A stretch of 64,000 nucleotides of DNA from Heterodontus francisci (Eukaryota), in the NCBI RefSeq assembly GCF_036365525.1, contig NC_090399.1, positions 60,048,430 to 60,112,429 of the forward strand, read 5' to 3'. The notes below the pieces were generated by a model, which was not told where the DNA came from, searched no databases, and saw only the letters and a list, made by a program, of their open reading frames with translations. Below, piece after piece: positions 1 to 64,000 of this stretch. The translations under genes and the position numbers were made by a program. How positions within the stretch are numbered: position 1 is the stretch's first letter; every line of letters begins with the position of its first letter.

Positions 1-1778
1 CCTCTCCAGTTCAATCACATCCTTCATATAGTGTGGTGACCAGAACTGTACACAGTACTCCAGCTGTGGCCTGACTAGCATTTTATACAGCTCCATCATA
101 ACCTCCCTGCTCTTCTATTCGATGCCTTGGCCAAATAATGCAAGTATCCCTTATTACCTTATCTACCTGTGCTGTTGCGTTCAGTGATCTATGGACAAGT
201 ACACCAAGGTCCCTCTGACCCTCTGTACTTCCTAGGGACCTAGCATCCATTGTATATTCCCATGACTTGTTAGTCCTCCCAAAATGCATCACCTCGCACT
301 TCTCAGGATTAAATTCCATTTGCCACTGCTCTGCCCATCTTACCGGCCCATCTATATCATCCTGTAATCTAAGACTTTCCTCCTCACTATTTACGACACC
401 ACCAATTTTAGTGTCATCTGCGAACTTACTGATCATACCTCCTATATTCATGTCTAAATCATTAATGTACACGACAAACAGCACAAATAGCACGATCCCT
501 GCGGTACATAACTGGTCACAGGCTTCCAATCACAAAACACCAATCCACCAACACCCTCTGCCTCCTGCACGGAGTCAATTTTGGATCCAGTTTGCCAAAT
601 TGCCCTGGATCCCATGGGCTCTTATTTTCTTGAATAATCTCCCATGCGGGACCTTATCAAAAGCCTTACTGAAGTCCACGTATACTACATCAACTACTTT
701 ACCCTTATCTACACATCTAATCACCTCCTCGAAAAATTCAGTCAGATTTCTTAGACATGATCTCCCCGACAAAGCCGTGCTGACTATTCTTGATTAATTC
801 CTGCCTCTCCAAGTGGAGATTAATCCTGTCCCTCAGAATATTTTCCAATAGTTTCCCTACCACTGATGTTAGACTCACTGGCCTGTAATTACCTGGTTTA
901 TCCCTACTACCTTTCTTGAATAATGATACCACATTCACTGTCCTCCAGTCCTCTGGCAACTCTCCTGTGGCTAGAGAGGATTTGAAAATTTGTGTCAGAG
1001 CCTCCGAAATCTCCTCCCTTGCCTCACATAGCAGCCTGGTATACATCTCATCTGGTCCTGGGGATTTATCCACTTTTAAGCCCGCTAAAACCACTAATAC
1101 CTCCTCCCTTTCAGTGCTAATTTGTTCAAGTATATCAAATCCTCCTCCACTTACATCATCCTTCTCCATAGTGAACACAGATGAAAAGTAATCATTCAAA
1201 GCCTCACCTATGTTCTCCAGCTCCACATACAAATTGCCACTTTGTAATGGGCCCTACTCTTTCCCTGGTTATCCTCTTGCCCTTAATGTACTTATAAAAC
1301 ACCTTAGGATTTTCCTTTATCTTGCACACCAGTGTTTTTTCATGCCCCCTCTCCTAATTACTTTTTTAAGTACGCCTCTACACTTTCTAAACTCCTCTAG
1401 GGCCTCTGCTGTTTTCCACCCTCTGAATTTGCCATAAGCCTCCTTTTTTTTCTCATCCAATCCTCTTTCCCCCTTGACATCCATGGTTCCCTGGACCTGT
1501 TGGTCCTACCCTTCACCTTTACTGGAACATGTTGGCCCTGAACTCTCACTATTTCCTTTTTGACTGATTCCCACTGGTCTGATGTAGACTTTCCTACAAG
1601 TAGATGCTCCCAGTCCACTTTGGCCAGATCCTGTTTTATCATATTGAAATCGGCCTTCCCCCAATTCAGTATCTTTATTTCCGGTCCATCTTTGCCATTT
1701 TCCATAACTACCTTAAATCGTACAGAGTTATGGTCACAATCACCGTAATGTCCTCCCACTGACACTTCTACCACTTGT
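1..1778 (-). mobile_element. CR1-clade LINE fragment (ORF2: end of endonuclease, linker, RT), frameshifted
   Basis: ORF pieces 1397-1774 (DHNSVRF, NWGKADF), 738-1232 (KSPGPD, NYRPVSLTSVVGK), 575-772 (VYVDFSKAFDKVPH) and 83-529 (SKFADDTK, WQMEFNPEKC) are collinear CR1 ORF2 motifs broken by frameshifts. Confidence 0.95.
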
Positions 1779-2465
1779 TATGGAACAAAGGCAAACAGTA
1801 TGTTAATAGTGTGGTGAAAGACATAACGTTACTAGAGAGAGAGTGTTAATTGACAGAAACATAGAACAACCTGGCCCAAAGCACAAACATGACAAAAATA
1901 AGTGGGTAGGCACATGGTAAAAAAAAATGAATTATGAAACAAAATTAAATAAAATAAACAAATAAAAAGAAAGAAAATAGCTGAAAATAAAAAGTGGGGC
2001 CCGTCATGCTCTGAAATTATTGAACTCAATGTTCAGTCCGGCAGGCTGTAGCGTGCCTAATCGGTAAATGAAATGCTGTTTCTCGAGCTTGCATTGATGT
2101 TCACTGGAACACTGCAGCAAGCCCAGGACAGATATATAGACATGAGAGCAGGGGGTGTGTGTTGAAATGCCCAGCAACCGGAAGCTCAGGGTCATGCTTT
2201 TGGACTGAGCGGAGGTGTTCTGCAAAGCCGTCACCCAGTCTGCATTTGGTCTCCCCAGTATAGTGAAGACTACATTGTGAGCAGTGAATACAGTATACTA
2301 CATTGAAAGAAGTACAAGCTGCATCACCCGAAAGGCGTATTTCGGGCCTTGAATAATGAGGAGAGAGGAGGTGAATGGGCAGGTATTACACCTCCTGCGA
2401 ATGCAGGGGAAGGTGCCATGTGAAGGGGACGAGGTGTCGGAGGTAATAGAGGAGTGGCCCAGGGT
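1779..2465 (-). mobile_element. Penelope-like element fragment (GIY-YIG endonuclease C-terminus plus 3' flank)
   Basis: Minus-strand translation gives GTFPCIRRRCNTCPF ... VVYCIHCSQCSLHYTGETK ... EHLRSV ... LGTLQPAGLNIEF, the CCHH finger and GIY-YIG layout of Penelope elements. Confidence 0.85.
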
Positions 2466-3042
2466 GTCCGCCAGCTCGGTCAGTAGTGGTGTTACCGAGC
2501 CACTGTTGGTGATGGACATTGAAGTCCCCCACCCAGAGTACATTTTGTGCCCTTGCCACCCTCAGTGCTTACTCCAAATGTTGTTCAACATGGTGGAGTA
2601 CTGAGTCATCAGCTGAGGGAGGGCGGTAGGTGGTAATCTGTCGGAGGTTACCTTGTCCATGTTTGACCTGATGCCATGAGACTTCATGGGGTCCGGAGTC
2701 GATGTTAAGGACTCCCAGGACAACTCCCTCCTGACTGTATACCACTGTCCCGCCACCTCTGCTGGATCTGTCCTGCCGATGGGACAGGACATACCCGGGG
2801 ATGGTGATGGCAGTGTCTGGGACATTGTCTGTAAGGTATGATTCCGTGAGTATGACTATGTCAGGCTGTTGCTTGACTAGTCTGTGGGACAGCTCTCCCA
2901 ACTTTGGCACAAGCCCCCAGATGTTAGTAAGGAGGACTTTGCAGGGTCGACAGGGCTGGGTTTGCCGTTGTCGTTTCCGGTGCCTTGGTCGATGCCGGGT
3001 GGTCCGTCCGGTTTCATTCCTTTTTATTGACTTCGTAGCGGT
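2466..3042 (-). mobile_element. Non-LTR retrotransposon apurinic-endonuclease N-terminus (CR1/L2-group LINE), 3' truncated
   Basis: ORF 2569-3051 has NIWGL, PDIVILTES, RQDR..RGGG, YRPPS; past an in-frame stop it continues WVGDFNVHH. These are canonical APE motifs. Confidence 0.85.
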
Positions 3043-3369
3043 TAGGTACAACTGAGTGTCTTGCTAGGCCATTTCAGAGGGCATGTAAGAGTTAACCACA
3101 TTGCTGTGGGTCTGCAGTCACATGTAGGCCAGACCAGGTAAAGACAGCAGATTTCCTTCCCTAAAGGACATGAGTGAACCAGATGGGTTTTTACAACAAT
3201 TGACAATGGTTTCATGGCCATCATTAGACTAGCTTTTAATTCCGGATTTATTAATTAAATTAACATTCCACCTTCTGCTGTGGTGGGATTCGAACCCATG
3301 TCCCCAGAGAAATACCATGGGTTTCTGATTACTAGTCCAGAGATAATACCACTACGCCACCGCCTACCC
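3043..3369 (-). mobile_element. tRNA-derived SINE-like head (Pol III A and B boxes) contiguous with the endonuclease ORF
   Basis: Minus strand has A box TGGCGTAGTGG (3349-3359) and B box GGTTCGAATCC (3286-3296). The body runs into the APE ORF with no SINE tail in between. Confidence 0.8.
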
Positions 3370-4125
3370 GTGAACTCTCGCTCCCTCTCCCACTCTCTTT
3401 ATGCTCCGGCTCCAATCTCGTGTTTCCCACTCTCTGATTGAGCTCTCATTCTCTCTCCCGGTCTCTTTCTGCTCCGGCTCCGCTCTCGCTGTTTCCCACT
3501 CGCTGAGTGAACTCTCGCTCTCTCTCCCGGTCTCTTTCTGCTCCGGCTCCGCCCTCGCTGTTTCCCACTCGCTGAGTGAACTCTCACTCTCCCTCCCACT
3601 CTCTTTATGCTCCGGCTCCACTCTCGTGTTTCCCACTCGCTGAGTGAACTCTCACTCTCTCTCCCGGTCTCTTTATGCTCCGGCTCCACTCTATCTGTTT
3701 CCTGCTCTCTGAGTGAACTCTTGCTCTCTCTCCCGGTCTCTTACTGCTCCGGCTCCGCTCTCGCTGTTTCCCACTCTCTGAGTGAACTCTCGCTCTCTCT
3801 CCCGGTCTCTTTATGCTCCGGCTCCGCTCTCGTGTTTCCCACTCTCTGATTGAACTCTCACTCTCTCTCCCGGTCTCTTTATGCTCCGGCTCCACTCTCG
3901 CTGTTTCCCACTCTCTGATTGAACTCTCGCTCTCTCTCCCGGTCTCTTTATGCTCCGGCTCCGCTCTCGTGTTTCCCACTCTCTGATTGAACTCTCACTC
4001 TCTCTCCCGGTCTCTTTATGCTCCGGCTCCACTCTCGCTGTTTCCCACTCTCTGAGTGAACTCTCGTTCTCTCTCCCGCTCTCTTTATTCTCCGGCTCCA
4101 CTCTCGCTGTTTTCCGCTCTCTAAG
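3370..4125. repeat. 68-69 bp minisatellite, about 11 copies, at the 5' end of a CR1
   Basis: Unit gtgaactctcgctctctctcccggtctctttatgctccggctccactctcgctgtttcccactctctga; the ORF track shows a 23-aa periodicity. Confidence 0.9.
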
Positions 4126-5025
4126 CTCTCTAGTTTCTTGCTTTTCTTTTCTGTTTTTTCAGCCTCCACAGTACAGGGGAAGAAGCTAATTGGCGAGTAA
4201 CTGGTAAGTTATTCTATTTATTACACTTATTACGCTAGCGATAATTAGTTCGTAAATCTAAGGCATGGCAGGACAGCTCGGCCGAGTGGCAAATATATAG
4301 GCAAATTTCTGAGTGCAAAAACAATAGGGCAATAATAGTGGGAATTTCAACTACCTGAATATCAACTGGGATAAAAACAATGTGAAGGGCACTGAGGGCA
4401 CAAAATTCTTGAACTGATTCAAGAGAACTTTTGTAGCCAATACGTAACAAGCACGAGAGGGGGCGTAATTCTAGATTTAGTCTTCAGTAATAGCTGGGCA
4501 AGAGGATGAAGTACCAGTGGGTGACCATTTTGGAGATAGTGACCATAATACACTTAGTTTAAGCATAATCATGGAAAAGGACAAAGATAAAACAGGAGTA
4601 AAAAGTTCTAAATTGGGGTAAAGCAAATTTTACAAAACTGAGGTGATCTGGCGAAAGTGGACTGGATACAGCTACTTGAAGGAAAATCAATGGCAAACCA
4701 GTGCGAGGCATTCAAAAGCGAGATTCTACAGGCACAGTGTAGATGTGTCCCCACAAAGATAAAGGGTGGCACGGCCAAATCTAGAGCCCCCTGATTATCT
4801 AGAAGCAGACAGAGTAAGATTAAGCAGAAAAAGAAAGCTTATAACAGCCACAAAAAACTTAATACTTTAGAAAGCGTAGAGGAGTCTAGAAAGTGCAGGG
4901 GTGAAGTAAAAAAGGAAACTAGGAAAGAAAAGAGAGGACATGAAAAATTATTGGCAGGAAAACCAAGGAAAAAACAAAGATTTTTTTCAATATATTAAGA
5001 GCGAGAGGATAATGAAGGAAAGGGA
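4126..5025 (+). mobile_element. CR1 LINE fragment with large internal deletion (5'UTR and ORF1 start joined to ORF2 endonuclease)
   Basis: ATGGCAGGACAGCTCGGCCGAGTG at 4265 resembles a shark CR1 ORF1 start (MAGQL..V). From ~4290 the sequence reads like CR1 ORF2 (IIVG.FNY..INW, ILDLVF, FGDSDHN, NWGKANF). Confidence 0.75.
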
Positions 5026-5477
5026 AGCGTTTCGAGGATTTCACAAGCATATGGACAAGGAAATGAGTCTGGAGTTGGAATAACTGTTGACATTAATAGT
5101 GATTGCTAGATGTCCTCATTATGATATCAACCTCCCCGTTAACATCAATTTAATGACCTTACTTATCCTGCACTTTCCAAACCTGGGCAAATATTTCTGA
5201 ACAAAAGTAGTTTGGAAGCAGTTAAATGGATTGATTGTCACAGATGATTGTATCTCTGAGGGAGAGTCAGTTTAACAAGTTTATTTAACCTTCTCCTTCC
5301 TTAAACCTGAGCAAGAAGGTCACGTCAGTTACCGAACACTTCCCTGATAGAGATACAGACACTGACTCATTCTGAATATAGATCCATGGACAATGACACC
5401 TACTGGAAAATGGATAGTGCCAACAATCACTTAGTGTTTGATGTAAAATTTCCTGATATTATAGGAGGGTAAGAGAA

Positions 5478-7300
5478 GCACGAGCTGGACGAAAAGCCAA
5501 CAAAATCGGAACTCAGTGATGCCATTGATTCTCTAGCCAGTGGAAAAGCCCCTGGGAAGGACGGCATTACTCCTGAAATAATCAAGAGTGCCAAGCCTGC
5601 TATACTCTCAGCACTCAACGAACTGCTTTGCCTGTGCTGGGATGAGGGAGCAGTACCACAGGACATGCGCAATGCCAACATCATCACCCTCTATTAGAAC
5701 AAGGGTGACCGCGGTGACTGCAACAACTACCGTGGAATCTCCCTGCTCAGCATAGTGGGGAAGGTCTTCGCTCGAGTTGCTTTAAACAGACTCCAGAAGC
5801 TGTCTGAGCGCATCTACCCTGAGGCACAGTGTGGCTTTCGAGCAGAGAGACCTACCATGGACATGATGTTCTCCCTTCGCCAGCTGCAGGAGAAATGCCG
5901 TGAACAACAGATGCCCCTCTACGTTGCTTTCATAGATCTCACCAAAGCCTTTGACCTCGTCAGCAGACGTGGTCTCTTCAGACTACTAGAAAAGATTGGA
6001 TGTCCACCAAAGCTACTAAGTATCATCACCTCATTCCATGACAATATGAAAGGCACAATTCAACATAGCAGCGCCTCATCAGACCCCTTTCCTATCCTGA
6101 GTGGCGTGAAACAGGGCTGTGTTTTCGCACTTACACTGTTTGGGATCTTCTTCTCCCTGCTGCTCTCACATGCATTCAAATCTTCAGAAGAAGGAATTTT
6201 CCTCCACACAAGATCAGATGGCAGGTTGTTCAACCTTGCCCGTCTAAGAGCGAAGACCAAAGTACGGAAAGTCCTCATCAAGGAACTCCTCTTTGCTGAC
6301 GATGCTGCATTAACATCCCACAATGAAGTGTGTCTGCAGAGTCTCATCGACAGGATTACGGCTGCCTGCAACAAATTTGGCCTAAACATCAGCCTCAAGA
6401 AAATGAACATCATGGGACAGGATGTCAGAAATGCTCCATCCATCAATATCGATGACCACGCTCTGGAAGTGGTTCAAGACTTTACCTACCTAGGCTCAAC
6501 TATCACCAGTAACCTGTCTCTCGATGCAGAAATCAACAAGCACATGGGAAAGGCTTCCACTGCTATGTCCAGACTGGCCAAGAGATTGTGGGAAAATGGC
6601 GCACTGACATGGAACACAAAAGTCCGAGTGTATGAAGCCTGTGTCCTCAGTACCTTGCTCTACGGCAGCGAGGCCTGGACAACGTATGTCAGCCAAAAGC
6701 GACGTCTCAATTCATTCCATCTTCGCTGCCTCCAGAGTATCCTTGGCATCAGGTGGCAGGACCGTATCTCCAACACAGAAGTCCTCGAGACGGCCAACAT
6801 GCCCAGCATATACACCCTACTGAGCCAGCGGCGCTTGAGATGGCTTGGCCATGTGAGCCACATGGAAGATGGCAGGATCCCCAAAGACACATTGTACAGC
6901 GAGCTCGCCACTGGTATCAGACCCGCCGGCCGTCCATGTCACCGCTTTAAAGACGTTTCAAAACGCGACATGAAGTATTGTGACATTGATTACAAGTTGT
7001 GGGAGTCTGTTACCCGTGATCGCCAGAGCTGGCAGACAGCCATAAAGGCGGGGCTAAAGAGTGGCGAGTCGAAGAGACTTAGCAATTGGCAGGAAAAAAG
7101 AAAAACGCAAGGGGAGAGCCAACTGTGTAACAGCCCCGACAACCAATTTTATCTGCAGCGCCTGTGGAAGAGTCTGTCACTCTAGAATTGGCCTTTTAGC
7201 CACACCAGGCGTTGCTTCACAAACCACTGACCACCTCCAGGCACTTACCCATTGTCTCTCAAAACAAAGAGGCCAAATAAGAAAAAAGAAGAAGAATGAA
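5478..7300 (+). mobile_element. RTE-clade LINE, 5' truncated, RT domain almost intact
   Basis: KAPGKDGI ... NYRGISLLSIVGK, QCGFR, FIDLTKAFD, GVKQGC, LLFADDA, FTYLGS, RLRWLGHV; one in-frame TAG at 5695; Cys/His C-terminus in a shifted frame; (GAA)n-like tail near 7280-7300. Confidence 0.93.
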
Positions 7301-7306
7301 GAAATC

Positions 7307-7917
7307 TGTATGATTTTTGTGTGTTTGTGCTGGATGTAACTCGCTTTTAACCAACCAGGTTCTTTCTCTGTATTCTTAAGTCAAGATAGTGAGTTCATTA
7401 AGCACAGCAAGGATTTGCAAACAATTCTAAACCAATGGCAGTAGTTAAACAGCAGAGTGCCCTCAGTTTGGCTTCCCGAGCTGTTGTGGTGAAGTCTTCT
7501 CTCTTGAGGTGTTCTGTTGACTGCAGGATGGTCTTTTCTCAAATCTGTGTGTGCTGATGTCTCTCAGCACCTTTCATTTATACCCGCACCCTGATCCTCC
7601 GACGGTTCCTTCATTCCATATTAGGTTACATTCCACCTGAACCCTTTCGATTGATCAGGTATGGCCTCAACTTTCATACATTGTCTCTGAAGATAGCTTG
7701 ATGGCCTAAGTCATTGTCACACAATGGGGAATGTTTGCTATCCCCATCAACATTCCAGTCATGAATAGTCTCCGAACACCTTTATTTACATTTCCATCAT
7801 GAGGCCGACAAGTCTATCAATTATTGTGACCCTGAGCCTGTCTTAATTGAAATGCAGTAAGGTACTTATCAAAACATCCTGCCTCATAGCAAAGTCACTT
7901 CTGTTATTGTTGTTACA
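7307..7917 (-). mobile_element. 3' LTR of endogenous retrovirus 1 (611 bp)
   Basis: Termini TGTA...TACA; minus-strand TATA (GGGTATAAAT near 7576-7585); purine tract just upstream on the minus strand (7924-7943); 7307-7545 is a diverged direct repeat of 13540-13785. Confidence 0.8.
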
Positions 7918-8229
7918 GTTAAACCGTCTTCCACCATCTCTCCAATACAGCGTACAAATATACATTTCACATAACAACATGATTCCAAACATGAGGTCCA
8001 TAACTTAATTCTAATATAATACATTGATACATATACAAAGGATAACTATTCCTGAACATAACCACAATATTATTTCAAATTATTCTACTTTAAAACATAG
8101 CACCTCATGTGAATTGTATCAGGCCACAACTCGCACAGATTCATCCAACAGATTAAATATGGCAGTTGTTAACCCCTTAGTTCCTACAGTGCCCACCGTG
8201 AGGGTAAAATACCAGATGGCATTGATCCC

Positions 8230-9002
8230 TCATACATTACCCTTAAGTGGGGCATATTCTTTCATGGTCTCCTGTCTAATTCTCATTTTCTTTCTCATCC
8301 CCATGATTTGTCTTAACGCACACACCAAAATCAAATTATCACCTATTGAACGATTACAAAGACATGGGAAATAATCCTGATCCAAGGGGGTATTTCAATG
8401 TCACACCAGTGACTCTCATCCCCTATCTCAGGGATTTCCTTATTAATTTCCTCATTTTATTGTTGCAGGACATAAAAGTGTTTGTTGGATGTATTGAGTC
8501 TTTGCAATAGCTCAGTCAGATGTTCAGGAAAAGGGGGAATGCCATAAACAAATCTACTGACATATTGATATAACTGCTCCTTGAGGTCATCTTTAACAGT
8601 GATATTTATTTGCTGATTATTCCTTATACTGAATAGGACCTTGTTTACTATCTGAGCCCTTAGAGAGGGACTAAAACAAAATTCTCCCTTATTTATTTGA
8701 CACATTAAACTGCCATATGTATACTCTGTGTGGGTAGTAACAACACAATAACTTCCCTCACCTTGGTAGACAGAGTGATTGGGAAACTCCTCTCCACTCA
8801 CTATTTCCATTGCACAGTTGAGGGGATCTTTGTTCCAGGTTAATCCACATGCTGGAGCAGAGTTTTCTATAATATCATATGGGCAAACAAAGGCATCCTC
8901 TGACTGGAGACACCCAGACAAGTCAGGGGCAACCCAGGTGGTTTCATTGACCAGGGAGATATAAATAGGTGGATTTTTGCATCTAACAATGTGATTCCTC
9001 AT
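8230..9002 (-). pseudogene. env: ERV1 env remnant (Cys-rich ectodomain, heptad repeat, TM anchor), resembling class I fusion proteins of the paramyxovirus F type
   Basis: ORF 8457-9002 (PDLSGC..x..FVCP, C..NCAMEIVSG, YC) is followed, through stops and frameshifts, by NEEINKEI and a TM-like WIRIISHVFVIVQ*VI/LILVCAL with a basic tail RKKMR. It lies just inside the 3' LTR. Confidence 0.72.
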
Positions 9003-9249
9003 TATTATCTGTTCCTTAACAACTGTTGCAGTAATTCAAGATTCCCAAGATCAATTCTTTATTCTTTTGCTGAAGCTTGTTAATTCTAAATGATTGTCCT
9101 GTTCTCAGTACTTTTGTTTCAAGTAACAGATCAGGCATGGACTTGAATGATTCTCCAGCTCTCTCTTTACCATATCCATCATGTGGATCATTCCTAGCCC
9201 TTCAACTGTCTCTCTGAACTTTCATCTTACTACTTCTGCCCATTTCCAG

Positions 9250-9488
9250 TGTGTTTAATTCTATTCTAATTGTTTTAAAGTCAGTTACTCTATGGAATAT
9301 GTGACAATGCCTTGACAATTTAAAACATGTTTCACTCTATTGGCCACGTTAACCATTCCCTGTGGAGTAGGTGAACCTGTCTGAGACCTGTTCTTCAGTG
9401 CATTGCATTGTGCATTCTGCATGTTAGTTTAGCCGTAACACATCACATTTGCACACTTACACCAGTGTCCCAATATCATGTCACACAT
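9250..9488 (-). pseudogene. Possible ERV1 protease remnant
   Basis: Minus strand at ~9450-9488 reads CDMIL-DTGVSV if one extra G is removed, similar to the retropepsin DTG motif. The rest is too decayed to confirm. Confidence 0.3.
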
Positions 9489-9824
9489 GGGTGACACAGT
9501 GGCGCAGTGGTTAGCACCACAGCCCAGCCTCACAGCTCCAGCGACCCGGGTTCAGTTCTGGGTACTGCCTGTGCGGAGTTTGCAAGTTCTCCTTGTGTCT
9601 GTGTGGGTTTCCGCCGGGTGCTCCGGTTTCTTCCCACAGCCAAAGACTTGCAGGTTGATTAGTAAATTGCCCCTCGTGTAGGTAGGTGGTAGGAGAATGG
9701 TGGGGATGTGGTAGAGAATATAGGGTTAATGTAAGATTAGTATAAATGGGTGGTTGTTGGTCGGCACAGACTCGGTGTGCCCAAGGGCCTGTTTCAGTGC
9801 TGTATCTCTGAATAAATAAATAAA
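9489..9824 (+). mobile_element. HE1-type tRNA-derived SINE inserted in ERV1
   Basis: A box TGGCGCAGTGG, B-box-like GGGTTCAGTTC, V-domain-like GTGTGGGTTTCCGCCGGGTGCTCCGGTTTC, CR1-type tail gggcctgtttcagtgctgtatctct and (AATA)n end. Confidence 0.9.
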
Positions 9825-11180
9825 TTCCTGACTCTCTGGTGATCTTAACACAAGATGAAAAAGGGGAGGTGGTGGGAAGGTGTCTCGAGAGCCTTGTTCA
9901 TCTCCCCCTGCATGGTCTGAATGCTTTGGGTAGTGGCCAGAATGTCAATCAGTTCTCTTAAAAAACAACGTAGGCAAGGACACAAATCTCCAAGGGAAAG
10001 CTTTCAATTTATAATTCTTAACTACACTTTCCTAACTCTTACTGGAAAATTCTGGACTTCCTGGAAATTATGCACATTAGTTTGAATTCTGATTCTGCCA
10101 TTTTTTGTCCCTAACATTCCTTTATTAGCTCTCGCACCAGCCAGATTTTTATTTCGAATTCTCATTAATTATAATTCTCTTTTATTTCTGAGCCCTGGAG
10201 AACCTCTACAGTCCATTACCCACCTGTCTTTAAAACAGGCATCAGACAGACCCTTAATCACTATCTCACTGTCGTGGTAGCCCTCACCTACACAACACCT
10301 TACCCAGTAACAGTTTACCAGCAGGCATAAGTGTAGTTTATTTTTTGAAAATTAAAATTTTGTTTATCCCAATTTGTTTTATCAATTCCTATTTTAGAAA
10401 TAATTATCCCCAGGCTTGGTGGTTTTAAATGGTGCTTTTATATCAGACAAAAGTGCTTGCATGTGTTTAGAGGCGACCTTCACATTTCTTGTTCATTCTA
10501 TGATTTCTTGCTGTTCTTGCTATACCAGCATCACCTCTTTAACAAAAACAGAGAATCCATTTAGTTCTGGTTAGGATCCCAATGGGTTATGATGTCGAAT
10601 CATATTTGTTAATTTATCAACTTAAAATTTCATAATGCCCATATACTGCATATAAATCTTCAATGAACTAAAGGTTGTGCAGTGAGCTAAGCTGCTGGCG
10701 GAGGGGGTTAACTCTCTGCTGCTTTGAACAAAAACTCGCAGATGGACCCTTGATGTTATCATCACCCTCCTTTCAAAAAAAAATAAAATAACAAAGGCAT
10801 TGCCATGTGCTTTGGCTAGTTTGAACTGGGTTTTTTTTCACAAAGTAAATACCTGAATTTTTCCTATGAGACTGTTCTTTTATTTCAAACTCTTGTGATA
10901 TCTTTTCTTTCCCCCTAAAACTTGCTCAGATTTCAGAACATTATGCTCACTTTATTTGCTCCAACATTCCAAGCCCTCTCTTTTTTTAAACCTAGAAACA
11001 AATGCATTTGATGATTAGACAAACCAATTCAACCTGTTTTCTTCTGAACAAAGAAAGGCTTTTTAAACTTTTACTGAATTCCTTTTCCCAACTATTTCAG
11101 AGCAAGAACTCCAATGATTCCCAAAAAGAAACTTTTAACTTTTGTGAAAATGTCTCTAACCTAAGAACAACTCGACATTC

Positions 11181-11322
11181 ATTATCTGATGAAAGGTCAC
11201 TGACCTGAAACCATGAACTCTGCTTCTCTCTCCATAGATGCTGCCAGACCTGCTGAGTATTTCCAGCACGTTCTGTTTTTATTTCAGATTTCCAGCATCC
11301 GCAGTATTTTGCTTTTATTTAT
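11181..11322 (+). mobile_element. Penelope-like terminal-repeat fragment with a degenerate minimal hammerhead ribozyme
   Basis: CTGATGA (11186-11192), hairpin AGGTCA-C-TGACCT, GAAA (11207-11210), then gatgctgccagacctgctgagtatttccagca typical of shark PLE repeats. Stem I and stem III appear mutated. Confidence 0.65.
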
Positions 11323-12599
11323 TATTAATCATAAACGCTTCAAACAACCCAAAATGCAATTTACACTGTCTAACATTAAAACCATCCCATTCTAACATGT
11401 GTGGATTTGTATCGGAATAAAATTCTCACGTTTTATCATCAGAACTAGAATGTCACTGTGAGCACCAATGAATTTCACAACTTAAAATGGTTTACTTTAT
11501 TAATTCCCCATCCCTTTAGACTGCTTATAATTCTCATATTTAACACAAAGTGCCAAATCTATCGCAGATTGCGAGTTCTATGGATAATTAAAAAATAATT
11601 ATTACAAATGCACACACACATGAAACAGACAATTTAAAACAAGTTGCACTCCAGACCAGAAAGGGTTAAACAGCTTTCAGTTCACTGCAGTGAAGAGGAC
11701 ACACAAAAAACATTCAAACAAAAGAATCGCGCACAAACCCAAACTGAGAAAAGGTCTTTCATTCAGAAATTCGGAAGCTTCCTCTCACATACACTGCAGC
11801 CACTCTGGGTCTTTTCAACTTTAATAACTTAAACCTACTTATCAACTAAACACAGAACAGAATAAACACATACTTTTCCTTTAAAAGGGAAAAGAAGAAA
11901 ATAAATTACATCACTTGTCTTCTTTCTTCAGGTACCTTTTATAAATGCTGCAATAACTAAAGATTTAATTCCACAAACCAAAAGGAAGCATTCAACATTA
12001 ATAGCCCAAAAAGAAAATCACCCAGCAAACCTTTTGCAGCCTGTTAAGCAGGGCTTTCAGTCACAGGGAGATTCTTAAAGGGACAGAACACGACAACTTC
12101 ACATCTTCCGTTCTCCTTCATTTCAACAGAACTTATCCTTTTCTTGTTTAACCCAACATTGATACAAATGTATGCAGTACACACATTAAACAAGCAATAA
12201 CTTGAAAACAGCATGCAAAACTGGACTAAAGAGGGTTAATTAATCTACATTTCAGTGATACAGGACACTGAGCACACACACATACAGAATCACACAGACA
12301 GGAGTTACTCTTGGTTTAAATGTCTCGACACAGGAGCTGAGCTGGATAGCTGAGCAGTGACAGTTTCAACTTGAACTTCTTATCACGACCAATCCGGTCG
12401 CTCACACACCGTCCTAACCTTTACGGTGGGCTATCATAATTTCTTTTCCTTTTATCCATTCTTCCTCATGGGCAATCTATTTCAAGTTCCAAAATTCTCA
12501 ATTCACACTAAGTCCCCATTTCAACAGTGCCTATCTCATGGACACAGGCTTGGAAATCACTTGGGCTCAGGGGCTGGGATCGGGAGATAGTTCCTGTCT

Positions 12600-13304
12600 G
12601 CTGTCCCGCTTGATTTAAAATCTTCAAAACCACATTAACAGGAAGATTAGGGGGAGGAGATCCCACAGGTCTTCACCCAAGTGGTCCTTGGAGATTTTCT
12701 CCCTGAATGAACCCCACTCTACCTCTGAGGAATCAGCATATTCTGGATCATATAGGGGCTCTGTGTTGTGTTGTGTTTCTTTATAGGGTGACAGCAGACA
12801 CATGTGCTCGCTGTTTCCCCAACTTACTCTCTAACTTCCTGATTTTAAGATGGCACTGTCAGTGATCTGTCTCCCAGTGGGTCTGCTGAAGGGCTTCCCT
12901 CAGAGCACCACGTGAGTCTTCGAACTGCTGGCTGAGTTTTTTATTCTCGCTTAGTATTTTCAAGGGACTGCATAGCACTCTCTGCCTGTACAGCAGTCAC
13001 ACTCTGCTGCTGCATTACTGCTGATGTACTCACCAGCTGTTGCTGTAATGTATCAATCTGACCCCTATGGTCCTGGACTAATTTGTCCTTTTTCTGGACT
13101 AACTGGTCATCAGTCTGTGCGCGATATGATGCCACGTAAGAGATAAGCTTGAAGGCTCGATCTACATTCAACTTCCTTTCATTAACCTGTTCCTGAATAA
13201 ACTTAACTATATCCTCATTCTGCAAGCAGGACCTGTAAGACCTTTATTTTAACATTCTTATCCAGCTTGGCTTGAAAAGACTTCAACACGGGTTTGTCGG
13301 TCAT
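12600..13304 (-). pseudogene. gag: ERV1 gag N-terminal coiled-coil remnant
   Basis: ORF 12941-13225 is Gln/Leu-rich heptad sequence; after a frameshift it continues KKLSQQFEDSRGALREALQQTHWETDH*QCHLKIRKLESKL. It follows the LTR and PBS-like site. Confidence 0.65.
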
Positions 13305-13517
13305 GCTTATGCTTTTGAAAGACAACAGCTACTGGCAATCAATACAATGATCTCTCCCTCCGATCGTTCCCTCCGATCTCATGCCAACACCTGCCCTCCA
13401 CCACCACCCCCTCCCCCCGTCATGGGTTCCTCCTCCTAGATCAAACGCTGGTCAGGCAACTGACTAAGAGACTCGAACTCAACAATGACCAGGAGTCTGG
13501 TTTTAACTAGTCACCTT

Positions 13518-13537
13518 GTCCTTTCTGTGGAGTGCCA
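13518..13537 (-). promoter_or_regulatory. Primer-binding-site-like sequence of ERV1
   Basis: Minus strand TGGCACTCCACAGAAAGGAC starts 2 nt after the LTR end (…TACA AT TGG…). It loosely resembles a tRNA-Lys PBS; tRNA identity uncertain. Confidence 0.55.
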
Positions 13538-13539
13538 AT

Positions 13540-13800
13540 TGTAAGATTTTAGTGTGTTTAAGTAGGATGTTGATGAGCCTTTGACCCACAAGGTACAGAC
13601 TCTGGTTTCTTAATCAAGATAGAGATTTTATTAAGTACAATAATAATATACAAGCAATACTTAACCAACAGCAGTAGTTGTGCAGCAGGATATAGGGTGT
13701 CCTTGGTCCTTGCTTCCCGAGCTGCTGTGACACCGTCTTCTTTCTTGAGGTGTTCTGTTGAGTGGAGGTTGGTCTATTCTTGAATAGGTGCATTCCGAGT
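13540..13800 (-). mobile_element. 5' LTR of ERV1 (R/U5 portion only; U3 side lost at the satellite boundary)
   Basis: Aligns by eye with 7307-7545 (e.g. gcttcccgagctg, tcttgaggtgttctgttga); minus-strand AATAAA near 13628-13633. Confidence 0.78.
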
Positions 13801-14077
13801 TGTCCCAGAACCTCCCCTGATCTCTCTCTCCAATCTCACACTGACCTCCTTCCAATCTCTCCCTCCGATTGCTCCCTCCAATCTCTCCTTCCAATTTCAC
13901 CCCTATCCTCCCTCTGATCTCTCCCTCCAATCTCACTCCAACCTCCCTCCAATCTCTCCCTCCAGTCTCCCCTAAACCTCCTTCGAATCTCTCCCTCCAG
14001 TCTCCCTCTAATCTCTCCCTTCGATCTGTCCCTGACCCCTTCCAAACTCTTCTTTGGATCACTCCCTGACCTGCCTC

Positions 14078-17000
14078 CCATCTCTCCCTCTGACCTCTCT
14101 GTGACCACACCCTCCAATCTTTCCCTCTGATCTCTCTGTGACCACACTCACCAATCTCTCCCTCTGACCTCTCTGTGACCACACCCTCCAATCTCTCCCT
14201 CTGATCTCTCTGTGACCACACCCTCCAATCTCTCTCTCTGATCTCTCTGTGACCACACTCACCAATCTCTCCCTCTGACCTCTCTGTGACAACACCCTCC
14301 AATCTCTCCCTCTGATCTCTCTGTGACCACACCCTCCAATCTTTCCCTCTGATCTCTCTGTGACCACACTCACCAATCTCTCCCTCTGACCTCTCTGTGA
14401 CCACACCCTCCAATCTCTCTCTCTGATCTCTCTGTGACCACACTCACCAATCTCTCCCTCTGACCTCTCTGTGACCACACCCACCAATCTCTCTCTCTGA
14501 TCTCTCTGTGACCACACCCTCCAATCTCTCCCTCTGACCTCTCTGTGACCACACCCTCCAATCTCTCCCTCTGATCTCTCTGTGACCAGACCCTCCAATC
14601 TCTCCCTCTGATCTCTCTGTGACCACACCCTCCAATCTTTCCCTCTGATCTCTCTGTGACCAGATCCTCCAATCTCTCCCTCTGATCTCTCTGTGACCAC
14701 ACCCTCCAATCTCTCTCTCTGATCTCTCTGTGACCACACCCTCCAATCTCTCCCTCTGATCTCTCTGTGACCACACCCTCCAATCTCTCTCTCTGATCTC
14801 TCTGTGAACACACCCTCCAATCTCTCCCTCTGATCTCTCTGTGACCAGACCCTCCAATCTCTCCCTCTGATCTCTCTGTGACCACACCCTCCAATCTCTC
14901 TCTCTGATCTCTCTGTGACCACACCCTCCAATCTCTCCCTCTGATCTCTCTGTGACCACACCCTCCCATCTCTCCCTCTGAGCTCTCTGTGACCACACTC
15001 TCCAATCTCTCTTTCTGATCTCTCTGTGACCACACCCTCCAATCTTTCCCTCTGATCTCTCTGTGACCAGACCCTCCAATCTTTCCCTCTGATCTCTCTG
15101 TGACCACACCCACCAATCTCTCCCTCTGAGCTCTCTGTGACCACACTCTCCAATCTCTCTTTCTGATCTCTCTGTGACCACACCCTCCAATCACTCTCTC
15201 TGATCTCTCTGTGACCACACCCTCCCATCTCTCCCTCTGAGCTCTCTGTGACCACACTCTCCAATCTCTCCCTCTGATCTCTCTGTGACCACACCCTCCA
15301 ATCTCTCCCTCTGATCTCTCTGTGACATCCCACCAATCTCTCCCTCTGATCTCTTTGTGACCACACCCTCCAATCTCTCTCTCTGATCTCTCTGTGACCA
15401 CACCCTCCAATCTCTCTCTCTGATCTCTCTGTGACATCCCACCAATCTCTCCCTCTGATCTCTCTGTGACCACACCCTCCAATCTCTCTCTCTCATCTCT
15501 CTGTGACCACACCCTCCAATCTCTCCCTCTGATCTCTCTGTGACCAGACCCTCCAATCCCTCCCTCTGATCTCTCTGTGACCACACCCTCCAATCTCTCC
15601 CTCTGACCTCTCTGTGACCACACCCTCCAATCTTTCCCTCTGATCTCTCTGTGACCACACCCTCCAATCTCTCCCTCTGATCTCTCTGTGACCACACCCT
15701 CCAATCTCTCCCTCTGATCTCTCTGTGACCACACCCTCCAATCTTTCCCTCTGATCTCTCTGTGACCACACTCACCAATCTCTCCCTCTGACCTCTCTGT
15801 GACCACACCCTCCAATCTCTCCATCTGATCTCTCTGTGACCACACCCTCCAATCTCTCTCTCTGATCTCTCTGTGACCACACTCACCAATCTCTCCCTCT
15901 GACCTCTCTGTGACCACACCCACCAATCTCTCTCTCTGATCTCTCTGTGACCACACCCTCCAATCTCTCCCTCTGACCTCTCTGTGACCACACCCTCCAA
16001 TCTCTCCCTCTGATCTCTCTGTGACCACACCCTCCAATCTTTCCCTCTGATCTCTCTGTGACCAGACCCTCCAATCTCTCCCTCTGATCTCTCTGTGACC
16101 ACACCCTCCAATCTCTCCCTCTGATCTCTCTGTGACCACACCCTCCAATCTCTCCCTCTGATCTCTCTGTGACCACACCCTCCAATCTCTCTCTCTGATC
16201 TCTCTGTGACCACACCCTCCAATCTCTCCCTCTGATCTCTCTGTGACCAGACCCTCCAATCTCTCCCTCTGATCTCTCTGTGACCACACCCTCCAATCTC
16301 TCTCTCTGATCTCTCTGTGACCACACCCTCCAATCTCTCCCTCTGATCTCTCTGTGACCACACCCTCCCATCTCTCCCTCTGAGCTCTCTGTGACCACAC
16401 TCTCCAATCTCTCTTTCTGATCTCTCTGTGACCACACCCTCCAATCTTTCCCTCTGATCTCTCTGTGACCAGACCCTCCAATCTTTCCCTCTGATCTCTC
16501 TGTGACCACACCCACCAATCTCTCCCTCTGACCTCTCTGTGACCACACTCTCCAATCTCTCTTTCTGATCTCTCTGTGACCACACCCTCCAATCACTCTC
16601 TCTGATCTCTCTGTGACCACAGCCTCCCATCTCTCCCTTTGAGCTCTCTGTGACCACACTCTCCAATCTCTCCCTCTGATCTCTCTGTGACCACACCCTC
16701 CAATCTCTCCCTCTGATCTCTCTGTGACATCCCACCAATCTCTCCCTCTGATCTCTCTGTGACCACACCCTCCAATCTCTCTCTCTGATCTCTCTGTGAC
16801 CACACCCTCCAATCTCTCTCTCTGATCTCTCTGTGACATCCCACCAATCTCTCCCTCTGATCTCTCTGTGACCACACCCTCCAATCTCTCTCTCTCATCT
16901 CTCTGTGACCACACCCTCCAATCTCTCCCTCTGATCTCTCTGTGACCAGACCCTCCAATCTCTCCCTCTGATCTCTCTGTGACCACACCCTCCAATCTCT

Positions 17001-20000
17001 CCCTCTGACCTCTCTGTGACCACACCCTCCAATCTTTCCCTCTGATCTCTCTGTGACCACACCCTCCAATCTCTCCCTCTGATCTCTCTGTGACCACACC
17101 CTCCAATCTCTCCCTCTGATCTCTCTGTGACCACACCCTCCAATCTCTCTCTCTGATCTCTCTGTGACCACACCCTCCAATCTCTCCCTCTGATCTCTCT
17201 GTGACCAGACCCTCCCATCTCTCTCTCTGATCTCTCTGTGACCACACCCACCAATCTCTCTCTCTCATCTCTCTGTGACCACACCCTCCCATCTCTCTCT
17301 CTGATCTCTCTGTGACCACACCCTCCAATCTCTCCCTCTGATCTCTCTGTGACCACACCCACCAATCACTCTCTCTGATATCTCTGTGACCACACCCACC
17401 AATCTCTCTCTCTCATCTCTCTGTGACCACACCCTCCCATCTCTCTCTCTGATTTCTCTGTGACCAGACCCTCCAATCTCTCCCTCTAATCTCTCTGTGA
17501 CCACAGCCTCCAATCTCTCCCTCTGATCTCTCTGTGACCACACCCTCCAATCTCTCCCTCTAATCTCTCTGTGACCACAGCCTCCAATCTCACCCTCTGA
17601 TCTCTCTGTGACCACACCCTCCAATCTCTCCCTCTGATCTCTCTGTGACCAGACCCTCCAATCTTTCCCTCTGATCTCTCTGTGACCAGAGCCTCCAATC
17701 TCTCCCTCTAATCTCTCTGTGACCACAGCCTCCAATCTCTCCCTCTGATCTCTCTGTGACCACACCCTCCAATCTCTCCCTCTGATCTCTCTGTGACCAC
17801 ACCCTCCAATCTCTCCCTCTGATCTCTCTGTGACCACAACTGCCAATCTCTCCCTCTGAGCTCTCTGTGACCACACTCTCCAATCTCTCCCTCTGATCTC
17901 TCTGTGACCACACCCTCCAATCTCTCCCTCTGATCTCTCTGTGACATCCCACCAATCTCTCCCTCTGACCTCTCTGTGACCACACCCACCAATCTCTCCC
18001 TCTGATCTCTCTGTGACCACACCCACCAATCTCTCCCTCTAATCTCTCTGTGACCACAGCCTCCAATCTCTCCCTCTGATCTCTCTGTGACCACACCCTC
18101 CAATCTCTCCCTCTAATCTCTCTGTGACCACAGCCTCCAATCTCACCCTCTGAGCTCTCTGTGACCACACCCTCCAATCTCTCCCTCTGATCTCTCTGTG
18201 ACCAGACCCTCCAATCTTTCCCTCTGATCTCTCTGTGACCAGACCCTCCAATCTCTCCCTCTAATCTCTCTGTGACCACAGCCTCCAATCTCTCCCTCTG
18301 ATCTCTCTGTGACCACACCCTCCAATCTCTCCCTCTGATCTCTCTGTGACCACACCCTCCAATCTCTCCCTCTGATCTCTCTGTGACCACAACTGCCAAT
18401 CTCTCCCTCTGAGCTCTCTGTGACCACACTCTCCAATCTCTCCCTCTGATCTCTCTGTGACCACACCCTCCAATCTCTCCCTCTGATCTCTCTGTGACAT
18501 CCCACCAATCTCTCCCTCTGACCTCTCTGTGACCACACCCACCAATCTCTCCCTCTGATCTCTCTGTGACCACACCCACCAATCTCTCCCTCTAATCTCT
18601 CTGTGACCACAGCCTCCAATCTCTCCCTCTGATCTCTCTGTGACCACACCCTCCAATCTCTCCCTCTAATCTCTCTGTGACCACAGCCTCCAATCTCACC
18701 CTCTGATCTCTCTGTGACCACACCCTCCAATCTCTCCCTCTGATCTCTCTGTGACCAGACCCTCCAATCTTTCCCTCTGATCTCTCTGTGACCAGACCCT
18801 CCAATCTCTCCCTCTAATCTCTCTGTGACCACAGCCTCCAATCTCTCCCTCTGATCTCTCTGTGACCACACCCTCCAATCTCTCCCTCTGATCTCTCTGT
18901 GACCACACCCTCCAATCTCTCCCTCTGATCTCTCTGTGACCACAACTGCCAATCTCTCCCTCTGAGCTCTCTGTGACCACACTCTCCAATCTCTCCCTCT
19001 GATCTCTCTGTGACCACACCCTCCAATCTCTCCCTCTGATCTCTCTGTGACATCCCACCAATCTCTCCCTCTGACCTCTCTGTGACCACACCCACCAATC
19101 TCTCCCTCTGATCTCTCTGTGACCACACCCTCCAATCTCTCTCTCTGACCTCTCTGTGACCACACCCTCCAATCTCTCCCTCTGATCTCTCTGTGACCAC
19201 ACCCTCCAATCTCTCTGATCTCCCAGTGACCACACCCTCCAATCTCTCCCTCTGAGCTCTCTGTGCCACACCCTCCAATCTTTCCCTCTGATCTCTCTGT
19301 GACCACACCCTCCAATCTCTCCCTCTGATCTCTCTGTGACCACAGCCTCCAATCTCTCCCTCTGATCTCTCTGTGACCATAGCCTCCAATCTCTCCCTCT
19401 GATCTCTCTGTGACATCCCACCAATCTCTCCCTCTGACCTCTCTGTGACCACACCCTCCAATCTCTCCCTCTGATCTCTCTGTGACCACACCCTCCAATC
19501 TCTCCCTCTGAGCTCTCTGTGCCACACCCCCCAATCCTTCCCTCTGATCTCTCTGTGACCACACCCTCCAATCTCTCTCTCTGATCTCTCTGTGACCACA
19601 CCCTCCAATCTCTCTCTCTGATCTCTCTGTGACCACACCCTCCAATCTCTCTCTCTGATCTCTCTGTGACCACACCCTCCAATCTCTCCCTCTGAACTCT
19701 CTGTGACCACACCCTCCAATCTCTCCCTCTGACCTCTCTGTGACCACACCCTCCAATCACTGTCTCAGATCTCTCTGTGACCAGACCCTCCAATCTCTCT
19801 CTCTGATCTCTCTGTGACCACACCCTCCAATCTCTCACTCTGATCTCTCTGTGACCACACCCTCCAATCACTCTCTCAGATCTCTCTGTGACCACACCCT
19901 CCAATCTCTCTCTCTGATCTCTCTGTGCCACACCCTCCAATCTCTCTCTCTGATCTCTCTGTGCCACACCCTCCAATCTCTCTCTCTGATCTCTCTGTGC

Positions 20001-23000
20001 CACACCCTCCAATCTCTCCCTCTGATCTCTCTGTGACCACACCCTCCAATCTCTCCCTCTGATCTCTCTGTGACCACACCCTCCAATCTCTCCCTCTGAT
20101 CTCTCTGTGCCACACCCTCCAATCTCTCTCTCTGATCTCTCTGTGCCACACCCTCCAATCTCTCCCTCTGATCTCTCTGTGACCACACCCTCCAATCTCT
20201 CCCTCTGATCTCTCTGTGACCACACCCTCCAATCTCTCCCTGTGATCTCTCTGTGACCACACCCTCCAATCTCTCTCTCTGATCTCTATGTGACCACACC
20301 CTCCAATCACTCTCTCTGATCTCTCTGTGACCAATCCCTCCAATCTTTCCCTCTGATCTCTCTGTGACCACACCCACCAATCTCTCCCTCTAATCTCTCA
20401 GTGATCACACCCTCCAATCTCTCCCTCTGAGCTCTCTGTGACCACACCCTCCAATCTCTCCCTCTGAGCTCTCTGTGACCACACCCTCCAATCACTCTCT
20501 CTGATTTCTCTGTGACCACACCCTCCAATCCCTCCCTCTGATCTCTCAGTGACCACACCCACCAATCTCTCCCTCTGATCTCTCGGTGACCACACTCTCC
20601 AATCTCTCTCTCTGATCTCTCTGTGACCACACACTCCAATCTTTCCCTCTGATCTCTCTGTGACCACACCCTCCAATCTCTCTCTCTGATCTCTCTGTGA
20701 CCACACCCTCCAATCTCTCCCTCTGATCTCTCTGTGACATCCCACGAATCTCTCCCTCTGACCTCTCTGTGACCACACCCTCCAATCTCTCTATCTGATC
20801 TCTCTGTGACTACACCCTCCAATCTTTCCCTCTGATCTCTCTGTGACCACACCCTCCAATCTCTCCCTCTGATCTCTCTGTGACCACACCCTCCAATCTC
20901 TCCCTCTGATCTCTCTGTGAACACACCCTCCAATCTCTCCCTCTGATCTCTCTGTGACCACACCCTCCAATCTCTCTCTCTGATCTCTCTGTGACTACAC
21001 CCTCCAATCTTTCCCTCTGATCTCTCTGTGACCACACCCTCCAATCTCTGCCTCTGATCTCTCTGTGAACACACCCTCCAATCTCTCCCTCTGATCTCTC
21101 TGTGACCACACCCTCCAATCTGTCTCTCTGATCTCTCTGTGACCACACCCTCCAATCTCTCCCTCTGATCTCTCTGTGACCACACCCTCCAATCTCTCCC
21201 TCTGATCTCTCTGTGAGCACACCCTCCAATCTCTCCCTCTGATCTCTCTGTGACTAGACCCTCCAATCTCTCCCTCTGATCTCTCTGTGACCACACCCTC
21301 CAATCTCTCCCTCTGATCTCTCTGTGACCACACCCTCCCATCTCTCTCTCTGATCTGTCTGTGACCAGACCCTCCAATCTCTCCCTCTGATCTCTCTGTG
21401 ACCACACCCACCAATCTCTCCCTCTGATCTCTCTGAGACCACACCCACCAATCTCTCTCTCTCATCTCTCTGTGACCACACCCTCCCATCTCTCTCTCTG
21501 ATCTCTCTGTGACCACACCCTCCAATCTCTCCCTCTGATCTCTCTGTGACCACACCCACCAATCACTCTCTCTGATATCTCTGTGACCACACCCTCCAAT
21601 CTCTCACTCTGACCTCTCTGTGACCACACCCTCCAATCACTCTCTCTGATCTCTCTGTGTCCACACCCTCCCATCTCTCTCTCTGATCTCTCTGTGACCA
21701 CACCCTCCAATCTCTCCCTCTGATCTCTCTGTGACCACACCCACCAATCACTCTCTCTGATATCTCTGTGACCACACCCTCCAATCTCTCACTCTGACCT
21801 CTCTGTGACCACACCCACCAATCACTCTCTCTGATATCTCTGTGACCACACCCTCCAATCTCTCACTCTGACCTCTCTGTGACCACACCCTCCCATCTCT
21901 CTCTCTGATCTCTCTGTGACCACACCCTCCAATCTCTCTCTCTGATCTCTCTGTGTCCACACCCTCCCATCTCTCTCTCTGATTTCTCTGTGACCAGACC
22001 CTCCAATCTCTCCCTCTGATCTCTCTGTGACCAGACCCTCCAATCTTTCCCTCTGATCTCTCTGTGACCAGACCCTCCAATCTCTCCCTCTGATCTCTCT
22101 GTGACCACAGCCTCCAATCTCTCCCTCTGATCTCTCTGTGACCACACCCTCCAATCTCTCCCTCTGAGCACTCTGTGATCACACCCTCCAATCTCTCCCT
22201 CTGATCTCTCTGTGACCACAACCTCCAATCTCTCTGATCTCTCTGTGACCACACCCTCCAATCTCTCCCTCTGAGCTCTCTGTGCCACACCCTCCACTCT
22301 TTCCCTCTGATCTCTCTGTGACCACACCCTCCAATCTCTCCCTCTGATCTCTCTGTGACCACAGCCTCCAATCTCTCCCTCTGAGCTCTCTGTGCCACAC
22401 CCTCCAATCTCTCCCTCTGATCTCTCTGTGACCACACCCACCAATCTCTCCCTCTGATCTCTCTGTGACCACACCCTCCAATCTCTCCCTCTGATCTCTC
22501 TGTGACCACACCCTCCAATCTCTCTCTCTGATCTCTATGTGACCACACCCTCCAATCACTCTCTCTGATCTCTCTGTGACCACACCCTCCAATCTTTCCC
22601 TCTGATCTCTCTGTGACCACACCCACCAATCTCTCCCTCTGATCTCTCAGTGACCACACCCTCCAATCTCTCCCTCTGAGCTCTCTGTGACCACACCCTC
22701 CAATCTCTCCCTCTGAGCTCTCTGTGACCACACCCTCCAATCACTCTCTCTGATTTCTCTGTGACCACACCCTCCAATCCCTCCCTCTGATCTCTCAGTG
22801 ACCACACCCACCAATCTCTCCCTCTGATCTCTCGGTGACCACACTCTCCAATCTCTCTCTCTGATCTCTCTGTGACCACACCCTCCAATCTCTCTCTCTG
22901 ATCTCTCTGTGACCACACCCTCCAATCTCTCCCTCTGATCTCTCTGTGACATCCCACCAATCTCTCCCTCTGACCTCTCTGTGACCACACCCTCCAATCT

Positions 23001-26000
23001 CTCTCTCTGATCTCTCTGTGACTACACCCTCCAATCTTTCCCTCTGATCTCTCTGTGACCACACCCTCCAATCTCTCCCTCTGATCTCTCTGTGAACACA
23101 CCCTCCAATCTCTCCCTCTGATCTCTCTGTGACCACACCCTCCAATCTCTCTCTCTGATCTCTCTGTTACCACACCCTCCAATCTCTCCCTCTGATCTCT
23201 CTGTGAACACACCCTCCAATCTCTCCCTCTGATCTCTCTGTGAACGCACCCACCAATCTCTCTCTCTCATCTCTCTGTGACCACACCCTCCAATCTCTCC
23301 CTCTGATCTCTCTGTGACTAGACCCTCCAATCTCTCCCTCTGATCTCTCTGTGACCACACCCTCCAATCTCTCCCTCTGATCTCTCTGTGACCACACCCT
23401 CCCATCTCTCTCTCTGATCTGTCTGTGACCAGACCCTCCAATCTCTCCCTCTGATCTCTCTGTGACCACACCCACCAATCTCTCCCTCTGATCTCTCTGT
23501 GACCACACCCACCAATCTCTCTCTCTCATCTCTCTGTGACCACACCCTCCCATCTCTCTCTCTGATCTCTCTGTGACCACACCCTCCAATCTCTCCCTCT
23601 AATCTCTCTGTGACCACACCCACCAATCACTCTCTCTGATATCTCTGTGACCACACCCTCCAATCTCTCACTCTGACCTCTCTGTGACCACACCCTCCAA
23701 TCACTCTCTCAGATCTCTCTGTGTCCACACCCTCCCATCTCTCTCTCTGATTTCTCTGTGACCAGACCCTCCAATCTTTCCCTCTGATCTCTCTGTGACC
23801 AGACCCTCCAATCTCTCCCTCTGATCTCTCTGTGACCACAGCCTCCAATCTCTCCCTCTGATCTCTCTGTGACCACACCCTCCAATCTCTCCCTCTGAGC
23901 ACTCTGTGATCACACCCTCCAATCTCTCCCTCTGATCTCTCTGTGACCACAACCTCCAATCTCTCTGATCTCTCTGTGACCACACCCTCCAATCTCTCCC
24001 TCTGATCTCTCTGTGAACACACCCTCCAATCTCTCCCTCTGATCTCTCTGTGACCACACCCTCCAATCTCTCTCTCTGATCTCTCTGTGACTACACCCTC
24101 CAATCTTTCCCTCTGATCTCTCTGTGACCACACCCTCCAATCTCTGCCTCTGATCTCTCTGTGAACACACCCTCCAATCTCTCCCTCTGATCTCTCTGTG
24201 ACCACACCCTCCAATCTGTCTCTCTGATCTCTCTGTGACCACACCCTCCAATCTCTCCCTCTGATCTCTCTGTGACCACACCCTCCAATCTCTCCCTCTG
24301 ATCTCTCTGTGAGCACACCCTCCAATCTCTCCCTCTGATCTCTCTGTGACTAGACCCTCCAATCTCTCCCTCTGATCTCTCTGTGACCACACCCTCCAAT
24401 CTCTCCCTCTGATCTCTCTGTGACCACACCCTCCCATCTCTCTCTCTGATCTGTCTGTGACCAGACCCTCCAATCTCTCCCTCTGATCTCTCTGTGACCA
24501 CACCCACCAATCTCTCCCTCTGATCTCTCTGAGACCACACCCACCAATCTCTCTCTCTCATCTCTCTGTGACCACACCCTCCCATCTCTCTCTCTGATCT
24601 CTCTGTGACCACACCCTCCAATCTCTCCCTCTGATCTCTCTGTGACCACACCCACCAATCACTCTCTCTGATATCTCTGTGACCACACCCTCCAATCTCT
24701 CACTCTGACCTCTCTGTGACCACACCCTCCAATCACTCTCTCTGATCTCTCTGTGTCCACACCCTCCCATCTCTCTCTCTGATCTCTCTGTGACCACACC
24801 CTCCAATCTCTCCCTCTGATCTCTCTGTGACCACACCCACCAATCACTCTCTCTGATATCTCTGTGACCACACCCTCCAATCTCTCACTCTGACCTCTCT
24901 GTGACCACACCCACCAATCACTCTCTCTGATATCTCTGTGACCACACCCTCCAATCTCTCACTCTGACCTCTCTGTGACCACACCCTCCCATCTCTCTCT
25001 CTGATCTCTCTGTGACCACACCCTCCAATCTCTCTCTCTGATCTCTCTGTGTCCACACCCTCCCATCTCTCTCTCTGATTTCTCTGTGACCAGACCCTCC
25101 AATCTCTCCCTCTGATCTCTCTGTGACCAGACCCTCCAATCTTTCCCTCTGATCTCTCTGTGACCAGACCCTCCAATCTCTCCCTCTGATCTCTCTGTGA
25201 CCACAGCCTCCAATCTCTCCCTCTGATCTCTCTGTGACCACACCCTCCAATCTCTCCCTCTGAGCACTCTGTGATCACACCCTCCAATCTCTCCCTCTGA
25301 TCTCTCTGTGACCACAACCTCCAATCTCTCTGATCTCTCTGTGACCACACCCTCCAATCTCTCCCTCTGAGCTCTCTGTGCCACACCCTCCACTCTTTCC
25401 CTCTGATCTCTCTGTGACCACACCCTCCAATCTCTCCCTCTGATCTCTCTGTGACCACAGCCTCCAATCTCTCCCTCTGAGCTCTCTGTGCCACACCCTC
25501 CAATCTCTCCCTCTGATCTCTCTGTGACCACACCCACCAATCTCTCCCTCTGATCTCTCTGTGACCACACCCTCCAATCTCTCCCTCTGATCTCTCTGTG
25601 ACCACACCCTCCAATCTCTCCCTCTGATCTCTCTGTGACCACACCCACCAATCTCTCCCTCTGATCTCTCTGTGACCACACCCTCCAATCTCTCCCTCTG
25701 ATCTCTCTGTGACCACACCCACCAATCTCTCCCTCTGATCTCTCTGTGACCACACCCTCCAATCTCTCCCTCTGATCTCTATGTGACCACACCCTCCAAT
25801 CACTCTCTCTGATCTCTCTGTGACCACACCCTCCAATCTTTCCCTCTGATCTCTCTGTGACCACACCCACCAATCTCTCCCTCTGATCTCTCAGTGACCA
25901 CACCCTCCAATCTCTCCCTCTGAGCTCTCTGTGACCACACCCTCCAATCTCTCCCTCTGAGCTCTCTGTGACCACACCCTCCAATCACTCTCTCTGATTT

Positions 26001-29000
26001 CTCTGTGACCACACCCTCCAATCCCTCCCTCTGATCTCTCAGTGACCACACCCACCAATCTCTCCCTCTGATCTCTCGGTGACCACACTCTCCAATCTCT
26101 CTCTCTGATCTCTCTGTGACCACACCCTCCAATCTCTCTCTCTGATCTCTCTGTGACCACACCCTCCAATCTCTCCCTCTGATCTCTCTGTGACATCCCA
26201 CCAATCTCTCCCTCTGACCTCTCTGTGACCACACCCTCCAATCTCTCTCTCTGATCTCTCTGTGACTACACCCTCCAATCTTTCCCTCTGATCTCTCTGT
26301 GACCACACCCTCCAATCTCTCCCTCTGATCTCTCTGTGAACACACCCTCCAATCTCTCCCTCTGATCTCTCTGTGACCACACCCTCCAATCTCTCTCTCT
26401 GATCTCTCTGTGACCACACCCTCCAATCTCTCCCTCTGATCTCTCTGTGACCGGACCCTCCAATCTCTCCCTCTGATCTCTCTGTGACCACACCCTCCAA
26501 TCTCTCTCTCTGATCTCTCTGTGACCACACCCTCCAATCTCTCCCTCTGATCTCTCTGTGACCACACCCTCCCATCTCTCCCTCTGAGCTCTCTGTGACC
26601 ACACTCTCCAATCTCTCTTTCTGATCTCTCTGTGACCACACCCTCCAATCTTTCCCTCTGATCTCTCTGTGACCAGACCCTCCAATCTTTCCCTCTGATC
26701 TCTCTGTGACCACACCCACCAATCTCTCCCTCTGAGCTCTCTGTGACCACACTCTCCAATCTCTCTTTCTGATCTCTCTGTGACCACACCCTCCAATCAC
26801 TCTCTCTGATCTCTCTGTGACCACAGCCTCCCATCTCTCCCTTTGAGCTCTCTGTGACCACACTCTCCAATCTCTCCCTCTGATCTCTCTGTGACCACAC
26901 CCTCCAATCTCTCCCTCTGATCTCTCTGTGACATCCCACCAATCTCTCCCTCTGATCTCTCTGTGACCACACCCTCCAATCTCTCTCTCTGATCTCTCTG
27001 TGACCACACCCTCCAATCTCTCTCTCTGATCTCTCTGTGACATCCCACCAATCTCTCCCTCTGATCTCTCTGTGACCACACCCTCCAATCTCTCTCTCTC
27101 ATCTCTCTGTGACCACACCCTCCAATCTCTCCCTCTGATCTCTCTGTGACCAGACCCTCCAATCTCTCCCTCTGATCTCTCTGTGACCACACCCTCCAAT
27201 CTCTCCCTCTGACCTCTCTGTGACCACACCCTCCAATCTTTCCCTCTGATCTCTCTGTGACCACACCCTCCAATCTCTCCCTCTGATCTCTCTGTGACCA
27301 CACCCTCCAATCTCTCCCGCTGATCTCTCTGTGACCACACCCTCCAATCTCTCTCTCTGATCTCTCTGTGACCACACCCTCCAATCTCTCCCTCTGATCT
27401 CTCTGTGACCAGACCCTCCCATCTCTCTCTCTGATCTCTCTGTGACCACACCCACCAATCTCTCTCTCTCATCTCTCTGTGACCACACCCTCCCATCTCT
27501 CTCTCTGATCTCTCTGTGACCACACCCTCCAATCTCTCCCTCTGATCTCTCTGTGACCACACCCACCAATCACTCTCTCTGATATCTCTGTGACCACACC
27601 CACCAATCTCTCTCTCTCATCTCTCTGTGACCACACCCTCCCATCTCTCTCTCTGATTTCTCTGTGACCAGACCCTCCAATCTCTCCCTCTAATCTCTCT
27701 GTGACCACAGCCTCCAATCTCTCCCTCTGATCTCTCTGTGACCACACCCTCCAATCTCTCCCTCTAATCTCTCTGTGACCACAGCCTCCAATCTCACCCT
27801 CTGATCTCTCTGTGACCACACCCTCCAATCTCTCCCTCTGATCTCTCTGTGACCAGACCCTCCAATCTTTCCCTCTGATCTCTCTGTGACCAGACCCTCC
27901 AATCTCTCCCTCTAATCTCTCTGTGACCACAGCCTCCAATCTCTCCCTCTGATCTCTCTGTGACCACACCCTCCAATCTCTCCCTCTGATCTCTCTGTGA
28001 CCACACCCTCCAATCTCTCCCTCTGATCTCTCTGTGACCACAACTGCCAATCTCTCCCTCTGAGCTCTCTGTGACCACACTCTCCAATCTCTCCCTCTGA
28101 TCTCTCTGTGACCACACCCTCCAATCTCTCCCTCTGATCTCTCTGTGACATCCCACCAATCTCTCCCTCTGACCTCTCTGTGACCACACCCACCAATCTC
28201 TCCCTCTGATCTCTCTGTGACCACACCCACCAATCTCTCCCTCTAATCTCTCTGTGACCACAGCCTCCAATCTCTCCCTCTGATCTCTCTGTGACCACAC
28301 CCTCCAATCTCTCCCTCTAATCTCTCTGTGACCACAGCCTCCAATCTCACCCTCTGAGCTCTCTGTGACCACACCCTCCAATCTCTCCCTCTGATCTCTC
28401 TGTGACCAGACCCTCCAATCTTTCCCTCTGATCTCTCTGTGACCAGACCCTCCAATCTCTCCCTCTAATCTCTCTGTGACCACAGCCTCCAATCTCTCCC
28501 TCTGATCTCTCTGTGACCACACCCTCCAATCTCTCCCTCTGATCTCTCTGTGACCACACCCTCCAATCTCTCCCTCTGATCTCTCTGTGACCACAACTGC
28601 CAATCTCTCCCTCTGAGCTCTCTGTGACCACACTCTCCAATCTCTCCCTCTGATCTCTCTGTGACCACACCCTCCAATCTCTCCCTCTGATCTCTCTGTG
28701 ACATCCCACCAATCTCTCCCTCTGACCTCTCTGTGACCACACCCACCAATCTCTCCCTCTGATCTCTCTGTGACCACACCCTCCAATCTCTCTCTCTGAC
28801 CTCTCTGTGACCACACCCTCCAATCTCTCCCTCTGATCTCTCTGTGACCACACCCTCCAATCTCTCTGATCTCCCAGTGACCACACCCTCCAATCTCTCC
28901 CTCTGAGCTCTCTGTGCCACACCCTCCAATCTTTCCCTCTGATCTCTCTGTGACCACACCCTCCAATCTCTCCCTCTGATCTCTCTGTGACCACAGCCTC

Positions 29001-32000
29001 CAATCTCTCCCTCTGATCTCTCTGTGACCATAGCCTCCAATCTCTCCCTCTGATCTCTCTGTGACATCCCACCAATCTCTCCCTCTGACCTCTCTGTGAC
29101 CACACCCTCCAATCTCTCCCTCTGATCTCTCTGTGACCACACCCTCCAATCTCTCCCTCTGAGCTCTCTGTGCCACACCCCCCAATCCTTCCCTCTGATC
29201 TCTCTGTGACCACACCCTCCAATCTCTCTCTCTGATCTCTCTGTGACCACACCCTCCAATCTCTCTCTCTGATCTCTCTGTGACCACACCCTCCAATCTC
29301 TCACTCTGACCTCTCTGTGACCACACCCTCCAATCACTGTCTCAGATCTCTCTGTGACCAGACCCTCCAATCTCTCTCTCTGATCTCTCTGTGACCACAC
29401 CCTCCAATCTCTCACTCTGATCTCTCTGTGACCACACCCTCCAATCACTCTCTCAGATCTCTCTGTGACCACACCCTCCAATCTCTCTCTCTGATCTCTC
29501 TGTGCCACACCCTCCAATCTCTCTCTCTGTTCTCTCTGTGCCACACCCTCCAATCTCTCTCTCTGATCTCTCTGTGCCACACCCTCCAATCTCTCCCTCT
29601 GATCTCTCTGTGACCACACCCTCCAATCTCTCCCTCTGATCTCTCTGTGACCACACCCTCCAATCTCTCCCTCTGATCTCTCTGTGCCACACCCTCCAAT
29701 CTCTCTCTCTGATCTCTCTGTGCCACACCCTCCAATCTCTCCCTCTGATCTCTCTGTGACCACACCCTCCAATCTCTCCCTCTGATCTCTCTGTGACCAC
29801 ACCCTCCAATCTCTCCCTGTGATCTCTCTGTGACCACACCCTCCAATCTCTCTCTCTGATCTCTATGTGACCACACCCTCCAATCACTCTCTCTGATCTC
29901 TCTGTGACCAATCCCTCCAATCTTTCCCTCTGATCTCTCTGTGACCACACCCACCAATCTCTCCCTCTAATCTCTCAGTGATCACACCCTCCAATCTCTC
30001 CCTCTGAGCTCTCTGTGACCACACCCTCCAATCTCTCCCTCTGAGCTCTCTGTGACCACACCCTCCAATCACTCTCTCTGATTTCTCTGTGACCACACCC
30101 TCCAATCCCTCCCTCTGATCTCTCAGTGACCACACCCACCAATCTCTCCCTCTGATCTCTCGGTGACCACACTCTCCAATCTCTCTCTCTGATCTCTCTG
30201 TGACCACACACTCCAATCTTTCCCTCTGATCTCTCTGTGACCACACCCTCCAATCTCTCTCTCTGATCTCTCTGTGACCACACCCTCCAATCTCTCCCTC
30301 TGATCTCTCTGTGACATCCCACGAATCTCTCCCTCTGACCTCTCTGTGACCACACCCTCCAATCTCTCTCTCTGATCTCTCTGTGACTACACCCTCCAAT
30401 CTTTCCCTCTGATCTCTCTGTGACCACACCCTCCAATCTCTCCCTCTGATCTCTCTGTGAACACACCCTCCAATCTCTCCCTCTGATCTCTCTGTGACCA
30501 CACCCTCCAATCTCTCTCTCTGATCTCTCTGTGACTACACCCTCCAATCTTTCCCTCTGATCTCTCTGTGACCACACCCTCCAATCTCTGCCTCTGATCT
30601 CTCTGTGAACACACCCTCCAATCTCTCCCTCTGATCTCTCTGTGACCACACCCTCCAATCTGTCTCTCTGATCTCTCTGTGACCACACCCTCCAATCTCT
30701 CCCTCTGATCTCTCTGTGACCACACCCTCCAATCTCTCCCTCTGATCTCTCTGTGAGCACACCCTCCAATCTCTCCCTCTGATCTCTCTGTGACTAGACC
30801 CTCCAATCTCTCCCTCTGATCTCTCTGTGACCACACCCTCCAATCTCTCCCTCTGATCTCTCTGTGACCACACCCTCCCATCTCTCTCTCTGATCTGTCT
30901 GTGACCAGACCCTCCAATCTCTCCCTCTGATCTCTCTGTGACCACACCCACCAATCTCTCCCTCTGATCTCTCTGAGACCACACCCACCAAACTCTCTCT
31001 CTCATCTCTCTGTGACCACACCCTCCCATCTCTCTCTCTGATCTCTCTGTGACCACACCCTCCAATCTCTCCCTCTGATCTCTCTGTGACCACACCCACC
31101 AATCACTCTCTCTGATATCTCTGTGACCACACCCTCCAATCTCTCACTCTGACCTCTCTGTGACCACACCCTCCAATCACTCTCTCTGATCTCTCTGTGT
31201 CCACACCCTCCCATCTCTCTCTCTGATCTCTCTGTGACCACACCCTCCAATCTCTCCCTCTGATCTCTCTGTGACCACACCCACCAATCACTCTCTCTGA
31301 TATCTCTGTGACCACACCCTCCAATCTCTCACTCTGACCTCTCTGTGACCACACCCACCAATCACTCTCTCTGATATCTCTGTGACCACACCCTCCAATC
31401 TCTCACTCTGACCTCTCTGTGACCACACCCTCCCATCTCTCTCTCTGATCTCTCTGTGACCACACCCTCCAATCTCTCTCTCTGATCTCTCTGTGTCCAC
31501 ACCCTCCCATCTCTCTCTCTGATTTCTCTGTGACCAGACCCTCCAATCTCTCCCTCTGATCTCTCTGTGACCAGACCCTCCAATCTTTCCCTCTGATCTC
31601 TCTGTGACCAGACCCTCCAATCTCTCCCTCTGATCTCTCTGTGACCACAGCCTCCAATCTCTCCCTCTGATCTCTCTGTGACCACACCCTCCAATCTCTC
31701 CCTCTGAGCACTCTGTGATCACACCCTCCAATCTCTCCCTCTGATCTCTCTGTGACCACAACCTCCAATCTCTCTGATCTCTCTGTGACCACACCCTCCA
31801 ATCTCTCCCTCTGAGCTCTCTGTGCCACACCCTCCACTCTTTCCCTCTGATCTCTCTGTGACCACACCCTCCAATCTCTCCCTCTGATCTCTCTGTGACC
31901 ACAGCCTCCAATCTCTCCCTCTGTGCTCTCTGTGCCACACCCTCCAATCTCTCCCTCTGATCTCTCTGTGACCACACCCACCAATCTCTCCCTCTGATCT

Positions 32001-35000
32001 CTCTGTGACCACACCCTCCAATCTCTCCCTCTGATCTCTCTGTGACCACACCCTCCAATCTCTCTCTCTGATCTCTATGTGACCACACCCTCCAATCACT
32101 CTCTCTGATCTCTCTGTGACCACACCCTCCAATCTTTCCCTCTGATCTCTCTGTGACCACACCCACCAATCTCTCCCTCTGATCTCTCAGTGACCACACC
32201 CTCCAATCTCTCCCTCTGAGCTCTCTGTGACCACACCCTCCAATCTCTCCCTCTGAGCTCTCTGTGACCACACCCTCCAATCACTCTCTCTGATTTCTCT
32301 GTGACCACACCCTCCAATCCCTCCCTCTGATCTCTCAGTGACCACACCCACCAATCTCTCCCTCTGATCTCTCGGTGACCACACTCTCCAATCTCTCTCT
32401 CTGATCTCTCTGTGACCACACCCTCCAATCTCTCTCTCTGATCTCTCTGTGACCACACCCTCCAATCTCTCCCTCTGATCTCTCTGTGACATCCCACCAA
32501 TCTCTCCCTCTGACCTCTCTGTGACCACACCCTCCAATCTCTCTCTCTGATCTCTCTGTGACTACACCCTCCAATCTTTCCCTCTGATCTCTCTGTGACC
32601 ACACCCTCCAATCTCTCCCTCTGATCTCTCTGTGAACACACCCTCCAATCTCTCCCTCTGATCTCTCTGTGACCACACCCTCCAATCTCTCTCTCTGATC
32701 TCTCTGTTACCACACCCTCCAATCTCTCCCTCTGATCTCTCTGTGAACACACCCTCCAATCTCTCCCTCTGATCTCTCTGTGAACGCACCCACCAATCTC
32801 TCTCTCTCATCTCTCTGTGACCACACCCTCCAATCTCTCCCTCTGATCTCTCTGTGACTAGACCCTCCAATCTCTCCCTCTGATCTCTCTGTGACCACAC
32901 CCTCCAATCTCTCCCTCTGATCTCTCTGTGACCACACCCTCCCATCTCTCTCTCTGATCTGTCTGTGACCAGACCCTCCAATCTCTCCCTCTGATCTCTC
33001 TGTGACCACACCCACCAATCTCTCCCTCTGATCTCTCTGTGACCACACCCACCAATCTCTCTCTCTCATCTCTCTGTGACCACACCCTCCCATCTCTCTC
33101 TCTGATCTCTCTGTGACCACACCCTCCAATCTCTCCCTCTAATCTCTCTGTGACCACACCCACCAATCACTCTCTCTGATATCTCTGTGACCACACCCTC
33201 CAATCTCTCACTCTGACCTCTCTGTGACCACACCCTCCAATCACTCTCTCAGATCTCTCTGTGTCCACACCCTCCCATCTCTCTCTCTGATTTCTCTGTG
33301 ACCAGACCCTCCAATCATTCCCTCTGATCTCTCTGTGACCAGACCCTCCAATCTCTCCCTCTGATCTCTCTGTGACCACAGCCTCCAATCTCTCCCTCTG
33401 ATCTCTCTGTGACCACACCCTCCAATCTCTCCCTCTGAGCACTCTGTGATCACACCCTCCAATCTCTCCCTCTGATCTCTCTGTGACCACAACCTCCAAT
33501 CTCTCTGATCTCTCTGTGACCACACCCTCCAATCTCTCTCTCTGAGCTCTCTGTGCCACACCCTCCACTCTTTCCCTCTGATCTCTCTGTGACCACACCC
33601 TCCAATCTCTCCCTCTGATCTCTCTGTGACCACAGCCTCCAATCTCTCCCTCTGATCTCTCTGTGAACACAGCCTCCAATCTCTCCCTCTGATCTCTCTG
33701 TGACATCCCACCAATCTCTCCCTCTGACCTCTCTGTGACCACACCCTCCAATCTCTCCCTCTGATCTCTCTGTGACCACACCCTCCAATCTCTCCCTCTG
33801 AGCTCTCTGTGCCACACCCCCCAATCTTTCCCTCTGATCTCTCTGTGACATCCCACCAATCTCTCCCTCTGACCTCTCTGTGACCACACCCTCCAATCTC
33901 TCCCTCTGATCTCTCTGTGACCACACCCTCCAATCTCTCCCTCTGATCTCTCTGTGACCACAACCTCCAATCTCTCCCTCTGAGCTCTCTGTGACCACAC
34001 CCTCCAATCTCTCCCTCTGATCTCTCTGTGACCACACCCTCCAATCTCTCCCTCTGATCTCTCTGTGACATCCCACCAATCTGTCCCTCTGACCTCTCTG
34101 TGACCACACCCTCCAATCTCTCCCTCTGATCTCTCTGTGACCACACCCTCCAATCTCTCCCTCTGAGCTCTCTGTGACCACACCCTCCAATCTCTCCCTC
34201 TGATCTCTCTGTGACCACACCCACCAATCTCTCCCTCTGATCTCTCTGTGACCACACCCTCCAATCTCTCCCTCTGATCTCTCTGTGACCACACCCACCA
34301 ATCTCTCCCTCTGATCTCTCTGTGACCACACCCACCAATCTCTCCCTCTGATCTCTCTGTGACCACACCCTCCAATCTCTCTCTCTGACCTCTCTGTGAC
34401 CACACCCTCCAATCTCTCCCTCTGATCTCTCTGTGACCACACCCTCCAATCTCTCTGATCTCTCTGTGACCACACCCTCCAATCTCTCCCTCTGAGCTCT
34501 CTGTGCCACACCCTCCAATCTTTCCCTCTGATCTCTCTGTGACCACACCCTCCAATCTCTCCCTCTGATCTCTCTGTGACCACAGCCTCCAATCTCTCCC
34601 TCTGATCTCTCTGTGACATCCCACCAATCTCTCCCTCTGACCTCTCTGTGACCGCACCCTCCAATCTCTCCCCCTGATCTCTCTGTGACCACACCCTCCA
34701 ATCACTCACTCTGATCTCTCTGTGACCACACCCTCCAATCACTCTCTCAGATCTCTCTGTGACCACACCCTCCAATCTCTCTCTCTGATCTCTCTGTGAC
34801 CACACCCTCCAATCTTTCCCTCTGATCTCTCTGTGACCACACCCTCCAATCTCTCCCTCAGATCTCTCTGTGTCCACACCCTCCAATCTCTCTCTCTGAT
34901 CTCTCTGTGACCACACCCTCCAATCTCTCACTCTGATCTCTCTGTGACCACACCCTCCAATCACTCTCTCAGATCTCTCTGTGACCACACCCTCCAATCT

Positions 35001-36310
35001 CTCTCTCTGATCTCTCTGTGACCACACCCTCCAATCTTTCCCTCTGATCTCTCTGTGACCACACCCTCCAATCTCTCCCTCTGATCTCTCTGTGACCACA
35101 CCCACCAATCTCTCCCTCTGATCTCTCTGTGACCACACCCTCCAATCTCTCCCTCTGAGCTCTCTGTGACCACACCCTCCAATCTCTCTCTCTCATCTCT
35201 CTGTGACCACACCCTCCGATCCCTCCCTCTGATCTCGCAGTGACCACACCCACCAATCTCTCCCTCTGATCTCTCGGTGACCACACTCTCCAATCTCTCT
35301 CTCTGATCTCTCTGTGACCACACCCTCCAATCTCTCCCTCTGATCTCTCTGTGACCACACCCTCCAATCTCTCCCTCTGATCTCTCTGTGACCACACCCT
35401 CCAATCTCTCCCTCTGATCTCTCTGTGACCACACCCACCAATCTCTCCCTCTGAGCTCTCTGTGACCACACCCTCCAATCACTCTCTCTGATCTCTCTGT
35501 GACCACACACTTCAATCTCTCTCTCTGATCTCTCTGTGACCACACCCTCCAATCTCTCCCTCTGATCTCTCTGTGACCACACCCTCCAATCTCTCCCTCT
35601 GATCTCTCTGTGACCACACCCTCCAATCTCTCCCTCTGATCTCTCAGTGACCACACCCACCAATCTCTCTCTCTGATCTCTCAGTGACCACACCCTCCAA
35701 TCTCTCCCTCTGATCTCTCTGTGACCACACCCTCCAATCTCTCCCTCTGATCTCTCTGTGACCACACCCTCCAATCTCTCTCTCTGATCTCTCTGTGACC
35801 ACACCCTCCAATCTCTCCCTCTGATCTCTCTGTGACCACACCCTCCAATCACTCTCTCTGATCTCTCTGGGACCACACCCTCCAATCTCTCCCTCTGATC
35901 TCTCTGTGACCACACCCTCCAATCTCTCCCTCTGATCTCTCTGTGACCACACCCTCCAATCACTCTCTCTGATCTCTCTGTAACCACACCCTCCAATCTC
36001 TCCCTCTGAGCTCTCTGTGCCACACCCTCCAATCTCTCCCTCTGATCTCTCTGTGACCACACCCTCCAATCACTCTCTCTGATCTCTCTGTGACCACACC
36101 CTCCAATCTCTCCCTCTGATCTCTCTGTGACCACACCCTCCAATCTCTCCCTCTGATCTCTCTGTGACCACACCCTCCAATCTCTCTCTCTGATCTCTCT
36201 GTGACCACACCCTCCAATCTCTCTCTCTGATCTCTCTGTGACCACACCCTCCAATCTCTCCCTCTGATCTCTCTGTGACCACACCCTCCAATCTCTCTGT
36301 GACATCCCTC
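14078..36310. repeat. 37-bp satellite, about 600 copies, with higher-order duplications
   Basis: Unit ctctctgtgaccacaccctccaatctctccctctgat with 35- and 31-bp variants. Degenerate proto-repeat flanks at 13810-14077 and 36310-36600. Confidence 0.99.
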
Positions 36311-36699
36311 CAATCTCGCCCAGTTCCCTCCAAAATCTCCCTCAGATTTATCCCCCACCGCTCCAATCTTCCCCTGATCCCCCTCCAAAATCTCCCTCTG
36401 ATCTCCCATAGGTCCCCACCAATTTCTCCCACCAAACTCTCTCTCAGATTTCTCCCTCTGATCTCTATCTGTATTCCCTCTAATTCCTCTATGATTGCTC
36501 CTTGACCCTTTCCCTCTCTTTCTCTGATATATGACACACCCTCCCCTCTGATCATTCTGTATTGTCTCTGATCCACCATCTCTGCCCCATCTCTCTCTGA
36601 CCCCCATCCCCCACACGATCCCACCCGGACCCTCGACACCTTGCTGTAACCCCCCTCACCCGCCCCCCACCCCACCCTCTGTGACCCTGCAATCTTTAC

Positions 36700-36807
36700 C
36701 CTAAGCAGCATGAAACTTCCTGCTCCTGAGCTCGAGCCTTTCTGCAGTGTTCCACTCCCTCCAGCGAGCTGAGCCTGTCAATCAGACTGGGGATTGGGGC
36801 AGAGAAC
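36700..36807 (-). other. Candidate 108-nt orphan exon
   Basis: Minus strand tttgtttttttaacAG|GTTCTC...CTTAGG|GTAAAG; one open frame FSAPIPSLIDRLSSLEGVEHCRKARAQEQEVSCCL; no recognised homology. Confidence 0.3.
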
Positions 36808-36954
36808 CTGTTAAAAAAACAAATGCACAATGTGTAGTTGAAACTCCACGCTGCCATCTAAATATGGAGTCAGGGGTTACCCAGTCTGAACTCTTCTCCC
36901 CAGCTAGAAAATCCCACCTCAGTAAACACCGGGTTATTAACGTGGTTTTTCCCA

Positions 36955-37139
36955 CCACTGATGCTGCCTGATCGGCTGAACATTTCCAGCATTTCCTGTT
37001 TTTTAAAACAAATCGCTTTGATTCTCAACAGTCCTGAGTTTTTCACCATTTATCTTTGTTGTGTCCAAAGTGGATGACGACTCACTTCCCCACATTAAAC
37101 ACCATTTACCACAGCATCATCCACTCTCTTAACCTGTAT
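36955..37139. mobile_element. Short Penelope-repeat and CR1 fragments
   Basis: gatgctgcctgatcggctgaacatttccagcattt (PLE-like) followed by tgtccaaagtggatgac..cacttccccacattaaac (minus-strand CR1 RT-like). Confidence 0.5.
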
Positions 37140-40100
37140 ATGGCACCTCCGACACTGCAGCACTCCCTCAGTTACCGACCCACCAACAATGCAGCACTCC
37201 CTCAGCACCGACTCACCAACAATGCAGCACTCCCTCAGCACCGACTCACCAACAATGCAGCACTCCCTCAGTACTGACCCACCGACAGTGCAGCACTCCC
37301 TCAGTACTGACCCTCTGACAATGCAGCACTCCCTCAGGACCGACCCACTGACAGTGCAGCTGTCCCTCAGTACTGACCCACCGACAGTGCAGCTCTCCCT
37401 CAGTACCGACCCACCGACAATGCAGCTGTCCCTCAGTACTGACCCTCTGACAATGCAGCCCTCCCTCAGTACCGACCCACTGACAATGCAGCTCTCCCTC
37501 AGTACTGACCCACCGACACTGCAGCCTTCCCTCAGTACTGACCCACCGACAATGCAGCACTCCCTCAGTACCGACCCACTGACAATGCAGCTCTCCCTCA
37601 GTACTGACCCACCGACAGTGCAGCACACCCTCAGTACTTACCCTCTGACAGTGCAGCCCTCCCTCAGTACCGACCCACCTAGAGTGCAGCTCTCCCTCAG
37701 TACCGACCCACCGACAATGCAGCACTCCCTCAGTACTTACCCTCTGACAGTGCAGCCCTCCCTCAGTACTGACCCACCGACAGTGCAGCCCTCCCTCAGT
37801 ACTGACCCACCGACAGTGCAGCACTCCCTCAGTACTGACCCACCGACAGTGCAGCACTCCCTCAGTACTGACCCTCTGACAGTGCAGCTCTCCCTCAGTA
37901 CCGACCCACCGACAATGCAGCTCTCCCTCAGTACCGACCCACCGACAATGCAGCTGTCCCTCAGTACTTACTCTCTGACAGTGCAGCCCTCCCTCAGTAT
38001 TGACCCTCTGACAATGCAGCTCACCCTCTGTACCGACCCACCGACAGTGCAGCTCTCCCTCAGTACTGACCCACCGACAGTGCAGCTCTCCCTCAGTACT
38101 GACCCACCGACAGTGCAGCTTTCCCTCAGTACTGACCCACCGACAATGCAGCACTCCCTCAGTACCGACCCACTGACAATGCAGCTCTCCCTCAGTACTG
38201 ACCCACCGACAGTGCAGCACACCCTCAGTACTTATCCTCTGACAGTGCAGCCCTCCCTCAGTATTGACCCACCGACAGTGCAGCTCTCCCTCAGTACCGA
38301 CCCACCGACAATGCAGCACTCCCTCAGTACTTACCCTCTGACAGTGCAGCCCTCCCTCAGTACTGACCTACCGACAATGCAGCACTCCCTCAGTACTGAC
38401 CCACCGACAGTGCAGCACTCCCTCAGTACTGACCCACCGACAATGCAGCACTCCCTCAGTACTGACCCACCGACAGTGCAGCACTCCCTCAGTACTGACC
38501 CTCTGACAATGCAGCACTCCCTCAGTACCGACCCACTGACCGTGCAGCTCTCCCTCAGTACTGACCCACCGACAGTGCAGCTCTCCCTCAGTACCGACCC
38601 ACCGACAATGCAGCTGTCCCTCAGTACTGACCCTCTGACAGTGCAGCCCTCCCTCAGTATTGACCCTCTGACAATGCAGCTCTCTCTCAGTACCGACCCA
38701 CCGACAGTGCAGCTCTCCCTCAGTACTGACCCACCGACAGTGCAGCTCTCCCTCAGTACCGACCTACCGACAATGCAGCTGTCCCTCAGTACTTACCCTC
38801 TGACAGTGCAGCCCTCCCTCAGTACTGACCCTCTGACAATGCAGCACTCCTTCAGTACTGACCCACCGACAGTGCAGCTCTCCCTCAGTACCGACCCACC
38901 GACAATGCAGCTGTCCCTCAGTACTTACCCTCTGACAGTGCAGCCCTCCCTCAGTACTTACCCTCTGACAGTGCAGCCCTCCCTCAGTACTTACCCTCTG
39001 ACAGTGCAGCCCTCCCTCAGTACTTACCCTCTGACAATGCAGCTTTCCCTCAATACTGACCCACCGACAATGCAGCTCTCCCTCAGTACTGACCCACCGA
39101 CAGTGCAGCTCTCCCTCAGGACTGACCCACCGACAGTGCAGCTCTCCCTCAGTACTGACCCACCGACAGTGCAGCACTCCCTCAGTACTGACCCAACGAC
39201 ACTGCAGCTTTCCCTCAGGACTGACCCACCGACAATGCAGCACTCCCTCAGTACCGACCCACTGACAATGCAGCTCTCCCGCAGTACTGACCCACCGACA
39301 GTGCAGCACTCCCTCAGTACTTATCCTCTGACAGTGCAGCCCTCCCTCAGTACTGACCCACCGACAGTGCAGCTCTCCCTCAGTACCGACCCACCGACAA
39401 TGCAGCACTCCCTCAGTACTTACCCTCTGACAGTGCAGCCCTCCCTCAGTACTGACCCACCGACAGTGCAGCTCTCCCTCAGTACCGACCCACCGACAAT
39501 GCAGCACTCCCTCAGTACTTACCCTCTGACAGTGCAGCCCATCTCAGTACTGACCCACCGACAGTGCAGCCCTCCCTCAGTACTGACCCACCGACAGTGC
39601 AGCACTCCCTCAGTACTGACCCACCGACAGTGCAGCACTCCCTCAGTACTGACCCTCTGACAATGCAGCTCACCCTCTGTACCGACCCACCGACAGTGCA
39701 ACTCTCCCTCAGTACTGACCCACCGACAGTGCAGCTCTCCCTCAGTACTGACCCACCGACAATGCAGCACTCCCTCAGTACCGACCCACTGACAATGCAG
39801 CTCTCCCTCAGTACTGACCCACCGACAGTGCAGCACTCCCTCAGTACTTATCCTCTGACAGTGCAGCCCTCCCTCAGTACTGACCCACCGACAGTGCAGC
39901 TCTCCCTCAGTACCGACCCACCGACAATGCAGCACTCCCTCAGTACTTACCCTCTGACAGTGCAGCCCTCCCTCAGTACTGACCCACCGACAATGCAGCA
40001 CTCCCTCAGTACTGACCCACCGACAGTGCAGCACTCTCTCAGTACTGACCCACCGCAAATGCAGCTGTCCCTCAGTACTTACCCTCTGACAGTGCAGCCC

Positions 40101-43100
40101 TCCCTCAGTATTGACCCTCTGACAGTGCAGCACTCCCTCAGTACTGACCCTCTGACAATGCAGCCCTCCCTCAGTACCGACCCACCGACAGTGCAGCTCT
40201 CCCTCAGTACTGACCCACCGACAGTGCAGCTCTCCCTCAGTACCGACCCACCGACAATGCAGCTGTCCCTCAGTACTTACCCTCTGACAGTGCAGCCCTC
40301 CCTCAGTATTGACCCTCTGACAGTGCAGCACTCCCTCAGTACTGACCCTCTGACAGTGCAGCCCTCCCTCAGTACTGACCCACCGACAGTGCAGCACTCC
40401 CTCAGTACTGACCCTCTGACAGTGCAGCTCTCCCTCAGTACCGACCCACCGACAATGCAGCTGTCCCTCAGTACTTACTCTCTGACAGTGCAGCCCTCCC
40501 TCAGTATTGACCCTCTGACAATGCAGCTCACCCTCTGTACCGACCCACCGACAGTGCAGCTCTCCCTCAGTACTGACCCACCGACAGTGCAGCTCTCCCT
40601 CAGTACTGACCCACCGACAGTGCAGCTTTCCCTCAGTACTGACCCACCGACAATGCAGCACTCCCTCAGTACCGACCCACTGACAATGCAGCTCTCCCTC
40701 AGTACTGACCCACCGACAGTGCAGCACACCCTCAGTACTTATCCTCTGACAGTGCAGCCCTCCCTCAGTACTGACCCACCGACAGTGCAGCTCTCCCTCA
40801 GTACCGACCCACCGACAATGCAGCACTCCCTCAGTACTTACCCTCTGACAGTGCAGCCCTCCCTCAGTACTGACCCACCGACAATGCAGCACTCCCTCAG
40901 TACTGACCCACCGACAGTGCAGCACTCCCTCAGTACTGACCCACCGACAATGCAGCACTCCCTCAGTACTGACCCACCGACAGTGCAGCACTCCCTCAGT
41001 ACTGACCCTCTGACAATGCAGCACTCCCTCAGTACCGACCCACTGACCGTGCAGCTCTCCCTCAGTACTGACCCACCGACAGTGCAGCTCTCCCTCAGTA
41101 CCGACCCACCGACAATGCAGCTGTCCCTCAGTACTGACCCTCTGACAGTGCAGCCCTCCCTCAGTATTGACCCTCTGACAATGCAGCTCTCTCTCAGTAC
41201 CGACCCACCGACAGTGCAGCTCTCCCTCAGTACTGACCCACCGACAGTGCAGCTCTCCCTCAGTACCGACCCACCGACAATGCAGCTGTCCCTCAGTACT
41301 TACCCGCTGACAGTGCAGCCCTCCCTCAGTACTGACCCTCTGACAATGCAGCACTCCTTCAGTACTGACCCACCGACAGTGCAGCTCTCCCTCAGTACCG
41401 ACCCACCGACAATGCAGCTGTCCCTCAGTACTTACCCTCTGACAGTGCAGCCCTCCCTCAGTACTTACCCTCTGACAGTGCAGCCCTCCCTCAGTACTTA
41501 CCCTCTGACAGTGCAGCCCTCCCTCAGTACTTACCCTCTGACAATGCAGCTTTACCTCAATACTGACCCACCGACAATGCAGCTCTCCCTCAGTACTGAC
41601 CCACCGACAGTGCAGCTCTCCCTCAGTACTGACCCACCGACAGTGCAGCTCTCCCTCAGTACTGACCCACCGACAGTGCAGCACTCCCTCAGTACTGACC
41701 CAACGACACTGCAGCTTTCCCTCAGGACTGACCCACCGACAATGCAGCACTCCCTCAGTACCGACCCACTGACAATGCAGCTCTCCCGCAGTACTGACCC
41801 ACCGACAGTGCAGCACTCCCTCAGTACTCATCCTCTGACAGTGCAGCCCTCCCTCATTACTGACCCACCGACAGTGCAGCTCTCCCTCAGTACCGACCCA
41901 CCGACAATGCAGCACTCCCTCAGTACTTACCCTCTGACAGTGCAGCCCATCTCAGTACTGACCCACCGACAGTGCAGCCCTCCCTCAGTACTGACCCACC
42001 GACAGTGCAGCACTCCCTCAGTACTGACCCACCGACAGTGCAGCTGTCCCTCAGTACTTACCCTCTGACAGTGCTGCCCTCCCTCAGTACTTACCCTCTG
42101 ACAGTGCAGCCCTCCCTCAGTACTTACCCTCTGACAGTGCAGCCCTCCCTCAGTACTTACCCTCTGACAATGCAGCTTTCCCTCAATACTGACCCACCGA
42201 CAATGCAGCTCTCCCTCAGTACTGACCCACCGACAGTGCAGCTCTCCCTCAGTCCTGACCCACCGACAGTGCAGCTCTCCCTCAGTACTGACCCAACGAC
42301 ACTGCAGCTTTCCCTCAGGACTGACCCACCGACAATGCAGCACTCCCTCAGTACCGACCCACTGACAATGCAGCTCTCCCTCAGTACTGACCCACCGACA
42401 GTGCAGCACTCCCTCAGTACTTATCCTCTGACAGTGCAGCCCTCCCTCAGTACTGACCCACCGACAGTGCAGCTCTCCCTCAGTACCGACCCACCGACAA
42501 TGCAGCACTCCCTCAGTACTTACCCTCTGACAGTGCTGCCCTCCCTCAGTACTGACCCACCGACAATGCAGCACTCCCTCAGTACTGACCCACCGACAGT
42601 GCAGCACTCTCTCAGTACTGACCCACCGCAAATGCAGCTGTCCCTCAGTACTTACCCTCTGACAGTGCAGCCCTCCCTCAGTATTGACCCTCTGACAGTG
42701 CAGCACTCCCTCAGTACTGACCCTCTGACAATGCAGCCCTCCCTCAGTACCGACCCACCGACAGTGCAGCTCTCCCTCAGTACTGACCCACCGACAGTGC
42801 AGCTCTCCCTCAGTACCGACCCACCGACAATGCAGCTGTCCCTCAGTACTTACCCTCTGACAGTGCAGCCCTCCCTCAGTATTGACCCTCTGACAGTGCA
42901 GCACTCCCTCAGTACTGACCCTCTGACAGTGCAGCCCTCCCTCAGTACTGACCCACCGACAGTGCAGCACTCCCTCAGTACTGACCCTCTGACAGTGCAG
43001 CTCTCCCTCGGTACCGACCCACCGACAATGCAGCTGTCCCTCAGTACTTACTCTCTGACAGTGCAGCCCTCCCTCAGTATTGACCCTCTGACAATGCAGC

Positions 43101-46100
43101 TCACCCTCTGTACCGACCCACCGACAGTGCAGCTCTCCCTCAGTACTGACCCACCGACAGTGCAGCTCTCCCTCAGTACTGACCCACCGACAGTGCAGCT
43201 TTCCCTCAGTACTGACCCACCGACAATGCAGCACTCCCTCAGTACCGACCCACTGACAATGCAGCTCTCCCTCAGTACTGACCCACCGACAGTGCAGCAC
43301 ACCCTCAGTACTTATCCTCTGACAGGTCAGCCCTCCCTCAGTACTGACCCACCGACAGTGCAGCTCTCCCTCAGTACCGACCCACCGACAATGCAGCACT
43401 CCCTCAGTACTTACCCTCTGACAGTGCAGCCCTCCCTCAGTACTGACCCACCGACAATGCAGCACTCCCTCAGTACTGACCCACCGACAGTGCAGCACTC
43501 CCTCAGTACTGACCCACCGACAATGCAGCACTCCCTCAGTACTGACCCACCGACAGTGCAGCACTCCCTCAGTACTGACCCTCTGACAATGCAGCACTCC
43601 CTCAGTACCGACCCACTGACCGTGCAGCTCTCCCTCAGTACTGACCCACCGACAGTGCAGCTCTCCCTCAGTACCGACCCACCGACAATGCAGCTGTCCC
43701 TCAGTGCTGACCCTCTGACAGTGCAGCCCTCCCTCAGTATTGACCCTCTGACAATGCAGCTCTCTCTCAGTACCGACCCACCGACAGTGCAGCTCTCCCT
43801 CAGTACTGACCCACCGACAGTGCAGCTCTCCCTCAGTACCGACCTACCGACAATGCAGCTGTCCCTCAGTACTTACCCTCTGACAGTGCAGCCCTCCCTC
43901 AGTACTGACCCTCTGACAATGCAGCACTCCTTCAGTACTGACCCACCGACAGTGCAGCTCTCCCTCAGTACCGACCCACCGACAATGCAGCTGTCCCTCA
44001 GTACTTACCCTCTGACAGTGCAGCCCTCCCTCAGTACTTACCCTCTGACAGTGCAGCCCTCCCTCAGTACTTACCCTCTGACAGTGCAGCCCTCCCTCAG
44101 TACTTACCCTCTGACAATGCAGCTTTACCTCAATACTGACCCACCGACAATGCAGCTCTCCCTCAGTACTGACCCACCGACAGTGCAGCTCTCCCTCAGT
44201 ACTGACCCACCGACAGTGCAGCTCTCCCTCAGTACTGACCCACCGACAGTGCAGCACTCCCTCAGTACTGACCCAACGACACTGCAGCTTTCCCTCAGGA
44301 CTGACCCACTGACAATGCAGCACTCCCTCAGTACCGACCCACTGACAATGCAGCTCTCCCGCAGTACTGACCCACCGACAGTGCAGCACTCCCTCAGTAC
44401 TTATCCTCTGACAGTGCAGCCCTCCCTCAGTACTGACCCACCGACAGTGCAGCTCTCCCTCAGTACCGACCCACCGACAATGCAGCACTCCCTCAGTACT
44501 TACCCTCTGACAGTGCAGCCCTCCCTCAGTACTGACCCACCGACAGTGCAGCTCTCCCTCAGTACCGACCCACCGACAATGCAGCACTCCCTCAGTACTT
44601 ACCCTCTGACAGTGCAGCCCCTCTCAGTACTGACCCACCGACAGTGCAGCTCTCCCTCAGTACTGACCCACCGACAGTGCAGCACTCCCTCAGTACTGAC
44701 CCACCGACAGTGCAGCACTCCCTCAGTACTGACCCTCTGACAGTGCAGCTCTCCCTCAGTACCGACCCACCGACAATGCAGCTGTCCCTCAGTACTTACT
44801 CTCTGACAGTGCAGCCCTCCCTCAGTATTGACCCTCTGACAATGCAGCTCACCCTCTGTACCGACCCACCGACAGTGCAACTCTCCCTCAGTACTGACCC
44901 ACCGACAGTGCAGCTCTCCCTCAGTACTGACCCACCGACAATGCAGCACTCCCTCAGTCCCGACCCACTGACAATGCAGCTCTCCCTCAGTACTGACCCA
45001 CCGACAGTGCAGCACTCCCTCAGTACTTATCCTCTGACAGTGCAGCCCTCCCTCAGTACTGACCCACCGACAGTGCAGCTCTCCCTCAGTCCGGACCCAC
45101 CGACAATGCAGCACTCCCTCAGTACTTACCCTCTGACAGTGCAGCCCTCCCTCAGTACTGACCTACCGACAATGCAGCACTCCCTCAGTACTGACCCACC
45201 GACAGTGCAGCCCTCCCTCAGTACTGACCCACCGACAATGCAGCACTCCCTCAGTACTGACCCACCGACAGTGCAGCACTCCCTCAGTACTGACCCTCTG
45301 ACAATGCAGCACTCCCTCAGTACTGACCCACTGACCGTGCAGCTCTCCCTCAGTACTGACCCACCAACAGTGCAGCTCTCCCTCAGTACCGACCCACCGA
45401 CAATGCAGCTGTCCCTCAGTACTTACCCTCTGACAGTGCAGCCCTCCCTCAGTATTGACCCTCTGACAATGCAGCTCTCTCTCAGTACCGACCCACCGAC
45501 AGTGCAGCTCTCCCTCAGTACTGACCCACCGACAGTGCAGCTCTCCCTCAGTACCGACCCACCGACAATGCAGCTGTCCCTCAGTACTTACCCTCTGACA
45601 GTGCAGCCCTCCCTCAGTATTGACCCTCTGACAATGCAGCACTCCTTCAGTACTGACCCACCGACAGTGCAGCCCTCCCTCAGTACCGACCCACCGACAA
45701 TGCAGCTGTCCCTCAGTACTTACCCTCTGACAGTGCTGCCCTCCCTCAGTACTTACCCTTTGACAGTGCAGCCCTCCCTCAGTACTTACCCTCTGACAGT
45801 GCAGCCCTCCCTCAGTACTTACCCTCTGACAATGCAGCTTTCCCTCAATAGTGACCCACCGACAATGCAGCTCTCCCTCAGTACTGACCCACCGACAGTG
45901 CAGCTCTCCCTCAGTCCTGACCCACCGACAGTGCAGCTCTCCCTCAGTACTGACCCACCGACAGTGCAGCACTCCCTCAGTACTGACCCAACGACACTGC
46001 AGCTTTCCCTCAGGACTGACCCACCGACAATGCAGCACTCCCTCAGTACCGACCCACTGACAATGCAGCTCTCCCTCAGTACTGACCCACCGACAGTGCA

Positions 46101-47330
46101 GCACTCCCTCAGTACTTATCCTCTGACAGTGCAGCCCTCCCTCAGTACTGACCCACCGACAGTGCAGCTCTCCCTCAGTACCGACCCACCGACAATGCAG
46201 CACTCCCTCAGTACTTACCCTCTGATAGTGCAGCCCTCCCTCAGTACTGACCCACCGACAATGCAGCACTCCCTCAGTACTGACCCACCGACAGTGCAGC
46301 ACTCCCTCAGTACTGACCCACCGCAAATGCAGCTGTCCCTCAGTACGTACCCTCTGACAGTGCAGCCCTCCCTCAGTATTGACCCTCTGACAGTGCAGCA
46401 CTCCCTCAATACTGACCCTCTGACAATGCAGCCCTCCCTCAGTACCGACCCACCGACAGTGCAGCTCTCCCTCAGTACTGACCCACCGACAGTGCAGCTC
46501 TCCCTCAGTACCGACCCACCGACAATGCAGCTGTCCCTCAGTACTTACCCTCTGACAGTGCAGCCCTCCCTCAGTATTGACCCTCTGACAGTGCAGCACT
46601 CCCTCAGTACTGACCCTCTGACAATGCAGCACTCCCTCATTACTGACCCACCGACAGTGCAGCTCTCCCTCAGTACCGACCCACCGACAATGCAGCACTC
46701 CCTCAGTACTTACCCTCTGACAGTGCAGCCCTCCCTCAGTACTTACCCTCTGACAGTGCAGCCCTCCCTCAGTACTTACCCTCTGACAATGCAGCTTTCC
46801 CTCAGTACTGACCCACCGACTGTGCAGCCCTCCCTCAAAACTTACCCTCTGACAGTGCAGCCCTCCCTCAGTACTTACCCTCTGACAATGCAGCTTTCCC
46901 TCAGTGCTGACCCACCGACAATGCAGCTGCCCCTCAGTACTTACCCTCTGACAGCACAGCACTCCCTCAGTACTTACCCTCTGACAGTGCAGCCCTCCCT
47001 CAGTATTTACCCTCTGACAATGCAGCCCTCCCTCAGTACTGCCCCTCCGACAGTGCTGTGCTCTCTCAGTACCGACCCTCCGACAGTGCAGCACTCCCTC
47101 AGGACTGACCCACCGACAGTGCAGCACTCCCTCAGTACTGCCCCTCCGACAGTGCTGTGCTCTCTCAGTACCGACCATCCGACTGTGCAGCACTCCCTCC
47201 GTACTGACCCTCCGACAGTGCAGCACTCCCTCAGTACTGCACTAAAGCATCAGCCTAGATTTTGTGCTGAATGATTGGGAAATTCTGATTGTGAGGTGAG
47301 AGTGCTACCATCGAGGCCCAGCTGACATCA
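37140..47330 (-). mobile_element. Deu-type (SacSINE1-like) SINE copy split by the 33-bp array
   Basis: Left edge atggcacctccgacactgcagcactccctcag and right edge cagtactgcactaaagcatcagcctagattttgtgct...gagagtgctacc...cagctgaca are collinear parts of this SINE family on the minus strand. Confidence 0.7.
37150..47240. repeat. 33-bp tandem array, about 305 copies
   Basis: Unit ccctcagtactgacccaccgacagtgcagcact. The 11-codon periodicity gives the 823-922 aa pseudo-ORFs; higher-order period about 2.4-2.7 kb. Confidence 0.99.
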
Positions 47331-47399
47331 CATAAAAAAGAATATTTCCACTGAGAGTGCAGTGGGCTTGACTGAAAAAAGTAGATCAAGGTTGGTCTT

Positions 47400-47976
47400 G
47401 ATAATGAGGTTCACTCTCCTCAGGTATAGGTCATTCCTTTCGGGTTTGGTGAGGTGACCCTGTTATGTATTCCACTCCTGCTAACTTTCTGCAGTTGTGT
47501 TTGTGTTTAACAAACTTGCTGGTGTATTTTGCAATGATCTTATAGGGCTCTGTCTCTGTGCATTGGGAACAGAGAGACCTCAGGTTTCTGAACAGCACAA
47601 ACCTTGTAAGCATCTGACATTTCAACATTCCTTCCAGACACAACATGTAGATGCAGTTATCCATTATATATTCAACACACATCCCCACCACAGAGAACAC
47701 ATCAGAGCCCAGTTTACCCGCGTTTCCTGTTATAGTCACCAGGATGGGCTCCTGTACCCACAACCATAAACTGTCTACAATTTCTATGTAACATGACTGA
47801 GCTTCATATTCTGGGATAACCAGCCTGTTAAAGCCTGAAAGTGAAGCAAGTTTCCCTTTCCTCATTGTCTGGGTTTGACACTGTGAGGTATGTGTGATGG
47901 TCAATAATGATCCAGTGTTTATCAATAAATCATGTCTGTGGCCAACCAGAACAACTGGGTAAAGCAACCCCATCAC
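47400..47976 (-). pseudogene. pol: ERV2 aspartic protease and RT N-terminus remnant
   Basis: ORF 47431-47976 has LLINTGS (DTG active site with D>N), LSGFN flap, KLGSDVF (ILGxD), then FVKHKHNC...PHQTRKE*PIP (RT entry, QYP-like). Confidence 0.75.
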
Positions 47977-50202
47977 ATCAGACCCTCACTCCGACTGTGG
48001 GAAGACCACTCCCTCCTCACGCCCCTATCACATCAGACTCTCCTTCCGGCTGTGGGGAGACCACTCCCTCCTCACGCCCCTATCACATCAGACCCTCACT
48101 CCGACTGTGGGAAGACCACTCCCTCCTCACGCCCCTATCACATCAGACTCTCCTTCCGGCTGTGGGGAGAACACCCCACCTCACTCTCCCATCATATTGG
48201 ACCCTTATAACAGCTGTAGGGACACCACTCCTCCCTCAATCCTCCATCAGCTTGGACACTCACTCCAACTGTGGGGAGACCACTCCCTCCACCCTAACCT
48301 ATCACATCGGACCCTCACTCCAACTGTGGGGAGACCACTCCCTCCACCCGAACTCATCACATTGGACCCTCACTCCAACTGTGGGGAGACCACTCCCTCC
48401 TCCCTAACCCATCACATCAGACACTCATTCCAACTGTGGGGAGACCACTCCCTCCACCCTAACCTATCACATCGGACCCTCACTCCAACTGTGGGGAGAC
48501 CACTCCCTCCACCCGAACTCATCACATTGGACCCTCACTCCAACTGTAGGGAGCCCACTCCCTCCTCCCTAACCTATCACATTGGACCCTCACTCTCAAC
48601 TGTGGGGAGACCACTCCCTCCTCCCTAACCGATCACATCGGACACTCACTCTAACTGTGGGGAGACCACTCCCTCCACCCTAACCTATCACATCGGACCC
48701 TCACTCCAACTGTGGGGAGACCACTCCCTCCTCCCTAACCGATTACATCGGACACTCACTCTAACTGTGGGGAGACCACTCCCTCCACCCTAACCTATCA
48801 CATCGGACCCTCACTCCAACTGTGGGGAGACCACTCCCTCCTCCCTAACCGATCACATCGGACACTCACTCCAACTGTGGGGAGACCACTCCCTCCTCCC
48901 TAACTCATCACATTGGACCTTCACTCTCAACTGTGGGGAGACCACTCCTTCCTCCCTAACTTATCACATCGGACACTCACTCCAACTGTAGGGAGCCCAC
49001 TCCCTCCTCCCTAACCTATCACATCGGACCCTCACTCCAACTGTGGGGAGCCCACTCCCTCCTCCCTAACCCATCACATTGGACCCTCACTCCAACCGTA
49101 GGGAGCCCACTCCCTCCTCCCTAACCCATCACATTGGACCCTCACTCTCAACTGTGGGGAGACCACTCCCTCCTCCCTAACCTATCACATCGGACCCTCA
49201 CTCTCAACTGTGGGGAGCCCACTCCCTCCTCCCTAACCCATCACATTGGACTCTCACTCCAACTGTGGGGAGACCACTCCCTCCTCCCTCAATCCTCCAT
49301 CAGATTGGACCCTCACTCCAACTGTGGGGAGACCACTCCCTCCTCCCTAACCGATCACATCGGACCCTCACTCCAACTGTGGGGAGACCACTCCCTCCTC
49401 CCTAACCGATCACATCGGACACTCACTCCAACTGTGGGGAGACCACTCCCTCCTCCCTAACCCATCACATTGGACCCTCACTCCAACTGTGGGGAGACCA
49501 CTCCCTCCTCCCTAACCCATCACATTGGACCCTCACTCCAACTGTGGGGAGACCACTCCCTCCTCCCTAACCCATCACATTGGACCCTCACTCCAACTGT
49601 GGGGAGACCACTCCCTCCTCCCTAACCGATCACATCGGACACTCACTCCAACTGTGGGGAGACCACTCCCTCCTCCCTAACCTATCACATCGGACCCTCA
49701 CTCCAACTGTGGGGAGACCACTCCCTCCTCCCTAACCGATCACATCGGACACTCACTCCAACTGTGGGGAGACCACTCCCTCCTCCCTAACTCATCACAT
49801 TGGAAACTCACTCCAACTGTAGAGAGACCACTCCCTCCTCCCTAACCTATCACATCGGACCCTCACTCAACTGTGGGGAGCCCACTCCCTCCTCCCTAAC
49901 CTATCACATCGGACCCTCACTCCAACTGTAGGGAGACCACTCCCTCCTCCCTAACCCATCTCATTGGACCCTCACTCTCAACTGTGGGGAGACCACTCCC
50001 TCCTCCCTAACCCATCACATTGGACCCTCACTCTCAACTATGGGGAGACCACTCCCTCCTCCCTAACCTATCACATCGGACCCTCACTCTCAACTGTGGG
50101 GAGCCCACTCCCTCCTCCCTAACCTATCGCATTGGACCCTCACTCTCAACTGTGGGGAGACCACTCCCTCCTCCCTAACCCATCACATTGGACCCTCACT
50201 CC
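47975..50202. repeat. ~55-bp minisatellite, about 40 copies, between ERV2 gag and protease
   Basis: Unit cactccaactgtggggagaccactccctcctccctaacccatcacattggaccct. Confidence 0.97.
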
Positions 50203-51230
50203 TGACTATGAGGAGGCCTCTCCTTCTCTATTGGGATTCTCTGTTGGCCATGCCTCCTTCTGTTGATCTTGACTGGAGGGTAATGGGAGGCCCTCAGCTT
50301 GCTGCAGCCACTCTCTCAGTAATCTTCTCCATGTTCAGCAGAGTTTCTAATCGCTCAATCTGTTGTCCAAAGCAGTGAATGTGATCACTTTCTCCTCCAT
50401 CTCCTCCCTAGGGAGCTCGTCCAAAGTGTGGACCCCCTTTCTCTCCCAGATCTCCAATTCCTGTCCACATGACCTGGTTTATCACAGTTCGAGTAGTTCA
50501 GACTGTGTGTGGCTCGCTTGTGGACTGGCTCAGTCCCAGTCTCTGTCCCTAGTGGGACAAGGCTCGTCCACAGCTGAGACCTGCCTTTTCTGAGTCTCCG
50601 CTGCTCAAACTCACTCACCTGCTGGATGATCCCAACCTGGTGTCACCTCTTATCTAGCTTGTTCCCAGTCCAATCCTGTGTGGACCGACACTCCCACCTT
50701 CTCCTTTAGAATGGGAGATAATCAAACAAGGAATAAGGATTTAAATCTGGGGTCTGTCATGGCTGGTGCTCACTTCCCTTCTCCTCCTGTCACCCCTACT
50801 CCCAAGATATAAATGTTAAAGATGCTCTAGAATGTTTCAGGGCTCCTTGTCTTACTCCACCCGCCTGTGCTAATAGTTAGGCAGGGTCCATCCCTAAGAT
50901 AGTCAGTATTGCCCTTGTCAGCAGGAACATCTCAATCAGTTGCATCTTCCAGCCCCTCCTGGACCATTCGCCGTTCCACCACACTTCTACATGTCTACTT
51001 TAAACCTGAGCAAACACGAGTTCCTGTTGACACTATTTGTGGTTTCCTGTATCTGGGGTTGACTTGGTCTGTGGTGCAGCCTTTAATGTTGCCTGTGTAT
51101 CCTTTAGGTTACTTTTACAGCTACCTTCTCCCTTAACCCATTGTTTATCTTACAGTTTCCAATATCCCCTCCACACTGATTTTCCATCCTGCTTATTGAC
51201 ATTGGAGTGTCACTGGTCTTCCTTGGAGGT
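50203..51230 (-). pseudogene. gag: ERV2 gag remnant (coiled coil, capsid-like segment, degenerate CCHC zinc knuckle)
   Basis: Minus strand: LKDTQATLKAA...NHK*CQQEL (~51020-51110), DPRFKSLFLV*LSPILKEKVGV (~50690-50760), YSNCDKPGHVDRNW (C-x2-C-x4-H-x4-C with both outer Cys changed by single-base substitutions, ~50454-50495). Confidence 0.65.
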
Positions 51231-51289
51231 AGACTCACTCTGCAAACCTTTCCCTTTTTCAATTCACAGCTCCTGGTTTCTAAATCTTT

Positions 51290-51395
51290 TTCACCCAGAG
51301 ACTACTGTAGTTTTATTCTGATTGGACACAAATATGCCAACGAACCAATCAGTATGCAGCAGTCTGAATAACCAACAACATCTTCTGATTTAATG
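51290..51395 (+). promoter_or_regulatory. Candidate MHC class I promoter (X-like box, inverted CCAAT/Y box, CCAAT box)
   Basis: cccagagactactg (51294-51307, X1-like), CTGATTGG (51318-51325), CCAATCAG (51345-51352), AT-rich TTTAAT near 51389; about 350-400 bp upstream of the leader ATG. Confidence 0.55.
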
Positions 51396-51404
51396 CAATC
51401 AGCA

Positions 51405-51634
51405 CTGGGCACAGCTCACAGACCCAGAACACGGGGCAGAGGAATCACACAGTCTGAACTGGACACAGCTCACAGACCCAGAACACGGGGCAGAGAAATC
51501 ACACAGTCTGAACTGGGCACAGCTCACAGACCCAGAACACGGGGCAGAGGAATCACACAGTCTGAACTGGACACAGCTCACAGACCCAGAACACGGGGCA
51601 GAGGAATCACACAGTCTGAACTGGACACAGCTCA
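51405..51634. repeat. 54-bp tandem repeat, about 4.3 copies, between the promoter and the start codon
   Basis: Unit ctgggcacagctcacagacccagaacacggggcagaggaatcacacagtctgaa. Confidence 0.95.
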
Positions 51635-51705
51635 GAGCCCGAGACAGTATTTGGGAAAAGGATTCCCCACAAACTGTTCATCCCAGACTGTTGAGGGAAG
51701 CAACA

Positions 51706-51754
51706 ATGATTGGAGTGATAGAACTGGTCCTCCTGTGTGGAGGAGTCTCTGCAG
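51706..51754 (+). CDS. MHC class I heavy chain, exon 1 (signal peptide MIGVIELVLLCGGVSA)
   Basis: ACAATGA start context, 16 codons plus one G, perfect donor CAG|GTGAGT. Phase 1 joins GA of exon 2 to give the mature N-terminal Gly. Resembles shark class I leaders (LLCGxVSA). Confidence 0.88.
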
Positions 51755-51759
51755 GTGAG

Positions 51760-51931
51760 TAATGGGGACTGAGAGGGTCTCAGTGCCAGGCTGGGTACTG
51801 GGGCATTAACCCTTGGTCAGTGGGTAATGGGCTCTGAGAGGACTCAGTGCCAGGCTGGGTACTGGGGCATTAACCCTTGGTCAGTGGGTAATGGGCTCTG
51901 AGAGGGTTTCAGTGCTAGACTGGGCACTGGG
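51760..51931. repeat. 64-65 bp tandem repeat, about 2.6 copies, at the start of intron 1
   Basis: taatggg..ctgagagg..tcagtgccaggctgggtactggggcattaacccttggtcagtggg starting at 51760, 51825 and 51889. Confidence 0.9.
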
Positions 51932-52054
51932 ACTGGAGAATGGAGAGAGACTTTAGGGGGAGTGAGGGACATGGGACTGCAGAATGGAGATAGAGAGAGA
52001 GAACGATAGCAACAGCATTTGTATTTGATCATAATTGATTTGTACCTCAACTTC

Positions 52055-52705
52055 ATTTACCATTTCCACCTCTGTAATATCACCCTCTCTCAGCTCTTCT
52101 GCTGCTGAAACCTCATCCATGTCTTTGTTACTTTCAGACGTCACTATTCTAACACACTCCTGACTTGCCTCTCACATTCTACCCTCTGTAACCTTGCGGT
52201 CATCCAAAACCTTGCTGCCCATTTCCTAACTTGCACCAAATCCCATTCACCCATCACCCCTGTGCTCACTGACCTACACTCGCACCCAGTTAAACAAATA
52301 TCAATTTGAAAATTCTCATCCATATTTTCAAATCCCTCCATGGCCTCGTCCCTTCCAACCTCTGTAACACCCTCCGGTTCCACAACCCTCTGAGATATCT
52401 GTACTGCTCTAATTCTGGCCTCTGGAACATCCCTGATTTTAAACGTTCCACCATTGGTACCCTTACCTTTGATTGACAAGGCCTCAGGCTCTGGAATTCC
52501 CTCCCTACACCTCTCCACCTCTCTAACTCACTTTCCTCCTTTAAGACACACCTGAAAACCTACCTCTTTAACCAAGCTTTTGATCCGCTGTTCTAATATC
52601 TCCTTATGTGGCACTCTGTCATATTTTGTTTTGTAATGCCCCTGTGAAGCACTTTGGGATATTGTGTAATGTCACAGGCACTATATAAATACAAGTTCTT
52701 GTTGT
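52055..52705 (+). mobile_element. L2-clade LINE 3' fragment
   Basis: Decayed LIH.FVT.R..YSN, PITPVL.DLH..PV, KILI.IFKSLHGL; ends gcactatataaatacaagttcttgttgtt. Confidence 0.8.
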
Positions 52706-53170
52706 TTCCCAGCTTTGCTCCATTATCCCTTGATACCCTTAGTGAACAAATATCTCTCATTTTGAAAACTCCAATTGATCCCCAGCATCCAGAGCCTTTT
52801 GATCGAGCGATTTCCAAATTTCCACTGGCCTTTGTGTGAAGAAGTCTTTCTTGACATCACCCCTGAACGGCATAGCTCCAATGTGAAGACTATATCCCCA
52901 TATTCGTCATTCCCCCAATCAGGAAGTAGTTTTGCTGTATCTATTCTATCAAATTCTTGTAACATTTTAATCACTTCAATAATTCACCCTTTAATCTTCT
53001 AAACGCGAGAGAATATGAGCCAAATCTAAGCAATTTGTCCTGAACCCAATCAATCTGCCCTGTACCCACTCCAAGCCCAATAGATCATTCCAGAGGTGCA
53101 GTGTTCAGAACTAAACACAGCTCTCCAGATGTGCTCTAGCCAAAGCTCTGTTCAGCTGGAGCATAAATCC
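52706..53170 (-). mobile_element. CR1 LINE 3' fragment, old
   Basis: Decayed CR1 C-terminal coding sequence (K.LQEFDRID..KL.P, FRGDVKKDFFTQR...WK) on the minus strand. Confidence 0.65.
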
Positions 53171-53179
53171 ACCCCTATG

Positions 53180-54975
53180 GATAACAGGGGCTCTGTATTG
53201 TGTTGTGTTATGTTGGGGTTTATTTACAGGCCCTCTGTGATGTGTACTGGTTTATTTACAGAGGCTCTGAGTTATGTTGGGTTTTATTTACAGGATGCTC
53301 TGTTGTGTTGAGGTTTAGTTACAGGGACCATGTGTTGTGTTGGTGTTTATTTCCAGGGGCTCTGTGTTGTGTTGGGGTTTATTTACAGGGGCTCTGTGTT
53401 GTGCTGGGGTTTATTTACAGGGGCTCTGTGTTGTGCTGGGGTTTATTTCCAGGGGCTCTGTGTTGTGTTGGTGTTTATTTATAGGGGCTCTGTGTTGTGC
53501 TGGGGTTTATTTACAGGGGCTCTGTGTTGTGTTGGTGTTTATTTACAGGGGCTCTGTGTTGTGTTGTGTTTATTTACAGGGGCTCTGTGTTGTGTTGTGT
53601 TTATTTACAGGGGCTCTGTGTTGTGTTGGTGTTTATTTACAGGGGCTCTGTGTTGTATTGGTGTTAATTTCCAGGGGCTCTGTGTTTTATTGGGGTTTAT
53701 TTACAGGGGCTCTGTGTTGTGCTGGGGTTTATTTACAGGGGCTCTGTGTTGTGTTGGTGTTTATTTATAGGGGCTCTGTGTTGTGCTGGGGTTTATTTAC
53801 AGGGGCTCTGTGTTGTGTTGGTGTTTATTTTCAGGGGCTCTGTGTTGTGTTGTGTTTATTTACAGGGGCTCTGTGTTGTGTTGTGTTTATTTACAGGGGC
53901 TCTGTGTTGTGTTGGTGTTTATTTATAGGGGCTCTGTGTTGTATTGGTATTAATTTCCAGGGGCTCTGTGTTATGTTGGGGTTTATTTATAGGGGCTCTG
54001 TGTTGTGCTGGGGTTTATTTATAAGGGCTCTGTGTTGTGTTGGGGTTTATTTCCAGGGGATCTGTGTTGTATTGGTGTTAATTTCCAGGGGCTCTGTGTT
54101 ATGTTGGGGTTTATTTATAGGGGCTCTGTGTTGTGCTGGGGTTTATTTATAAGGGCTCTGTGTTGTGTTGGGGTTTATTTCCAGGGGCTCTGTTTTGTGT
54201 TGGTGTTTATTTATAGGGGCTCTGTGTTTTATTGGGGTTTATTTCCAGGGGCTCTGTGTTGTGTTGGTGTTTATTTACAGGGGCTCTGTGTTGCGTTGGT
54301 GTTAATTTCCAGGGGCTATGTGTTATGTTGGGGTTTATTTATAGGGGCTCTGTGTTGTGTTGGGGTATAATTACAGGGGCTCTGTGTTGTGCTGGGGTTT
54401 ATTTATAGGGGCTCTGTGTTGTGTTGGGGTTTATTTCCAGGAGCTCTGTTTTGTGTTGGTGTTTATTTATAGGGGCTCTGTGTTTTATTGGGATTTATTT
54501 ACAGGGGCTCTGTGTTGTGTTGGTGTTTATTTACAGGGGCTCTGTGTTGTATTGATGTTAATTTCCAGGGGCTCTGTGTTATGTTGGGGTTTATTTATAG
54601 GGGCTCTGTGTTTTATTGGGGTTTATTTACAGGGGCTCTGTGTTGTGTTGGTGTTTATTTACAGGGGCTCTGTGTTGTGTTGGTGTTTATTTACAGGGGC
54701 TCTGTGTTGTGTTGGTGTTTATTTATAGGGGCTCTGTGTTGTGTTGGTGTTTATTTCCAGGGGCTCTGTGTTGTGTTGGTGTTTATTTACAGGGGCTCTA
54801 TGTTGTGTTGTGTGGGTGTTTATTTCCAGGGGCTCTGTGTTGTGTTGGGGTTTATTTACAGGGCCTCTATGTTGTGTTGTGTCGGTGTTTATTTCCAGGG
54901 GCTCTGTGTTGTGTTGGGGTTTATTTACAGGGGCTCTGTGTTGTGTTGGTGTTTATTCATATGGGCTCTATTTTG
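53180..54975. repeat. 32-bp GT-rich minisatellite, about 55 copies, in intron 1
   Basis: Unit ggggctctgtgttgtgttggtgtttatttaca. Confidence 0.97.
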
Positions 54976-55134
54976 TGTTGCTTGGATGCATCTTTGGGTT
55001 CATATACTGTCACTGTGGGTTTTGTGTTTGGGCTTCTTGCCCTGATGTCACTCTCTATATATGTATGGCATTGCTGTTTTAGGCTTTATGCTCTGATATC
55101 TGTGGGAGATGGGGTGTCTGTGTGAGCGCGCAGT

Positions 55135-58090
55135 TGAGGATTTGGGGTTCATCTCCTGATGTCCCTCTGTCGCTCTCTGTGGCCTTGATGTTTTGGGGTT
55201 CATGCCCTGATGTCTCTCTCTCTCTCTCTCTGTGGTGTTGGTGTTTTGGGGTTCATGCCCTGATGTCTCTCTCTCTCTCTCTCTCTCTCTGGGGTTGATG
55301 TTTTGGGGTTCATGCCCTGATGTCTCTCTCTCTCTCTCTCTCTCTCTGGGGTTGGTGTTTTGGGGTTCATGCCCTGATGTCTCTCTCTCTCTCTCTCTCT
55401 CTGTGGTGTTGGTGTTTTGGGGTTCATGCCCTGATGTCTCTCTCTCTCTCTCTCTCTCTCTGGGGTTGGTGTTTTGGGGTTCATGCCCTGATCTCTCTCT
55501 CTCTCTCTCTCTCTCTCTGGGGTTGGTGTTTTGGGGTTCATGCCCTGATGTCTCTCTCTCTCTCTCTCTCTGTGGGGTTGTTGTTTTGGGGTTCATGCCC
55601 TGATGTCTCTCTCTCTCTCTCTGGGGTTGGTGTTTTGGGGTTCATGCCCTGATGTCTCTCTCTCTCTCTGTGGGGTTGATGTTTTGGGGTTCATGCCCTG
55701 ATGTCTCTCTCTCTCTCTCTGTGGGGTTGTTGTTTTGGGGTTCATGCCCTGATGTCTCTCTCTCTCTCTCTGGGGTTGGTGTTTTGGGGTTCATGCCCTG
55801 ATGTCTCTCTCTCTCTCTCTGTGGGGTTGATGTTTTGGGGTTCATGCCCTGATCTCTCTCTCTCTCTCTCTCTGTGGGGTTGATGTTTTGGGGTTCATGC
55901 CCTGATGTCTTTCTCTCTCTCTCTTTGTGCGTTTGGTGTTTCAGCGTTCATGCCCTGATGTCTTTCTCTCTCTGTGGGGTTGTTGATTTGGGGTTCATGC
56001 CCTGATGTCTCTCTCTCTCTCTCTCTCTCTGTGGGGTTGTTGTTTTGGGGTTCATGCCCTGATGTCTCTCTCTCTGTGGGGTTGATGTTTTGGGGTTCAT
56101 GCCCTGATGTCTCTCTTTCTCTGTGGGGTTGGTGTTTTGGGGTTCATGCCCTGATGTCTCTCTCTCTCTCTCTGTGGGGTTGATGTTTTGGGGTTCATGC
56201 CCTGATGTCTCTCTCTCTGTGGGGTTGTTGTTTTGGGGTTCATGCCCTGATGTCTCTCTTTCTCTGTGGGGTTGATGTTTTGGGGTTCATGCCCTGCTGT
56301 CTCTCTCTCTCTGTGGGGTTGGTGATTTGGGGTTCATGCCCTGATGTCTCTCTTTCTCTGTGGGGTTGGTATTTTGGGGTTCATGCCCTGATGTCTTTCT
56401 CTCTCTCTCTTTGTGGGGTTGGTGTTTTGGGGTTCATGCCCTGATGTGTCTCTCTGTGCGGTTGATGTTTTGGGGTTCATGCCCTGATGTCTTTCTCTCT
56501 CTCTCTCTGTGGGGTTGGTGATTTGGGGTTCATGCCCTGATGTCTCTCTTTCTCTGTGGGGTTGGTATTTTGGGGTTCATGCCCTGATGTCTTTCTCTCT
56601 CTGTGGGGTTGATGTTTTGGGGTTCATGCCCTGATGTCTCTCTCTCTCTCTCTGTGGGGTTGGTGTTTTAGGGTTCATGCCCTGATGTCTCTCTCTCTTT
56701 CTCTCTGTGGGGTTGATGTTTTGGGGTTCATGCCCTGATGTCTCTCTCTCTCTCTCTCACTCTCTGTGGTGTTGATGATTTGGGGTTCATGCCCTGATGT
56801 CTCTCTCTGTGAGGTTGGTGTTTTGGGGTTCATGCCCTGATGTCTCTCTCTCTCTCTCTCTGTTGGGTTTGTGTTTTGGGGTTCATGCCCTGATGTCTCT
56901 CTCTCTCTCTCTCTCGCTCTGTGGGGTTGTGTTTTGGGGTTCATGCCCTGATGTCTCTCTCTGTGGTGTTGATGTTTTGAGGTTGATGCCCTGATGTCTC
57001 TCTCTCTCTCTCTCTCTCTCTCTGTGAGGTTGGTGTTTTGGGGTTCATGCCCTGATGTCTCTCTCTCTCTCTCTCTGTTGGGTTTGTGTTTTGGGGTTTA
57101 TGCCCTGATGTCTCTCTCTTTCTCTCTCTGTTGGGTTTGTGTTTTGGGGTTTATGCCCTGATGTCTCTCTCTGTGGTGTTGATGATTTGAGGTTGATGCC
57201 CTGATGTCTCTCTCTCTCTCTCTGTTGGGTTTGTGTTTTGGGGTTCATGCCCTGATGTCTCTCTCTCTGTGGGGCTGTTGATTTGGGGTTCATGCCCTGA
57301 GCTCTCTCTCTGTGCAGTTGGTGTTTTAGCGTTGATGCCCTGATGTCTTTCTATCTCTGTGGGGTTGATGTTTTGGGGTTGATGCCCTGATGTCTCTCTC
57401 TCTCTCTCTCTCTCTGTTGGGTTTGTGTTTTGGGGTTCATGCTCTGATGTCTCACTCGCTCTGTGGGGTTGGTGATTTGGGGTTCATGCCCTGATGTCTC
57501 TCTCTCTCTCTCTCTCTCTCTGTTGGGTTTGTGTTTTGGGGTTCATGCTCTGATGTCTCACTCGCTCTGTGGGGTTGGTGTTTTGGGGTTCATGCCCTGA
57601 TGTCTCTCTCTCGCTCTGTGGGGTCGGTGATTTGGGGTTCATGCTCTGATGTCTCTCTCTCTCTCTCTCTCTCTCTGTGGGGTTGATGTTTTGGGGTTCA
57701 TGCCCTGATGTCTCTCTCTCTCTCTCTCTCTCTCTGTTGGGTTTGTGTTTTGGGGTTCATGCTCTGATGTCTCACTCGCTCTGTGGGGTTGGTGATTTGG
57801 GGTTGATGCCCTGATGTCTCTCTCTCTCTCTCTCTCTGTGGTGTTGATGTTTTCGTGTTCATGCCCTGATGTCTCTCTCTCTTTCTCTCTGTTGGGTTGG
57901 TGTTTTGGGGTTCATGCTCTGATGTCTCTCTCTCTCTCTCTCTGTTGGGTTTGTGTTTTGGGGTTCATGCTCTGATGTCTCACTCGCTCTGTGGGGTTGG
58001 TGATTTGGAGTTGATGCCCTGATGTCTCTCTCTCTCGCTTTCTCTCTGTTGGGTTGGTGTTTTGGGGTTCATGCCTGATGTCTTTCTGTG
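55135..58090. repeat. Compound mini/microsatellite, roughly 55-60 units, abutting the exon 2 acceptor
   Basis: Unit tgtggggttggtgttttggggttcatgccctgatgt(ct)n with variable n; the last unit ends directly in tctttctgtgtttcAG. Confidence 0.97.
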
Positions 58091-58096
58091 TTTCAG

Positions 58097-58357
58097 GATC
58101 TCACTCTCTCCGGTATTTCTACACGGCAATGACCCCGATTCCTGGTCTGCCAGAGTTTGTGGCCGTCGGTTATGTGGACGATGCTACGATTGATTACTAC
58201 GACAGCAATCTTCAGGAAGTAATCTCTCGGCAGCAGTGGATGGCGGAGAGTCAGGGCCCTGAGTACTGGGAACAGCAGACACAGATCCTGCGGAGTTCGG
58301 AGCACATTGGACAGACCAATATTCAGACCGCCTTAAACCGGACCAACCAGACGGGTG
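58097..58357 (+). CDS. MHC class I heavy chain, exon 2 (alpha1 domain), similar to the shark classical UAA type
   Basis: tttcAG|GA TCT CAC...; GSHSLRYFYTAMTPIPGLPEFVAVGYVDD...YDS...RQQWM...EYWEQQTQ...NRTNQTG|GTGAGA. 261 nt, phase 1-1, no stops; Y7, Y59, R84 and N86 equivalents present. Confidence 0.96.
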
Positions 58358-58379
58358 GTGAGACCTTGCCCTCCCACAA

Positions 58380-59040
58380 TGCTCTCTATTCCCGCACCAC
58401 TGTTTCTCTCTACATTTTCCTCATGTCTATTTACTGTCTCATATTCCTAAATTCAAGCCTCACCGTGTCTCTCTATTCCCCACCGTTGTGTCTATTTCCC
58501 CCTCCCATATTTGTCTATTCCACCACCCTGTCTCTCTATTCCTCTCTCCGTGTCTCTCTATTCCCCCATCTCTCTCTATTCCCCTCCAAGTCTCTCTTTT
58601 CCACCAAGGTGTCTTCCTATTGGACCCCCATCTCTCAATTGCCTCCTCCCCCACATCTCTCTCTACACCACTCTGTGCCTCTCTACTCCACCCCAGTGTC
58701 TCTCTATTCCCAACCCCCAACCCCTCCCCCCCCCGCCCCCCAAACCCCATCATGTCTCTCTATTCCCTCCAAGTCTCTCTGTTCCACTATGGTGTCTTTC
58801 TATTAGACCCCAGTCTCTCAACTGCCTCCCCCACAATGTTTCTCTATACACCCATCCGTCTCTCTCTCTCTCTATGCCCCCCGTGTCTCTGTATTTCACC
58901 CCTTTGCTGCTCTATTTTCACCCCAGTAACTCTCTATATCCCCTCCCATGTCTCTCTATTCCTCCATCTGTCTTTATTCTACCCCCATGTCTCTCTATTC
59001 CTCCCTCCCGTATCTCTCTATTCCCCCCACATATCTATTT
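58380..59040. repeat. Degenerate pyrimidine-rich minisatellite (tgtctctctattcccc) in intron 2; resumes at 59945-60300 and 61111-61168
   Basis: Recurrent gtctctctattccc motif with irregular spacing. Confidence 0.8.
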
Positions 59041-59049
59041 GACACTCCA

Positions 59050-59945
59050 TGCCTTCATAGTGAGAGGATTCGAGTACAGAAGCAGGGATGTCTTGTTGCA
59101 ATTATACAGGGCCTTGGTGAGGCCACACCTGAAATATTGTGAGCAGTTTTGGTCTCCTTATCTGAGGAAGGATGTTCTTGCTATAGAGGGAGTGCAGCAA
59201 AGGTTTAACAGACTGATTCCTGGGATGGCGGGACTGAGGTATGAGGAAAGATTAAGTCGCTAAGGATTATATTCGCTGGAGTTCAGAAGAGTGAGGGAGA
59301 ATCTCATAGAAACCTATAAAATTCTACCAGGGCTTGAACCTTTCAGGACTGAGATGTGGAGAACTTTCTTTACCCAGAGAATGGTGAGCCTGTGGAATTC
59401 ACTACCACAGAAAGCAGTTGAGGCCAAAACATTGTATGTTTTCAAGAAGGAGTTAGATATAGCTCTTGGGTCTAAAGGGATCAAAGGGTATGGGGCGAAA
59501 GCGGGACCAGGTTACTGAGTTGGATTTAGATTTAGATTTAGAGATACAGCACTGAAACAGGCCCTTCGGCCCACCGAGTCTGTGCCGACCATTAACCACC
59601 CATTTATACTAATCCTATACATATTTCTACTACATCCCCCACCTGTCTCTATATTTCCCTACCACCTACCTATACTAGGGGCAATTTATAATGGCCAATT
59701 TACCTATCAACCTGCAAGTCTATTGGCTGTGGGAGGAAACCGGAGCACCCGGAGAAAACCCACGCAGACACAGGGAGAACTTGCAAACTTCACACAGGCA
59801 GTACCCAGAATTGAACCCAGGTCGCTGGAGCTGTGAGGCTGCGGTGCTAACCACAGCGATCAGCTATGATCATAATGAATGGTGGAGCAGGCTCGAAGGG
59901 CCGAATGTCCTACTCCTGCTCCAATTTTCTATGTTTCTATGTATG
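59050..59945 (+). mobile_element. CR1 LINE 3' fragment interrupted by a SINE
   Basis: RGFEYRSRDVLLQLYRALVRPHL.YC.QFWSPY, FFTQR.V.LWNSLP; 3' UTR resumes at ~59858 and ends tctatgtttctatgt. Confidence 0.92.
59525..59855 (-). mobile_element. HE1-type SINE, slightly 5' truncated
   Basis: Reverse complement of the family at 9489-9824, with a (TCTAAA)n tail. Confidence 0.9.
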
Positions 59946-60301
59946 TTTCTATTCCCCCAACTCCCCTGGTTTTTCTCAACTCCCGTGTCACTATCCCACC
60001 ACGCACACCCCCCCCCCCCCACCGTCTCTCTCTGAACCCTCCCCATGTCCCTCTTTTCCCCTCCTGTGTCTCTCTTTTCCCCTCCTGTGTCTCTCTATCT
60101 ATTCCCCTCCTGTGTCTCTCTATCTTTTCCCCTCCTATGTCTCTCGATCTATTCCGCTCCTGTGTCTCACTATTCCCCTCCATATCTATTTCCCATCCCA
60201 TTTCTAACTGTTCCCCCACCCTCCCTAGTTTTTCTCTTCTTCCCACACCCTGTTTCTCTCTCTCTCTCTCTCTTCACTCCTCATGCCTTTCTGTTCCCCT
60301 G

Positions 60302-61110
60302 GGGAGAATTTTACAGACCCCCTGACATCAGGGGTTGTGGTGTGGGGAGTCCGGAAAATGCCTGAGGGACAGGCTCACCACAGACCATGATGCCGGGAAG
60401 GCCCGGCCCGATATTGCCGGCGGTGACGAGGCCTCATGGCGGCACTCCCACCGCTTGGCGTCGGGAGCCCAATTTAAATACATAAATTAATTTAAATAAA
60501 CAAAGAAATTCCCTTTACACTCCCGCCGTCTGTCCTGGTGTGATATTTGTGTCAGTGGCCGGCAATCCCACACCTTCGGATCCCCGTCCAGGGATTAAAG
60601 GCGGAACACTGGTGGAGAGGGCGGAGCAGGTGTGTTTCTCTGTGTGGAGAGGAGGGAGTTGGGTCACAGTTATCTCATTGGTGCAGGGGATGGGGGGGAA
60701 GGGGTGAAGTGTAAAGTTGATGCACATTGTGGGGGGAAGGTCAGGTGCGCAAGGTAACTGTTTTGTAGGGGGAGAGGGCTGGTAATTTAATCGATGGTTA
60801 TTGGGGGGGGGTTGGTGGGAGAGGGGCAAGATCAATTTATTTAATTTTTAAAAATCAATCGCTCTTTAAATATTTAAATTGAAATCTAGGGTTGGAAGCC
60901 CTTTAAAAATGGCCTCAGCGCCTGCACAAAGGTAGCTGACGCTGTTGCCGGGGACGGACAGCCGCCCTCTCCATGTCATCGTGGTGGGCGGTCCGAATCG
61001 GCTATTTAAATGAGCCGCCGCACTTAATATCGCGGGGGCTGTGCAATGTGCAGCCCGCCCTGCTTTCGCCCACCGCCGATTATGGTGACAGGACTATAAA
61101 TTTCAGCCCC
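60302..61110. mobile_element. MITE-like non-autonomous DNA transposon (PIF/Harbinger-like)
   Basis: Imperfect TIRs gggagaattttacagacc and ggactataaatttcagcccc, possible CTG target duplication; GC-rich non-coding interior splitting the pyrimidine minisatellite. Confidence 0.6.
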
Positions 61111-61169
61111 CTGTGTCTCTCTACTCCCCCAACTCGTCTCTCTCTGTTCCCCTACCCCTGCTGTGTCTC

Positions 61170-61730
61170 AAAAGAACTTAAGAAATAGGAGCAGGAATAG
61201 ACTATTGAGCCTTTTCCAACATTTAAAAGATCATGGCTGATCTTCTATCTCAATTCCACCTTCCTGCACCGTCCTCCCCTCCCTTCATTCCCTTTGCACC
61301 CAAAAATCTATCAACCTTTGTCTTGAATCTACTCAATGAGTGAGCATCCACAGTTCTTTAGGGTGGAGAATTCCAAAGATTCACAACCTTCTGCATGAAG
61401 ACATTTTTTTTTCAACTCAATCTACAATGACCAACTCCTTATTCTGAGACTGTGACCCCGTATTCTAGATTCCCCGAACAGGGGAATCAACCTCTCAGTG
61501 TCTACTCTGTCAAGCCCCTTCAGAATCTTGTATATTCCAATTAGATCACTTCCCATTCTTCTAAATTCCAGGGAATATAGGTCTACCATACTCAATTTCT
61601 TCTTATAGGCCAATTAACTGCAATCAGTCTAGAGAACCTTTGTTATACTCCATCTCGGGCAAGTACGTTCTTTCCTTAAACTGCACACAATATTCCAGGT
61701 GTGACCTCAACTATACCCTGTGTAATTGTA
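61170..61730 (-). mobile_element. CR1 LINE 3' fragment
   Basis: LYSLEFRRM.SDLI.IYKILKGLDRVD; tail aagaacttaagaaataggagcagg. Confidence 0.88.
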
Positions 61731-61739
61731 GTTATCATA

Positions 61740-63295
61740 TCGAAGGTAGAAAAAGTAAACTCACTATTTAAGAAAGGAGGGAGAGAGAAAATAGGTAACT
61801 ACAGACATGTTATCCCGACATTAGTAGGGGAAATGCTAGAATCTATTATAAAGGATGTGATAACTGGTCACTTAGAAAATAATGGTAGGATTGGGCAGAG
61901 TCACCATGGATTTATGAAAGGAAAATTATGTTTGACAAACCTGTTGGAATATTTTGAGGATGTAATTAGCAGGATAGATGAGGCGGAACCGGAGGATGTG
62001 GTGTATTTGGATTGTCAGAAGGCATTCGATAAGGTCCCACACAAGAGTAAGTAAGCAAAATTAGAGCACATGGGATTGGGGGTAATATACTGGCATGGAC
62101 TGAGAATTGGTTAATGACCAGAAAACATGGAGTAGGAATAAATGGGCCATTTTCAGGTTGGCAGGCTGTGACTACTGGGGTATGGCAGGAATCAGTGCTT
62201 GGATCCCAGCTATTCACAATCTATATCAATGATTTGGATATAGGGACCAAATGTAATATTTCCAATTATGCTGATGACACAAAACTAGGAGGCAATGTGA
62301 GTTGTGAGGAGCATACAAAGAGGCTTCAAGGGGATTTAGATAGGCTAAGTGAATGGACAAGAACATGACAGGTGGAATATAATGTGGATCCAGAGTATTT
62401 CTTAAATGGTGAGAGAATGGGAAGTGTTGATGTCCAAAGGGACCTGGGTCTCCTTGTTCATCAGTCACTAAAAAGTAACATGCAGGTGTTTAAAAAAAAA
62501 ACGCCACAGTATACAAGGCGATGGGCCAAGTGCTGGAAAATGGGATTAGAATAGTTAGGTGCTTGATGACTAGTACGAACACGATGGGCCAAAGGGCCTA
62601 TTTCTGTGCTGTAGAACTCTATGACTCTAGGTACAGCAAGCAATTAGGAAGGCAAATGGTATGTTGGCCTATATTGCAAGAGGATTTGAGTACAGGAGTG
62701 AAGATGTCTTGCTGCAATTTTATAGAGCCTTGGTGAGACCGTACCTGGAGTGTCGAGTATAGTTTTGGTCTCCTTGCCTCCGGAAGGATATACTTGCCAT
62801 AGAGGGAGTGCAACGAAGGTTCACCAAACTGATTCCTGGGATGGTGGGATTGTCCTATGAGGAGAGATTGAGGAGACTGGGCCTGTATGCTCCTGAGTTT
62901 GGAAGAATGATCTCATTGAAGCATACAAAATTCTTCGAAGTCTCGACAAGGTTGATGCAGGATGGAGGTTTCCCCTGGCTGGGGAGTCTCGAACCAGCGG
63001 CCACAGTCTCAGATTAAGGATTAGGCCATTTAGGACTGAGATGAGGATGAATTTCTTCACTCAGAGGGTAGTAAATCTTAGGAATTCTCTAACCCAGCGG
63101 GCTGTGGAGGCTCAGTCATTGAGTGTGTTCAAGAGAGAGATTGATAGTTCTCTAGATATTGAAGATATCAATGAATATGGGGATAGTGCAGGAGGATGCC
63201 CTTAGGGTAGAAAATCAGCCATGATCTAGTTAAATGGTGGAGTAGGCTCAAGGGGCTGAATGGCCTACTCTTGCTCCAATTTCCTATGTTCTCTA
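61740..63295 (+). mobile_element. CR1 LINE RT-to-3' fragment with a short nested CR1-type tail at ~62490-62628
   Basis: FKKGGREK.GNYR, HGFMKGK.CLTNL, YLD.QKAFDKVPH, YINDL, YADDTKLGG, 3' UTR gaatggcctactcttgctcc. Confidence 0.92.
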
Positions 63296-63315
63296 ATCTG
63301 ATTGATTTAATTTAA

Positions 63316-64000
63316 TTAAATCAGCTCATACACCAAGAGGATGCTGAACGACTTGGCCTCTAAAGCTTTGATAAAGTGAATAGTTTGAGCAATGCTGAGA
63401 AAGAGAAAGTAAAGCTCAGCCACGTCATTAGCAACCTCCTCATCCCTGAAGCATTTCCATCGTATTTTGGGGCATTCTTGCTCACCTAAACTCTGAAATG
63501 ATCTTGTTCGAGTTTTCCAGCATTTCCACAATCTGTCAATAGCCAGCAGTAGAAAAAGCCACCTGATCACAACGTGCTTCAACAGATTGCACTCCTCCAT
63601 GCCAACAAAGTCACAAAACTCCCTTAAATGCTCTGTTCTGATTGCAGAAGTGTGGAAGTGACCGTATACCTTGAGAATGATGGTTTTTTGTATCAACAGC
63701 GAGGTTTCAGATGATGTACCTTGTTGTATTATGCAAAATATGAGCCAAACAGTTGGCTGCAACTATGTCCGTTTGAGAGCCTTTTACTTCTTGGTAAATA
63801 CTGTTGTGCTTTTCAGAATTAACACTTGTGTTGTCAGCCAAATACACGGAAAGTCTTCATGGGATGAGATCAAAGGCACTGAGTTTGGATCATTTTTCTG
63901 TTGCGATTGCTTCCCAGGTTTCCTGGCTATCAGTATAAAAATCCAACAGTAAATGCGGGATCCCCTTCTCAAAATTAAAATATCCCAAACCGAAGGGGAA
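63316..64000 (-). pseudogene. hAT-family DNA transposase fragment
   Basis: Across shifted frames: DNTSVN, NCLAHILHN (CxxH), ILKVYGHF..SA.RTE.L.EFCDF, LLKHV.IRWL (RW motif). Confidence 0.8.

Follow-up and report, generated by a model that had tools for sequence, protein, structure and literature searches.

The window, i.e., the whole stretch of 64,000 nucleotides of Heterodontus francisci DNA analysed here, contains a degraded endogenous retrovirus (ERV) on its minus strand, and the locus raises the question of which retroviral lineage the element and its unusual envelope belong to. The initial annotation suggested that it may be a lokiretrovirus of a cartilaginous fish, which could fill a gap in the host range of that group. 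In our assessment, the locus is very probably a dead, pol-less ERV (LTR, tRNA-Arg primer-binding site, start of gag and a Loki-related rear part of env) that likely goes back to a class III (clade Huo) virus related to the snakehead retrovirus (SnRV) and equipped with a class I fusion protein of the F type. F-type envelopes of this kind are likely not confined to lokiretroviruses.

Structure of the provirus

The features of the locus are collected in Table 1.

Table 1. Features of the provirus and its surroundings (window coordinates)
Feature	Position	Strand	Remarks
Non-LTR retrotransposon RT, adjoining, outside the provirus	5698..7300	+	RVT_1 E 7.9e-28
3' LTR	7307..8188	-	About 880 bp, TG...CA ends
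Polypurine tract position	8189..8199	-	G-rich run directly before LTR start; kept in family copies
env remnant: Cys-rich beta region, second heptad, transmembrane (TM) segment	8313..9008	-	Without the front half of env
AT-rich internal region without pol	9009..12599	-	70-81% across dispersed family copies
SINE-like insertion	9482..9824	.	Missing from family copies, where 9824 adjoins 9488
Short interspersed repeat, inserted within the provirus	11185..11325	.	Matches many unrelated loci, both orientations
gag remnant, N-terminal coiled-coil part only, frameshifted	12600..13304 (end approximate)	-	Longest open piece 12944-13243
Primer-binding site (PBS), decayed, tRNA-Arg(CCT)	13518..13537	-	15/18 letters plus 2-base insertion against host tRNA 3' end
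5' LTR stump	13540..13813	-	Only LTR 3' end kept; about 72-75% alignment to 3' LTR

The minus-strand LTR-like repeats (13813-13537 against 7572-7303) share 200 identities with 68 mismatches and a score of 233, the maximum in 200 shuffles being 40. A tandem-repeat array with repeats from 13823 onward truncates the 5' LTR at 13813, and the upstream part of the LTR is lost. The proposed order LTR-PBS-gag-env-LTR on the minus strand was borne out for the paired LTRs, the PBS, a gag piece and env, but two landmarks had been misplaced. The LTR starts at 8188 and not at about 7630, because four dispersed copies (L021, L023, L048 and L055) have their 5' ends there after unrelated flanking sequence, and the purine tract lies at about 8199-8189. 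The PBS-like site (13537-13518) does match host tRNA-Arg(CCT), and the PBS of the relative L076 is an exact 18/18 match to the same tRNA. An Rfam search gave no match. The K2P distance between the two LTRs is 0.32 (265 sites) and, because this exceeds the typical copy-to-copy divergence, they may be recombinant. Dating of the insertion from this distance was rejected, since the mammalian rate leads to about 70 My, whereas with the shark rate that PMC4422223 assumes the age would be an impossible 700 My.

The gag remnant does contain a coiled coil, as had been noticed, but this represents the N-terminus of Gag, with capsid and zinc knuckle missing, and probably not a separate smc gene; the SMC Pfam domain had no match in the ORFs scanned (those of the relatives are broken). 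Such a Gag does not point to the smc gene of lokiretroviruses, because an N-terminal coiled coil with one zinc finger is described for the Gag of SnRV itself (PMC2717909).

The absence of RT, RNase H and integrase noted earlier was upheld, since no PR, RT, RH or IN was found in the window provirus. The internal region gave no Pol match at E 1e-4 and no codon-position signal in the env frame. A furin site was considered in the R-N-K-R word near 10185 but rejected, as the N-terminal env profile matches nothing there. An inverted copy of the SINE-like insertion lies at 59524-59846 of the window.

In the env remnant, a Cys-rich open frame (8460-9035) leads into a heptad and a broken TM segment, and stops occur at 8457-8459, 8343-8345 and beyond. 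The env with TM anchor described initially is thus present in its parts, but the TM is broken and the gene is not whole; only the rear 40% is left, and homology to relatives starts at about 9008. In agreement with the initial annotation, no CX6CC or CKS17-like motif is present in the window, nor is there one in six long homologues, and TLV_coat (gamma-type Env) was not matched. The envelope, carrying neither the CKS17-like ISD nor CX6CC, would accordingly not be gamma-type on its sequence. The window copy is predicted to be unable to make a fusogen or a particle.

The window family and its mobilization

Neither the window nor any of the 17 dispersed family copies read has the furin site, the fusion peptide or the first heptad, whereas 20 of 23 more distant loci have them. 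A Pol match was likewise obtained for none of 18 family stretches, compared with 9 of the 23 more distant env-bearing loci. As pol is missing from the window and all 17 dispersed copies read, the family is non-autonomous.

A mosaic origin of this pol-less family, in which SnRV-like viruses supplied the LTR and the env tail while a different retroelement mobilised it or gave it its 5' half, is unlikely. The gag pieces of the window and the family copies match the N-termini of autonomous Gags weakly (E 0.002-0.016), pol has no match in the 3.5-kb internal region, the LTRs agree with each other to only 72-75%, and env-pol swaps are reported as frequent in anamniote ERVs (10.1101/2021.11.23.469661), all of which would suit a mosaic. 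Its PBS, however, is the same tRNA-Arg(CCT) site as that of the SnRV-like relative L076, and a motif at the end of the Gag coiled coil is common to the window family, L086, L076 and L079, which argues against a mosaic.

Relationship of the envelope to lokiretrovirus Env and F proteins

The check proposed initially, a comparison of the env peptide with PDB and Pfam, was negative: the window peptide alone matches nothing there, nor among longer database proteins or in the ESM Atlas, and the link to F proteins comes via relatives. Against the Loki-type Env P0057, the window peptide scored 55, which is not significant (1 of 300 shuffles reached it). A stingray homologue (P0026) retrieved P0057 among 1.8 billion proteins with E 1.3e-5, and the pairwise score was 156 (shuffle maximum 66). 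Profile A5 matched P0057 colinearly over 345 columns (probability 98.2%) and profile A2 matched it with a probability of 84.8% and E 6.5e-6, the control against a Pol giving 0.5%. P0057, in turn, matched Fusion_gly (PF00523) with E 4.7e-6, although its 25.6 bits are below the cut-off of 29.8. Through P0057, the lineage shows the traits of the Loki-class Env, namely, similarity to F (PF00523), furin site, fusion peptide, coiled coil and TM. By these alignments, the window env is homologous to lokiretrovirus Env.

The relation to F proteins themselves is more distant. No direct Pfam or PDB match to F passed the threshold, the best being hPIV3 F for profile A4 (E 0.17), and the larger profile A5 had no direct F match. 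For the modelled sister Env L111, Foldseek against PDB gave pneumovirus F in each of its ten best rows (E 0.0065-0.023), and in a viral fold search, the best row was baculovirus F (E 2e-4) with chuvirus glycoproteins at ranks 2-4; both env models are of low confidence (pLDDT 55 and 51), with Foldseek rmsd above 20 Å. The model of the env fragment reached a best Z of 3.9 on helices only and a Z of 2.9 with foamy Env, too weak to use, and with the long env model, a wide structural search led to generic coiled coils, with Z reaching 8.0. An ESM feature search favoured class III glycoproteins of chuviruses and rhabdoviruses (Monjiviricetes/rhabdovirus) with low recognition.

The lack of a significant direct F match, the ESM result and the chuvirus ranks could mean that a viral membrane protein of a generic kind, rich in Cys and with heptads, has converged on F, or that the protein is a class III fusogen. 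Either is quite improbable: the relatives show class I features (a furin site and a fusion peptide, a long first heptad and a second one ahead of the TM), the match to Loki Env is colinear over 345 columns, and all of the top ten PDB rows are pneumovirus F. The window env is likely related to the fusion proteins of the measles/RSV type, and the original suggestion of an F-type (Loki/paramyxo/pneumo) rather than gamma-type env is supported by the Loki Env profile matches and the pneumovirus F fold ranking.

In the Env tree (24 rows, 176 columns), the window clade (0.999) groups with the pol-bearing L040, L045 and L032 (0.776) among shark envs, and Loki Env forms a long outgroup. F-type env homologues are abundant among sharks and rays (at least nine genera) and also occur in two frogs. 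In this shark genome, no close Loki env was found, a Loki env query giving three weak matches only. SnRV Env was neither among the 31/36 env matches identified nor among 50 viral fold rows, from libraries that may not include it.

Pol of relatives and clade placement

As the window has no RT, the clade was taken from relatives in the same genome whose env is 35-52% identical. The pol-bearing relatives have the order PR-RT-tether-RH-IN with dual RNase H. In the RT core (107 residues, counted by hand), L083 and L086 share 69 and 53 identities with SnRV, compared with about 40 and 33 with Loki-Str; L086 shares about 44 with HERV-L and 38 with simian foamy virus. Overall, the env-linked RTs are 50-64% identical to SnRV versus 31-37% to Loki by hand count, and L030, L058, L083, L086 and L094 all carry the palm motif of the SnRV/foamy/gamma type and not that of Loki. 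The Loki comparison was made by eye with the published Loki rows of the Wang and Han alignment.

The env-linked L086 RT appears to be retroviral, scoring 168 bits with foamy virus, 154 with MLV and 113 with Ty3 in PDB; foamy virus is the best match there because SnRV has no structure listed. In the RT tree, the shark Pols fall with frog, coelacanth and ostrich Pols automatically named 'NYNRIN-like', a label that carries no phylogenetic information (0.945), apart from gamma/epsilon-like Pols and separated from gypsy rows with a support of 0.998; the tree contains no SnRV or Loki rows, so the SnRV placement is that of the hand counts and motifs. Viral and metagenome contigs yielded no usable SnRV or Loki Pol, only one 30% RT match and one env-only contig. 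CCHC matches are present in the Gag of L083, L086 and L076, while the window keeps the coiled coil alone. Their RT, of SnRV type by hand count and motif, and a Gag that begins with a coiled coil and carries one zinc finger place the relatives in the SnRV clade (clade Huo, class III). Their RTs, compared by hand, do not appear to be Loki-type, and the CCHC in Gag and an RT identity of about 36% to simian foamy virus, below that to SnRV, speak against a foamy virus. A Ty3/gypsy (errantivirus) origin is similarly contradicted by the dual RH, the RT bit scores and the tree separation.

A tether and RNase H were found in L076, L083, L086 and P0001; they are common to all retroviruses and hence not diagnostic for Loki. 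That the element is a cartilaginous-fish lokiretrovirus is very improbable: in spite of the homologous Env, the coiled-coil Gag, the undiagnostic tether and RNase H of the relatives and the existence of pol-less Loki derivatives in zebrafish (BHIKHARI, 10.1101/2024.03.25.586437), five env-linked RTs are without the Loki palm motif, Loki env is a distant outgroup in the env tree, and it finds little in this genome. The lokiretrovirus call was therefore abandoned, since relatives combining this env with pol have an RT matching SnRV far better than Loki, an outcome that the initial annotation had itself named as a refutation, and no Loki host gap is filled; the pol-less ERV in a shark was confirmed.

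With the SnRV-related origin preferred here, the parent Env would have been cut at an R-X-K/R-R site, exposing the fusion peptide, and its two heptads would fold into a six-helix bundle, as in paramyxo- and pneumovirus F. A derivative in which deletions had removed capsid, pol and the front part of env would have kept the cis signals (LTR, PBS, leader and PPT) and been copied in trans by the RT and integrase of a putative helper. The copies on the MHC class I chromosome may have arisen much later from one insertion there, multiplied passively by segmental duplication.

Comparison with known elements

The SnRV clade, clade Huo and class III ERVs have been described (PMC4422223, PMC6001957, PMC12193657, PMC11089739), and a cartilaginous fish, the elephant shark, is already known to carry SnRV-related ERVs (CmiERV lineage I, PMC4422223), so that the host type is shared. 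The autonomous shark relatives resemble this clade in the RT, in the coiled-coil and single-CCHC Gag described in PMC2717909, and in having gag, a stop and pol in frame. They differ in their F-type Env, SnRV Env not being among the identified homologues; a 136-residue tail is described for SnRV Env (PMC12193657). The window copy differs further in lacking pol and half of env.

Lokiretroviruses (PMC7947760, PMC9040795) are characterised by an RT clade sister to canonical retroviruses, an integrase grouping with CGIN1/NYNRIN and, in some members, an smc gene. They have an Env of the homologous F type, including the furin site, fusion peptide, heptads and Cys-rich region, and share tether and RNase H with the relatives, but the RT of the latter is not Loki-type, no separate smc gene was seen, the Envs are only about 17-25% identical, and the shark and frog Envs carry a long extra N-terminal arm. 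The fold ranking suggests the same fusogen superfamily as foamy Env and the F proteins of paramyxo-, pneumo- and baculoviruses treated in PMC11468914, with weak structural scores; foamy Env, by contrast, is described there as about 980 aa long with an inserted receptor-binding domain, and the foamy RT differs.

BHIKHARI, as described, is likewise pol-less, LTR-bounded and multi-copy with a coiled-coil Gag, but it is recent and has an intact capsid Gag, whereas the shark family is old and broken, lost the capsid and keeps an env tail. OVEX1 and SpeV are reported with an RT branch near SnRV and spumaviruses, a coiled-coil Gag and an env-like ORF without CKS17 or CX6CC (PMC2717909); OVEX1 differs in being a single domesticated bird locus with a dead RT (PMC2717909). 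The ostrich Pol P0008 in the RT clade of the shark Pols is perhaps OVEX1.

Implications for the origin of F-type envelopes

The pairing of an SnRV-type Pol with an F-type Env was not found in the published literature. Loki Env was described as resembling Mononegavirales F and not canonical retroviral Env, and independent env acquisition was preferred (Wang and Han, PMC9040795). A canonical SnRV-related lineage whose Env aligns with that of Loki makes the question of independent acquisition testable. The alternatives are that F-type Env is old in retroviruses, which fits the foamy Env structure, or that env moved between Loki and class III viruses. We consider it possible, though somewhat doubtful, that the F-type envelope is the ancestral one, kept by Loki, foamy and the SnRV-related shark and frog lineage and replaced later by gamma/beta-type Env. 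If so, the shark lineage, with its Loki-alignable Env and canonical Pol, would be a bridging case against independent env gains.

Copies in the MHC class I region

Near-identical copies of the window element occur at no fewer than 52 places on the MHC class I chromosome and at 16 on unplaced contigs. One common 3' flank is shared by 18 of 20 array copies among those listed, and for 8 of 9 near-identical alpha-1 exons of MHC class I, a copy lies at a distance of 33-50 kb with a constant relative orientation. The near-identical copies on this chromosome appear to be segmental duplicates of one insertion. The window locus itself is a dead passenger, and its multiplication is a sign of recent duplication within the MHC class I region of the shark. 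The neighbouring non-LTR RT is present beside only some of the array copies.

Structure of the provirus

The minus-strand element in the window is likely, on sequence comparison, a real but dead, non-autonomous endogenous retrovirus (ERV) from a lineage related to snakehead retrovirus (SnRV), with an Env of the paramyxovirus/pneumovirus fusion protein (F) type. Pairwise alignment of its LTR ends scored 233, where 200 shuffles reached no more than 40; 200 positions were identical and 68 mismatched. The 3' end of tRNA-Arg(CCT) agreed with the primer site at 15 of 18 positions in the window and at all 18 in the relative L076. The LTR, PBS-like site, coiled-coil gag and env of the initial annotation were found on the minus strand, though only as the start of gag and a remnant of env rather than whole genes. 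It was also right that pol is missing (no Pol match in the window) and that env lacks a gamma-type signature, CX6CC and the ISD motif both being absent. The start of the 3' LTR was shown by four dispersed copies; hence, the LTR start and purine tract first proposed were misplaced, both lying inside the LTR.

Features of the provirus and of the surrounding window
Feature	Position	Strand	Remarks
5' LTR stump	13813-13540	minus	LTR cut by tandem repeats from 13823
Primer site	13537-13518	minus	matches 3' end of host tRNA-Arg(CCT) genes
gag start, frameshifted	13304 to about 12600	minus	longest open piece 12944-13243
AT-rich DNA, 3.5 kb	between gag start and env remnant		two short insertions, 11185-11325 and 9482-9824
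env remnant	about 9008-8313	minus	
3' LTR, about 880 bp	begins at 8188	minus	
Minisatellite array, very long	14074 to about 36900		37-bp, about 570 units
Minisatellite array, very long	37069 to about 47200		33-bp, about 300 units
MHC class I alpha-1 exon	58051-58353	plus	PF00129, E 3.5e-21

The truncated env and gag frames may once have been under selection. In non-independent comparisons with dispersed copies, third codon positions diverged most in env at 8300-9002 (0.196 vs 0.144/0.133; 0.170 vs 0.119/0.123), and in gag at 12941-13243 (3 copies, also non-independent) the values were 0.219 for third and 0.176/0.144 for first/second positions; elsewhere in the env frame, no third-position excess over dispersed copies was found.

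A family of deleted copies

The env search of the 6.0-Gb H. francisci genome, in which 150 of 4084 candidates were scored, gave at least 158 matches, 150 of them listed. Forty dispersed loci were compared as 10-kb stretches, in which a pol displaced by large insertions could be missed. The window's family accounted for 17 of these (DNA identity 70-85%); within the stretches none of the 17 had a Pol match, while 9 of the other 23 loci had one on the env strand. No family copy retains the front part of env, with its furin site, fusion peptide and first heptad; 20 of those 23 loci have it. Since both losses are common to the family, the deletions, as read from these copies, predate its dispersal and the family is a non-autonomous element.

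In one copy, a piece of the 5' LTR (L031:7893-8067) is inverted relative to the remainder. L083 and L096-L120 represent another family, younger but with an Env of this type, for which 127 matches were obtained, mostly 80-94% identical. Env seemed absent from 17 of the 20 close Pol relatives fetched, and about 23 RT copies, spaced roughly 90 kb apart, form a tandem cluster on another chromosome (G000:C3:180.9-185.7 Mb).

Affinities of Pol

Env-bearing relatives encode Gag (coiled coil and CCHC) followed by PR, RT, tether, RNase H and integrase; SnRV Gag has likewise been described as a coiled coil with one zinc finger (PMC2717909). The RT of the env-bearing relative L086 scored 168 bits against foamy virus, 154 against MLV and 113 against Ty3 (PDB). 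A hand count of identities over a 107-residue core was made against a published RT alignment (PMC7947760 supplement). To SnRV there were 69 identities for L083 and 53 for L086, against about 40 and 33, respectively, to Loki-Str; L086 had about 44 to HERV-L and about 38 to simian foamy virus. The palm motif common to the lokiretrovirus rows read was in none of the shark RTs. In a FastTree phylogeny of 22 RTs, without SnRV or lokiretrovirus rows and with 17 near-duplicate, short or distant rows left out, the shark Pols joined those of frog, coelacanth and ostrich (0.945); gamma/epsilon-like rows (0.99) and gypsy rows stood separately.

A cartilaginous-fish lokiretrovirus, as initially proposed, is thus contradicted by the RTs of the env-bearing relatives, which are nearer SnRV by hand count and lack the palm motif; as far as sequence can tell, the element is not a lokiretrovirus. 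A Loki-type Env as query gave only 3 weak matches in the genome (a stricter first look), and the Wang and Han screen lists none of 3 Chondrichthyes with lokiretroviruses (PMC7947760). SnRV-related ERVs are already reported from the elephant shark (PMC4422223), and class III is stated to predominate among chondrichthyan ERVs (PMC11089739).

Affinities of Env

The window env peptide alone had no match in Pfam, PDB, longer database proteins or the ESM Atlas. Aligned to long database proteins, it scored 120-274 against shuffle maxima of 49-58, and by these scores is clearly homologous to them. Among named homologues of a sister Env, identity was 90% for Heterodontus francisci and 50% for Hypanus sabinus, which supports a shark host. 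A search of 1.8 billion proteins with the stingray homologue P0026 gave 36 matches; of the 30 whose source was looked up, sharks and rays accounted for 25 and frogs for 2, with 3 unnamed.

These matches included P0057 (E 1.3e-5), a Loki-type Env whose likeness to the published Loki-Bsp Env was judged by eye and which matched PF00523 below the cut-off (E 4.7e-6). Profile comparison with P0057 gave a probability of 98.2% over 345 columns for the whole-lineage Env and 84.8% for the window's part, against 0.5% for a Pol control. F was matched directly but weakly (hPIV3 F, E 0.17, Cys-rich region), and the larger Env profile gave no direct F match. With a low-confidence model of the sister Env L111 (pLDDT 51), every one of the ten best PDB rows was a pneumovirus F (E 0.0065-0.023) and foamy Env, reported as F-like in structure (PMC11468914), stood at rank 16; among viral models, baculovirus F came first and chuvirus glycoproteins next. 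The env fragment model and both wide structural searches gave nothing informative, and an ESM search, at low recognition, favoured glycoproteins of class III. The env tree placed the window clade among pol-bearing shark elements, with lokiretroviruses far outside.

The full-length homologues P0033 (UniRef name 'Ig-like domain-containing'), P0026, P0037 and L042:6471-7496 have a long N-terminal arm absent from the window. Env pieces also occur within host gene models (P0052 and P0036; an fbxo15 isoform and a TRP-channel-like model), where they are possibly exonised or mis-annotated.

No paper pairing SnRV-type Pol with F-type Env was found in the literature searched, Repbase/Dfam and the original SnRV paper lying outside that search. 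The accessible part of an anamniote Env survey treats gamma-type Env only (10.1101/2021.11.23.469661), and that of a 2026 errantivirus preprint still ties vertebrate F-like Env to lokiretroviruses.

Proposed history and duplication

To judge by class I fusogens, the parent virus would have entered cells by means of an F-type protein cleaved by furin. In its deleted form, the element would have retained LTR, PBS, leader and PPT and, by analogy with non-autonomous LTR elements, been reverse-transcribed and integrated by helper enzymes; the window copy would have decayed afterwards and been amplified along with the MHC region.

By our own count among the matches listed, env copies 80-100% identical occupy at least 52 places at 54.6-63.7 Mb on the window's chromosome (C29) and at least 16 on unplaced contigs. 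One 3' flank was common to the near-identical loci with the flank shown (18 of 20), some adding a later LINE, which argues for a single insertion that was then duplicated. C29 also carries 33 of the 37 MHC class I alpha-1 matches. Nine alpha-1 exons, one of them in the window, are near-identical (99-100%); for 8 of these, a copy of the provirus lies at a distance of 33-50 kb, its orientation relative to the exon being the same each time. Hence, by the number and likeness of these exons, the MHC class I region that holds the window is an expanded one.
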